A stretch of DNA of 64,000 nucleotides from Lophium mytilinum (Eukaryota), in NCBI GenBank assembly GCA_010093605.1, contig MU004194.1, positions 968,323 through 1,032,322 of the forward strand. The letters run 5' to 3'. Below, piece after piece: positions 1-64,000 of this stretch (its first letter is position 1; the number at the start of each line of letters is the position of its first letter). A program made the position numbers and the translations under genes. The notes beneath the pieces were generated by a model. It did not search any database. It was not told the origin of the DNA and was given only the letters and a program-made list of their open reading frames with translations.

Positions 1-1754
1 ACTTGATTCAACTAACCACAATCGCACATCGAGCGGGTACATTGAGAGTTCATGCTGACCTATTCACTCACGCGTTTTAGGATACTCAGAGTAACTCCTC
101 CAAGCGTCGATCAACAAACGGGGGGCCGACCCCTACTCCGTCCTGAATCACTGAGTAATCTTGTTCGTTCGGTAGTTTTTCCGCATCGCGACACGCGATT
201 CCTCTCTCGAGCTTCCTGAACCTCTGACGACTAGTGACCACCTAGAGTGTCTCAGCACGCCCTCTCTCTCCGAAGACCCTCCGATTAGAGCTCGAGCTCT
301 CCCAACTCACCGATACCGAACTTGCAAGATTTGTTGCGCCTCATTGCGTCAGGTTCCGACTCAGACGATGCTCATACCAGAAGGGGACTACCTTTGCAAG
401 GTTCGTAAACTTGGGTTGAAAACTAACCACAAAAACAGCGAGAAAAAAAAATAGACCTGACTGAAGTATCCCTTCATAGTCAGAGGAGCTTCTCAGTTCA
501 TTCAGAAAGCTTATTAGCCTATATAGTACGGTAATTTCCCAGCCTCAACGGTTCTACCTTTCTTTGTTGGCGTTAGGCAGTGGGACCAGACCCCGGCGTT
601 GGTGGAGCGAGCGTACGTGTCTCTCCCGTGTGTTGCTCTGAGGGCGGCTTGGGATGGGGAAGTCGGGATATCGGTGGACTTTTAACAGGGGCGGTTCCCG
701 ATGGAAAATGGTACCTTCTCTGTAGATATCTATCACAAAAAATTCAATGATTTCAAGGGGCCTACGGGTCTCACCAAAAATTCACATTCCCCGATTGCGT
801 GTATGGGATGGTGAGGTTAAGGGGAAAAAGGACGCGGTTTGTTTCTAAATTCAGCATGCAAGTATTGTAAGTTTCTTCTCCGTCGCCAGATCCCCGCATG
901 TATGCCCTTCTGACCCCCGTCCAGGAAGCTTGGCGCGATCTTGCATATTAAAGGAGCCGGGTCCGACGGGTCACGGGCCGAGTCGTGCAATCTCAACTAC
1001 AACTGAACCACAACCCACGGTTAGCGTCTGTCACTCTCTTGGGATGACGCTGGCTACTTTGACCTTTCGAGTCGTGGAGGGCGAGGAAGAGGATACGTCA
1101 TACAAATGAGATAAGGGAGGTATCTCTAGCTTATTGTGACTCGAGTTTCTCTTTGGATTACGATACTAGTGGTAGGATTCATGAATGTCTGGTCTCGTTT
1201 CATTTCATCGATAGGATATATTCCCCCACTACTGTGACCACGGACCCGGAGCAACTACAGAGATCGAACGACTATCGTATTATAAAGGGTCCTACTCTAT
1301 CATATTCCTTTTTTCTCTCAAAATCGTTTCTCCGGGGGTAATTTTGTCCCGTTACTCTTTCCACGTGAAGGCTCCAGGAAGAGGTCGCGGTCAGCCTGCC
1401 AAATAGCCTGGCGCTGGTTTATAGTAATTACCACACCTCCTTGATCCCATCTGAACTGTCCGAGTTCATGTTTTTTGCCTCCAATGAGCACGAAGAGACC
1501 ACAAATGACGCGGGGTTAGCGAGCATGGAGTCCCAAGGGAGAGGGCGAATATCGTGCCGTTAATATATACTTCGGCATTCAGGTGTTGTGAGATACTTGC
1601 TTCCGTGGCTTGCCGGCATGGTGGTATAAATGTACTCGAGCGCTTTCATTATAGATCTAGGTGTTGCATCTATAATCTCTCTCGACTTCCTTAACCTCAG
1701 TCAAGAAAAGAATCTACCTATCCTCTGCCAAGCTTCCCTCCCATCTCACCGACT

Positions 1755-2555
1755 ATGGCATCCCCATCCTATCTTCTCCTCCTCCCAATACTCTCCCACC
1801 TCCCCTCTATAGCCGCCCACGGCCACGTCACCGGCATCGTCGCCAACAACATCTGGTACACCGGCTGGAACGCCGAGATGAAATACCTCACCCCCATCCC
1901 CGCCACAGCCGGCTGGCCCTGCGACAACCTCGACAACGGCTTCATCGCGCCCTCGGCCTTCGCCACCGCCGACATAATCTGTCACAAGTCCGCGACCAAC
2001 GGCCAAGCCTCCGTCCCCATCACCGCCGGCTCCACCCTCTCCTTCGAATGGAACACGTGGCCGGTGTCCCACAAAGGGCCAGTGATCAACTACATCGCCG
2101 ACTGCGGCGGGGACTGCACAACCGTCGACAAGACAACGCTCAAGTTCGTGAAGCTCGACGCTGCGGGCTGGATCGAGGGGAACAATCCGGGCACGTGGGC
2201 GACGGACACGCTCATTGCGAATAATATCACTGCTAGCACGACGATTCCGAAGGATCTGAAGAGTGGGGGCTATGTGGTGAGGCATGAGATTATTGCGTTG
2301 CACGCGGCGGGCCAGGCGAATGGTGCGCAGGCGTATCCGCAGTGTGTGAATATTGAGGTGACGGGGGGTGGGAGTGCTGGGGTGAGTGGGGGGGTGAGCG
2401 CGGAGGGGTTTTATACGTGTACGGATCCGGGGATTTTGTTTGATATTTATACGGCGTTTACGGGGTATGTGATTCCCGGGCCGGCGGTGGTGGTGTTGAG
2501 GAGGAGGGCGGAAGGGGTGAGGAGGCATGTTAGGGAGTGGGTTGGGGGGTGGTAG
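1755..2555 (+). CDS. AA9 (GH61) lytic polysaccharide monooxygenase, secreted, intronless
   Basis: Signal peptide followed by mature N-terminal His (SIAA|HGHV); second His in SHKGPVINYIADC; RHEIIALH and GAQAYPQC motifs; ends YVIPGP plus a short basic tail. Confidence 0.96.
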   Translation: MASPSYLLLLPILSHLPSIAAHGHVTGIVANNIWYTGWNAEMKYLTPIPATAGWPCDNLDNGFIAPSAFATADIICHKSATNGQASVPITAGSTLSFEWNTWPVSHKGPVINYIADCGGDCTTVDKTTLKFVKLDAAGWIEGNNPGTWATDTLIANNITASTTIPKDLKSGGYVVRHEIIALHAAGQANGAQAYPQCVNIEVTGGGSAGVSGGVSAEGFYTCTDPGILFDIYTAFTGYVIPGPAVVVLRRRAEGVRRHVREWVGGW

Positions 2556-4617
2556 GAAGATGAGAGGGAAGGATGGGGGTGGAAGAAAGTGGTGGGCATT
2601 TTTGAGAGATGGAAATGTCGAGATGCATGCGATGCTGGGACGATGAGATGCTGAGACGATAAGAGTTTAAGACAATGAGTTGTTGAGACGGTTCGGGTGT
2701 TTTGGTTGTTCATTTGCATGTGCAATGAGAGTTGGGGTTTGGGTGTTGGGGTTCAGCGAGAAGTGTGTTTTGGAATTTATCGTAATAGGCGACGCTCTGC
2801 TTATGAGTGTGGCCTTGGTAGCAGCTGTTTGATGTTTTATGGAACTATCCCAAAAATCAGGGTCTATTTTATTTTGCGGTTTCCACGTGTTCTTGTCTAG
2901 TCTCGGATTGCTACCACCGCCGACTCAAAGGTTTGATGGCAAATAACACTGAAATGTGTCCACGCGAACTGAAGAATAGGCCTATTGGGGTCGCTGTGAT
3001 GAACTCTTTTCAGTGCCTTAAACTAGGATACATCACTGATACAACGACCAGTGTCGTATTGTGCTTAGAATATTCCAAAATAGGAGGTTTGAAGCGCTGT
3101 ATCTCGTCAAGGATGCATAAGCTACGGTCTCAGACCAGCGGATGTAACACTGAAGATGTGGACGTCACGTGAGCCGTGGCGGTGCAAATGGACTCGTTAC
3201 GTAGGTCCTGTCTACCTAGGTAGATGCCCGAGTCCAAGGTTTCTTTTTGACACATTGGAGAAAACCTCGAAGAATAGGTGAGATGCCAAGACCTGAAAAG
3301 GAAATACAGTGAAAGCAGGAGACATACAAGCTTCTGTGCCTCGATGTCTAGAGCCTAGTGGGTACGAGAGCGTTTCTAGCCATTTGAAGAGGCTAAAATA
3401 TGCTTACTTGAAGCTTCGTACCTTCTCCCTATTCAAGAAAAGCATAGACGGGGATCCCAGCTTGTCCGTCACCGTTTGTGCAAAGCGGCAGACTTGGAGC
3501 GACTCGAATCTTGAGCTGACACTGCTTTTCAGGCCGTCGCCCTGACTGCTGAAACTTCTACATAGTAGATTAATTTGAGTGGTGATACGAGCGGGTACGA
3601 AACTGTGGCGGCCGCGGTGGCTGTGCTGGCCCCCGATGTGCACCTGCAGTACCTGACCTCTAGCGACGCGAATGAAACGAGTCCGAACATAGATATGACA
3701 TCGTGCCGTTGCTAAGGAGCACCGATTGCGGGCCTGACAGGGACTCTGGTGCATGGCGTGGTTATTTCAGGGTCGTCAACTGAAGAGCAGCCACGTCGGG
3801 CGCCCACTGTATCAGCATCCCCAATTGATCGACTTCACTCTCACTACATAGTCCAGTTTCTCCCCGGGGCCCGAGAGCAGGAAGAGGGTCCAGCAGACAA
3901 TGGAGAGGGCCAGCTCCAGCGCCCGTCGAGCTCCAGCTCGCACAAAGAAAACACGAGGGGACGGTTTCGGAACAGCAGGCCGAATCAGAGCGGGGCGCAG
4001 GCCTATCGAAGAGGCATAGCACAAGCGAGCAGGGCGCCTCTGAAGCCCTGGCACTGGAGCACTGGAGCCCTGTCGCCGCTTTTCCGGTGAGCTTGATAGA
4101 GACAGCTGCCGCATGAGGGACTCCATAGCGCTGTTTGGTCGTCACTTCGCAGCATTGCACGAGGCAGCGTGGGCATGAGCAGGACAAAGGAAGCAGCAAC
4201 ACGCAGCAGCACGAGGCTCCTCTCTCCGCACTCTGGACATGAGGCCCAATGTTGGGTGGGGGACAGTTTGGGCGCTGCTTCGCCCTCGCACGGCCTGAGG
4301 AGTGTGGTGAATAGCGAGAATGATGACCCGGTTCGCAAAACGCACTGCAGAATCCCTCGCCCGCCCACAGTGCCCAGGTGCCGCACGCCTCAGGCCAGGG
4401 CTCCCTCTCGCAGCTCGCAGCACCAAGCATTGCCTGCGCCTCTGCCCGCTTGTTGACTCTGCCCACTGCTGCCAATTCGTGCTTGGGTTAGGCGTGTGCG
4501 CTGCGTGGCGGCCAGAGGTGATTTAAGCTAAGCGCTTTTGTTGCTGTCAGCCCCTCAGCCTCCCTCAGCTGGAATAACCACCCACTCGACTACAAGTCTC
4601 CTCCTCCCGCAACATTC

Positions 4618-7038
4618 ATGTCGTCCATGAATGCTCGCTTCAAAAACCTCGTAGGATCGAAGCGCCGATCGAGCAACAACGTCTCGCCCGCAGGCGGCAA
4701 TACTCAGATTCCTCAGCCGCGACCCACCTCTCTCTCGCCCTCAACCTCGAGCACTACCTCGCTGCCCTCGACCGCCATGAACCCCCAGCAAAACCCGCTG
4801 GGACGTCCTCCCTCGTATACCTACGCTCCCCCGGGCGGCCTCGCTCCCGGCCAGCAGCAACAGGGCCGCCCGCACTCTCCACTGCCGCCCATCAACACCG
4901 CCGGCGCCCCCCACGGCTATCCGCCCCAGCAAATGTACCAGCAGCAGCCCCAGGGCCCGCCAGGCTACCCCCCTCCGCAACAGCAGCAGCAGCCGCAGGG
5001 CGGATACGGCGGAGGCTACGGTGCGCCGCCTCCAGCTGCCGCGCCCGCTCCCCAAGGCCCGCAGTCGTACACCAGGCCGGGCGGGGCAGTCGAGGTTGAG
5101 GCTGCGGGACGGTCCAAGGCACAGCTGATTGTCGGCATTGATTTTGTAAGCAGTGTGCATATCGAATGGGCGAATTTGTACTGACTGGACTGCAGGGCAC
5201 CACTTTTTCCGGCGTTGCGTTTGCCTTTGCAACAAACACCGAGGCCAAGGAGGACATCATCACCGAATGGCCAGGCGCGGGCAACCAGACCAAGCAGAAG
5301 GTAGGCCATTGGACCCCGATGAGCCTCACAGTTGCTAACTCACCGACTGCACAGATTCCCACGGTCCTCTACTACGACCAATATCAGAAGGTTGTTGGTT
5401 GGGGCCCGGACATTGCTGATGCTTTAGCTCCCACGGGCTACCCCAAGCCAGGCGTACAGAAGGTAGAATGGTTCAAGCTCCAGCTCATGCTGTCGGGCAA
5501 CACCTACATTGATCCCATTAACCTGCCACCCCTTCCCCCGGGGAAGTCTGAGATCGATGTTGCCGCCGATTATCTGTTCCACCTGCGCCAAGCGATGCGA
5601 AACCAGCTGCAGAAGACGTTGGGCGAGGTTTTCAACCGAGAGGAGCGCAACATTCGATACTACCTGACGGTGCCTGCCATTTGGAATGATGCTGGAAAGG
5701 CCGCCACGCGTGCTGCAGCCATCCAGGCCGGCTTCCTGCGTGACGAGAACGATAACAGGCTGACGCTTATCACCGAGCCCGAAGCTGCGGCCATGTTCTG
5801 CTCCAAAACTGGCCTTCTCAACCTGAAGATGCATGACGCCGTGCTCATTGTCGATTGTGGTGGTGGAACCGTGGATCTGATCGCCTACGAGGTGGAAGAG
5901 GAGCAGCCCTTCTCCGTTGCCGAATGCACAGCTGGGTCAGGTGACTCATGTGGCTCGACAGCCCTCAATCGTAACTTCAGCAACATCCTGCGCGCCAAGA
6001 TCAGGAAAATGAAGTTGCCGGACGGGTCCAAGACAGCTGGGAAAGTCTACGCAAAGTGCATCATGGACTTCGAGAACAGGATAAAGGCCGATTTCCGAAA
6101 CAACGGCCAGAAGTGGGCCGTGGATGTGGGCATTGAGGCCGAGTTCCCTGAAGCCGGCATCGAGGAGGGGTACATGACTTTCACGAACGAGGAGATTTTA
6201 CAGTGCTTCGAGCCTGTGGTAAATAGGATTTTGGAGTTGGTTCGGAACCAGATCATCGCCATTCAAGCGCAGAACAGGGCATTACAAGTAAGTTGCACCA
6301 TACTATTTTACTTACCTTGGTATCGTAAACTAACCATGTCAGAATGTCCTGGTTGTCGGTGGTTTCGGTGCCTCAGAATATCTTTTCCAGCAAATCAAGC
6401 TTCACGTCCCACCTCAATTCCAATCCAAAGTTGTCCGTCCCATGGACTCTGTCGCCGCTATCGTCAAGGGTGCCGTCACCGCCGGTATCACCGAACGTAT
6501 TGTGACGCACCGTGTGGCCCGTCGTCACTACCTTATGGCTACTCTCCAACCCTTCAAGGAAGGTCACCACCCCGAGCAGTACCGTGTGCCGTCTCTCGAT
6601 GGCAAGGACAGGTGCAAGTACACTCGCCAAATTTTCGTGCAGAAGGGCCAGCGTGTTAAGATCGGCGAGCCTGTCAAGGTCTCGTTCTTCCGACAGGTCG
6701 CGCCGGGTGCAACGCTCATGTACGAAGATATCCTGTACGCTTGCGATGACGACGTGTGCCCCGAATATACCAAAGATCCACGTAAGTCGTTTCCTAGTAC
6801 ATCTATGTCTAACCCAATCCATACTAACCTTCATCCAGGTATCAAGGAAGTCGTCACTCTCACGTCGGATTTGTCCCGCAAGAACCTGGAAAAGGATTTT
6901 GAGCGCATGGACACCCCACAAGGCACATTTTACCGCGTCTACTTCGACATCTATCTCACGCTCGATGGTTCGGAATTCAACGCCGAACTAGTGTGTCAAG
7001 GGGAGGTCATGGGCCGCTGTTCTTCAAGGTTTAGGTAA
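4618..7038 (+). CDS. Atypical Hsp70 / actin-like ATPase (HSPA12-like fungal family) with P/Q/G/Y-rich N-terminus
   Basis: VGIDF|GTTFSG, LTVPAIW, ITEPEAAA, VDCGGGTVD and VVGGFGASEYL motifs. GT-AG introns at 5146-5195, 5301-5354, 6288-6342 and 6782-6838 restore one frame. Confidence 0.92.
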
Positions 7039-8129
7039 AGCATTATCGATGGCAAAAGAAAAACGCGTATTGTGCATGCTGGATGAAAGGTAGGCGTGAT
7101 CTGCGTTGTATCGGAAAGCAGAATTGGAAGAAGCGCGGGAAATGGATTCTATTGATGTTGATGATGAGGCGAGAGATTCTCCAAGCATACCCCCAAACTC
7201 GTCAGATCTCTTTTTGGTTGGTCGTTGGCAAGCGAGGTAGCAACAGGCCATGACCCCATCCACCCTATGTTTCATGCCACTGCGTCTGCATGACCGTGGC
7301 ATGTTCGCGCTTGGGGAGTTAGTTTCTGTCTGTTCATAATCCGAGGCGCGTGCGGCGATATTACAGCGGTAGACTTTTATGAGTGTGGATAGTTCCAAAA
7401 TTACAGTCGACTGAGGAAGTGCATTCATAGGACATTATCAGAGCTAACGACTTCCAGAACAGCTCGAGAACAACGAAAAGCTTTGGTAGAGGGCCCCTGT
7501 GCGCCTATACTTAGTATCAAACTCGACTCCGGCTGGTATTTCAGGTATAGCGTGGCCTTGGCGTGATCAACGCAACCACGGACTGACTGCTTCGAGGTCT
7601 GGTCCACGGGTGTTCTACCTCCACCAAGGCGTCAAAGCACCCACCATTCTCATGGAACTCATCGCTCAATCCCGAACCCTATCTTTATTTACCTAGGCAA
7701 AGCTTGGAACAGCGACACCTTGTCTACCGTCAGATTTACAGCTACCTCGACCAACATGCGCGACTTCGCTCCACCAACCTCACGGATTTGCATCGTGATA
7801 GGATCCCTACTGGGGCTTCTCCCGGACCGTAGACTGCCTAATTAAAGAAGTGGACCCTCAACAGTCTCCTTCGTCCTTGCCTTGTTCTATTCTCAGGGTT
7901 TGACTTGCGTAGTAAAGACCCAGCGCGACCTCCTTCCCCACTGCAGCTGTCAAGCCTCAGCTAGATTGTATCCACTTCCAGTGTCATCCAAACTTTAGCT
8001 TTACCGTAGGCACGCCATCGGCTCCTCGTCGAATGCTGTTAAATGTACAATCCCCCCTCAACCGCATGCTCCACCTCCACCTCTTTTTTCCCCTCTGCCT
8101 TCTCCTCCTTGCTATCACACGCAGACACC

Positions 8130-11100
8130 ATGAAGTCTGCAGCTATCGCGGTCCTCGCCTTCGGCGGTGCTGCACTCGCTGCTCCTACTCTTAACCCAGG
8201 CGAGCTTGGCATTCCTGACTCTGCCCAGCTTGTATCCTCCTTGGAGAACTCAGCATCGGCACCTGCTGCTAAGCTGGTTTCAAAAGTCGACCGTGTTGTC
8301 AACGGCAACGAAGGGGCCCAAACCTCGGCGCCCGCGGTACAGGCTGCACAATGGAAGAGAGGCGGCGCAGAATATGAAGATGGCTCAGGGTGAGTTGTGT
8401 TACTCTCATACATCACACCATCAATCATATACGCTTAATGCCACGCAACCCTGACTGTTCCGCCTGTCCACGACACATGGCCTACTACAAAGTGGTACTG
8501 AAGCACCCCAAGCGATGGGAGAAAGATTCACGCCAACGCACCTCCGATTTCTCAACTGAAGTTCATATTTGCTAACTCGTTGACATAGTGATGTGTGCAT
8601 CGGTGGCACAACTCTGGTGACGGTCACCGGTCACGGTGGCTGCCAGGGGGGCAAGCCAACCCCGTACGAAACTCCCAGCTACGAGACTCCTATCTACGAG
8701 ACTCCTAGCTATGAGACTCCCAAGTACGAACAGCACGGCAAACCAACCCCGTACGAAACTCCTAGCTACGAGACTCCCAAGTACGAGCAGCAGGGCAAGC
8801 CCACTCCGTACGAGACTCCCGCGTACGAGCAGTACAGCAAGCCTACCCCGTATGAGACACCCAGCTACGAGAAGCCTGGAAAGCCTACCCCATACGAGAG
8901 CTCTTCCTACGACGCCGGAGAGGCTTCTTGCCAAGGCTGCGGATATGAGGGATTGAAAGGAAAATTCGGCTATCAGTCGACCTCCTCTTCCTCTTCCTCT
9001 TCCTGCTCCTCTCCATACGGTTATCCTGAGGCCACCCCGTACAAGACCAACACCGTGGGGTCCTCTACTTCCAGCTACCATGGAGCCGAAAAGAGTGCCC
9101 ACCCGTACCACCAGCATGCGCATGGGCATGGCGGGTACGAGGCCGAGAGCTCTACATCTAGCTATGAGCAATATAGCAAGTCGACCCCGTATCAGGCTGA
9201 GAGCTCCACTCCTAGCTACAAGCATTTTGGCAAGCCATCCCCGTATCAGGCCGAGACCTACACTCAAGACCTATTCCCCCCGTACCAGGCCAAGACCTAT
9301 TCCACTTCTAGCTACGAGCAGTATGTTAAGCCAACCCCGTACCAGGCCGAGACCTATGGCGCTTTTACCTCCACTTCTAGCTACGAGCAGTCCGGCAAGC
9401 CTACCCCGTATCAGGCTTCGACCTCCACTTCTAGCTACGAGCAATACGTCACGCCTACTCCTACGCCTAAGGCACAGGGTGGGTTCCAATGGTTCGGATG
9501 GTTCTGGAACGGACGCGACAAGACCACTTCAACTTCCGCTTCAACTTCGTGCTCAACTTCAACTCTGTCCTCGACTTCTAGCTATACTCCCGTCTACGGC
9601 TGGGCTGACAAGTCTACTTCAACTTCGTCCTCGACTTCTAGCTCTACTCCCGTCTACGGATGGAATGACAAGTCTACCCCATACGAATCCTCGACTTCAT
9701 GCTCAACTTCAACTTCGTCCTCGACTTCATGCTCAACTTCAACTTCATCCTCGACTTCTAGCTATACTCCCGCCTACGAAAATGTCAAGTCTACCCCCTA
9801 CGAGGCCGAGACTCCCACCCCTACTCCCGCCTACGAGAATGCCAAGTCTACCCCCTACGAGGCCGAGACCCCTACTCCTACTCCCGCCTACGAGAATGCC
9901 AAGTCCACCCCCGAGGCCGAGACCCCCACCCCTACTCCCGCCTACGTGGAGCCCGCGACGCCTGAGGCCGAGACCCCGACTCCCACTCCCGCCTACGTGG
10001 AGCCCGCAACGCCTGAGGCCGAGACCCCGACTCCTACTCCCGCCTGGGTAGATCCCGCCCAGCCCGTAGCCGAGGAAACTCCCGCCACATGCCCAGGCCC
10101 TGAGTGCAAGAAGCAACAGAAGCGCGGCGAAGTCCTCATCGAGGAGGCAACTCCCGCCCCCTACAAGGCGGAGGAGACCCCTGTCTACGAAGCTGAGGAA
10201 ACTCCCTGCAGCAAGAGCGAGTTTGGGAACGGTGGCTATGCCGAGACCCCAACTCCCGCCTACGAGGAGAAGCAGTACGGCAAGCCGACCCCCTATGAAG
10301 TCGAGACCCCAACTCCCGCCTACGAGGAGAAGCAGTACGGCAAGCCAACCCCCTACGAAGTCGAGACATCGACTCCCGCCTACGAACAGCAAGGCAAACC
10401 CTCCCCCTGCCATCACTGCGAGCACAACGAGGGCTTCGAGACTCCCGCCTTTTCGACCCCTGGCTACGGCTACCCTGAGGTAACCCCACCACCTGGGCAG
10501 TACGGCACCTGGACCTCCACTACCACCGGCACTTTCTCTGATCCCACCACCACCTCCAACACCTTCTCAGAGTCTGCCACCACCGTCACCGTCTCCACCA
10601 CCGTGACCGATGCCACCACCGTGACCGATACTGCCATCCCCACCACCGTGACCGTCGCCCTCGAGGCTCGCGGCGGAGGAGGCGTCGGCGGCTACGGAGG
10701 CTACAACAACCATGATTGGGAGACCTCGAGCTCGTCAACTTCGGGCTCCTCGTCCTCGAGCGACCCGGCCACGACCACCTCTAGCAGTTCCGCGACCTCA
10801 GCATCGACCTTCGACGGCACTGCCACCGAGACTGACATTGTTACTGCCACCGAGACCGACGCCACCACTACTGCGACCTCCACCGTAGCCACCGTGACCA
10901 TGACCGATGCGGCTGGCCTCTTGCCCCGTGGCGGAGGCTACGCCAACGGTTACGGCAATGGCAACGGCTACGGCCACTATGGCGATGCGCATGAGTGGAC
11001 CACTACTGAGTCCTCAAGCTCGAGCTCGTCAACCTCGGGCTCTTCCTCGAGCGATCCGGCTACGACTACCTCGAGCAGTTCCGCCACCTCAACGTCGACA

Positions 11101-12330
11101 TTCGATGGCACTGCTACCGAGACCGACATTATTACTGCTACCGAGACCGATGCCACCACCACTGCCACCTCCACCGTAGCGACTGTCACCGTGACCGATG
11201 CCGCCGGCCTCTATCCCCGCGGTGGCGGGAAGCATGGCTATGGCAGCTATGATTACGGCTACATTGATCACCGCACTGAGTTTTCGTCCACAACCTCGAG
11301 CTCCGCAACCTCGAGCTCTGCAACCTCAAGCTCCACAAGCTCCTCAACTTCGAGCGACCCCGCGACGACCACGTCCAACTCGAGCCAGTCTAACTCAGCG
11401 ACCGTGACCGAGACTACAACCTCTACCGAATCCGAGACGGCCACAGTCACTGATGACGTTACTGCTACCGATACTGTGACGGCTGCTATCTTCCGCCGTG
11501 GCGGAGGAGGCGGCTACGGCAACTATGGCGACGAATGGGCCACACCCACGGAGTCCTCGTCCTCAACCTCAAGCTCCTCATCCTCGAGCTCGACCGCCAG
11601 TTCCACCTCCTCGAGCTCGTCTGACTCGGCCACCGTCACCATGACCACTACCTCGACTGAGACCGAAACGGCCACAGCGACCGATGACGTTACGGCCACC
11701 GACACCGTGACTGCGGCGGCCGCCACACAAGCCCGCGCTTTCTTCCCCCGTGGCGGAGGCTACGGCAACTACGGCGGCGAATGGGCCCACCACACCGAAA
11801 CCGAGTCCTCCACTTCCTCCACTTCCTCCTCCTCCTCCTCGAGCGGCGACCCCACCTCAACCAGCTCCAGCAGTTCCGCCACCTCTACCGGGACCGGCAG
11901 CTCTACCATGACGACCACGGCCACGGCCACAGCCACGGCGACGGCTACCACCACTGCCACTACCACTGCGGCGGCAGTTGCCTCCGCGGCAGACGGTGTC
12001 CTCTTGGCCCGCGGCGCATCCGCCACCGACATCGCTAGCACCTCAACTGGCTGGCCTGCTATGTCGATTAATACGAAGCCTGTCAGCGTCCGCCACGCCG
12101 TGCTGCCTACTCTGGAGGACCGCGGCCTTTTCTGGGACCGCACCAAAACCGAGCCAGCGGCTAAAACCAAGGTCTACCCGACGGCGACTTACGAGTACAA
12201 GGTCGTGGGGCCGACGGATAACCGCAAGACGGTCGTCGTGGACGCGACCGAGACGCACTGGCCGCAGTACTGGGAGCCGACGGAGATCTGGGGCAAGTCA
12301 GAGGCGAAAGCGACGGCGACGGCCGCGTGA
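8130..12330 (+). CDS. Secreted ~1,330-aa Ser/Thr/Pro/Tyr-rich modular repeat protein with recurrent R|G putative processing sites
   Basis: Signal peptide MKSAAIAVLAFGGAALA|AP at 8130; intron 8390-8588 (GTGAGT...GCTAAC...TAG) joins in frame to the 1245-aa ORF; no obvious GPI signal at the C-terminus. Confidence 0.88.
8650..11990 (+). repeat. Coding tandem repeats inside the secreted repeat protein
   Basis: YETPS / GKPTPYETPSYETPKYEQ units (~8650-8900), PAYENAKSTPYEAETPTPT units (~9770-10040), TPAYEEKQYGKPTPYEVET x2 (~10250-10380), and five R-GGG-(Y/G head)-Ser-run-Thr-run modules (~10670-11990). Confidence 0.9.
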
Positions 12331-13224
12331 TTCGAGTGATGACTGAGAAGAAAAAGAGGAGAGCAAGTAGACGATGAGATGAAAAGGGGGTGAGGCGAGG
12401 TGAGTTTCGGAGTGGAAAAAGCGGGAATGACATGTAGAATTGGTTTTCGGCGAGATTTTTTGAACAAAAAGGGGGGTACTTTTGGTTAGAGGAGGTCGAT
12501 GGGGGCCTAAGGTTTTCTTTTGTTAACGTTTTGCGGCAAGGTGCTGGCAGTTGAGGGATTATGTTCCTAAGGCTGCGGTGCTTCTGTCGAATTTGCGCAT
12601 CTAATGGTGTTGGAAACTGCTTTTTTCCTTTGTAATCTTAAAAAATGGAAGCGTTGCTTCTGCATGGCTTTTGTGGTGTTTAGTGAGTGATGTGTGATTG
12701 TGGTTGATTATTAGGTACTTGTGATTGTGATTAACCGCCCCTTGCCTACCTGCCCTATCATCATTGGATGTGGAACCCCCCCTTTCCTTGATGCGAAAAA
12801 TGAAACCCACTCGACAAGTGGAGCGAGTGTGAAGAACACCCTTTCGGGAGAAGATGCGAGCAGAAACAAAACGCCACCCCAGTCTTAAACTTTAAGCAAG
12901 AAGCCCAACCCTAGAGAACAGATTGAACATTGAACGGAAGTTAAGAAGCGAACATGGAGAAGTGTCTCTCCTGAATAAAGAAAAGGTATATCAACGAAAG
13001 CAGAGTTGAAGCTTTAAACACAAGAAAGACATGGTACAAACAACGAGAGAAAATACGCGTGCCCCCAGTCCCGTCCAACCTAATCCACAAAATGCCGCTT
13101 TCCCGGAACCAATGCCTTGGCAAATAAAATGATAAGAAGCCAGCTCTGATGCCTCTGCAGATGCCATATATACGTTATTAAACTTGATTTGGTGCAAGGA
13201 TAACTGTGAGCTTGGCGTGGGAGT

Positions 13225-14299
13225 TTACGCGGCCTTCTTCTTCTTTGGCAGCCCTAGTTTCCGCCGTTCCTCGACGTCACCCTCGGCTAGCCATTTGCTT
13301 GCTTCGATAAGCTGAATTACGTTGATGTATTGCTTGATGAGCATAAAGAGGACGGAGATGCCAGCAAGGGTCCACGGGATCTGGGAGTCCATTTTGTTGG
13401 CTCTGCGCGGAGTTATTAGTATGGAATGATAAGGCATGAGGATGTTGGTTGGAGAGCTTACCGTGCCATCTCCATAGCGCCTGCGGACCAAGGGCTTGTG
13501 AACAGGACTGAAGGTTTAGGAGCCGCTGGGCTCCCTGGCTGGAGTGTGGAGGGCGATGTCTGGAGCAGCGAAGGGGAGAGAATTGGCGAGGAGAAGGAGA
13601 GGAGGTATAGAGCAATGAAGAAGAGCTCGTTGAAAAGGCAAAAGGTGAAGAGGACCTTCTGTAAAGCGGGATGATTAGCATAGTTCCTGAATAGCCCTCA
13701 TTTTCTCACAATCTTGACCTTTATGCTTCCTTTTATCCCCGAGTTCGGTGTTTGAAGACTCACATTATTTGAATAATACACCTTCATGATCCACGGCCTC
13801 CCATCAGCAATCTTCTTGTGACTTTGATCGCTCCCGCCCATGGACAGCGTCGCGTACATGTGCATGTAGTGTGATGCCAAATCCAAGCTGATCAGCATTT
13901 GGAACACGATGCTCCACCTCGGGAACGCGCTGCCTAGGAAGACTAGCAGACACGCTGTCGTGCAGCGGTCCGTCACCATGTCCAGCACGGCACCGAACTT
14001 AGTGCTCTGGTGGAAGTAGCGCGCGGCGTAGCCATCGAGGGCATCTAGTAGGCAAGATATACTGTATAGGATGGAGCAGGTGCGCGGGTGGAGGGGCATG
14101 TAGTAGAGGGATGCGACGGCCAGCACGATTCGGCTGTAGCCTGGGAGAGAGTCAGCGGAGAGTTCGGAGTATTTCTGGAGAGGCGGAACATACCTATCAT
14201 GTTGGGATAGAAGAGGAATATGTTCTCTTTGGGTTCTGGTGCTGCGCGGACCCTGGCGGGGGATTTGGCTTTCCCGTTACCGTTTGCGTGGGGAGCCAT
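13225..14299 (-). CDS. PIS1: CDP-diacylglycerol--inositol 3-phosphatidyltransferase (phosphatidylinositol synthase)
   Basis: ENIFLFYPNMIG N-terminus; CDP-alcohol phosphotransferase motif DALDGYAAR...GAVLDMVTD; DLASHYMHMY; multi-exon. Confidence 0.95.
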
Positions 14300-14924
14300 G
14301 GCCGTGTATGTGCGGTGGGGATGGGTGAAGAAGGTTGTGAGGGGTACTTGGGAGAGTCGAGGGGCGGGTGAAGGCGTCGGTAGCTGTCTGATGCGCTTCG
14401 GGAAGGTCGCAAGAGTAGTTGAAGTGTGCAGGCTTGGGCAAAGTCGCGCGGAGGTCAAGGTGGAGTGAGATGCGGTCTGGGGGCGCTCCCGGCGATGTCG
14501 GCTTTGTACCGAAGGGACCTGATGGTGTAGTAGTCGCCCTAGCCTCGTATCGCGTCTCGCGGGGGTCCTCTGGGTATTGGGCCTTGGGGCTTGCGGAGGG
14601 TAGTGAGGATCAGATGTTGCTGATAAGGCGATAGCGAGAGCTTTCGACTTCACGAGAGCTAATTTGAGTTGCTGTTTCGACGTCCGGGCGAAGATGGTGG
14701 GATCTGAGAGTGATTAAGGAGTGGAAGTCTTCAGGCGGAAGAGGCGGGCAAAGAACAGGCGATGTGTGGTGATGTGAGCTTGCGCAATGTTCGTGGTGTC
14801 TGAAATTTGGTCCGCTGAATCCGCCGCTAGCACTTCGACCACCCCCCTGCCTAGCTGAACAAGGGGTAGTTGTTAGCGAATCTTCCCGCTCTGCTAATTT
14901 GCAGTCCGACATTCACTGCTTTCG

Positions 14925-14948
14925 TGGCTTGGCTTGGCTTGGCTTGGC
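14925..14948. repeat. (TGGCT)n pentanucleotide microsatellite, about 4.8 copies
   Basis: tggcttggcttggcttggcttggc seen directly between PIS1 and DRS1. Confidence 0.7.
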
Positions 14949-15127
14949 GGATGAAGAATATTGTTGAACGGAAACCTCGGTTTTCACTGTTCTACGCAGT
15001 AACGTATGCCAAGCTTATTTGGAAAAATATCATTAGAATTCGAGCATCTAGTTAAAGTGAAGTACCATCAGACGAGACTTCATGATGCTAAAGGCTATTT
15101 GGACAGGCACACAATGGCAAAGCTCCA

Positions 15128-17582
15128 CTACCTCCTCGGCTTCCCAGTCCTTGGCTTTCCTCTACTTTTACCATCAGGCGGCCCACTAGCCTTGCCCTTC
15201 TTCCCCTTCACGACCGGTTTATCCAATGCCCCCTTACCCGCCCTTTCTGCGCTGCCCTTCTTCCAAACACCTCCCTCCTTTCGAACATCATTGAGCTCCA
15301 GCTTCTTCCGGTCCTTGCCGCTCAACTTCTTCTTTGCTTTCTTCCGCGAGTCGCCATTAAGCTCCACCGCGCCCTTCTCTCTCGACGCCTTCTTGTCCTT
15401 CTCGTTCTCAAACCAAGTACGTCTAGGCCTCGCCAGAATCTCGCCTTCGTGGTGCACGAGATTCTCGCCGCGCTTGAGCTCGCGTTCTGTGATGCTCAGC
15501 ACGCGCTCTTCCTTTTCTTCTTTCAGCACCTCTTCAATTTCTGTCTCCATCTTCTTGAGCTTTTCTACCCAGGCTTCTGCGTCATCGTTTGGAATCTGCC
15601 GGCTAACGACCTTTGCACCTTGAGTTCGTGCCGATTTAACGGCCGCCTTGACGACTTTCCTGTCTGGCTCCGCAGCAATGGTACACGCACGACCAGTACG
15701 TCCAGCACGGGCCGTACGACCAACTCGATGGAGGTAGATCTCGTGAGATTGTGGCGCCTCGTAGTTGAGAACAGTGGTAACATTCTTGATATCGAGACCA
15801 CGAGACGCAATGTCGGTGGCCAAAAGGTAGGAAGCTTTGCCGGATCGGAAAGACTCCACACTTTGGATACGCTGTCAAGTAGTTAGCAACCGAGTATAGA
15901 TGAGATAGAAAATAGCAACATACCTGTTCCTGACTTAGATTACCGTGCAGCTCAGCAGCCTTCATGCCACACAGAGCAAACACCACCCTAACTCTGTGCG
16001 CCTCCTTCTTTTGTCGGAAGAAGATAATGACCCTGTCCGTGTATAGCTTCTCACAGAGATACATCAAGTACGCAAGTCGTCGGTCCTCCTTTCCGGTCCT
16101 GAGACGCACGAACTCTTGAACCAAGCCCTGCACAGTTTGCTTCTTTGCATCAACCATTAATCTGACAGGCCTGTTAAGTCCAACTCGAATAAGCTTATCA
16201 ACGGTATCTGTCATAGTAGCGGAAAACAGCATCGTTTGTCTGGACTTGGGGATTGTAGTGAGAATCTCGTTAAGCTCGTCCGCAAAACCGTCCTCGAGCA
16301 TGCGATCTGCTTCATCAAGGACCAGGATCTCGAGGGTGTCCACTGCAAAACTGGCTGAGTTGCGCATGTGATCGATGAAACGACCAGGAGTAGCAATTAC
16401 TATATCTGGCCGAGTTTTGAGGACTGCTTCTTGTTCGCGGAGCGAGAAACCACCCACAAGCTGCGCGAACGAAATGTCGGTGAAGCTTGCGAGCTTCCGT
16501 GCAACGTTGAAGCACTGGACGGCTAATTCTCGAGTTGGCATGAGAATAGCAACGCGGGTAGTCGGGACCTTCTTCGGTCTATAGAGAAGTCGTTCGAGGA
16601 TGGGTATAACGAAAGCTGCAGTCTTTCCGGAACCAGTCTCAGCTCCTCCAACGACGTCTTTACCGAGTAGAGCGACGGGGATAGTCTTCAACTGAATAGG
16701 GGTTGGTTCGGTGAACCCCACGGACGCGAGTCCTTTCATGATAGGACGGGACAGAGCCATGCTTTGGAACGTGCTCTTCGTCTTCGAAGACGTCTTTTTG
16801 AGATCTTCAAGTTTCTCTTCCGGTGCGAAGAACGCTTCTCGTTTCCTAGCTTCCTCGGGATCTTCTCGCTCATCATCTGAGGAATTGTCGGACTGCTGGT
16901 CGAGCGGATGTGGAACGGGCGCGGCAACAGAATCATCGTCCGAGTCTCCTTCATCCTGCCCTTCTCCCACACTCCCGTCCTCGTCACCCTCATCATCGTC
17001 CCCTTCTTCGCCTGATTCCTCTTCCTCGTCGCTAGCGACACCCATCCCAAAGCCGTTTTCAGCTAGTAGCTCGTCATCATCCTCGAACCCCGCGAAGCCT
17101 CCCTCTTCCTCATTGTTCTTCTCATCAACTTCCACCACCAACTCCCCCTTCCCCTGTCTCCTCTCAACAATCTCATCCAAGTCCACCGCTGTCCCCCTCC
17201 CCTCCTCCCTCTTCAACCCCTGCCCCTGCTGTCCCAAACCCCACCCATCAAAGTCCTCCATTACTCCCGTCTCGACATCGCCTACCACGAACTCGAAATC
17301 AGACGCCATAGCCCCATCATCTTTAACTTCATCCACATCCCCATCCTCCTCGTCGTTTCCAACAGCACCAGGCACAGCTTGCACGCCCCTCACCACAACC
17401 TTCTCAACCTTATTCTTACCCTTCTTAGCCTTCTTAGACTTCTTCGAGCCGCCATCGTCGGCGTCGCGCTTGCGTTTCTTGTCTTTTGCAGAGGACGGTG
17501 GGGGAGTGGTTTCGTCTTCGGCGGGGACGTCCTCGGTATCGGAAATTGTGAAGATGAAGTCGTCGTCGAGGAGGGGTGCCAT
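15128..17582 (-). CDS. DRS1: DEAD-box RNA helicase Drs1 (60S biogenesis)
   Basis: Acidic N-terminus (FIFTISD), Q motif [37 protein letters not shown]-terminal RPRRTWF; one intron near 15875-15923. Confidence 0.95.
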
Positions 17583-18042
17583 TGTAGGCGGCGGGTTCCT
17601 GGGCGAGGAATTGCGCTGGCGATTGTAGAGGGGGGAACTTGGAGCTGCGATGTTTCGGAGAGCTTTGAGTTTTTTGGGATGGAGAAAAAGTTAGGCGGGG
17701 CGCGCTAGTGGTGCAGGGATTAGGTGTGGAGCTTCAATATTTCTGGCACGTGAATAGCCATTTTGACGGGATTCGAGAATGAATGTTTGCTATTGATGGA
17801 TTGCAGGTACGACTCTTCAGTCTGTTTATAAGTATAACTTTCCATCAATTGGACAAGGTATGTGCCGGTAAAGGGTGGTACTAAGTGACGGGGATGCCAA
17901 GTATCCAGCTTGAAAATTCACCCAGTCGCGGAGGTCACAGCAGAGCAGTGCACAGTGCACTGAAGAGGATAGTGATATACACGTCGTGTAATGTACATAG
18001 AACGGAGTAAATGACACTTGGCCACACAAATATAGTACATAG

Positions 18043-19616
18043 CTACTCTTCCTTCCGAGTCGTCTCATATCGCTTTCCTCGGAAGGCCCATAGCCCCCAA
18101 TTTCCACAGCTAACATCTTGAGGATCGAGATCATTCAGGTCCCACCTTAAGCTCCGGAACTTGTTCTCGCCAGGTTCTAGGAGTAGATCTACCTCTCCGC
18201 CCATCTTTTCTTCTACCCATTTCAAGTCTCGCTGCATATCCCATTCCGTGTAGCCCGTTGCTAAGATCGGAACCTTCGTTTCCAGTAGAAGTGGCAGTGT
18301 TTCTTCCCACTCATGCGAGCTGGCGGGGTGGCCAAGTCCGGGATGGAACAGCATGAAACAGTCAAAGTAGGGATCGTAGGGATAGAAATGACCGGCTTTA
18401 TGCATGGTGTGATAATATTCCACGAAAGTGCTGATCTTGAGCTCCGGGCTGATCCTGTCCTCAACAATCGCGCCAAATGGATTGGAAGGCGTTCGAGGCG
18501 GTAATGGGAATTCGTCATCACGATTAGCCATCGACTCGGGGCCAATGAATATTATGTGGAATTTGACGCGGGGGAAGAGGTAGTTGAGTTGTGCCCACAC
18601 GAGTCGAGGCAAGGAAGATTCGGCGCGCGCGCCAATGATGAAGATTCGAACTGCGGGAGGATTGAGACGGAGGCCTTTAATATCGCCATCACCACCTGTT
18701 CGCGGTGGGTGAAGGGTGTAGCGCAGCGCTAGACGCAAATTAGATAGATCGGAGTGTTTGACTGGTTCTTAAACTTACCACTTAAGCTCTTAAGTCCCTC
18801 CGGCGTCAGTCGGCCACCCTGTCGGATGTTATATGGGCTAAGCTCGTGAAGAACACTTGCAATTGTCACTGGGTAGGTTAATAGTCTTGTAGCTTGGCGA
18901 AGAGGGCGGTCGTTGTTTATAGCGGCAAATTCTCTCGAGTACAAAAAGGTATCCCAGTTCGTCATATTAACCAGCGCTTCCTCCATTTGTGGTCCGGGGT
19001 ATTCGAACTCGTTAAACCGGCGGCCGGAGCGAAGATCGTGATCGTCCTCATTGATCTGGCGAAGTGTATCGCAGACCTCCAGATGCGACTCGTAGTCATC
19101 CGCCCAATGTTCTTCTGAGCAGTATACAGGAATTCCGCAGTCTGGGCACTCGAATCGGACGTGGGCGGGTGGTGAGCCGCCATTTGGTGATTTCTTTGCT
19201 TCGGCATCATCGGGGTTCATTGGTTGGCGCGTCTGCCTGTGATCTGGATGAGGACAATAGGCATGCTGCTTTGCAAATGCTGCACGCTGTCGAATCTCGG
19301 GGACGGGCGAATTGGAGAAGGAATGGAATAGATCGTTGGGCTCGAGGAGAACTCTCGGTTTGGATTCCGGTTTCCTGAATTCTAGTCCGGGAGGTGTTCT
19401 AGGCACGGCAGTCTCACTAACCGTGCTCTGGTCTTTCTTAGAAGTCGAAGAAACCCGTCGCTTTGCTGAGAGCGGATGTGGTTGTGTGGCAGGCCTGGTG
19501 GGCTGACCGCTGGCAGAGGCAATTGACCGGAGGGAGATCCGCGACGTCCTTATTTGAGGACGCAACCCATTGCTGAGAGACAGCAGGCATCGCTGACAAG
19601 TATGCGAGGGCGGCAT
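18043..19616 (-). CDS. MSS51: Mitochondrial Mss51 (COX1 translation/assembly factor) with MYND-like zinc finger
   Basis: Mitochondrial-type presequence; CPDCGIPVYCSEEHWADD; NWDTFLYSREF; IGARAESSLP; FHPGLGH; one intron near 18730-18778. Confidence 0.94.
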
Positions 19617-19988
19617 ACTGTATTTGGAGGGACGTCGTCGTGGCCGGCGTGAGCAGAAGATGCTCAGCGGGCGTCATTGGACGCCGCGAGACTTCACTGC
19701 CAAGACCGGAGGTGGAAAAACATATGCCGGCGAAGTTTTCAGCGAATTAGAAAAGATTTAGGCCCGAAATCACCAGCAATGTATATAAGCCTCAGAGAGA
19801 CACACGTAAGGAGTACCTAGTACTCTACTTTAAGCTAAGAAACACCTTCAATCGGTTCTACCAAAGAAGTAGCGGGTGTCTCCTCGCTTTCGATTGGCCC
19901 ACAGCTCGCCTCGAGCTAGCATCACTCACTTTTCTCCAGCTCTCGCCCCTCACTCCTACAACCCCACTATAGCCCCCAAAACTTCACA

Positions 19989-22511
19989 ATGTCAGAGGGA
20001 GACTCCCAGGATCTACACCCAAGAAAGCGCGCGCGATTGACCAGCCCGGACGCCCCCTCACCCGCCGGACTCCCAACCAGCAACGAAGCCGCCGCGCGAA
20101 ATGAGAAGAAGGCGAATGCAGAGATCGGAAAGGAGGTTAGGGCTGGTATAACGGAATACGTGTGTCCGGAGAATGCGGGGTTCTCGGGGATATTGAAGCA
20201 AAGGTTGGCTGGGCTGATATGAACAGTTGGAGAGTGCAAGAAGCTAATGTGTTGGGTGGGATAGGTATACCGATTTCTTGGTTAACGAGATTTTACCGAA
20301 CGGAAAGGTATTGCATCTTGAGAGCTTGCATGTGCCGCGGAACAAGCAGGAGCCGGATGGGAATTTGAAACTCGAGAATTCGGCAGGTGGTGAGGCCGTA
20401 AAGGCGGAGCTGGAAGCTAAGAAAGAGATTATCAAGGAGGAGCCTTTGATCAAGAAAGAGGCGTTAGTGGAGGAGAAGCCCGTTATCCCGGAAAATCTTG
20501 TCGGGAGGGACGAACCTATCGGAAAGGACGAGCTTGTTGTGAAGGCAGAAGAAAAGGTTGAGGATGTGGCACAGGTGAGCACAAAAGCTATCAGCTGGAG
20601 GAGATCTGAATGCTAACATGTGCTTTCAACCAGATTCCGGACGGAGACGTCGCAAATCTGAAGGCCATCTTCGGGGACAAGACTACCTCCTCAATTCTTT
20701 CACTACACCGAGCCGTCCTCAAAAGCCCCGAACGAAAAGCTAGAGACTTCAATAGCGTTACGTCTGAAGTCCTGCCGGATAAGGAGCAGCGTACGAGTGC
20801 GCATCAAGCTATACGCCGCATATTTTCCTCCCGACTCGAGACAATTACTGAGAGCGACGAAACGATCACTATCAAAGCGTTGCCTCCCAAGAGTAGAGGA
20901 AATAAGGCTCAGCAGAATGGCGGAGCTAGGAAGGGGGGCAAGGGTAATAAATTGAGCTGGGAGGAGCTCGGTGGAGAATACCTCCATTTTACTCTGTACA
21001 AGGAGAACAAGGATACGATGGAGGTCGTCTTCTTCATAGGGAGCCAGCTCAAGATGCAACCTAAAAGTTTCCAATTTGCTGGTACAAAAGACCGAAGAGG
21101 AGTGACAGTGCAACGCGTCAGCGCTCGACGGGTTAATGCTCGAACGATGTACGAGAAGTGCAGAAATCTGTGGAACGCCAAAGTCGGAGACTACTCCTAT
21201 CATGCCCAGGGGCTGGAGTTGGGCGAACTGCTAGGGAACGAGTTCGTCATCACATTGAGAGACTGTCACTTCCCCGGTGAGGAAGGCATGAACCCTACAC
21301 AACGTGTCGAACTAGCAAATTCCGTGCTCTCGAAAGCTATCAGCGACTTCAAGGACAAGGGTTTCATTAACTACTACGGCCTCCAGCGCTTCGGCTCCTT
21401 CGCAGCGAGTACCGACACCATTGGCGTCAAACTTCTCCAAGACGACGTAAAGGGTGCCATAGACCATATCCTCGACTTCAGCCCGGACGCGCTGGCCGCC
21501 GCGCAGGACCCGAACTCTACCATGATGGTATCAGCAGACGACAAGGCGCGTGCAGAAGCACTGAACCTCTGGAGGACGACCGGCAAGGCCACAGCAGCTT
21601 TAGAGAAGCTCCCGCGCAAGTTTTCGGCCGAAAATAGCATCATCAGACACCTCGGCTTCGTGGACCGTAGGTCTGGCGAACTTCTCCGCCGAAACGACTT
21701 CCAAGGCGCTATCCAGGCGGTTCCACGGAATCTAAGGCTCATGTACGTCCATGCCTACCAGAGTTTTATATGGAATATGGTTGCGGGGAAGCGATGGACT
21801 ACTTTCGGATCTCAGGTTATCGAAGGTGATCTAGTGCTTGTCAATGAGCACAAGGAGAGAGGCGCGCCGGAGGTCGTAGATCAGACGGTTGATCAGGCGG
21901 GCGAGGTCATCATCAAGCCTTCTGGCGATGACAGCGCAGCGGTGGCAGACGACGTGTTTGAGCGCGCGCGGCCATTATCAAAAGAGGACGTGGAGAGTGG
22001 CGAGTATAGTATCTTTGATGTCGTCCTCCCGCTGCCGGGCTTCGACGTCGAATACCCGCCCAATGCGATCGGAGAGTTCTACAAGGACTTTATGAAGAGC
22101 GAGAGGGGTGGAGGGCTAGATCCGCATGACATGCGGAGGAAATGGAGGGATATCAGTCTCAGTGGGAGCTATCGGAAGCTCCTAGCCAGGCCGGGAGAGG
22201 GGCTCGGTTTCGAGGTCCAGGGCTACGTGAATGAGGATGAACAGATGGTTCAGACGGATTTGGAGAGGCTACAAAAGAAGGGGGCGGATTCTGACAGCGC
22301 CCTCAGGAACTTCAAGTCGGAAAATGGGATCAAGCAGGAATCAAACGGAGATATCAAGATGGAGGATGGCGAGGAGAAGACCGCGGTAAAGGTGGCGGTC
22401 ATTCTGAGGTTGCAATTAGGCTCCAGTCAGTATGCGACTATGGCGCTGCGGGAGCTGATGAAGATGGGTGGAGTCAAAGCATTCAAGCCAGAGTATGGAG
22501 CTGGGAGGTAG
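19989..22511 (+). CDS. PUS7: Multisubstrate pseudouridine synthase 7 (TruD family)
   Basis: GILKQR|YTDFLVNEI, LYKENKDT, FAGTKDRRGVTVQ (catalytic Asp), GNEFVITLR, FINYYGLQRFG, YATMALRE; two introns. Confidence 0.96.
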
Positions 22512-22934
22512 TTGAGGTTTTGAGGCCTCTCATCAGCATTGAGAGGGATCTCCAGAAATGAAACAGTATTCAAATACAGCCCATCAACGGCAACTCAACG
22601 AAAGCCAACTCACTATTGTATGTATAGCGAGTTTACTACCCGATGCCAAGGGACAAGGTCTCGAAGTGTCGGATTCACGCTCCAGGGTCTCAACCCAGGG
22701 GTCCGTGTGTCTTCTAACTATCCCTATTCGAGTATGACGGCTTATCAGTCCGCGTCGGACATCATGGATGTCCCACCATCTAAAAGTTCGGTGCCGGGAA
22801 GCCGCTGACGTGCCTGCATCATGTAACGCGCTGATTGCGGTAGGTCCAGCACAACATGTCGATATAAGACTTCTTAGAAGCCTGTACTCCTACGTCTCCT
22901 CCGCTCACCTCCGCTCTGTCTTCCCTTCACAGCC

Positions 22935-25143
22935 ATGGAGACTTTCATATTGCGCTATTTGTTTCTCTTTTCCGTCTCTCAAAGCCTTGTCACTGCCAGC
23001 GTCATTTCGTTAAGTGTCGCCGAGAGCCCTGCGAGCTGTGGTCAGAACTCGTCATGCATTCTTGGGCCAGATCCGCTGCAATCGCCGTACCCGTACTACT
23101 TCCCCCCCGAAGCGAGTGCGGAGACGCCGGATTTGTTTCCAATGGCGGCGTGTAAGGGCGTGACGCTGGAAGAGGCAACAATTGATCAGCTGCAGGACGC
23201 GATGGGGAAGGGGCTGTTGACCGCGCAGGATCTAGTTACTTGTTATATTCGGAGGATATTGCAGGTTGATGCGTATATCAGGTAAGGGAATTCAAGCTGC
23301 GACATGTCTTTACTACTTAATCCAAGCTGTAATTTTTATTTTTTATCATGCCTCGAACTGTGATCTAAAGAAGTGTCAGTTCTCAAGATCACGGATCTGA
23401 GCATGCTGCAGCCATGGCCTCAATTGCGTAGTTTCAATGTCTTCGTCCAAATTTCATAGAAGTAGGCAATCGTTCATTATTGGCAAGACTAATACTACGC
23501 AAGCTCGGTGCTAGAACTCAACCCAGATGCCATGGACATCGCTGCTGCCCTAGATACAGAACGAACGGCCGGTCAAGTCCGAGGACCGCTTCACGGTATC
23601 CCCTTCCTCGTGAAAGACAATATTGCCTCGAAAGACCAAATGGAAACAACAGCAGGAAGCTATGCATTGCTAGGCTCCGTGGTTCCACGTGATGCGCATG
23701 TAGTAGCCAAGCTTCGTCAAGCTGGTGCGGTATTATTGGGAAAAGCTACGCTGAGCGAGTGGGCTGGCATGTATATTCTACAACGAGAAAAGCGGTTATT
23801 GGAGCTGATTGAGAAAATAGATATGCGCTCCAACAACTACTCAGAAGGTTATTCAGCCAGGGGCGGACAAGCACGAAGCCCTTACAACCTCACTCTCAAC
23901 CCGGGAGGAAGTAGCTCAGGTAGTGCAGCAGCTGTCGCGGCTAACGTTGTTACATTCGCTCTCGGGACCGAAACTGACGGGAGTGGTAAGTCGCTGAATG
24001 ACTTTTGAGCGGTACAGAGCTAACATCCTACAGTAATCAACCCAGCCGAACGTAATGCTGTCGTGGGCATCAAACCAACCGTTGGCTTGACATCAAGAGC
24101 AGGGTAATTGTCTCCTACCTGTTCCCCTTACTCCCTCCTAAGACAACAAGACCTAAAATCTACTCAGCGTAATCCCCGAAAGCACCCATCAAGACACCGT
24201 CGGCGCCTTTGGCCGCACAGTTCGCGATGCCGTTTATGCCCTTGACGCAATCTACGGCCCAGACGCCCGAGACAACTACACGCTCGCGCAAACCGGCAAC
24301 ACTCCCTCTTCTGGCTACACTCCCTATCTGACCTCTTCTGCTGCTCTCGCCAGCGCAACATTCGGTATCCCATGGTCCAGCTTCTGGGTCTACGCCTCCG
24401 AATCCCAAATTGCCACGCTCGTTACCCTCCTCTCCGTTTTAGAGTCCTTCGGCGCCACAATCGTAAACAACACTGAACTACCCTCAGCTGCCGAACTCAT
24501 CTCCCCGGACGGCTGGAATTGGGACTACGGCACCACGCGGGGCTACGCTAACGAAAGCGAGTACACCGTTGTAAAAGTTGACTTTTACAACAACATCGCG
24601 TCGTACCTCTCCGAGCTCTCCAACACCGCTATCAAGAGCCTTGAAGATCTAGTCGCGTACAACATCGCGAACGACGGGACTGAGGGTGGAAACCCGTGGC
24701 CGAATGGAATTCCCGCGTTCTATTCGGGTCAAGACGGATTCCTAGCTAGTCTAGCGACGAATGGCACGATGGACGAGACGTATTTCCAAGCCCTCTCTTT
24801 CTGCCACACGAAGAGTAGGGAAGAGGGGATTGACGGCGCGCTCGCGAACGGAGGAAAGCCCGTGGATGCGCTGCTTGTCCCGCCCGATGTTGGGCAGACG
24901 TACCAAGTTGCGGCCCAGGCGGGATATCCAATGGTGACGGTGCCGGCGGGAGTGAGTCCGGAGACTGGGATGCCGTTTGGGTTGGCGCTAATGGGGACGG
25001 CGTGGAGTGAGGGAAGTCTAGTGAAGTGGGCGAGTGCGATTGAGGATGCGTTGATGAAGAGGGGGAAGGAGAAGGGTTTGGGGAGGACGCTGCCGAGATG
25101 GTATGGTTATTTGCAGAAGAATATACCTGTACTGAATCTTTGA
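22935..25143 (+). CDS. Secreted amidase-signature family protein
   Basis: Signal peptide; GPLHGIPFLVKDN (catalytic Lys), PGGSSSGS, GTETDGS, GIKPTVGLTSR, QDTVGAFGRTVRD; several introns including a GC-AG intron at 23767-23820. Confidence 0.92.
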
Positions 25144-25496
25144 TGATGGGGAGGGCTGAGCATGTAGCACACGGAGGTAAGTGTGTATATCTGGTATATA
25201 TATTCAAGTAATTACGACGAGCGCCTCTCTCAAAATGGATGGCAGAGATATAAGCTCCCTGTGGTCGCGGCTATAATACCCTGAAGTGAGAGAATTCCAT
25301 TACAAAGTACGAATCAAGGACCGAAAGAGAACCGTGCATTTTCTTGTCTGTAACTTAACTCATCATAGCTACGTATCCAACCTCTAATACATGAAGCAAC
25401 TATTCAGCTACCTAAGCATATACTTGATTCACGCGCCCGCAAGTATTCTCGTCGAGGCCAAGTTGATATCGAAGTCCATTTGATATCAAAACTCGT

Positions 25497-25651
25497 ACTT
25501 CGTGCCGAGACCGATCACGTGACAAATATTTCATCCATCGGACTTCGTGCCGACCCTTCTCCTTTAGGTCATAATCCACTAAAAGTTCGCTATGGTGGTA
25601 AGATCTCAGAGTTCTAAATGGCAAGTGCTCCATTTATCGAGGATATATAAA
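25497..25651 (+). promoter_or_regulatory. Putative promoter of the PhnZ-PhnA gene: 12-bp direct repeat with CGG-N8-CCG, E-box and TATA
   Basis: ACTTCGTGCCGA at 25497-25508 and 25542-25553; CGGACTTCGTGCCG at 25539-25552; TCACGTGA at 25515-25522; TATATAAA at 25644-25651. Function is inferred. Confidence 0.5.
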
Positions 25652-25777
25652 TTTCATGTCGTCCTCTTTTCCTTCTGCACCCAACCAATACTTCCAAACT
25701 CACATCACATCTGTACTTTGACTACACGGCGAAAAACGTGAGAATTTAAACCTGTTGCACCATAAAACATAGCAATC

Positions 25778-27731
25778 ATGTCAACCACAGTCCTACCTTC
25801 AGTTGCCCAATCCGCCCGATCCACTATCGAGTCCATATTCGGCTTCATCAGAGCCCAAGGCTCCTCAGACTACCTCGGGGAAGCCGTCTCTCAACTTGAG
25901 CACTCTCTCCAAGCCGCAGATCTAGCTCAGAAGGCTGGAGCAGACGAAGAGACTGTGCTCGCCACCCTGCTCCATGATATTGGGAGGTTCATTCGCCATA
26001 CCCCCGCAGCGGACGCACTGAAAGGTTTAGACGGTACGCGTATGAGGGCCGCCGAGCACGACGTCCTAGGCGAAGCCTACCTACGAAGTGTAGGATTCAG
26101 TGACAAGGTCGCGCAGCTGGTTGGAGCGCATGTCGTGGCTAAGAAGTATTTGACGGCGGTTGACGAGACGTATTTTGATAGGCTTTCTTCAGCGAGTAAG
26201 GAGAGTCTGATAGGCCAGGTAACACTCACCACCATTCAGGTGACTGTGTAGATGAATGACTGACTGAGCTTAGGGAGGCAAATTCACTCCGGAAGAGGCG
26301 AAAGCAGCGGAGAAAGACCCGCTGCTACAGCTGAAGCTTGCGGTTCGGAGATGGGACGACCAGGCCAAGGTTGCAGGTGCCAAAACACCGGATCTTGAAA
26401 GCTATAATGATCTTGCGGTCAAGTGTCTCATAGGTCTGTGGTCCCCGTGCGACGGTTTTCCTGTCCTCTGACTTTGGACAGCTTCTCGAAGTAAAGTAAC
26501 TTTACACTCACGTTCGTATCTCGTTCCGCGACGGCCGACTGTCGTCATCTGCGTTGATGGCTTCGATCCCTCATACCTGCAAAAGGGAATCGAAGATGGC
26601 ATCATCCCAACCTTTTCTTCTTTCGCGCACAACGGTTTTCACGAAACCGCAAAAGTCGCAATGCCGTCCTTCACAAACCCGAATAATGTCTCCATCATCA
26701 CCGGAGTGCCTCCAGCAATCCACGGCATAGCTGGCAACTACTTCCTTGACCGCGAGACGGGAAAGGAGATCATGATCGTAGATGACAAACTGCTTCGCGG
26801 TTCCACCATCCTTGAACAGATGTCTAAAGTCGGTGTACGCATAGCGGCTGTTACCGCGAAGGACAAGCTACGCAAGATCTTGACTCACGGCTTAACGCTT
26901 GATAAGAACGCTTCTGTCTGCTTCTCCGCTGAGAAGGCTGGGTCCTGCACGCTTGAAGAGAATGGAATCAGCGATGTGGAAGAGTTCGTGGGGCGACCAC
27001 AGCCGCCGCAGTTTTCAGGGGAGTTGTCGCTCTTCGTACTCGATGCGGGCATCAGACTGCTTGAGCAAGACCGAACAGATCTGTTCTATTTGACTTTATC
27101 TGACTTTATTCAACACACGCACGCGCCTAGAGAAGAGGAGTCCGATGAGTTCTACGCAGCGCTCGACGCTCGAGTCGCACGTCTGGTCGAGTTAGGAGCC
27201 AAGGTGGCAATCACCGGCGACCACGGAATGAGTGGAAAGTGCGGTGCGGATGGGAAACCCGATGTCGTTTTTCTCCAGGACGAAATCGAGGCCAGATTTG
27301 GACAGGGCTGCTGTCGCGTTATATGCCCTATCACCGACCCGTTCGTTCGACACCATGCTGGATTAGGCTCGCTGGTCCGCATCTACGTCGACAAGAACAG
27401 GACACAGGATGTAGACGCTATGATCCAGTTCTGCCGAAATTTCTCACAAGTCCAGATTGCGGTCAGTGGCGCAGAGGCAGCCGAGGAATACGAGATGCCG
27501 CTTGATCGAGAAGGCGATATTGTCGTTATTGCGTCACACCATGCGGTCATAGGAGCAACCCGTAAAGACCACAATTTGGACGATATCAAGGACCACAAGC
27601 TGCGCTCTCATGGAGGCCTGTCAGAGGCTCATGTCCCGCTCATGATGTCCGAACCTATGCAGCATGATGCGAGTTCAGCTGGGCGGCAATGGAGGAACTT
27701 TGACATTTTCGACCTGGTATTGAATCACTAG
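25778..27731 (+). CDS. phnZ-phnA: Fusion of PhnZ-like HD-domain phosphonate oxygenase and PhnA phosphonoacetate hydrolase (616 aa as modelled)
   Basis: Exons 25778-26218, 26274-26433, 26482-27731. HD part: YLGEAVSQLEHSLQ, LLHDIG, EHDVLG, HVVAKKYL, SLIGQGG, RRWDDQAK. PhnA part: VICVDG, PSFTNPNNVSIITG, SDFIQH, TGDHGM, PITDPFVRHH, LRSHGG. Confidence 0.88.
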
Positions 27732-29912
27732 CGGAGGCCTGACGTTTCGTTGCTGTTTTGAGGACTTGTTATTGAGGTGGGAATCTGTTCCGTAGTGTCC
27801 CAGGTTCCGATGTCCATCACGGGGTCGAAATCCATGGTATATGGCCAGGACGCAGTAGAGGAAAAGTCGTTATGCGAAGATAACAGGTCGAAATTCTGCA
27901 TATTGTCGATCCAGTTGAAGCCTCCGTCCAATGTTTCCGTATGCCCATGGTAGGCTTGTGACTCTTGTAGCATGCTAGCATGCGAGCCCGCGATTTGCGG
28001 GACGGTTGAGGGTCCCTCACATCTTTGCAAAAGCTTATCTACTCCTTCAGCAATAAATCGGAGTAAGTGTTGGCGATGCATCTTCGCCGCGGCCTTGCGG
28101 AGAACAGATGCCATGTCCTTTACAAGGGGCAGGATGTCTACACTACCAGTCCGTACGCTTCGCGAGAATTTTGTCGCCACTTTGAGGAGGAAGACGACGG
28201 CGAAAGCAATCATAGTGTCAAAGTAGAGAGGGAGACCATGAAGGTGAGATTGCACGCTCTTGTGATGAATGATTGTGCGCAGGATAGACTTGGCAGAGAC
28301 GACTGCAGCATTCGCTATCTCCTCCATGTCAGGGTGTAAGTCGTGCGAGTCCGAAGTTACGCCCCGGAATGCAAGTGAGCAGAGGAAAACCTTGGCGAAG
28401 TGGAAATGTAGTCCTACTCCTATTTGTGAGTAGTCTCCAATAAGGGCATGGGTTTTTAGGCTCTCGCTCCAGTCTGCGCGCCAGGTGTCTAGCGAAATCA
28501 TCAGTCTGTGTATCTTTGGAAGATGATCTAGAGAGATTGGTTTCTCTACGTCGACCCCAAAAGTTTCGAAGACGGAGCTGGATATACGCCAGATGTTGAT
28601 TTGGCTGACTAGTCTAGCATCATCCTCGCATGCGTGCTTCGTGGCTAGAAACCGAGACGCAGATCTGATCGAATCGCATTCTCTTGACATCGATGGGCGG
28701 CCATATGCCACACTAAAGTGGTGATCGCAAACGTACACTAAGTAGTATAGTCTCGTCTCGTAATAGCTTCGCAGGTCGTCTTTGAGAGCTGTATTGATGC
28801 TGCGGTGAAGCTGAAGTTGAGTAGCAAGTCGAACAGCTACGGTAACATGTTAGTAAAGTCCCATATTTCCATTCCGTTCCGAATTTACTTACCACTTGCT
28901 ACAAGACTCCAAGAGATTTCGCTGAGCCAGAACGCACCAATACATAAACCTCTGATGTCGTCCAATCTGTTCTCATTCAGAAACATCTGAGCGGCACAGC
29001 GATCCATAAAGCCTTTGTAGCAGCGCTCATACAAGTGTCCTAATTCGGCAGAGTGCAAAGCGCCAACCGTACAAATTCCCGCCAGGAGAAGAGAAGAATC
29101 AAACCTGATGGCATCGAGGTCCTTGTGCTCCCCCAAAATCTGATATAAAAAGTGGTCTAGGCGATTTGAGTACAGCTCTAAGAGGGTTTGGGCTTGGTCG
29201 TAGGTCAACACGCCCTGGTCAATCAGATCTGGTCCGACTCGTGTCCTTCCAGGAGGCCTCGCATATGAAGTGTGTTCTTCAACGCAAGCAGCGGGGATTG
29301 TAGCAGGTCCGCTCTCTTCGTCCATTACTACTTCCCAAGACTGATCGCTTGGGGCGCGAACTGGTGGTGGCATGGTGACAGACGATGGCCGCACGCCACG
29401 TCGTTTGTCTGTCCGAGGCTCTTGAGAGAGAGGAATGCTAGAAGCTTCTGTATTGGGAGGTGTGTGAGACTTGTGCAGTCTTCGCTCCCCTCGAAGCTCA
29501 GCTAAAGAGCCTTCTAGCCTCTGAATCTTACGTGTGATGGAAGTTTTCCAGCTTTGATATATTAGCCCATGCGGTGCGACATGTTTGGCTAGAGGTTTAC
29601 AACGTACTCTGCGTCTTCTTCCAGGAGCATTTGAAGACTGCGATTGACTGTGCAAGATAGGCCTCGCTTCTTACACCGTAAACACGGGGCTCGTCCATCC
29701 CGCATGTTACATTTAATCTACCACTCCATCAGCGAGTGTGAGTGACGAGGATGCCTTTGGTCTTGAACCTTTTGCTTACGACAGGCGACGCAGGCAGTGA
29801 TTTTTCTGCTGATATCCGGGACTTTCCTGTCCCCAAATAGCTCTCGGAGTCCACCCCCATCTACCGGCAGAGAGATAATCTCCATTGGTTCGTCATCATC
29901 AGAACCTGCCAT
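27728..29912 (-). CDS. Zn(II)2Cys6 fungal transcription factor
   Basis: After splicing near 29718-29768 the cluster reads CVACRKQKIKCNMRDGRAPCLRCKKRGLSC; middle-homology region YVCDHHFSVAYGRP; ATG at 29912 preferred. Confidence 0.92.
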
Positions 29913-30063
29913 GACCTGATCCAGTCTCAAGTGTCGGCAGAGCGCCGAATGCGGTGTGACTTTCCTCCAGATCTCCCTGACTGTATTTCAAAGAATCAGG
30001 GGACTGCCGATGCGTAGTCGTGAGAGATGTGGGAAGAGAACACGACGTTCATCCAACGAGATG

Positions 30064-30671
30064 ATTTGTCGAATTCAAAATAGCAGAGACCGCTTGGCGC
30101 TTTTTTCTCGGCGTTCCTTACCAAAATTTGTGTATGAACAGCGGGGAGCACCGCCTTATTAAATAACAACCTTTTAACGTCCCTAGTAAGACTTGTTGCA
30201 TATGCTATATCTCTATATAAGAGTAGTTTCTTATAATTATAGTGCCTTAATTATCTCCCTAGTACCTATTCTAACTAGAAATGCGTCTCCTCCGCACGTA
30301 AGAAGAGCCTTGCAATTACTTAAGCGTAAAGATCACTATTAGTAGAAGAAGCGTAAGTACCTACAGTAAATAATATTAAGGCCTTAAGAACTTAAGAGAG
30401 TTTTAATTACTATAATATGTTGAAGTATAAATAGAAGAGCTCCTATATAAGGCTTAGAATTCTAGATACTAGATAATATTAGTATATAGCTGTATAGCAC
30501 GCATTTATAGCCTTACTCTAAACTAACTAGCCTTACTTTATATTATTTAAGGGGACGTTAAAAGGCTAACAGTTAATTAGGTGGTGCTCCCTGCGCTGCT
30601 TATATAAATTTTGGTAAGGAACGCCAAGAAAAAAGCGCTAAGCGGTCTCTGCTATTTTGAATTCGACAAAT
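30064..30671. mobile_element. Non-autonomous terminal-inverted-repeat element (~608 bp, ~120-bp TIRs), RIP-damaged
   Basis: 30064-30183 (atttgtcgaattcaaaatagcagagaccgc...aacgtccc) is the near-exact reverse complement of 30552-30671. Many mismatches are C>T/G>A. The interior is very AT- and TpA-rich. No clean target-site duplication found. Confidence 0.85.
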
Positions 30672-31156
30672 TGATTCGTCATCGGACTTCGTACCACCGC
30701 CGACGCTCGGCTAACAACCTTCCTACAAAGGCACCATTATACAGTAAATTCATCTCCAACTCACGTCGCACCTCAAATCCTTTTTACTCCTCCCACGAAA
30801 TCGTTCACAGGACCAGCTAGCTAGCTTCTTCTCCTACGCATTACTCCATGCCGTTATCTCTAACCTCTACGATATTCTCCCTAAATTTATATTCTGACAC
30901 GCTTAACGACCAAACCTCGGTGCTTTGCTCCTACACCCCGCTTACAAAACCTTTTCTCGAGAAAGTATCTTACATTGGCCCTTCTACTCGCATCTTACCG
31001 CCCTCTCTAGTGATAAATTCAGCTTGAAATCTCCGTATTATTTGCCCGTCACTCTATATACACCGCGCTTGAATAACCCACGCCGTCGGCCTCAACATCT
31101 CAACTCCGTTTAGAGACACACTAGACTATGCCAGCAATTGCTTCCGTGAATGACCC

Positions 31157-34100
31157 TCACTCTTGGTGTAGATTAGCCTTGGGACTTGAATGCTCGGCGC
31201 CCTCAGGCAACCTCAACGCATCTCCCTCGGCTCTCATCGTGTCGATCGAATCAATTGCCTCATCGGCTTCTACGCTGCTTTCCCCCACTGCTTTCGCCTG
31301 CCTGATCTGTGCTTCGTCATGCGCATCATCGCTGCTCTCATCCCCAACCTCCACCTCATCGTCATCCGAGTCATCTTCATCTGCAGATAGCTTCGGCCCC
31401 GCCTCTGGCCTCCTCTTGCGTTCAAAATCTTGAGCATGTGCATTGTGCAGTATCGTCCCTACTCTCGAGAATCCGAGAGGTCCCGGTGATGGTCGGCCCG
31501 CACTCGAGGAATAAGTGCCGCGGCGGCGGCGATGGCCTGTGTTGGAGCGAGTTCGGGAAGCTTCGAGATCAACACCGCTAGTACGAGCTGCGGTGGCAAC
31601 ACGGCTGAGGGCAGACACAGAGGGAGATGGGCCCCCGTCTTGTTGGCCGGCCGTCGACGGATGATGTGATGTGGGGCGGGTGGATATATCTGGGGAGCTT
31701 GTGACAGAAGGAAGCTCGTAGGGTAGAGGAATGTCTCTGGATGCTCGGAAGCGGCCGACGCTTTAAGGGTTATCAGTACGATTCTTGACAATATGTAGTT
31801 TTTAGGGGAGTAGAGAAGGGGCATACTTGGTGCAATGTTCGTTTTCGACGCGAAACACGCTCCACATGCCTCTTCGGAATACTTCAGAGAAGGCAACTAC
31901 GAAGGACAGGACAGCAGAGTGCTGGAGCTCGATGGGATAAATGGCGTAGAATATCCAATTAAATCGAAGGATAGGATCGAGGACCATTGCGACGTAATAC
32001 ATCCAAACCTTTTTATACCCTAGGGTGTCGCGGAGGAACCTGTTTTTGGCATATGGATTGCCGAGACCTGGGACATTAGTACTAGTATTGGAAGGCCGTG
32101 ACTTCGTTGACTTACTCCAATCCATGATTACATCCCATATACCTAAGTGTGTCAGAGGCTTGGTCCCTAGTATATAGGGCGGGGAACTCACTGCAATAGA
32201 TCGCATTGATTGTAGCAAAGACGATGAAAGCGGCACGATGGTGCGGCGTTTTGCCAATACGATAGATGCTCAAAGTCACGTAAAATAGGATGGTAGCGAT
32301 ATACTTCCCGCAATTCACCAGATGCGGAAATATATTCCTGGTATCGTAATAACGTCGGATGCATTGCAGCGCTCGCCAAACACCAGGTAGGGCGGCAAAG
32401 AACCCTAGAAGGCGAGAGTGCGTCGAGTTGCACTGACCGGGATTGTTCCATCCATTGGCGTAAAGGCAGAAGAAGAGTTCGATATTCTGTAATTCGCGTC
32501 AGAACCTGAAGAGATGCAATTGGGCTGGATACACATACTCCCATGCTGTATGTAAGGGAACAGAACATGTCTCCAAGGAAGAAGTCTCTGAACTCTACTG
32601 GATACAATCCAGCAAGAGCGAGTCGCCACTGTCTAACTTTAGTGAGCGTTATAGAAACGGGGATATATACTAACCAGGGAGTAAAGGAACCATTTACGAG
32701 TTCGGTGGTAGAGCATCCGGGCAGGGAAAAACAATATTATCGCGGTGATGCCGATCAGAATGACTGGATAGTATATATACAGGGAATCACTTCCAAATTG
32801 GCTAAAGTTGAGCCACAGGAATATTCCAAGAAGAAACAAGAATGCGCAGGGAAGCTATGATCTGATGAGTATTGGAGGAGGGTGGATTGATGTTATACTC
32901 ACTTCAGCCAGTTGCCTCCAGTCAAGGTGGTGGCGGGTATCAAACTCGAAGACGAAAGCAAAATTAATTTTGCTAGTCTGCCAAATTCTGCAGACCAGGC
33001 AAAACAGTAGCATCAAGAACACCATGAGAAAGTATCCCGCGTAAATCTGCTGTACGTTAGCTTGCTGTAATAATAGCATGTTCGAGGAATCGTTACCTGA
33101 AGGAGGTAGCTAGTGTCGAGTGCTAAAGTTCGATCGGATGATTGAAGTAGTTCCAGTCCGTAAACAAGACCTTCTATCCCGAAGACCAGCCCTGCAGCTA
33201 CCATAATACCGTTACGGAATGAGTTATCCGTAAAGTCACCGGCTCGGGCAGTCTTGATTCGCAGTTTTCCAACAGCCACTTTATGGTTGCCTTGTTCAAA
33301 GTAACGGGCATACAGATCTTCAACGGCATGTATGTAGCCATCCAATACTTCGCTTTGAACGAACCAAGCCTTGTTGACTTTTTCCGTCATGTAGCGCCCA
33401 GATGGCCTGGCATTCACAGCCTTGTCATATTTCTTTGTGATCTTGCGGAATGCTGTTCGGTTGAGTAGAGAATAGGATTTGAGCAATTCTAGTCCTCGGT
33501 AATACTCTTGGAGTGCAGTCTTGAGTTTCCTCTTGGCACTCCTGTATGGAACTTCGGATAGAACGGGTCGACGAGAGTAGTCCCGGCGGTCATCTACAGG
33601 TTCCTTGGGTTGCAGTGCCGAGGGCGTTCCCAGCTCCTTCATTGCTTTGGTTCCCTTTCCAAACCGACCCGACTTCGCTGCTTCCAGGGCGGAGTCGAGG
33701 GGTTTCATCCAAGAAGCGTTCATGATTCCGCTCTTGTGATCTGAGTCTGAGCTTGACCCCGGGGCGTTAAACAATAAGCTCTGGCCCTCCGAAAGCGTTT
33801 TCTTTTTGTTCAATTTCGCAGTCTGATGTGCAACTATCTCGTCCAAGCGACGATCTCGCATAATGTGTAATTGCTCTCGTAAAACAGCTAAGCGATCAGT
33901 AGCTTCGTCCTCTTTTTCTTTATAGAAAGTCTCGATTTTTTCTAATTGAAGATCCAAGAAGTTGAAGAACTCGGCTTGGCGAAAATCGAGTTCACGGTAA
34001 GATTCGAGCGGCAAATCTGGCACCCCTGTAGGTACTGATGTCCTTTTGGCGGACAACGAGAACATCCTCTTGACTAATGGGCGTGCCCCTTCTGTTCCTG

Positions 34101-34898
34101 GCATAGAATTTACCCGCTTCGGGGTGAATATACTCTTATATCTCTGAGGTAACGTAGACGCTTGACGATGTGGAGATTTCGTCTTGCCGACTTCAAAGGC
34201 ATTGGACGCACTCGGTGGTAGCTGAAAAGGTGGCGCCTTCGCGCTTTTGGTGGGGACTCCGTAGGGCTGTTTGAGACTCGCATGGTCAGGATCTAGCGCG
34301 GGATCTGGCAGCTCCAAATCTGGCGGCTTCTGGTCTTTGCTGTGGTGTCTTTTATGGTCCATTCCCTGCGCCGTAGGACTCCCAATTATACTCCCATATC
34401 TTGTCATGTGTGGAAACCCCGGTTCGTCGTCCTCTCTCAATGGCTGCTCTTCCGGATCGCGCAAATTATATCGAGCCTGCAGCGGGCTTTTCCCATTCCC
34501 CTTGGACTTCAGGCTAGAACTGCCATTGCGTATAGAGGCGCTCCTGCGATCCAGCGCACCTTCATGCCCACCATGTTCACGCCCCGAACGTGAGCGATTC
34601 AAGAAGGAGTATGTCGGCGCGGTCGCAGAAGGGTCGGGGATGAGGGTGTTGCCTCTCTGACGGTTACGTGGGGTTTGGCTGACTGCTTTCACGGCTCGCG
34701 AGACATCTTTTAGCTTCTTCTTGCCCAACTGTAGAAACAAGACGTCAGCATCTGAGACCAGGGAATGAGGGCGGAAGTCGAACCTTGTAGTCGAGGTATT
34801 TGATCCTCCATTCTGGAACACAGTCCCGCTCAAGCTCCCTAGAAACAATTAGGGCTGCCTTGATCCCCTGGAGGAATTGCGTACTTTGCGAATTTCAT
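31157..34898 (-). CDS. SYG1: SPX-EXS domain protein Syg1/XPR1 (phosphate export/sensing family)
   Basis: MKFAK|ELERDCVPEWRIKYLDYK and LNRTAFRKITKKYDK (SPX); YPVEFRDFFLGD, WDVIMDWS, FRVENEH (EXS); many introns. Confidence 0.95.
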
Positions 34899-35380
34899 TT
34901 TGTCGTTGCTTTAGGTTTCCGCGAGGAAATGTACAGCGCCAGTAAGTTGGGTCCGACCTCGACACAACAGCGTCATTAGAGGTAGAGGTAGAGACGGTAT
35001 GCAAGGAGCGTTGAGGGTATGTAGGTGGTGCCGCATAGGGACGCGTGAATTTCTCGCGACAATTGATGGCGAAGTTTCAGGAGTCGTGGAGGGACCGCAT
35101 TCTGACAGGTGCGGGGGCCATCTCCCAATCCCTGCCCAAGCCGTCGGGACAACGTCATTTGCAAGGGCCCTTGAAAACCTGCACACCAGAAACAACATCG
35201 TGAATTCACAAATACCGTTACACCTCAACGCATCACTTGCACGTAGAAGCTGTCATTTTGTTCATGGTTTGATATAGATCTAATAGACTGGCGGGTCTGG
35301 TTGCAACTCGCCGTCGGCCATCTATCAAACGTCTCCCACCAGTCCCTGAGGCTTGGAAGTGAAGCTATTCTGCATCCTTT

Positions 35381-35914
35381 CTACCAGTTCTGGTTCTGGA
35401 TATGTTGTGGGCGGTCGTATTGGTTGGGGTCATACTGATCGGCACCCTGGTCCTGAACGTAATGCTGGTCGTACAGCTCCTCAGCGTTGCGCTTTGCTTG
35501 GCGCTTCGTCTTCTCCTTGTCGAAGTAGTCCTCGCCCTTGGTCTCGGCGAGTTTGTCGACCTCTGCGCCAGCAAAGCCAGCGAGGACCTCCTTGGCGAAC
35601 TGGTGAGAGACGGGCTTGCCTGCTAAGCGTTAGTCAAGCGCCGGTGATGAGTGGACCGGAACGGCACGCCCGAGTGGACATACCCTCGTTGCGTTGGTGG
35701 TCCTCGAAGGCCTTGAAGCCGGCGAAAGCGGCGCCACCAGCTAGCACTTCGTGGCCGAAGCTTGCGGTGTTCTGCTGGTCCTCATTGTAGACCTGATTGT
35801 AGTTGTCCTGAGATTCTCCTGTACGCAAGCTCGCGGTCAGTCACGCCGCGCAATTGGAGAAGCTGGTAAGCGGGGTAGTAGAAGACAAGGGTGCATACCC
35901 CAACCGAAAGGCAT
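35381..35914 (-). CDS. cipC: CipC-like (DUF3759) small fungal stress protein
   Basis: Spliced MPFGW|G...FGHEVLAGGAAFAGFKAFEDHQRNE|GKPVSHQFAKEVLAGFAGAEVDKLAETKG...; stop at 35381-35383. Confidence 0.9.
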
Positions 35915-36669
35915 GATGTCTGATTTGAGAAGTTTGGTTTAGGTGAGATAGTGGTAGGTAGTAGTATGTCTGGTTGTTGAAGCAAGTGAGGAATTGTGAT
36001 AGCAGGTCGACTGTCAAGCTGACGGCTCTTGCTATTTATCCTGCGTCTTGAAACCAGCTCGACCGCAGCTGTGCCCCTCTTTCGTCATCTAGCTCTTTCC
36101 AGCCCGTCCGGCGCATCGAAGACGTACACAGGTGGGGCACTTCAGCTGTTCAGGGTCCAATGGTGGTGGCCGCAGCATGGGGTGAAAGACCTCTGGACCG
36201 TGAGAGACAGTGGCATCTGCGTTAGCTCTAAGCGGGCTGGCACGCCGCTGAGGGGCATGCGACGTCAATTGGCTCCTGCGTCATGCTTCTGAAGCCATCA
36301 TGCGATGGAGGTGAGGGGCGGATCCCTGTGAATGCTGCATCAATCGCGAAGCTTGGACGTCGAAGCACGCAACAAAGCTCAGCCAAGTGCTTGGTAGAAG
36401 CTTGACCCTGATGCAACACCTCGCAATTCCAAGGCAAGAAGTCGTCAGGGTGTCGCTGGAGTGCTGTGACGTTGAAAACCATACGTAGGTTCAATTTGTA
36501 CCGTGCTTGGAGATGATATGACGCTGCCCAGACGAAGAGATCAGATTCACAGTCGTAACCCAAGCTTTTCTGACAGCTTGGCAGGGAAGTTGTGCGGGAG
36601 ATCTTCAGCGGGTGTGGAACCTCAGAAAGACGGCTACCATGCACGCAATAAGCTCGATATACGAACACA

Positions 36670-37453
36670 ATGCCAGGTCGTCTTCCGAAGAAGGACGACT
36701 TTCTCTCCACAATCACACTCAGCATCACCCCGCGTACGTATTGCTCCTGCCTCTGACGCTCTCGTCGTACTGACCTTACCAGCACCTCCCGCACACCCTC
36801 CAACTAACGTCCTGATCTTGCTACACGGCCTCGGTGACACCAACGCCTCGTTCACTACTCTCGGCCAGCGCCTATCCCTCCCCGAAACCGCCTGCATATC
36901 CATACAGGCCCCAAAGCCACTACCTTTCGACCTCGGTGGCTTCCACTGGGGCGATGACATCGTTTTCGACCAAATGTCCGGCGAGATGGACGTGGACACT
37001 GGCTTCAAATCTTCTACGCGTCTAGTCCTCGATGATGTGATACGCAAAGGCCTGGTCGAGAAATGTGGGTACAAGCCACGCGAAGTCGTAATCTTCGGAT
37101 TCGCACAGGGCGCCATGGTTGGACTTCAAGTTGCTGCTGAGCTTATAGAGAATGAACTGGGCGGCGTGATATCTATCGGAGGTGTCATTCCAGCCGGCGC
37201 CCCTCTCAAGGCATTGAATGAGAAGAGCAAAACACCCGTCATCGTGTGCAAAGGCTCGAAGAACTCCGCCGTTACACCGAGTGCTATAACCAGATTGAAG
37301 GACACATTCGAGTTCACAGAGGTCAAGGAATGGAAGAAAATCGGGGATGGCATGCCGAGCAATCGAGACGAGATGCTGCCTATTATGCAGTTCTTCGCCA
37401 GGAGACTCCGAAGTGTAAAGGGAGTACCAGCAGGCAGCGTGGAGATAACCTGA
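36670..37453 (+). CDS. Phospholipase/carboxylesterase (alpha/beta hydrolase) family protein with non-canonical nucleophile motif
   Basis: ATG 36670, intron 36734-36782; LLHGLGD, QAPKPLPF, FGFAQG. Confidence 0.85.
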
Positions 37454-37877
37454 ATACGAAGAAAGGCTAAATTTCTCTTTGATATCATTTAGCCTGCTCT
37501 TCGTCTAAGACGGGTTCTTCCCAAATCCTCACTCGGTACAAAGGGTATAGAGTATTCTGCCCCCATTTGCTGTGGAGCTTTGCCATTACGCTATCTCTCA
37601 CGCCAAACAGTGAAACTAGTAAACATCCCTCCGGCTGTAGTTGTCTACACATGTGACACACTCGCAGATACTAACGTTAGAACCATACTGGCAGAAAGTT
37701 ATTTTTGTTTCCAATTGTTTTGTCACGTGCTATATGACCGGGGTCTCGAGGTTAGCAATGACGTTAGGCGGGGATCTCACAACACTTCTTCCAATGACAA
37801 CAAATTTCTCAATTCCTCAACCCACGCCCCTAATTAAACATAACTCTCACCTCGGTAAATTCATATGCGACAACAAA

Positions 37878-39225
37878 ATGTCCATTCCGCGTAGATCACT
37901 CAGAACCTTCCTAATCACCGCAAAAGACGCCATTCGAACCGCTGTAGACAACAGCCAAAAGATTACGTTCGTGATTGGCAACGAATCAGCCGGTACGGCC
38001 CAATCAGTAGACTCTTTGTCACTTCCACTAATTTGTAGATCTCGATTCTCTAACCTGCTCGATCCTGTATGCTTACCTCCGCTCAAGCTGTCCACCTCCT
38101 CATGCATTCACACCGCTCTTCGTCCCCGTCGCAAACATACCGGCCTCGGGGATACAGCTCCGTCCCGAGCTGCTTGCCCTTCTGCCCCACGCGGACATCG
38201 AGGAAAAGCATTTGATTACGCTGGATGACATACCCGAGCTATCTAGCATCAAGTCGAGATTACGCCCGGAGAATACCAAATGGATACTGGTGGACCACAA
38301 TGCGTTACAGGGGACGCTTGGCAGCATATACTCGGAACGAGTCGGAGGAGTCATTGACCACCACGATGAAGAGAACAAGGTTTCGGCAGACACCGCTGAT
38401 GAGCCTCGCATCATCGAGAAGGCAGGCAGCTGCACAAGCTTGGTCACAGAATACTGTCGTGGAGCATGGGATGCCATATCAGATACGAAGCTGTCATCTG
38501 GCGCAGCTCATGCACAGGGCGACGAAGCGGTAGGAGATGGAGCGGTGAGAACCCTATGGGACGCGCAAGTTGCGCAGCTCGGACTGGCCAGCATCTTGAT
38601 AGACACATCCAATCTGCAGTCGAAAGAGAAAACCACTGGACACGACGTCACCGCGGCTGAGTATCTCGAGGCCAAAATCATGGCCTGCACGCAGGTAGCC
38701 GGCGGATTTGACAGGACCAAGTTTTACAAGGAGATCGATACGGCGAAGAAAAATATTGGGGGCCTCAAGCTGCAGGACATACTAAGAAAAGACTATAAGC
38801 AGTGGACAGAAGGGGGTCTGAAACTCGGCATCAGCTCAGTGGTCAAATCCCTAAATTTCTTGCAGGAAAAGGCCCAAGCAGAAGCGAATGGGCGGTCCAC
38901 TGCAGATGCTTTCTACTCAGCCGTGCGCGAATTCGCAGACGAACAGGAGCTTGATATGTACGCCATCATGACAACGTCGACGTCCCCCGAGGGCAATTTC
39001 CAACGCGAGCTTCTACTTTGGGCATTCACGGCTGACACCGTAGCCACTGCCCAGAAGTTTGAAACGAATGCCACGGGTGAATTGGGGCTCGAGAGCTGGC
39101 ACGGCTCGGACGGCAGGTCTCACGATGAGGACAGCGAGAAGGATTGGAGAAAGGTGTGGCGGCAACGCAGTGTCCAGCACAGCAGAAAGCGGGTCGCGCC
39201 GTTGCTCAGGGAAGCCATGAGTTGA
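37878..39225 (+). CDS. PPX1: Exopolyphosphatase (DHH/DHHA2 family)
   Basis: VIGNESA|DLDS, VDHNAL, IDHHDE, GSCTSLV, ILIDT, LRKDYKQW, SRKRVAPLL; intron near 37993-38038. Confidence 0.93.
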
Positions 39226-40905
39226 AACAAGCACCAGGCAGGTAAGCAGATATACGGAGTTCAGAGGGCGCGATACGCGCTCAGCACCGACCTCTCACAA
39301 GCTCGAAGTCGGTTTCGTCGGTCGAGGGTTCTGCAAGACACACCCGAGAGAGATGTGGCGGGAGATCAGCGGTCCGCTTGCTTGATTAGCAGCACGTTAG
39401 GTTCCAACGACAGGTTGGGCGATTCGCACAGTGGCCCAAAATGCAATGCACTGGATGCCCAAGAAGAAAGTCGATTGAGCGCTGAGGGTTTGTGCCGATC
39501 AGAGGGGACAGTGGAGATGCTGGGCTCGCAAACCCCCTTCCGCAAGACTCGTTTGGATGGCAGGCCTGTCCCGGAAATGGACTCGAAGCACGAGTAAGGG
39601 GCCAGGATGATTGGAAATGGAAGCAATGAAATCTTTAATCTACCTAAATCTAATCTTTTACGAAGGGAAACGAATGGCTGGAGGCAGGTGGCAGTACGGG
39701 GAGACGCACGCAAGCGGGACCACGCCTGGAGAAAGCAGTACCATGTAGGCAGCCGGCAGGACGATGCCGATGTCTAGTTCTTGCGCTGATACACAGATTC
39801 GGAGGGGTGCAGGCAGGGCGGACAGGTCTCGCCAGCGTCGGCCGTTGATTGCGCGCGGTCAATCGCACGCGGGTTTAGGTTTCAATCTAACGACGCGCCT
39901 CTGGATGCTTAGGGAAACAGTCGTTCTGCACTGGCGTGCAGGAGTGACAGGCTGGCTTGCATGCATCTCTCTGCCAGCACATCAACCTCGTGCAGGGCCG
40001 ATCTGCCTGAACCACTGGCGACCCGCAACTTTGAGCGCCTGCGACGGCTTTCGTGCCGCGAAGGGGTCCGCAGAGGCCGTCGCGAAGGGGTCTGGAGAGC
40101 GACAAAAGGGACTGCTGTGGGCGCCGACGTCGGGCTGGGTCGCAGAAGAGGTCGCCAGGGCTGCCAGGCTGCTGAAGCCACCCGCGGCGGAATCTGGAGC
40201 TCGACAGCGCAGACTTGGCCGCGGACCAGGTGGCGGAGCGGGGATGGAGCCTGGTGGGCCTCCAGCTGCACCGCCAGAAGAGCCTGAGGCCCGGCTTCAG
40301 TGGTGGTGAGCATCGTGGGATTGTTCTGCACCGCGTGGCCGTGGCGGACTGCAGGCAGCCCGAAGCGTCTGGGAGGGCTCCACGGTGCCTCTCTGTGTGG
40401 CCTGTCAGCGCCGGGCAGGCTTCGTGAACAGCGCAGCTTCGGCGTCGTGATTCGCGCGTGCCCACGCAGTGTGTGCTGGCCTGCTGCAAGTCATCGGCCT
40501 CCATGTCCAACCTCCCATGCCAGCCCTCTCCTGCTCGCGCTGAAAGGCCTCTCCAGGGCGGTCAGTCGCCACCGCTGCCGTCCAATCTGCCTGCTCGCCG
40601 ACGAACTTCTGCATCCTGCCATCTCGCTGTCGCCATCGCGTCGCATCGCCGCCGTCGCTGTGCCCGCGCCTGTGCGGTTGTCTGCTTGTGTCGAGTCAAG
40701 ACACGCCGCCGCGTCTCGCCCTATCGATAACGGCGGCTGCCAGCACATCTGCCTCTCCACCACCTTCCAGCCAACTCCAACGCGACTCCGGCCATGCTGC
40801 CGTAGACGACGCTGCCCTGACAGCGCGCCCATTGCAATAGAGCCTCGCGATTCCTGATGGCGCAGCATGATTAGAAGAAACGACCACTCCGCCTCGCCGG
40901 CGGCC

Positions 40906-43900
40906 ATGCTACACTCTACTCCTCGTATGTGGACCACTGCTCTCCCTCTTCCCGCCCTCCTCAAACCTTCTCCCCCGTGCGCCCAATAGACTGCTCCGTG
41001 CGAGAATGCGCACTGTACGATGAGCTGGCATGAGCTAACTGAGCCCTCCGAGTAGCCGTGTCCCCAACCCTCACCCACGTCTCTTCTAGAACCCATACCC
41101 CCTCGCAGTCCGACGTCCATGACCCTCCTCGAGAAGTCCCTCTCCGGTCTGCCAGTCCGCCACGGTCGCCCTCTCCGTCAAACACCGCCTCAACCATGGG
41201 AAGTCGACCTGGCGGACCCCTTGACCATGACCGGACAGCCAACGCCCAGCGGCCTGCCATCAATGCCTCCATCTCTGCTCCCGCCGGCCGCCTCCCACGC
41301 CTCCTCCCGCAAGACCTATCGCAGTATGCCGAATCGTACTTGCCCACTGCAGCTGTCACAACCTCATCCACTTCTCTCGCCGAGTTGGCACATCTGATCC
41401 GACTCCAAGGCTACCAGGAGCAGCGCAAGGCTCACTCCCGTGTTAGGCTTCACAGATGGCTGGTGGCAAGCGCCCTCTCTGCGCGTCTGGTACACTGCGG
41501 AGAGCTGGCCCACCGCACTTTGGTTGACAGCTTCAGGTCTGATGATAAGAAAAACTTTGCTACGCTTTATAATGCCCTTCACGACGTTCGGAACTCTTGC
41601 GACGCCACGAGACGCTATGCATTGCTGGAGCCCGATTTGGAATTTGGAATGTCTAAAAGTGCACGGAATGAAAAGTCGCAGTCGTTTTCTACGTTTATCA
41701 ATGAGGTTCCGTCCAAGATTTTAGACGAGCTGCTCGATTTCGTCTCTGAAATCCGCACGAACCCAGGTTTTCTTGCTACTCGCATTTTGAATTTGTCACA
41801 GCAGGAGCTAGCTTCTTTAACGTCATTTCGTCAAGCGTTGGATCCTATTGATTCCGTCATGGCGTTACAGGCTCGAGGTAAGGTTGTTGGTTCGGCCCCG
41901 AAGCCTTCTCAGCCCTCAAGCTCCAGTCCAGTAGAGCGTCTACTGTCTTTTCAACGGCATGATCCTCTTTCTGCTCTCATCTATACCATCTTTGCAAATT
42001 CCTCCGGCCCAGATTCCGCGGAGGATCTTCGCCGAACGGATGCCATGGCCACTACGTGTGCGAGGCTCATCACCGAAGGGAAACCCGGAAGTGACAAGTT
42101 CATCAAGCATGTCCTGGATGCCTGGGCCGGTATGCGGGAGTGGCCTGGAAAGGCCAATTTGGAGCTCTACCTAATGCAGGTTCTCCAGGATGGCCAGTTC
42201 CTGATGGAGAAAGCCGAGGACCAGCCAGCGAGGCCAGGGACGCAGCCGGTCCCGCGGAGCACCAAGGATACCATTGCTGCTGACGACTTCTACGACAAGG
42301 CCATCAAGAGACTTTTCGAGGTTGTTGACGATGAGCCAAGCGCGGGAGGTATCCCGGAAGGTGTTCTAGAGATTGGTACTGCCATTCTCCGTAAACTTGA
42401 AGACTCGAACAAGCATCGCACCGCAGCACGAACTTTCATTGTGTCTCGTTGGTTCTTTTCCACCTACTTGTTGAACGCAATCATTCATCCAGAGGCATGT
42501 CTCACTTTATTCTCGTCCATCCTTGGGTTCTCGTACTGACTCAAAATAGAGCCAGGGTATTATGACTGGTCATCACATCAGCGAGCATGCGCGTCAAAAG
42601 ATTCTCAAAGAGATTGCTATCAGGGCTCAGAAGCAGGTATTAGACATGACTTACAATTGGTATGACTGCGCTCTTCGTTCTCAAAAAACAACGCTAATGG
42701 ACCGATAGGAAACAAGCTGTTCCCATACTTCCCGAAATACGTACTCATATCGACAACATTCTTGGCCGCTTCAAGCACACTCGCAATCCGTCAAAGCCTG
42801 TCCTTCTTCCCGCCAAAGCCATTACCTCTCCCCGCGAGACGGTAGAGGTTCAGCCTTTCATCGTTGTTTGCCCTTCGGACATCATTACTTTGGTCAACAC
42901 GCTGTTTCCGGAACGTCGTCCTCCATCTAGTCATTTCGAAAAAGATTTGCAACGACGTGGGGGGCTAGCATCCTCCGCTTCGTCGATTTCTGGAGTTTCG
43001 TTACCCTTCCACCCCAATTCAGTCTCCGGAGATGCAAGCTCTGTACTTAGCATTAGCGCGTCGTCAATGACGAGCGATACCACATCGCGAGAGCCGCTTC
43101 TAGACTCTTCGGGTCACCCTATCGAGAGACACCCATTACTCCCAGGAGAAAATTACCATGAGCTGCCCAAGATTGCACCGACAGAAGACTATGGAAGGCG
43201 CCTGAGAATGGCTTGCTCTGAAATGTCTCGTATCCTTGGTGCGGAAGCGTCCTCGGGGTCTTGCCACCCATGCGCAGAACGATGGGCCGTTCTTTATGTT
43301 TCTCCGGATGGCAAAGAACTCCGAACTCGAATGCGGAAAGATGCTGATGATGAAGATGAGCACGACGAAGATTCACCAGACAGTGACAGTGAAGACGAGG
43401 GGCCGTCGGACAGGATCGACCTGGAGAGCGATTATCATCAGCTGAAGGAGGCAATCGGAAAGCTGGTCGAGGAATACGAGATTCCGAAGGAACTCGCACC
43501 CGAAAGCGAATCCAAAGGCTTCAGTAACCGCACTTCGACGCATCGCCGGGATGCGAGGAAGAACTTGGTCCGATCAGAAAGTGACAACCTCTCTTCAAGA
43601 AACCCATACCACAACCAGAGTCAAAGTCAGCTCACCAATCTGATTGCAAGTCAGCGATCTATGCCAGCCCGACATCGATCACCACAACATCCAAGAAGCA
43701 ACAGCAACCCAGATTCGAAGGATGCTGCGCAAGACAAAGCATCAGTACTCGTTACGATGCTTGAAGTGGCAATGCATCAATGTCAAGCTCGGTCAGACTT
43801 TGTCAGCGCACACCTTTATTACAAGACCCTACAGACCCTTCGAAAGCTTTCATCTCCGTCTCTCGTCCGAAATGGCTACTCTGCTCTTCTCAACTACTTC

Positions 43901-46348
43901 TCCAGAGGCCCACGGGACTCTCTCGGGAAGTCAGCTAGCGCCATCGAGGAGTTTGAGGCCTGGTTCGTATGGCTTAAGCAATCCCAAGAGCGGCACGATA
44001 CTGCGATTGATGACATGATACTGGGCTTAAAGAACCTTCGCGACAAGATGTGGTATATCACCGACGTCCGCAACTCTGCCGGCTACGAAGAAGCCAAGAA
44101 CGTTGCTATCGCCCTAAAAATAATGGGACAGCCGACCAAGACGCTCGATGGCAAGCCAATCCAGACTCCTCGACCCCGCAACTTCTCCAAGTCTTCCACC
44201 AATAATTTCTTGCTCAAGACTGAAGCTCAAGTCGTCGATCTCATGGCGGCTAATTCAGATCATGGTGGTCCTAACAAGCTAGCCGACGAGCAATCCGAGC
44301 TGACCCTCCGCTGGCTCACACAGTACAGTGTCGAGAATTTCTGCAAGGGCGAGGAAAGGATTCATCGATTTTGTCTTGAAATCGACAAATGCGTCAACAA
44401 GCTTGTTGGCGACGGCATTCTCGACGGTCCAGTCCTGTGGTCGTCGGAACTCTACCGCCGTGATAAAGAGATACTTGACAGCGGTCGGCAAAAGGGTGAT
44501 CTTTTCCTGACTGGCGTGGGAACGCTGTCAATTGCCGGCGACGAAGAATACGAAACGCAGCATAACCGTCCAGGCTCGCGAAGCTTAGACTTCGCCCAAC
44601 GTCCTAGTCAAAGCAGTCTGCGTTCGATCTCGGACCGTAATGTATCTCAGCAAAGTTTCGAGTCTGGCAAATTTGGCTCGGGGAGAAATATGGACTTGAT
44701 GGATTCCCAAGATTACTTCGGAGGCTCAAGTCCCGTGCTTACCATTGATTCTACAACGACTTTCTGGTCTCCCTTCCAAACGCAAGCTCAGTCACCTACA
44801 AGTGCGACCAGCATTAGGCCTCGGACCGCATCGTCCTCGAAAGGAACAGTGATGCTCAAGCAATCAGCCACCGTGAATGAGGACAAGCGCCGATTCTTGC
44901 TGGATCTCAAGCAAACATTGACAGGCCTGCTTCTCAGTGATCTTGGGACTATGGTGTTTGGTCATGGTAGCGAGACGGACGCGTGGTTCTCTGGTGATCT
45001 CGGGGAGGAGTGTATTCAACGCAAAGAGGAGGAGGATCGTCGGAGGAAGAGAGCTTTGGCGCGAAAGAAGAGTATGAAGAGCATGAAGAGTTCTGCTCGC
45101 GCCGAGCACCGTTCCGGACCTTTGGACACATTGGGTCGTAACGAACGGAGTCAGCCAGCGGCCCCAGTTGCAACACTTCAACACGCTGCACCGGACTCGC
45201 ACCACTCGGCTGGAGAGTATTCCACATCATCCAGTGATGCCACAGCCAGGTCCACGGGCATGGCTGCGGCCAAGAAAACCGGGCTACTCGAGTTCCCCTA
45301 CAACATGGCTTTCAGGCGTCTTTTGAACAAATTCGCCACGCATCCCAATCCTTTCTCGAAACTGCACGCCCTCTACGAGCTAGAACTCCTCATCATTGCA
45401 TCTTTGACGTCACGCTCGGGCCGATCTTACAACAGCCGTCGCGAGACGCTTCCGACAGTTCCTCAGTCGCCAACTCTTGGAGCAATGCCAGAACTCAGCT
45501 CTCGTGAGCCTGCCGCACATGTTTCACGTGCCCAGAACCTCGAGGAAGCCATCGCCAATTGCGAAGAGCGTCGATCGCACAGCATGACTGTTCAACACGG
45601 CAACGGCACTGCTTCTCCAGTTCCATTCCGCAGTGCTAGTGGCGCTGGAACTCGCTCCCCTGTCGGCCCACCCAGCACCGACATGATCGTGGAAGTCTTG
45701 CAAGGCTTGTTCCGTGACGCTGAGATTCGCCCCAAGACGCTCTTCCGTGACCTTCAGTACATCGCCTCCTTCGTCCCAGCTCAGATGCTCGACAAGACGG
45801 CCCGTGGCAAAGCCTTCTGGGACGCCGGTCTTGCTGCTCTAGGCTTGAAGCAAGACGTCTGCCGTGTCATGGTCGAAATCGCTGATGAGATCGTCGCCCT
45901 CAACACCCAGAACCGCTCCACCAGCATCTCAGCGCAGAGTCAAGGCAACGCGAGCCTTAGCACGCCATCCTCGACGAAACAAACGTCGTCGTCCCCCGCT
46001 ACTCCTATCCCTGCCGACGACCCACTTGCCCGCTACACGATGGAAGATGCAGCACGCATGCTTATCATTACCGCCAAGGAGGGAGACGCTGTAGCAGAGC
46101 GTGAACTCGCCATCTTCTACCTCACGCACCCAGATCTCCTTCAGCGGACCGTCTTGCCGCTGACGAAGCCGCGTGATGTTTTCAAGAGCGAGCTATTGAA
46201 CAGAGATCGCAAGAGGGAAGACATGGCTCGCAGCGACCCGATGACGATGTGTGTTGCGCAGCACTGGATGGAAATGAGCAAGAAGGGTGGCGATGTGCTC
46301 GCCACCAAGTATCTGCGAGCCCGCGACGAGATGGAGAGGATTCCGTAG
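40906..46348 (+). CDS. Large (~1,735 aa) protein; proposed RasGAP-like + VPS9-like + SEL1-like architecture (GAPVD1/RME-6-like)
   Basis: Exons 40906-40924, 41056-42494, 42550-42659, 42709-46348 form one frame (in-frame upstream ATG also at 40867); the second intron is GC-AG. The gene model is solid; the domain calls are by eye. Confidence 0.8.
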
Positions 46349-47424
46349 ATATGCGCAGAGGAAGAAGAAAGGAGAGATACATGGTGGTGTTGATATTGGC
46401 CGGGACAGAGTTCCTGATAATTGGGATCGAATGGGATTGGGTGAGAGGGCGATACCTTTTTTCCTATACCCCTCCCCCTTCCTCATCTCTCCTTCATCTT
46501 GTTTTGTTTTCATTTTTTTATATGAAGTTGCGCGGCATAGCGATTAGGATCGGGTTTGCACAAAGCGAGCGTCCAAGCGTGCGGGTTCTAGCATTATTCC
46601 CCCTCCCTCACCCTTGATGAATTGGTTTTGATACATTCTGAGCTTGTTCATGGTTGTCGGGCTTTTTTCAATAACGCGGCAAGGAAACGCAAACGTAATC
46701 AATTTCCTTTTTCTTCATTGCTTCGTTTCATATATGGGTGTCGGTGCCGGGGGGCTTTTGGACGTATATTATTTTTTGTGTTTCTTCTTGTGCGAATAGA
46801 TTTTGGGCTTGGATACGGATGGGATTGGGGTGGGCTCATGGTTGAAAAGATGAAGAAGACGGTGTGCGTTCACGAGTCCCCTTTGGAGTGTTCTAGCTGG
46901 GAGATGGGGGGTGGATTGGAGATGAGGGTGGATGGAGATGGGGTGAAGTGCGAGAGGGACTAGCTATATACCTTTATCGTATACCATGTTACACTTTGTG
47001 GCTCTTCTGCGTGTGATGTTGGCGTGTATGGGAACTGTATCTGCTAGGTATGTACACCACTGGGCCATCAGTCTAGGCACGCGGACTGACTGCTGCTTGG
47101 CTCCGATCCTGCGCACACTGGTATTCTGAGGTTATATACGGTTAAGGCGCCAGCGGCATTCTGCGTAAAGGCATTGCCGAACGTTGCACCCGTATACGCT
47201 GCAGGGACGTCCATTAGAGTGTGTTGGTATCTTGTTTAGGGATACGAATCGTGTTGCTGGCTAGGGGGGGCAGCGCAGCTTGCGTCCACCGCAAAGCTCT
47301 CTAGAACTAGAGGCACCTAAGCTAACTCGACATGACTTATACGGAGAGTAATGTCTAAAGTCGATATCAAAGCTGCTTAAAGCGTACAGAGTTATTGCAA
47401 AGACCTTACTAGCCTTGGTCGACT

Positions 47425-48259
47425 TTAGGTTGTAATACCAAGTAGTAGGGCAATCTCAGTGTCTCCGGATAGCAAGTCTCCGGGCGTACTCCCATTGCAG
47501 TTCTCCAGCTTAGGATCTGCCCCGTTCTCGACTAACCGCCGCACAGCCTCAACGTGACTAAGCACAGCAGCAACGTGAAGCGCAGCGCCTGGCGGGCCAT
47601 CAAGGTCCTTCTTGTCAAAGCACTCATTCAAGTCGGCTCCGTATCGCAACAAAGCTTTCAGCACATCGACGCGACCGGACCACGCAGCAGCGCGCTGGGC
47701 CTTTGACTTCGCGACAATAGCACCATGTTGCAGCAAACACTCGACCATCTCCCAGCAGGCGTACTTGGATGCTTTGTATAGGTGCGTCCAACGTTTATCT
47801 CCGGGCAAACGCTGATTGGGGTCGGACCCCCATGTCCATCATATGACGCAGGAGTGGAAGACGCACTCGGGCGTCGCGTTTAGAACCATAGCACACAGTG
47901 TCGAGAATATGATGACCCATTGGCATTCGGGTCAAGAAGACCTCGGACTGCAGGCGCCGGAGGACAAGTAGAAGATCAAATGCGTCTATCACTTGGTGGA
48001 GTGCGGTCTTCACGACATTCCTAGTAATCATGTATGGGGCGGCGACGCCTAGCTGCTGGCCGAAGTCGAGGCGAGCTGAGTGGAGGTCTACGTGACCACC
48101 TCGTGCTGTGGCTGCAAGCATGCGCTCGAGGATGAGGTACTTTTGTGTTACGGCGGGAAAGACTATTTCTGGCCAACGAACGACGGCTTCCTCCACTAAG
48201 AACGATCAGGGGTGTTGCATTGTCTTGGAGTAATGGAAAAAGCTGCTCATGTTCTCCAT
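47425..48259 (-). pseudogene. Disrupted ankyrin-repeat gene
   Basis: Ankyrin motifs (EMVECLLQHGA, AAWSGRVDVLKALLRYGADLN, ALHVAA...LVENGADP); in-frame TGA at 48206-48208 and a one-base frameshift in the C5 run at 47827-47831. Confidence 0.75.
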
Positions 48260-49818
48260 TCTCACAGAGAGCAAAGAAGACGTGCTACTAGGGCTGAATA
48301 AGTCGCCATATCGGCTCGCAAGGAGACGCTTTGTGTTGCGTTATTTTGGGTGTGCAAACGAAGAAGAAATGAGGTGGTAGAACAATGACAAAAACTTGGA
48401 CTGGAGAGACTATTCGTTCTTCCTATGATTGTTTAGTCAATACCTATGTTCTCGCAGGGCTGAAGCGCCTCCGTGTACCTTCGTAAGGTGTAGTTCTCCG
48501 CTTGAGATAGGTGAAGGATCCTCTTTCGCGTGAATCCAGATTACTAGAGCTAGCGATACAATTCCAGATTTCAGAGTGGACCCTCCCGTAGCTGGTGGAT
48601 ATGACATTCGATGAAAGCGTAAATGGGACTCCGCTCATGTAGAATAAGGGTGTACCGATTCTCGGAAGAGAGCAAATGAATCAAGCTTCATGGCTAAGTA
48701 TCCACTAGACATCTAAGCCACTGATGTGCCGCAGGGCGTGTTTTGGAAGGAACTGCTGTGCCTCGCACCCTCGCATAGGCTGCACCAAACCAGGCGGCCC
48801 GCTCCCGCTTAGCAAGTTAGCTTTACAAGGGGTAGCTCAAGCTTCTGTTGTCCTCAGTTCATCAGTTCATCACTCCACTTTTCACCCTTAGCCTCTTTAA
48901 GGTGGGGTAGGCCGCCTCTTCGCCGTATGACTTCTAAGTTTTTCTTCTTTAAATCCGCTTACATACCATAGCGGCTCTCCAGGACTATGGAAGACGCTTA
49001 CGGCCGAGTCTGTCGCTGAATATCTTGAGCAGCCAATTCATTCAATGCGTAATCCCCATCTCCTCACAGAACGTATCCCGACCCCACACAGATCTCCCCT
49101 ATTGACTTAAGCACGAAAGCAGGGTCGCTACAAGGATAGCCTTCGGACATATTCCAAAATTCGAGAGGTAGACAGGATACGCATAGAGCTGGCTGATTCC
49201 TTAGCCTGTCGTAACGTAACATTCGGACTTTCTATTCAACACAGGGGCGTAAAGCGGCAGCCGTACACCGATTGAAATGCCTCGCAAAACTTCCAGGCTT
49301 CTCGGCGTTGTCCTTTTCCGATCTTTTATAAATTAATACGGGAGCTCAAGCGGAGGTACTAGGTACTGTACGAAAAGCCTGGCGTGCTGCCTGGCTGCTA
49401 TTTAGATGCAGTTGGCTGAGATGAGCGGGAAAATCTCAATAGCTTCCTATTTGAGGGTGGAGAAGTCTGGTCCGTTGTGGATCCTTCGGTGTTTCTTACG
49501 TGGAAACACGAGGTCGTGGTCCACTTTAGATGTTTGGAGCTACAGGAAACGAAACACTAGCCACCAAGACTTAAGCAGCTTGTGGAATAGCTTGAGCAAA
49601 CTATACAAATACGCCTAGGTAACGGAATTTCAAATAGAATGACTTCCTGAGATATAGAAATAGCAAGGCAACTACTCACCTCATAAGGCCGACTAAGTTC
49701 ACTGTTACTTTCCTTCAGTCATCAGCTCGTGCTGGTCACCGTCCTCTTCTATCACTCACATTCCTTCCCAGCCAATCAAAGTCGAAGCCAAATCTTGAAA
49801 CGAAATTTCTCAACTACT

Positions 49819-51082
49819 ATGCCCAACGCACTCTCGTGGCTCTTGCCGGCGTTGATGCTGGCTCGTAGTCACTTGGTCTATTCTGCTCCATATAAGCCTC
49901 TCCCAGCTGGGCGTGCCGTCACCGGCTCTTGGGCGGGCAGCAATCTTTACACCCTCCATGCGCTTCCCGCGGCGGACCAGAAGACTTACATTGAAACCTT
50001 GGCGGGAAGAGGTACTAAAGTCCTTCGACTCTGGGGTAAGTTACACTCGAAACCTCCTCAGTAGTGCTTGTCGCTCCCAATCCGTTAAGCAATCGTTCTA
50101 CAGTGGTCGGCGGCGACGCTGGATGCGTGAAAGGCAGCCCCGACGTCCAGAAGGTTGCCGATTTGGAAAGTACTGTCGGGACGTATGACACTTCAGTGCT
50201 AGACGCACTTGACAATACGCTCAAAATCATGGCGGACAACGGCATGAAGGCCATAATTTCGCCCCACAACGGGAACTCAATCGGTGGGTTCGCTTCCTGC
50301 GACGCCTATTGCACCAAGTTCGGGACCGGAACAAACTTCTATACGTCGGATGAAGCAAAGTCAGCCTATGATGCCCGCTTGAAGAAGATTGTAACCTACA
50401 ACTCGCCAAACTTTGGAAAAACCTGGGCCGAGCTTTCGGACGTTATTCTGGCATTTGACCTGCAGAACGAGCCTATGATCGGAGCGGTGGATTACATGAA
50501 CGGAAACGACGAGAGCGATTGGCTGTGTGGACGGGCTGGGAACCTCGAAGGCCTCATCAACGGATCAGGCGTCAAGATTGCCACGGGTGGAATAGGTGGA
50601 TCCCAGTACGATGGCCACGAGTTCAACTTGCTTGACAAGGCTCTCCGGTGCAGTGCGATAGACATCATGAGCGTCCACGGATACATGGGCACGGCGGCTA
50701 ACTGGGCGTACTTCGTTGGAGGTGACAAAGACGTGATATCGGCCGCGAAGAATGCTAACAAGCACGTCATGATTGAGGAGTGGGGTGTGGACTCGAAATC
50801 TACCGACAACTTCGATAAGCAGGTTGAAGTCTTCAACAAAGCTGGTATTCCATGGGTACGTTGAAGTTACTGGCTGCAGAATACATCTCGCATTGCTAAT
50901 TCCTACCGCAGCTGTACTGGCAGGTGATTCCCGGAAAAGACGAGACCGAATCGGGTCACCAGGAGGACTGTAGTTATGATGGGTACGAGATTGGACTCGC
51001 CAGTTCCAAGGGCGATGTTGCGGGAGCAATCAAGGCTGCTGATGCAGCGTCTGGCGCCCAGGACTGGACTGGCTTCCTCTAG
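49819..51082 (+). CDS. Secreted glycoside hydrolase family 5 (mannanase-like)
   Basis: Signal peptide; WAGSNLY, KVLRLW, acid/base LQNEP, SVHGY, nucleophile IEEWG, LYWQ; introns near 50036-50103 and 50856-50911. Confidence 0.9.
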
Positions 51083-52039
51083 AGGTCTTAGGCAACTTAT
51101 TGTAGGCAAAGCGCTCTATGATGGCTATGTGGGATGCTGTTAGTATCTTAAAAGACGAGACCGTTGATACCGCTGACCCCTCTTCTCTTCTTCCTTGTGT
51201 TTTACTCTTCGTCCTTGTATTTTACTCTTCTCCCTGCTCTCCTTAAGTTATGCCGCTTCATGCAGATACGTAGAAGCAGGTAGCCGCGCGGTTTCAGCCA
51301 GAAGGATCGCGAGCCTCATATATTATGAACAAGGCGCTACCAGCGCAAGTTGTGAACACGCCACCAAGACGGAATGCAAGCATGCGGGACGGGATTGTGG
51401 ACAAAAGTAGACATCGTGATGGGTTTGTGGTGTTGAGGCCAAGATGCGGTCAGAGCAGGGCCAGGGTTCAAGGGTCCATAGTCGCCGTGCTCCGATATAG
51501 GGGGACAGGACCCTGACGATCAACACCACCACCAGCCTCGAACTCCCGCCTTGTATAGTCACTGTGTGCCTGGAACGTTGCAACTGGTACTCTTGTCCTT
51601 GCAGCCCAGTCAAGGCTTTCAGATCCGCCTTGACCACCCATGTCTTCCTCAGCATCCTCGGCTTCGACAGGCCAGCACAGGCTCCCTCATGGCTCGGCTG
51701 ATAGCGCAAGCCACTTCTCAGACCGCGTGCGCCATGGCTTCGAATTATTTCAGCCTCCAGTGGCCACAGCGAGCTGGCATACCCATCTAGGCACGCTTAG
51801 AGCCAAAAAGACCCTTCATTCAAAGCAAAAGTGGCCCTTCCTAGGCTTTGTGGAGCCTCGCCGCCGGAGAATCCGTGTGAACATTAGACAGGCGTATATA
51901 GACTGGTGATACTTCTCTTTGCCGCCTTTTCTTTCTTGTTTCGTCAATTACATCAATCTGAAAACAACGCTCAGCGTCTCTCACTCTCATTAATCGTCTT
52001 CCGATCGTTAATCTTACATTCGTTCAATCATTATCAACA

Positions 52040-54325
52040 ATGCCGCAAATCATATGTGATCGGGCTAGTGGCTGTGGAGGTGGCGGCGGAGGCGCTCCTC
52101 CAGCATCGCTTTTGTGTACCTTCGACAGCCCGTACTTCACCAACAAGGTCGGGAGCGCCATTCCCACTTTCGGAATCGACGCGATCAACACCAATTTCCT
52201 GCAGGCGTCGGGAAGCTTCACGAATGCCTGTAAGTTTACTACCGTTGATCTTAACGTAGCTTTTGGCTGACGTGTGCAAAGATGGTACCATCTGCAGTTT
52301 TCCAACCATTAACTTGGCTGGACAGACTGCATCGACAAACGTGATTACTGTTAGTAGCCTGGCCTTACATCCGTCAGACTGTCGTTGACTTCTCGCTAGC
52401 CGAGTTTAATCCCCCCAGGAGGAGCTGCTACGATTTGCTTGGGAGGTGAGATTTTGTTATAGAATGTTCATCACATAAAGGACTAACATATGATCACAGG
52501 GCTCATTGCTCCACCGTCTACAATCGCCGGTCAATATGGCTCCACTACGTACACTAGTGTCATGTGCCCATCCTTCACGTACAACAAGATGGCCACGGGT
52601 ACCTGGACTTTGCAATTCTCGGAACCGACAGCACTAGGATTCGCGCCCCTGGTATTCGTTGTGGCTTCTCCTACGTACCTAACAGACTACGTCTACGGCA
52701 CAATAACAAGCTCCATGACACTGCCTCCAGTCGCATCAAGTACGACGACTACCACCCAGACAACCGGCACAACAACCTTGACAAACACTCTTTTACCCGA
52801 GCCTTCTTCCACTACTACCGCTACGGCGTATTCTACTACGGTTTTTGCTACGGACTATTCAACTCCACCACCTTCATCTACTCAAGTCGTTACTGAATAT
52901 ACGAATACTATCCTATCGACTATTACCTTGTCCGCTGAACCCTCTTCTACCACGACAGTGACGGAATATTCCGGGACTTCCGTAGCTACCGACCTCAGTA
53001 CAAGCACTCTCGACAACATCGCAAAGCTCACGGAATACCTATGCTCGAGCTCTTCTTCCAGCTCGAGTGCATCTTCCACTCCGGCCGCAACGACTCCTAC
53101 CCCTCTCTCATGTCCTGGTGACGACGGAACCCCGTATACAGCCGCAGATGGCGCGATCTACACTATCGAATGTGCCACCGACCACTACGGCGGAAATCTG
53201 GCCATGTCTTATCAAGACAGTCTCGAGAAATGCATCGAGCTATGCGAAAGCAGTGCAGGATGTGTTGATGTATCGTTCCTCCCGGGTAACCCTAGCGGCC
53301 CCTGCTATCTCAAGCAAAGCGTTGGAGAAAAGCAAACGAACAGCGGGGTTTGGGGTGCTCTGAAAGTGAGCGGCGCTTCAGCTACACCCTCATCCTCCTC
53401 TCTGTCTTCGTCTAGTGTCTCGGCCACCAGCTCCCCTACAGGCGTCTCCTCGGCCTGTCCAAACGGAGTATTATCTTCCGCACCCTCCTGTCCTAGCTCT
53501 GATGGTACCTGTTATGCTGTGAATGGAGACCTGTACAGTGTTTCTTGCTTCACGGGTTCCTACGGAGGCGACCTCGCACTGAGCTGGGAATCGACGTTTC
53601 AGGCTTGCCTTACCACCTGTTCCACCACCCCCGGCTGCATCGATGTCTCTTATCCTGCGTCAAGCGACGGCGGAAACGCGCCCTGCTACATGAAATCTGC
53701 TATAGGGGAAGCCAGGTCGGATAGCCGCATTTGGGGCGGAAGACTGATCTCATCTGCTGCGAGCTCCACTACGTCGACTTCTGATACAGCTGCATCTTCA
53801 AGCTCCGCGTCTTCAACCACCCTAACGACGATGGTATCGGTCGTTGTACCTCTCAAGGCACGGGTGACTGGACCGCCCGCCTTCACCAAGGGGCCTAACT
53901 ACACCTTCCCGCCTATCCCGCACACTACTGTCACAACAGGCCCAGTAAGCACGCAGACCATCACGCCATCCCCATCCGGCATCGCAACTGCAACTTCCTA
54001 CGTCCTCGCGACGACGACTTCGACCCAGACGCCTGCTCCGAGCGGCGTGAAGACGAGCACGCTTACGACGGCGAGTACGTCGTATACCACGGTGACTTAT
54101 CCGCCGAGCGTGGCCACTTCGACGCTGCAGACGGATTCGACGAGCTTCACGACCGCGACGCCGGCGAAGAGTGGATTGGCGAGCACGACGGTGACGCTGG
54201 AGGACTATCAGACGAGCGTGGCGGTCACGTGGGTGACGGGGTCGGCGCAGGTGTCGACGGTGACGATAACCGGGTGTCCGAGTTCGACTCGGTCGGTAAC
54301 GCCGCCTGAAGCCAGTACTGTGTAG
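52040..54325 (+). CDS. Ser/Thr-rich protein with two PAN/Apple-like Cys domains
   Basis: Exons 52040-52229, 52282-52349, 52400-52445, 52500-54325 are in frame; two CP..DG..Y...C..D/S.YGG.L....C...C....GC.DVS....CY.K modules. Confidence 0.8.
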
Positions 54326-54509
54326 GAGCAGTTCCCCACAGGCTTCTAGAAGATGAAATTCTCGAAAAGCGCTCGCCACGGCTCTGAGAAGTAGTCACGC
54401 CTTTACGTCTATCTATTTTATAATGCGATATCTTTTGGCCACCTGCCGAGTACCTATCTCTAAAGCTTTTCGTCATCTTTCCTATGCCCCTGCCTCCCCC
54501 TCTTCCGCC

Positions 54510-56223
54510 CTACCCCTTCTTCGAGCCGTTCCCTCCCTCCCCATTCGTCCTCTTCACCAAAAACGCCCCCCGCTCAATCGTATTCACAAACACAAACTCC
54601 TTCAAAAACGCATAACTACTCCAACTCCCCACAAAATCAATCACGCCCCCATTCGGCTCCCCATCATCCTCGGGATACACATCGAAGAACCCTAGCTCCT
54701 TCACACTGCCGCCCGTCGGATCGCGCGGGATGCTACTCACATCGTAAATCCGCAATCCCGCGCCATAATTACTTTGATACGACACGCCGTCTTTGATATA
54801 CTGGTTATGGTCGATGCTGTACGCGCTGGATTTGTAGTAGCCCGTCTGCACCGGCGCGGTCAGGTTGGCGATGTTCCAGATGTAGGTAACGGGGTGCCCG
54901 TCGGCGGCGGGCTCGGCGCGGTCGAACTCGTCGTACTCGTCGTCCATGAGGAGGTATTCCTGGTATGTGGTGTCGAGGAGCCAGCCTTGGTGGGTGTAGG
55001 AGGCGCCTTGGTAGGAGGTGCGAGAGAGGATGGTGGGGGCTTTCTTGTCCGTCATGTCGTAGCTGAAATGCCGGTTTCGTAAGCAAGACTGTGGTGTTTA
55101 TTAGGAGGGGATGGGGAGCGTACATGGTCAGTGAGTCTTCGTTGTAGCCGTAGCAGATCTCGCGGCCGTTGTACTGCGTGTCTGGGCCTTTGTAGACGAC
55201 GCACTGTGCGTCGTGGACGTAGCCGTCTTCTGAAGCGCAGCCTGGGGATGTTGGGTTGGATGGGTCGGATAGGTCGATGGCGATCAGGCCGGCTTTGCAG
55301 GCAGATGTGCGAGGCGCGGCGCCGTTGGCGTATGCGAATCCGGTGGCCTCGTTGATGCTGACGGTGTGGGAACGACCGGACGGTAGGCCTTTGAAGATGC
55401 CAGTGCAGTCCTTCTCCTTGTCAAACGTAACCGGATTCTTCGGGTCAATATTCAAGAGCTATCACCGTCGTTAGTGTTCATTGTGATACTGAATAAGGTG
55501 GGATCACGTGTGTCATACTTTCTTCATGTCAAAGATCTGAATATTGTGCCCCTTGGCCTCGCTGCCGATGACCATGTAGTGCTTGTACGCCCTGATCTCA
55601 CGCCAGATCGCATTGACCGAGTACGTCGGCAGGCGGCCGAGATAGCTCATCTTGCCCTCTGGCAATATTTCGATGAAAGCGGCGGCATCAGCCTGGCCGA
55701 AGGCAATGAACTCGCGGCCGTCATCCGATGTCCAGCCCCAGGAGGAAGATCCCTCGCCCGTTGTGCTGCCGAGAGCGGAGTGGCTGAGGAAGTGATACAA
55801 ATCGACCTAAGTGTTTGAGCTAAAGGGACCGGGGGAGAGTTCGAGATTGGGTTCGTACGTTGTCACATCGGAAGGTGTTGTTTGCGTCGCCTTTGATGGC
55901 GATCGCGAGACCGTCTTTGCAAGGGACGAAGCCGAGTTCTGGGTATTGCTCTGATTTGTACGCGCCGGCTGCTTTTTGGCGGTCGAAGGTGCTCTTCGGC
56001 GGAGCGTCAGTATCGTGCCCGAAAAGCTAGGAAACATAGAGAAATGGAAAAATCAAAATCAGAAAGTAAGGTAGAGACATACGTATTTCTTCGCCATAAT
56101 CATCTCATGCATCTTGCCCGATTTGTAAAGCTCGGCATCTTTCACAGCATCAACCGCCATCTCATGGGCAAGCCCGCATGCCGTGAGAGTGAGGACGCCG
56201 AGCGCCGCACGAGGGAACAACAT
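54510..56223 (-). CDS. Secreted choice-of-anchor B / LVIVD-type beta-propeller protein
   Basis: Signal peptide MLFPRAALGVLTLTACGLA; WGWTSDDGREF, WREIR, YVHDAQCVVY, YTHQGWL, IDHNQY, YQSNYGAGLRIYD, GSWSSY, NTIERG; several introns. Confidence 0.82.
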
Positions 56224-57942
56224 GACCAAGAGACTGAGTTTGACCTCGACTCGAAATGAATGAGGACGGAATAGCACAATGAGAAAGAGCCCAGGCAGCC
56301 ATCTTTATACTCGCGCTGCACCCACTCATCGCCGCGATCATACAGACTCGCCCAGACAGCACTCTAAAACTTAATCGTGTGCCATGGCTTCCTCATGTCT
56401 TAGCTGTAGATCTATATGAAAGCAGTGCTGGGCTTTTGCTGCACCCATTCGCTAGAAGTCTCCTTCCGCAACGGGTATAGTGCTTGGATGGGGCCGGGTA
56501 GGGCGTCTAGGGCTGTGCTGTATAGTGCGAACTCTCCAACGAGCATCGCAGATTCTCAAGATGCTGTCGAGCTAGACTAGTGATGCTGGCTTAGTGTTTT
56601 TCTTCGATAGATCCAATCGCTTACTGTTGCTACTCAAGCTGGTCGTACCATAGCCTCTCTAGTCCTACCGTGTCTTTCGTATAAATTGGAACCTAAACTT
56701 CCGCTTACTACTCGAGAGCCAGCAGGCTGCACCGAGGATAGCCGTTTCTCCTAATTAGCAGTTCATATGGAAATGGGTGGAGGGAGGCAGGTCACATCTC
56801 GCCATCCCAAGGGTCGCTTTGCGCAAGCAAATCGTCTCCAACGTCGCCATCACGACACATCAGCTGCACCGAGGGTTGAATCGACATTAGGAAGGCCGTT
56901 GGACGTAAGGCTCTTCTATGCTTGGCTCTACCTGTTGGGTGTGCTTCAGTGGGTGTTTTGGCAGGTGAGTTAATCTATGCGACTGGGCGCCCAGAGCCAA
57001 GTACGAAATGAGGGCCTATCACTAGAGGCGTTGTCGTATCGCAGACATAGTGACTGCTGGGCAGATTTGTCTACCGTGGGGCCGGATGAGGTAGTTGTAT
57101 AGACGACATATCGAACAGGAAGCCAGTCAGGTTTTGTTAGGAAGAGGGGTGGTTGGACGCCGTGGAACTGTGAGCGACCATGGGCGTGGGGTAGGCCGCC
57201 ACTCCCGCGACGCGCATGTAACCTTATTTTTCCAAATTTTGATTGGTCAAAGAAGTCTTAGACCATTTTTGTGAGAGTGTGTATATTGCTTTCGTGATGT
57301 TCGGTTTAAAATGCGTCGAGTAAATCAGGTTTCAAGCTCTAAAGTGGAGGTAATTCGAAGTGGCCGGTAATGTACTTCGTACTGTGACTGATGCTGAATA
57401 ATGATCACCTTGGCACTTCCTGGGATCCATGGATGGGTAAGGGCCGACTAGCGGAGCATAATTCCCGATAATTCGCCTATTACGCGGATATCAGCATGAT
57501 CGGTGAACGTACGAGTGGTACGTAGTCAAAGGACCGAAAATAAGTCCTCCGCTGGACTGAGAGATAATAATTAAGAAAGAAGAAAGAAACAAGAAAGGAC
57601 AAGGAAACTGGGGGAAACAAAAACTTACGCACTTCCGAGTTAAAGACATGAAGGTAATATATGCGCAAAGCAGTGAGAAGGTTCTTGCGGGCAATTGACC
57701 GAGTCTCCAGCGCGCTATCCAGTTGTTTTGCCGGCGGTGTCCTAGCCATATACTTGGAGGTGGCTTGACGATAAGAATATAGATATTACAAGTATAGTGC
57801 AGTGTTAGCATACAGAAACAGAAATGCCCATGATCTTTCCAGAACTCCGGTTTTTATTTACGTCCCAATGTCTAACCCATAACCGTTCCCAGATCCCGAC
57901 CATATGAACCATACAAACGAAGTGTATGTTCCATCGTCCATT

Positions 57943-59226
57943 CTATCGAGCATAATGATGGAGCTCCGCTGTGCTGCTAGAGGTACTTCTTCCGTCATCT
58001 TTGTCCCCTTCCCTGTCATGCGCCCCCTCAGTCACAATTGTCGTTGCAACAGTCTTTATAATGCCGGTCTGTTCTTCCAAACTGATCGAGTCGTCATCGC
58101 GTTTGTTTCCCTTGCTAGCAAACGCGTGTGAGGTGGTCGGATTCCCAAGTGGGTGCTCCGATCTGTGCTTAGATTTGCCGTGCGAAGTAAGCTCGGTCGT
58201 GCCCCCACTACGGCTGTCCGAGTGGAAGGCATCGGTGCGATCAGAGCCCCGCACGACCTTGGAGATGAGGTCTGCCATGGAGAGTTCGATGTTGAGCTTG
58301 ACCAGATATGCGAGAGGGTGGAATTGGACGTAGCTGCAAGATTACGCATTAGATGATTGCCCAAAGGCATGAAAGGGAGTCCGAACGGAGAAGGTATACT
58401 TACATGAATGTGTTTGGCAAAGACATCATTCCCACAATGAGAACCTAGATCCCCGTTCAGTATTTGATAACGAAAGCAGGGAAATTAAAAGCTTACATCC
58501 ATAGCTAGTGACGCCACAATGATGCTAGCGTTGAAGTTGAAAAGCGGCTTATACTTGGTCAACCCCCTCTGGATCAACTTTGACCGAACGAGCCAAAGGA
58601 AGTATCCATTCAGCGCCAAATCGATAAAGAGGAAAATGATCTTCTCTGCGCGATCCCATACGTTGTTGATATGAATAAAGGTTTCAGAGACCTTCATTCG
58701 CGCGGGGATCCAGATACAGAACACTGAGACATTGACAATCCCGATCAAGATGAACAGTGCCCACTTCAGCCTCGTCGCCTTTTGTTTGTCTACCATGACA
58801 AGACCAACTCGATTGGCTATGATTTGGAGAATGAGTTGCGTCTATAAATGGATCAGTTTGAAGAAAAATCAGAAAGAGTCTAATATGCTCACTTGAATCA
58901 CCCACATGCATACTTGAAGACTCCGTTAGCAATGCATACGAAGCATACCAGCATCAAAGTCCGGGGAACTCACTAAGACCAAAAAAGAAGCCGAACGACG
59001 GCTTGATATTGCCACGAAGGTAGCACCACGTGTAGATGGTCATGACAAGATTGTCGACCAACTCTGCCCAGATCATCCACGAATAAGGGTTCCATACTCG
59101 CTGCGTTCTCTTGTATATCGCAACAGTCTGGCGAGCAGCCTTCATGGATGTAAGGACAAAGAAACCCAGACTAAACCCCATGGCAATGCTTGGGACATCC
59201 ATCTCACTTTCGATGACCTTCCCCAT
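57943..59226 (-). CDS. Fungal multi-pass (7TM-like) integral membrane protein of unknown function
   Basis: Successive hydrophobic helices across spliced exons (GFSLGFFVLT, WMIWAE, IINRVGLV-like, SVFCIWIPAR, WDRAEKIIFLFID, QFHPLAYLVKLNIEL) and a polar cytosolic tail. Confidence 0.82.
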
Positions 59227-61512
59227 TTTGGAAGAGTGCGACAGTGATGTTGGAAATGAAACGACGGAAACTCAGGCTCTGGAGGGAAGGAAAAAGAATG
59301 GAATGCAATCTGAAAATTATCGTGTGGGGACGATGGGTGCAAGGTGATCCCTATAACATTCGCAGGAGTGCAGATCAAGTGTCACGGATGACGGGAGTGA
59401 GATTCGTATGCAGGGAGACGCGCAAGATACGAAAGCGGGCAGCGTGAAGAACCCATAACCGGTATGCCCATGACACGATGAACTATCTGATGAGAGGAGC
59501 CTCGGCGCTTCCTTCCATCCACCGAACATGGGTTGGAGAGTTTGGAACGGTTGGTCGAAGCTATCAAAAACGCTATGGGCGGAAGCGGTTCATCCTGACT
59601 GAAAATCTGGAGCTGATCTACGATTATCGAGAACAGGGAGGATAGTGTCTTTGCAACCACCTGCATGTACATACAAGGGTATGGCTTGCGGCAGGTTGCG
59701 TGGGCTTCCCGTAAAAATGCGGTAGTAGATATACCGGTGTATTTCAGCGGCCCGCTATTTCGCTTTCGGCCCGATAGACTCGGGTCCACCGAGGCATTTT
59801 ATAGGTGTTCGTTCTCATTCGGATAAATTTGAAGTGGAAGATAGGAAATATCACTGAGTCGTGCTCTGATTTAGCCACGTCCGGTTCATGAAAGGGCCCT
59901 TTGATACCACTACTGCGGGCCTGCGGAGGTGGTGGTCTGATCTGTGCTTTAGTTGAAAGGGGAGTTTAAACCTTATGTTCAGCCACTCCATTCATGCGAG
60001 GTGCCTGAGCGGCCAGGCGTGCTATGCTCGGTTGCTTGAGGTGTCAGATTGGATTTGCGTGGCTGATATTTGTCCTCGGTCAGACTGTCTAACCCGGAAT
60101 ATCCCATTGCTATGTTAGAGCTTGAATGGGATGTGCATCAACTTCCGCCCGTCGTGAAGGTGTGTTGATAAAGAGGACTCGTATATGCACATCATGTTGA
60201 GGATTCGAGTGGGCCTTTGGACCAAACCCCTGGATCTCAAAGCCCCCGTGTTCAGATCCCCCGGAGTATCTGTTGTGGGCTGATGTATGCGTCAAACCCG
60301 TGGAGAAATCACCAGCCTTACGACCGAAACCGCATGAAATACCGCCACGTACCACGACCACGGGTCTTTGCGTGCGGATGCTATCTATGTGAGTCCAGAT
60401 CGACACATGTTTTTGACTTTCGTCTACCTGCCTGCCGTAGTCCAGCATATCTGACGTACACTAGAGCAAGCCATCCGCCGAAAGTCATCATTTCTCGCCG
60501 ATAAGAAGCACATCAGGCACGCTTTGACAGCTAGTGCCGCTTTCTCTTCCCTCACTGCGAAAGTTACCGAGTCATCGTCCACGATGACGAGGTCAGTCGT
60601 GAGGAGTGATTCTAAGGCGGCGAAAGATCCGCTTGATTGAAACCCCAGGGTTCAATCGAGCGGTTGACTTTTTGTCGAGAGGTTGCGATGCTGCCTGCTT
60701 GAGTAAGGGCCGCAAGCACCTACGTTGAACTAGTGAACAACCTTCAACGGGCTTCCAGGAAACGCATGAGGCTTTTTGCAAACTGTCTAATCATATCAAA
60801 GAAGAGAAAGCAAGTGCGGCAGAGGCGCGGGGCGAGGGGGAAGGCGTTAGAACGTGGACGCAGTTGGTGCCATTGGAGTGACCGTTAACGCTACTCCTCT
60901 GTCGAAGTCCAAGGACCACCACAAACTGCTTCTGTGATTTCAACGGGGCCTGAGACGGAGCTGACTGCTCATGAGGTTTGGCGGCAAGCCACCGACGTTC
61001 AATACTCATCCAAACTTGTATTGCTTGCGTTCCATGTTTCCGGGCGATCGATTGGAGGAGAAAATGTCTCTCGCTATTTACTTACGATTCATGCTTTGCA
61101 TGTGTGGCAGGGTCTAGATTCCCAGCGCGGGAGAGGCTGCAAGTGTCGCCTAAAGCTTAGTGCGGCTGGTGTCGCGGACGTGGGATAACCTTCGTCCAAC
61201 GATGTTCTGGACGTCGAAAGGGATGCCAAGGCGCCATGCCCGAGATGGAGACAGCACGTGATCTTGACCGGGATGCCCATCAGGACTCTTGATTCCACAA
61301 CTTGTAAAAAGGTATTGCGATGTTTTGCTTTTCAATATTAGCTTCTCGTCTGAACTTTGCATTTCAAGAACAGCGACATGTACGAACCGGAGCAAGTCGG
61401 ATATTTGAACCTCAGATCAGTTCACTGAAATATCCATCCACATTCAATCCGTAAGGTAATCGTAGATATTCAATTCTAGGGCCTATCCTGTTCTCAACCC
61501 TTCACCGCGATT

Positions 61513-64000
61513 TCATATCTCAACCACTCCCGTCCCATCAATCACCAACCCTCCCGGCCCCACCGTTTCCACCCCCTGCTTCTTCGCCTTCTCACTCCCC
61601 ACTCCTCCACCCCCCACAATAACCCTACCCTTGTTCTTTCCCTTCGTCCATACCCTCGTATCTCTGGGGTCGAAGCCCCCGTTGCCCCAGAGCGCCCACT
61701 CCGGGGTTTCGCCCCCAATATAATCCTCCGGTCTCCACTCGCCGCCGCCCTCGTATAACTCGAAAAACTTTTCAAAGTCGATGCGCGTAGCCCACTTCCC
61801 GTTCCTGAGGAACCTCTCTTCATCCGCGAGCAGCACACAGCAGCTGTGCGCGTGTTCGGCCGCTATGCCGTAGTGCAAGCCCCTGCTACTCAGCTCTTTC
61901 GCGAGTGCCTCGACGAACGCCGCAACCTCCTCGTAGAATGGAACGTTCTCCATCGTTATTCCCGCGCCGCCGGCAGCAGAAGTACCGCAGTACGTGACGC
62001 CCTTCACCTCGACGAACCCCGGTAGGGCACGCTCGACTAGATCCGCGTACCCGCGGACTTCATCGGCCATATTGAAGTTCTTGACGAGGGTAAGACGGAA
62101 GACGGTACGCTGTTCGAGTCTCCGCCTCTTCAGGATGTCCAGACACGCGCAGAAGCGCTCCCAGAAGTCTCGATGGAGGGGTCTGTCGATCTTCCTTAGA
62201 CTGTCTTTGTTCGATGCGTCGATGGAGACATACAGCTGTGTGACGGGGATTAGGGCCTCGAGTTGGGCGGGGTGCTGTGCGTTACAGACTAGGAAGGTCG
62301 AAATGCGGTTCGCGTGCATAATGGCCACAAGCTCGTTGATGTGTGGGTAGAAAATAGGCTCGCCGACGAGGGAGAGGGCGCAGTGCCGGATGCGCATGGC
62401 TTCTGCAAAGCGCTCGGCGCGGACGCCGGGGACGCCTTTCATCGCTTTGATCTTCTTGTAGTGGGCGGTCGTAATGCCATCGAATATTACTTCAGGGGCG
62501 TCGGTGATCCAGCGCCAGGTTGTTCCTACAGGATTGGTGCCATGGCGCCAGCAGAAGACACATTTATTGCTGCAGGATAGGGAGGGCGTGGCTTCCATGC
62601 AGAGATGGGATGCAATGCCGTAGAACGAGTATTTGTAGCATGATCCACGGCCTCTGAGTGCGGACTTGGTCCACCGGCAGATTTTTACACCAGAGTGAGA
62701 ACCGATGATGCTGTAGCCTTGCTTGGTGAGAGAGGCATGGGTCGGAGAGGACGTCGGGACCATTTCTTTCAGTTGAACTACTGCAGGAGTCTTCCGCTTA
62801 GACTTGTATGTCGTGAAGTCGATCGCCAAAGGCGCTGATTCGGCAGCTTCCTCTGTATTGATCATTCGCCCAAGGTCCTCGAGATCGTCCACTCTTGCGG
62901 TTTTCTGAGGCTTCCGCGCTTTCGTGGATTCCTCGTCGCTGTTGTCCACGTCCTCCATATCCTCCTCGTCGCTCTCTACGGGATTTCCACTCCCTGCCAC
63001 TCCGTCACCTAGCCCCCTTCCCGCAGCGATCTCGATTACAACCTCTTGTACACCCATTCGCCACTCGTTCAGCCTCTCTTGCGCAGCACCCTTAACATCT
63101 CCCATGCCTAGTGGGAATGCTCGCTTCCTCCCCGTTAGCTTCGCTAACCACTTGTCCACTTGTTTCGCCTGTGAGCAGAACCCTTCTTCCTCTGTCGGCC
63201 ATCCTTCCTTGTCCCCAAAGCCGAAAACGCTATACCCAAGTAGCCCAGACAGCGGTGCGGTATCGATGCGGAAGTCGTTGTGGGTTTCTTGAAGATTCTC
63301 GAGGAAAATGTCGAGTACCGTGTCGATGTCATATGAGGGAAGTAGGACGAGATAGACGTATTTCGTGTTTGGGTCCGTCTTTGGAGGGCTGATAAAGTAG
63401 TCATCGTACTCGATGTAGGAAAGGTCAAGGAGCTCGGGCCTTAGTAGAGACTGAATGTCTGAAGTAGCTTCAATCCATGTCGCCAACTCCTCTGCAAATT
63501 TGGTCGCAAAGACTTCCGTAGTCGCTGCGAGTGAGGAGAAGAAAATCAATGGCTGAATCTTATCTGTTGTGTGGTCGAAGTCTTTGGCTTGTTTCTGCCC
63601 TGATTTGAGTTTCACTCCCTTCACCGTCTTCGGCCCTCGATTCCGCAGTTGCACCAATGGGGGTGATGAGTCCTCGGCGCGAATTTCTGGGAGCAAGGTT
63701 TGTTTCTCCGTGCGGCCCTCTAGCTGCCACGGAAGACTGATGTCTTCGTCTTTCTCAGCTGGAGAAGCCGGGGCTGGCGACAGAGAAAGCCTTTCGCGCT
63801 TCCTTCTGGCATTCTGAATCAGTCGTATGGCTGCAATCAGCGATATTGCGGAAAGGATGACGGGCAGTCTGTGGGCATGCCAGATCTCGAATATCTCTGT
63901 TCACTTTGTTAAAGCCGTTTCCGAATAGTCTGGAGGGATCAGAGCAGTTCTGAAAATGCCTTACCGGTAGGCAATTGCCCAAGTCGCGTTGAGAAATCCA
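61513..64000 (-). CDS. TYW1: tRNA wybutosine-synthesising protein Tyw1 (flavodoxin + radical SAM); start codon probably just beyond the window edge
   Basis: Flavodoxin-like YSVFGFGD; HSGVKICRWTK; CSNKCVFCWRH radical-SAM motif; LSLVGEP; EVKGVT. An upstream exon (intron near 63897-63964) reads (M)DFSTRLGQLPT|EIFEIW followed by a hydrophobic anchor. Confidence 0.95.

What the first reader, a model, noticed from the sequence alone, without database searches (positions are those of the whole stretch)
40906..46348. Probable cryptic fungal GAPVD1/RME-6-like protein: RasGAP-like N-terminus, VPS9-like C-terminus and SEL1-like tail
Seen motifs, in order: LAELAHLIRL, FVSEIRTNPGFLA, SALIYTIF...AED, and, only after splicing the GC-AG intron, YLLNAIIHPESQGIMTGHHISEHAR. 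From memory these parallel animal GAPVD1 (LAHHL, FLSRLRENP, SVIYTVF...QED, CPAVVNPEQYGII...INEVAR). The C-terminal NPFSKLHAL...STDMIVEVL...PKTLFRDLQYIASF...GKAFW resembles the VPS9 Rab5-GEF pattern. AKEGDAVAERELAIFY...AQHWMEMSKKGGDVLA looks SEL1-like. Inference: an overlooked endosomal Rab5-GEF/Ras-GAP scaffold, possibly catalytically divergent.
Basis: inference. Interest (0 to 1): 0.7.

Follow-up and report, generated by a model that had tools for sequence, protein, structure and literature searches.

The report
Hidden GAPVD1-like protein in filamentous fungi
An unannotated gene shared by moulds, plant pathogens and lichen fungi is predicted to fold like the animal endocytosis regulator GAPVD1/RME-6, which fungi were reported to have lost, so these fungi may have an overlooked regulator of early endocytosis.

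Summary
Confirmed. The gene has four exons (1,735 aa). All three introns, including the GC-AG one, are skipped in transcript-type contigs of three runs. It is single-copy and conserved across Pezizomycotina (Neurospora NCU08889), nearly always named 'hypothetical', with no Pfam hit above cut-off. AlphaFold2 plus structure search supports all three predicted parts: a RasGAP fold (19 RasGAP/plexin entries at Z 10.3-14.4, next 7.6), a helical-bundle+VPS9 tandem (AtVPS9a Z 11.2, 219 of 246 residues; Rabex-5 Z 10.2) and a Sel1-like tail (Z 8.9). RasGAP followed by VPS9 is the GAPVD1/RME-6 architecture, which Herman et al. 2018 reported lost in Fungi. Orthology is inferred from architecture only: no GAPVD1 sequence could be fetched, and the VPS9 match has no significant sequence support. 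Catalytic sites are altered: the FLR arginine is lost, no finger arginine is invariant, the VPS9 aspartate is kept (66 of 78) but the Glu/Tyr motif is replaced. Best reading: a diverged GAPVD1 ortholog with a pseudo-GAP scaffold and a Rab5-family-binding VPS9 module whose exchange activity is uncertain. No paper naming six ortholog identifiers was found.

The parts
40906..40924 (+). Exon 1 (start ATG; alternative in-frame ATG at 40867)
40925..41055 (+). Intron 1, GT-AG, 131 nt
   Evidence: joint in X1 and X3
41056..42494 (+). Exon 2
41376..41636 (+). N-terminal helical hairpin (aa 114-200), two long helices; only generic coiled-coil matches
   Evidence: model helices 7-60 and 64-93; generic Z 7.5-8.9 hits
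41718..42928 (+). RasGAP-fold domain (aa 228-596, spans introns 2 and 3)
   Evidence: hhalign to own Gap1-type gene E 1.8e-4 to 2.7e-4; Atlas 0.91
42030..42035 (+). R332/R333, candidate arginine-finger position (register uncertain; R in 64 and 70 of 106 rows)
42462..42464 (+). T476, aligns with the FLR-motif arginine of canonical RasGAPs (R in only 8 of 106 rows)
42495..42549 (+). Intron 2, GC-AG, 55 nt; position conserved across the family
42550..42659 (+). Exon 3
42660..42708 (+). Intron 3, GT-AG, 49 nt
42709..46348 (+). Exon 4 (to stop codon)
43733..44032 (+). Small helical bundle plus long helix (aa 865-964); RasGAP_C-likeness tested, not significant
44033..45889 (+). Helical-bundle + VPS9 tandem (aa 965-1583), split by long low-confidence inserts; VPS9 core about aa 1387-1577
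44765..44776 (+). Conserved W-S-P-F short motif inside a low-confidence insert (W 40, S 44, P 42, F 27 of 49)
45680..45682 (+). D1514, in register with the VPS9 catalytic aspartate (D 66, E 4 of 78)
45809..45811 (+). K1557, at the place of the VPS9 tyrosine in the best alignment (K 63 of 78)
46040..46339 (+). Sel1/TPR-like helical tail (aa 1634-1733), packing on the last VPS9 helix

Best explanation
The gene is a strongly diverged GAPVD1/RME-6 ortholog kept as a single copy throughout Pezizomycotina. Shown (by prediction and structure comparison): N-terminal RasGAP fold, Ser/Pro-rich low-confidence linker, helical-bundle+VPS9 tandem, added Sel1-like tail. Inferred: like RME-6 it acts at nascent endocytic carriers or early endosomes; the RasGAP fold is a catalytically weak or dead scaffold (IQGAP-like); the VPS9 module engages a Rab5-family GTPase through its retained aspartate. 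Whether it still catalyses exchange is open: my odds are about 45% active GEF for Rab5-family GTPases, 35% binder without useful exchange activity, 20% retargeted to another GTPase. The Sel1-like tail is a fungal addition that probably binds a partner or gates the Rab-binding face.
For: N-terminal model pLDDT 86, pTM 0.86: ranks 1-7 of 48,161 chains are RasGAP/plexin, Z 11.2-13.4; 19 such entries at Z 10.3-14.4, next unrelated 7.6; Foldseek top hit IQGAP1 GRD, E 2.4e-3, probability 1.0. C-terminal model pLDDT 72.5, pTM 0.74: ranks 1-2 AtVPS9a (Z 11.2, rmsd 5.2, 219 of 246) and Rabex-5 (Z 10.2, 219 aligned), plus Lpg0393 at Z 6.1 on the VPS9 core; Sel1 Z 8.9, rmsd 2.4; AtVPS9a again first in the second look. 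hhalign to the genome's own Gap1-type RasGAP E 1.8e-4 against best 0.09 of 21 control pieces and 0.1 of 25 shuffles. Atlas: top three named clusters are RasGAP (0.90-0.91; commonest Arthropoda, Nematoda, Discosea), a RasGAP+VPS9 cluster (0.84) ranks just above a fungal RasGAP/RasGAP_C cluster (0.83). RasGAP-then-VPS9 is the GAPVD1 architecture (PMC6032885, PMC13388671, passages). The genome already has its three canonical VPS9 genes and Gap1-, IQGAP- and Bud2-type RasGAP genes elsewhere. D1514 acidic in 70 of 78.
Against: No direct comparison with any GAPVD1 sequence was possible (one search returned only one fused Muk1-type protein). Sequence support for VPS9 is within control range (E 0.3, 0.01, 0.16; controls reach 0.027). 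hmmsearch of three family profiles against the PDB gave nothing significant. Foldseek listed no VPS9 entry among the rows shown for the C-terminal model and nothing at E<=0.001 for either model. All matches are helical, rmsd 4-6, Z near the level the tool says can be a common arrangement. The structurally closest RasGAPs do not single out a subfamily. The VPS9 Glu/Tyr motif is replaced, and Tyr354 matters in Rabex-5 (about 17-fold, PMC3563681 passage). No member outside Pezizomycotina was identified, which leaves a long gap to Fonticula. PMC6032885 notes that RasGAP domains also occur on VPS9 proteins of individual taxa.
Confidence: 0.72

Rival explanations
1. Independent fusion in the Pezizomycotina ancestor of a Gap1/IQGAP-type RasGAP duplicate with a VPS9 duplicate and a Sel1 tail: same architecture, not a GAPVD1 ortholog.
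For: All named members are Pezizomycotina; best sequence match among testable genes is the own Gap1-type gene; Foldseek's best hit is IQGAP1; convergent VPS9 domain combinations are documented (PMC6032885 passages).
Against: It needs a second origin of the same domain order in a lineage whose ancestors had GAPVD1 (Fonticula, PMC6032885); Atlas neighbours are animal and amoebal RasGAP clusters before the fungal RasGAP/RasGAP_C cluster; extreme divergence alone explains why Pfam/BLAST surveys missed it.
Confidence: 0.13
2. GAPVD1-derived and still a true dual enzyme: Ras/Rap GAP through R332/R333 and canonical Rab5 GEF through D1514.
For: At least one arginine at 332/333 in 92 of 106 rows, placed at the finger position by alignment with the own IQGAP; D1514 kept.
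Against: Neither arginine is near-invariant (64 and 70 of 106); both lie in a continuous helix in the model instead of a loop; the Gap1 alignment gives another register (R307, 50 of 106); the FLR arginine is lost (8 of 106).
Confidence: 0.08
3. The RasGAP fold is real but the VPS9 match is a coincidence of helical bundles; the protein is a RasGAP-fold scaffold with a helical repeat C-terminus and has nothing to do with Rab5.
For: No significant sequence support; rmsd 5.2; Z 10-11 in an all-helical model; one sub-threshold Pfam VPS9 hit in 32 proteins (E 0.092) among unrelated hits of equal or better E.
Against: The two VPS9-family representatives rank 1 and 2 of 48,161 chains, cover 219 of 246 residues across both sub-domains in order, a third VPS9-like protein matches the core, and the motif register (Ser-Thr-Asp, RP, LQYI, G..F) agrees with the structure result.
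Confidence: 0.07

Closest known systems
GAPVD1 / RME-6 / Gapex-5 (animals, amoebae, Fonticula)
   Same: N-terminal RasGAP fold, long Ser/Pro-rich linker, C-terminal helical-bundle+VPS9 module with the catalytic aspartate in register; similar overall size class.
   Different: Undetectable by Pfam; two long inserts inside the bundle/VPS9 module; VPS9 Glu/Tyr motif replaced; extra Sel1-like tail after VPS9. No direct sequence comparison could be made.
Rabex-5 / yeast Vps9 / AtVPS9a
   Same: Helical-bundle+VPS9 tandem fold (Z 10-11, 219 residues aligned).
   Different: No CUE or A20 zinc finger found; RasGAP fold in front; the genome's true Vps9 is another gene.
IQGAP and fungal Gap1/Sar1 RasGAPs
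   Same: RasGAP fold with the N-terminal extension helices; best Foldseek and hhalign matches.
   Different: No calponin-homology or IQ region seen; RasGAP_C likeness not significant; FLR arginine lost; VPS9 and Sel1 parts follow.
Sel1-like repeat proteins (HcpB, SEL1L)
   Same: C-terminal helix pairs match at Z 7-8.9, rmsd 2.4-4.
   Different: Only about two repeats, below Pfam cut-off (best E 0.1 in 1 of 32).

Membership tests
GAPVD1/RME-6 | N-terminal RasGAP domain | tested here: met
   Fold level; hhalign above controls. Pfam cut-off not reached (best E 0.014).
GAPVD1/RME-6 | C-terminal helical-bundle+VPS9 domain | tested here: met
   Fold level only: ranks 1-2, Z 11.2 and 10.2, rank 1; sequence support within control range.
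GAPVD1/RME-6 | Groups with the GAPVD1 clade in phylogeny or reciprocal profile search | not testable with these tools
   No GAPVD1 sequence obtained; Atlas neighbours are suggestive only.
GAPVD1/RME-6 | Rab5 exchange activity and recruitment to endocytic carriers | not testable with these tools
   Needs experiment.
Active VPS9 GEF | Catalytic aspartate (Rabex-5 D313, hRME6 D1429) | tested here: met
   D1514 in register with the Ser-Ala-Asp motif of the own VPS9 genes; D 66, E 4 of 78. Register rests on a non-significant alignment supported by the fold match.
Active VPS9 GEF | Gly-Glu-x-x-Tyr motif (yeast E288, Rabex-5 Y354) | tested here: not met
   Aligned stretch reads T-A-R-G-K; no Tyr among the five commonest residues at the columns counted (1553, 1556-1561) and none at 1552-1562.
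Active RasGAP | FLR-motif arginine | tested here: not met
   T476; S 49, T 21, R 8, K 8 of 106.
Active RasGAP | Invariant arginine finger on the loop before helix 2c | tested here: inconclusive
   Register differs between templates; candidates R332 64, R333 70, R307 50 of 106.
Sel1-like repeat | Sel1 helix-pair fold | tested here: met
   Sel1 proteins hold ranks 3-13 and 2-6; Z under 9, so TPR versus Sel1 is not firmly separated.
IQGAP / Gap1 | RasGAP_C domain after the RasGAP domain | tested here: inconclusive
   hhalign E 0.23-0.34, within controls.

The most novel reading that the evidence does not exclude
Filamentous ascomycetes kept GAPVD1 but rebuilt it: a double-diverged protein whose RasGAP fold is a scaffold and whose VPS9 face, strongly conserved in a new sequence and capped by a Sel1 tail, acts as a fourth, previously invisible Rab5-family regulator (a non-canonical GEF or a pseudo-GEF that holds Rab5) at the hyphal endocytic zone, a function that yeasts lost.
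Probability: 0.45. Interest if true: 0.85.

Novelty: new variant of a known kind. Interest (0 to 1): 0.72.

Why it matters
It would overturn a published statement that the GAPVD1 subfamily was lost in Fungi, and add a fourth VPS9-fold protein to the three recognised in filamentous fungi. Hyphal growth depends on endocytosis and Rab5 early endosomes, and this gives a named, single-copy gene in a genetic model (Neurospora NCU08889) with which the poorly understood RasGAP domain of GAPVD1 and a non-canonical VPS9 face can be tested directly. It also shows how domain-based surveys and a mis-called splice donor can hide a conserved regulator.

Tried and rejected
Pfam: 0 families on the two large exons at E<=10; sub-threshold RasGAP hits in 2 of 9 and 2 of 32 proteins, VPS9 in 1 of 32, Sel1 in 1 of 32, with unrelated families at equal or better E, so these were given little weight. 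hmmsearch of alignments A1, A2, A6 against PDB: nothing significant. Attempt to fetch GAPVD1 proteins with the own Muk1-type VPS9 region among long proteins: 1 hit of 1,212 candidates, a fused Muk1-type annotation. RasGAP_C likeness of aa 860-1000: not above controls. Complex prediction with a fungal Rab5 was not available; no result. No RNA holder was on record as RNA; the runs laid are guesses, though spliced. No earlier findings in four look-ups. Database labels 'chromatin assembly factor 1 subunit' and 'UBA domain-containing' on a few members were rejected: no such Pfam family was found in the members scanned (P0109, P0180). The family tree is the quick tree on 106 rows, careful search unfinished; it was used only to choose a query and to see class-level clades. 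Paralogs in the own genome: only the gene itself matched (next E 0.11 and 0.25).
Full report
Observation. A contig of run X1 matches the stretch with no difference and skips these three introns; contigs of two related organisms show joints at the same places (the runs are only guessed to be RNA, but they are spliced). The closest named protein is from Mytilinidion resinicola, 98% identical over exon 4; its annotation lacks the 18 residues before the GC donor.

Family. Exon 4 found 833 relatives among 8,000 scored candidates; exon 2 found 256 cluster representatives, of which 150 were listed. Named members cover Dothideomycetes, Sordariomycetes, Eurotiomycetes, Leotiomycetes, Lecanoromycetes, Lichinomycetes and Pezizomycetes (class assignments of the genera are my knowledge), including Neurospora crassa NCU08889, Sordaria macrospora SMACR_05126 and Podospora PODANS_2_6570. 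Almost all are called hypothetical or uncharacterized. I saw no named member outside Pezizomycotina, but the lists are cut at the best 120-150 rows and many rows have no name, so the range is a lower bound. The gene is single-copy in the own genome. Pfam gives nothing on the own exons and only sub-threshold hints in relatives.

N-terminal fold. In the wide search over 48,161 chains ranks 1-7 are p120GAP, neurofibromin, SynGAP, IQGAP and plexin (Z 13.4-11.2, rmsd 3.7-6.0, 224-292 aligned), then 9.0. The second look lists 19 entries at Z 10.3-14.4 (RasGAPs, a plexin and one Toxoplasma chain) before a drop to 7.6. Foldseek's best row is the IQGAP1 GRD (E 2.4e-3, probability 1.0; none at E<=0.001). 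Independently, the family profile matches the genome's own Gap1-type RasGAP at E 1.8e-4 to 2.7e-4, against a best of 0.09 for 21 unrelated pieces and 0.1 for 25 shuffles; the own IQGAP and Bud2-type genes scored only 0.1 and 0.035. The Atlas ranks three RasGAP clusters first (0.90-0.91; commonest Arthropoda, Nematoda, Discosea), a RasGAP+VPS9 cluster at 0.84 and a fungal RasGAP/RasGAP_C cluster at 0.83 (named clusters only; leads).

C-terminal fold. Window 43718-46345 (aa 860-1735) with a 62-row alignment gave pLDDT 72.5, pTM 0.74, with 235 low-confidence residues in inserts. Ranks 1 and 2 are AtVPS9a (Z 11.2, rmsd 5.2, 219 of 246) and Rabex-5 (Z 10.2, 219 aligned), spanning aa 965-1583, that is both the helical bundle and the VPS9 core; Sel1-repeat proteins follow for the tail (Z 8.9, rmsd 2.4), and the Legionella protein Lpg0393 (VPS9-like by my recall) matches the core at Z 6.1. 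AtVPS9a is first again in the second look (Z 10.6). Against this: Foldseek showed only weak Sel1 and solenoid rows, three profile searches of the PDB found nothing significant, and hhalign to the own VPS9 genes gave E 0.3, 0.01 and 0.16, within the control range. The VPS9 assignment is therefore structural, on a predicted all-helical model.

Catalytic sites. RasGAP: the FLR arginine aligns with T476 (R in 8 of 106). The finger position is uncertain: alignments with the own IQGAP put it at R332/R333 (R in 64 and 70 of 106, at least one in 92), the Gap1 alignment at R307 (50 of 106). None is near-invariant, and 332/333 lie in a continuous helix in the model. From memory, animal GAPVD1 has a pair of arginines at a matching spacing and also lacks the FLR arginine; that is a lead, not a test. 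VPS9: D1514 is in register with the catalytic aspartate and is D in 66 and E in 4 of 78 rows kept at 80% identity out of 350. The Gly-Glu-x-x-Tyr motif of the own canonical genes is replaced by T-A-R-G-K, while neighbouring positions are nearly invariant in a family-specific way (K1407 78, P1531 78, Q1539 78, F1559 77, K1570 77 of 78). Rabex-5 D313A and Y354A cut activity about 28- and 17-fold (PMC3563681, passages); hRME6 D1429 is needed for Rab5 recruitment (PMC13388671, passages); yeast Vps9 uses D251 and E288 (PMC7418515, passage).

Mechanism. Shown by prediction and comparison: the domain order RasGAP fold, Ser/Pro-rich linker, bundle+VPS9, Sel1-like tail. Inferred from GAPVD1/RME-6 (recruited in a burst to uncoated endocytic carriers, needing the full-length protein, PMC13388671 passages; RasGAP function largely unknown, PMC8038846 passage; abundant casein kinase 1 partner, PMC7176688 passages): the fungal protein is a scaffold that meets a Rab5-family GTPase early in endocytosis. 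I put active Rab5-family exchange at about 45%, binding without useful exchange at 35%, another GTPase at 20%, and GAP activity under 15%. The genome has two clear Rab5 paralogs and a third, more distant candidate.

Comparison with what is known. Herman et al. 2018 (PMC6032885; abstract and passages) searched 48 genomes with BLAST and VPS9 HMMs and concluded that the GAPVD1 subfamily was lost in Fungi after Fonticula. A protein like this one would escape such searches. I could not see which fungi they sampled: the supplement with Table S1 was too large to read, and the readable file held none of the five organism names searched. Three VPS9 proteins are recognised in Pyricularia (PMC7418515, passage), matching the three canonical genes of this genome; this gene is a fourth. 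Not found in print: six ortholog identifiers gave 0 papers in main texts (supplements are not searched, and the Sordaria tag was searched in its SMAC_ form); GAPVD1+fungi+Vps9 gave 2 papers, of which only Herman is relevant; listings showed no title describing a fungal GAPVD1 (listings only, except the papers named here and PMC11139668, passages). The library lacks most subscription journals, and AlphaFold DB, TED or InterPro structural annotations could not be checked, so an automatic fold label may already exist.

Verdict. It works, by architecture, like GAPVD1; membership is likely (about 0.8 for orthology, 0.72 for the full best reading) but was not tested directly. It is a new variant of a known kind, with altered catalytic motifs and an added Sel1-like tail. 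Interest 0.72.

Noticed in passing
window 42495-42549 and proteins P0003-P0122: 11 of 65 full-length close annotations lack the helix that carries the FLR-equivalent motif, as in M. resinicola; likely mis-called splice donors. In 89 read-through ORFs the residue after the conserved PE is V in 79 and A in 8, consistent with a conserved intron that is mostly GT and sometimes GC.
   Followed up: partly
window 37641-39225: Upstream neighbour is a DHH/DHHA2 exopolyphosphatase-like gene; a Stemphylium annotation (P0105) fuses it to this gene, so the adjacency seems conserved.
   Followed up: no
window 40500-46800: The spliced X1 contig is 9,526 nt and starts about 3,300 nt before 40500, so it may also cover the upstream gene; assembly merger or read-through not told apart.
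   Followed up: no
window 44765-44776: Conserved W-S-P-F motif followed by a Ser/Thr-Pro cluster inside a low-confidence insert; resembles adaptor-binding WxxF motifs or a kinase site (recalled, untested).
   Followed up: partly
window 42045-42047: Residue 337 is Met here and Leu in M. resinicola, but Trp in 103 of 106 family rows.
   Followed up: no
Atlas result for aa 1373-1735: Second-ranked cluster (0.84, 59 members, no Pfam family, Basidiomycota for the 2 with a record) could be a relative outside Pezizomycotina; a lead only.
   Followed up: no
L031 (G000:C3:1231337-1234564): A third Rab with a Rab5-like effector-region motif besides the two clear Rab5 paralogs L018 and L034/L037; possible alternative partner, subfamily not determined.
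   Followed up: no
window 8584-12330: A 1,248-aa open frame with no Pfam family at E<=0.001.
   Followed up: no
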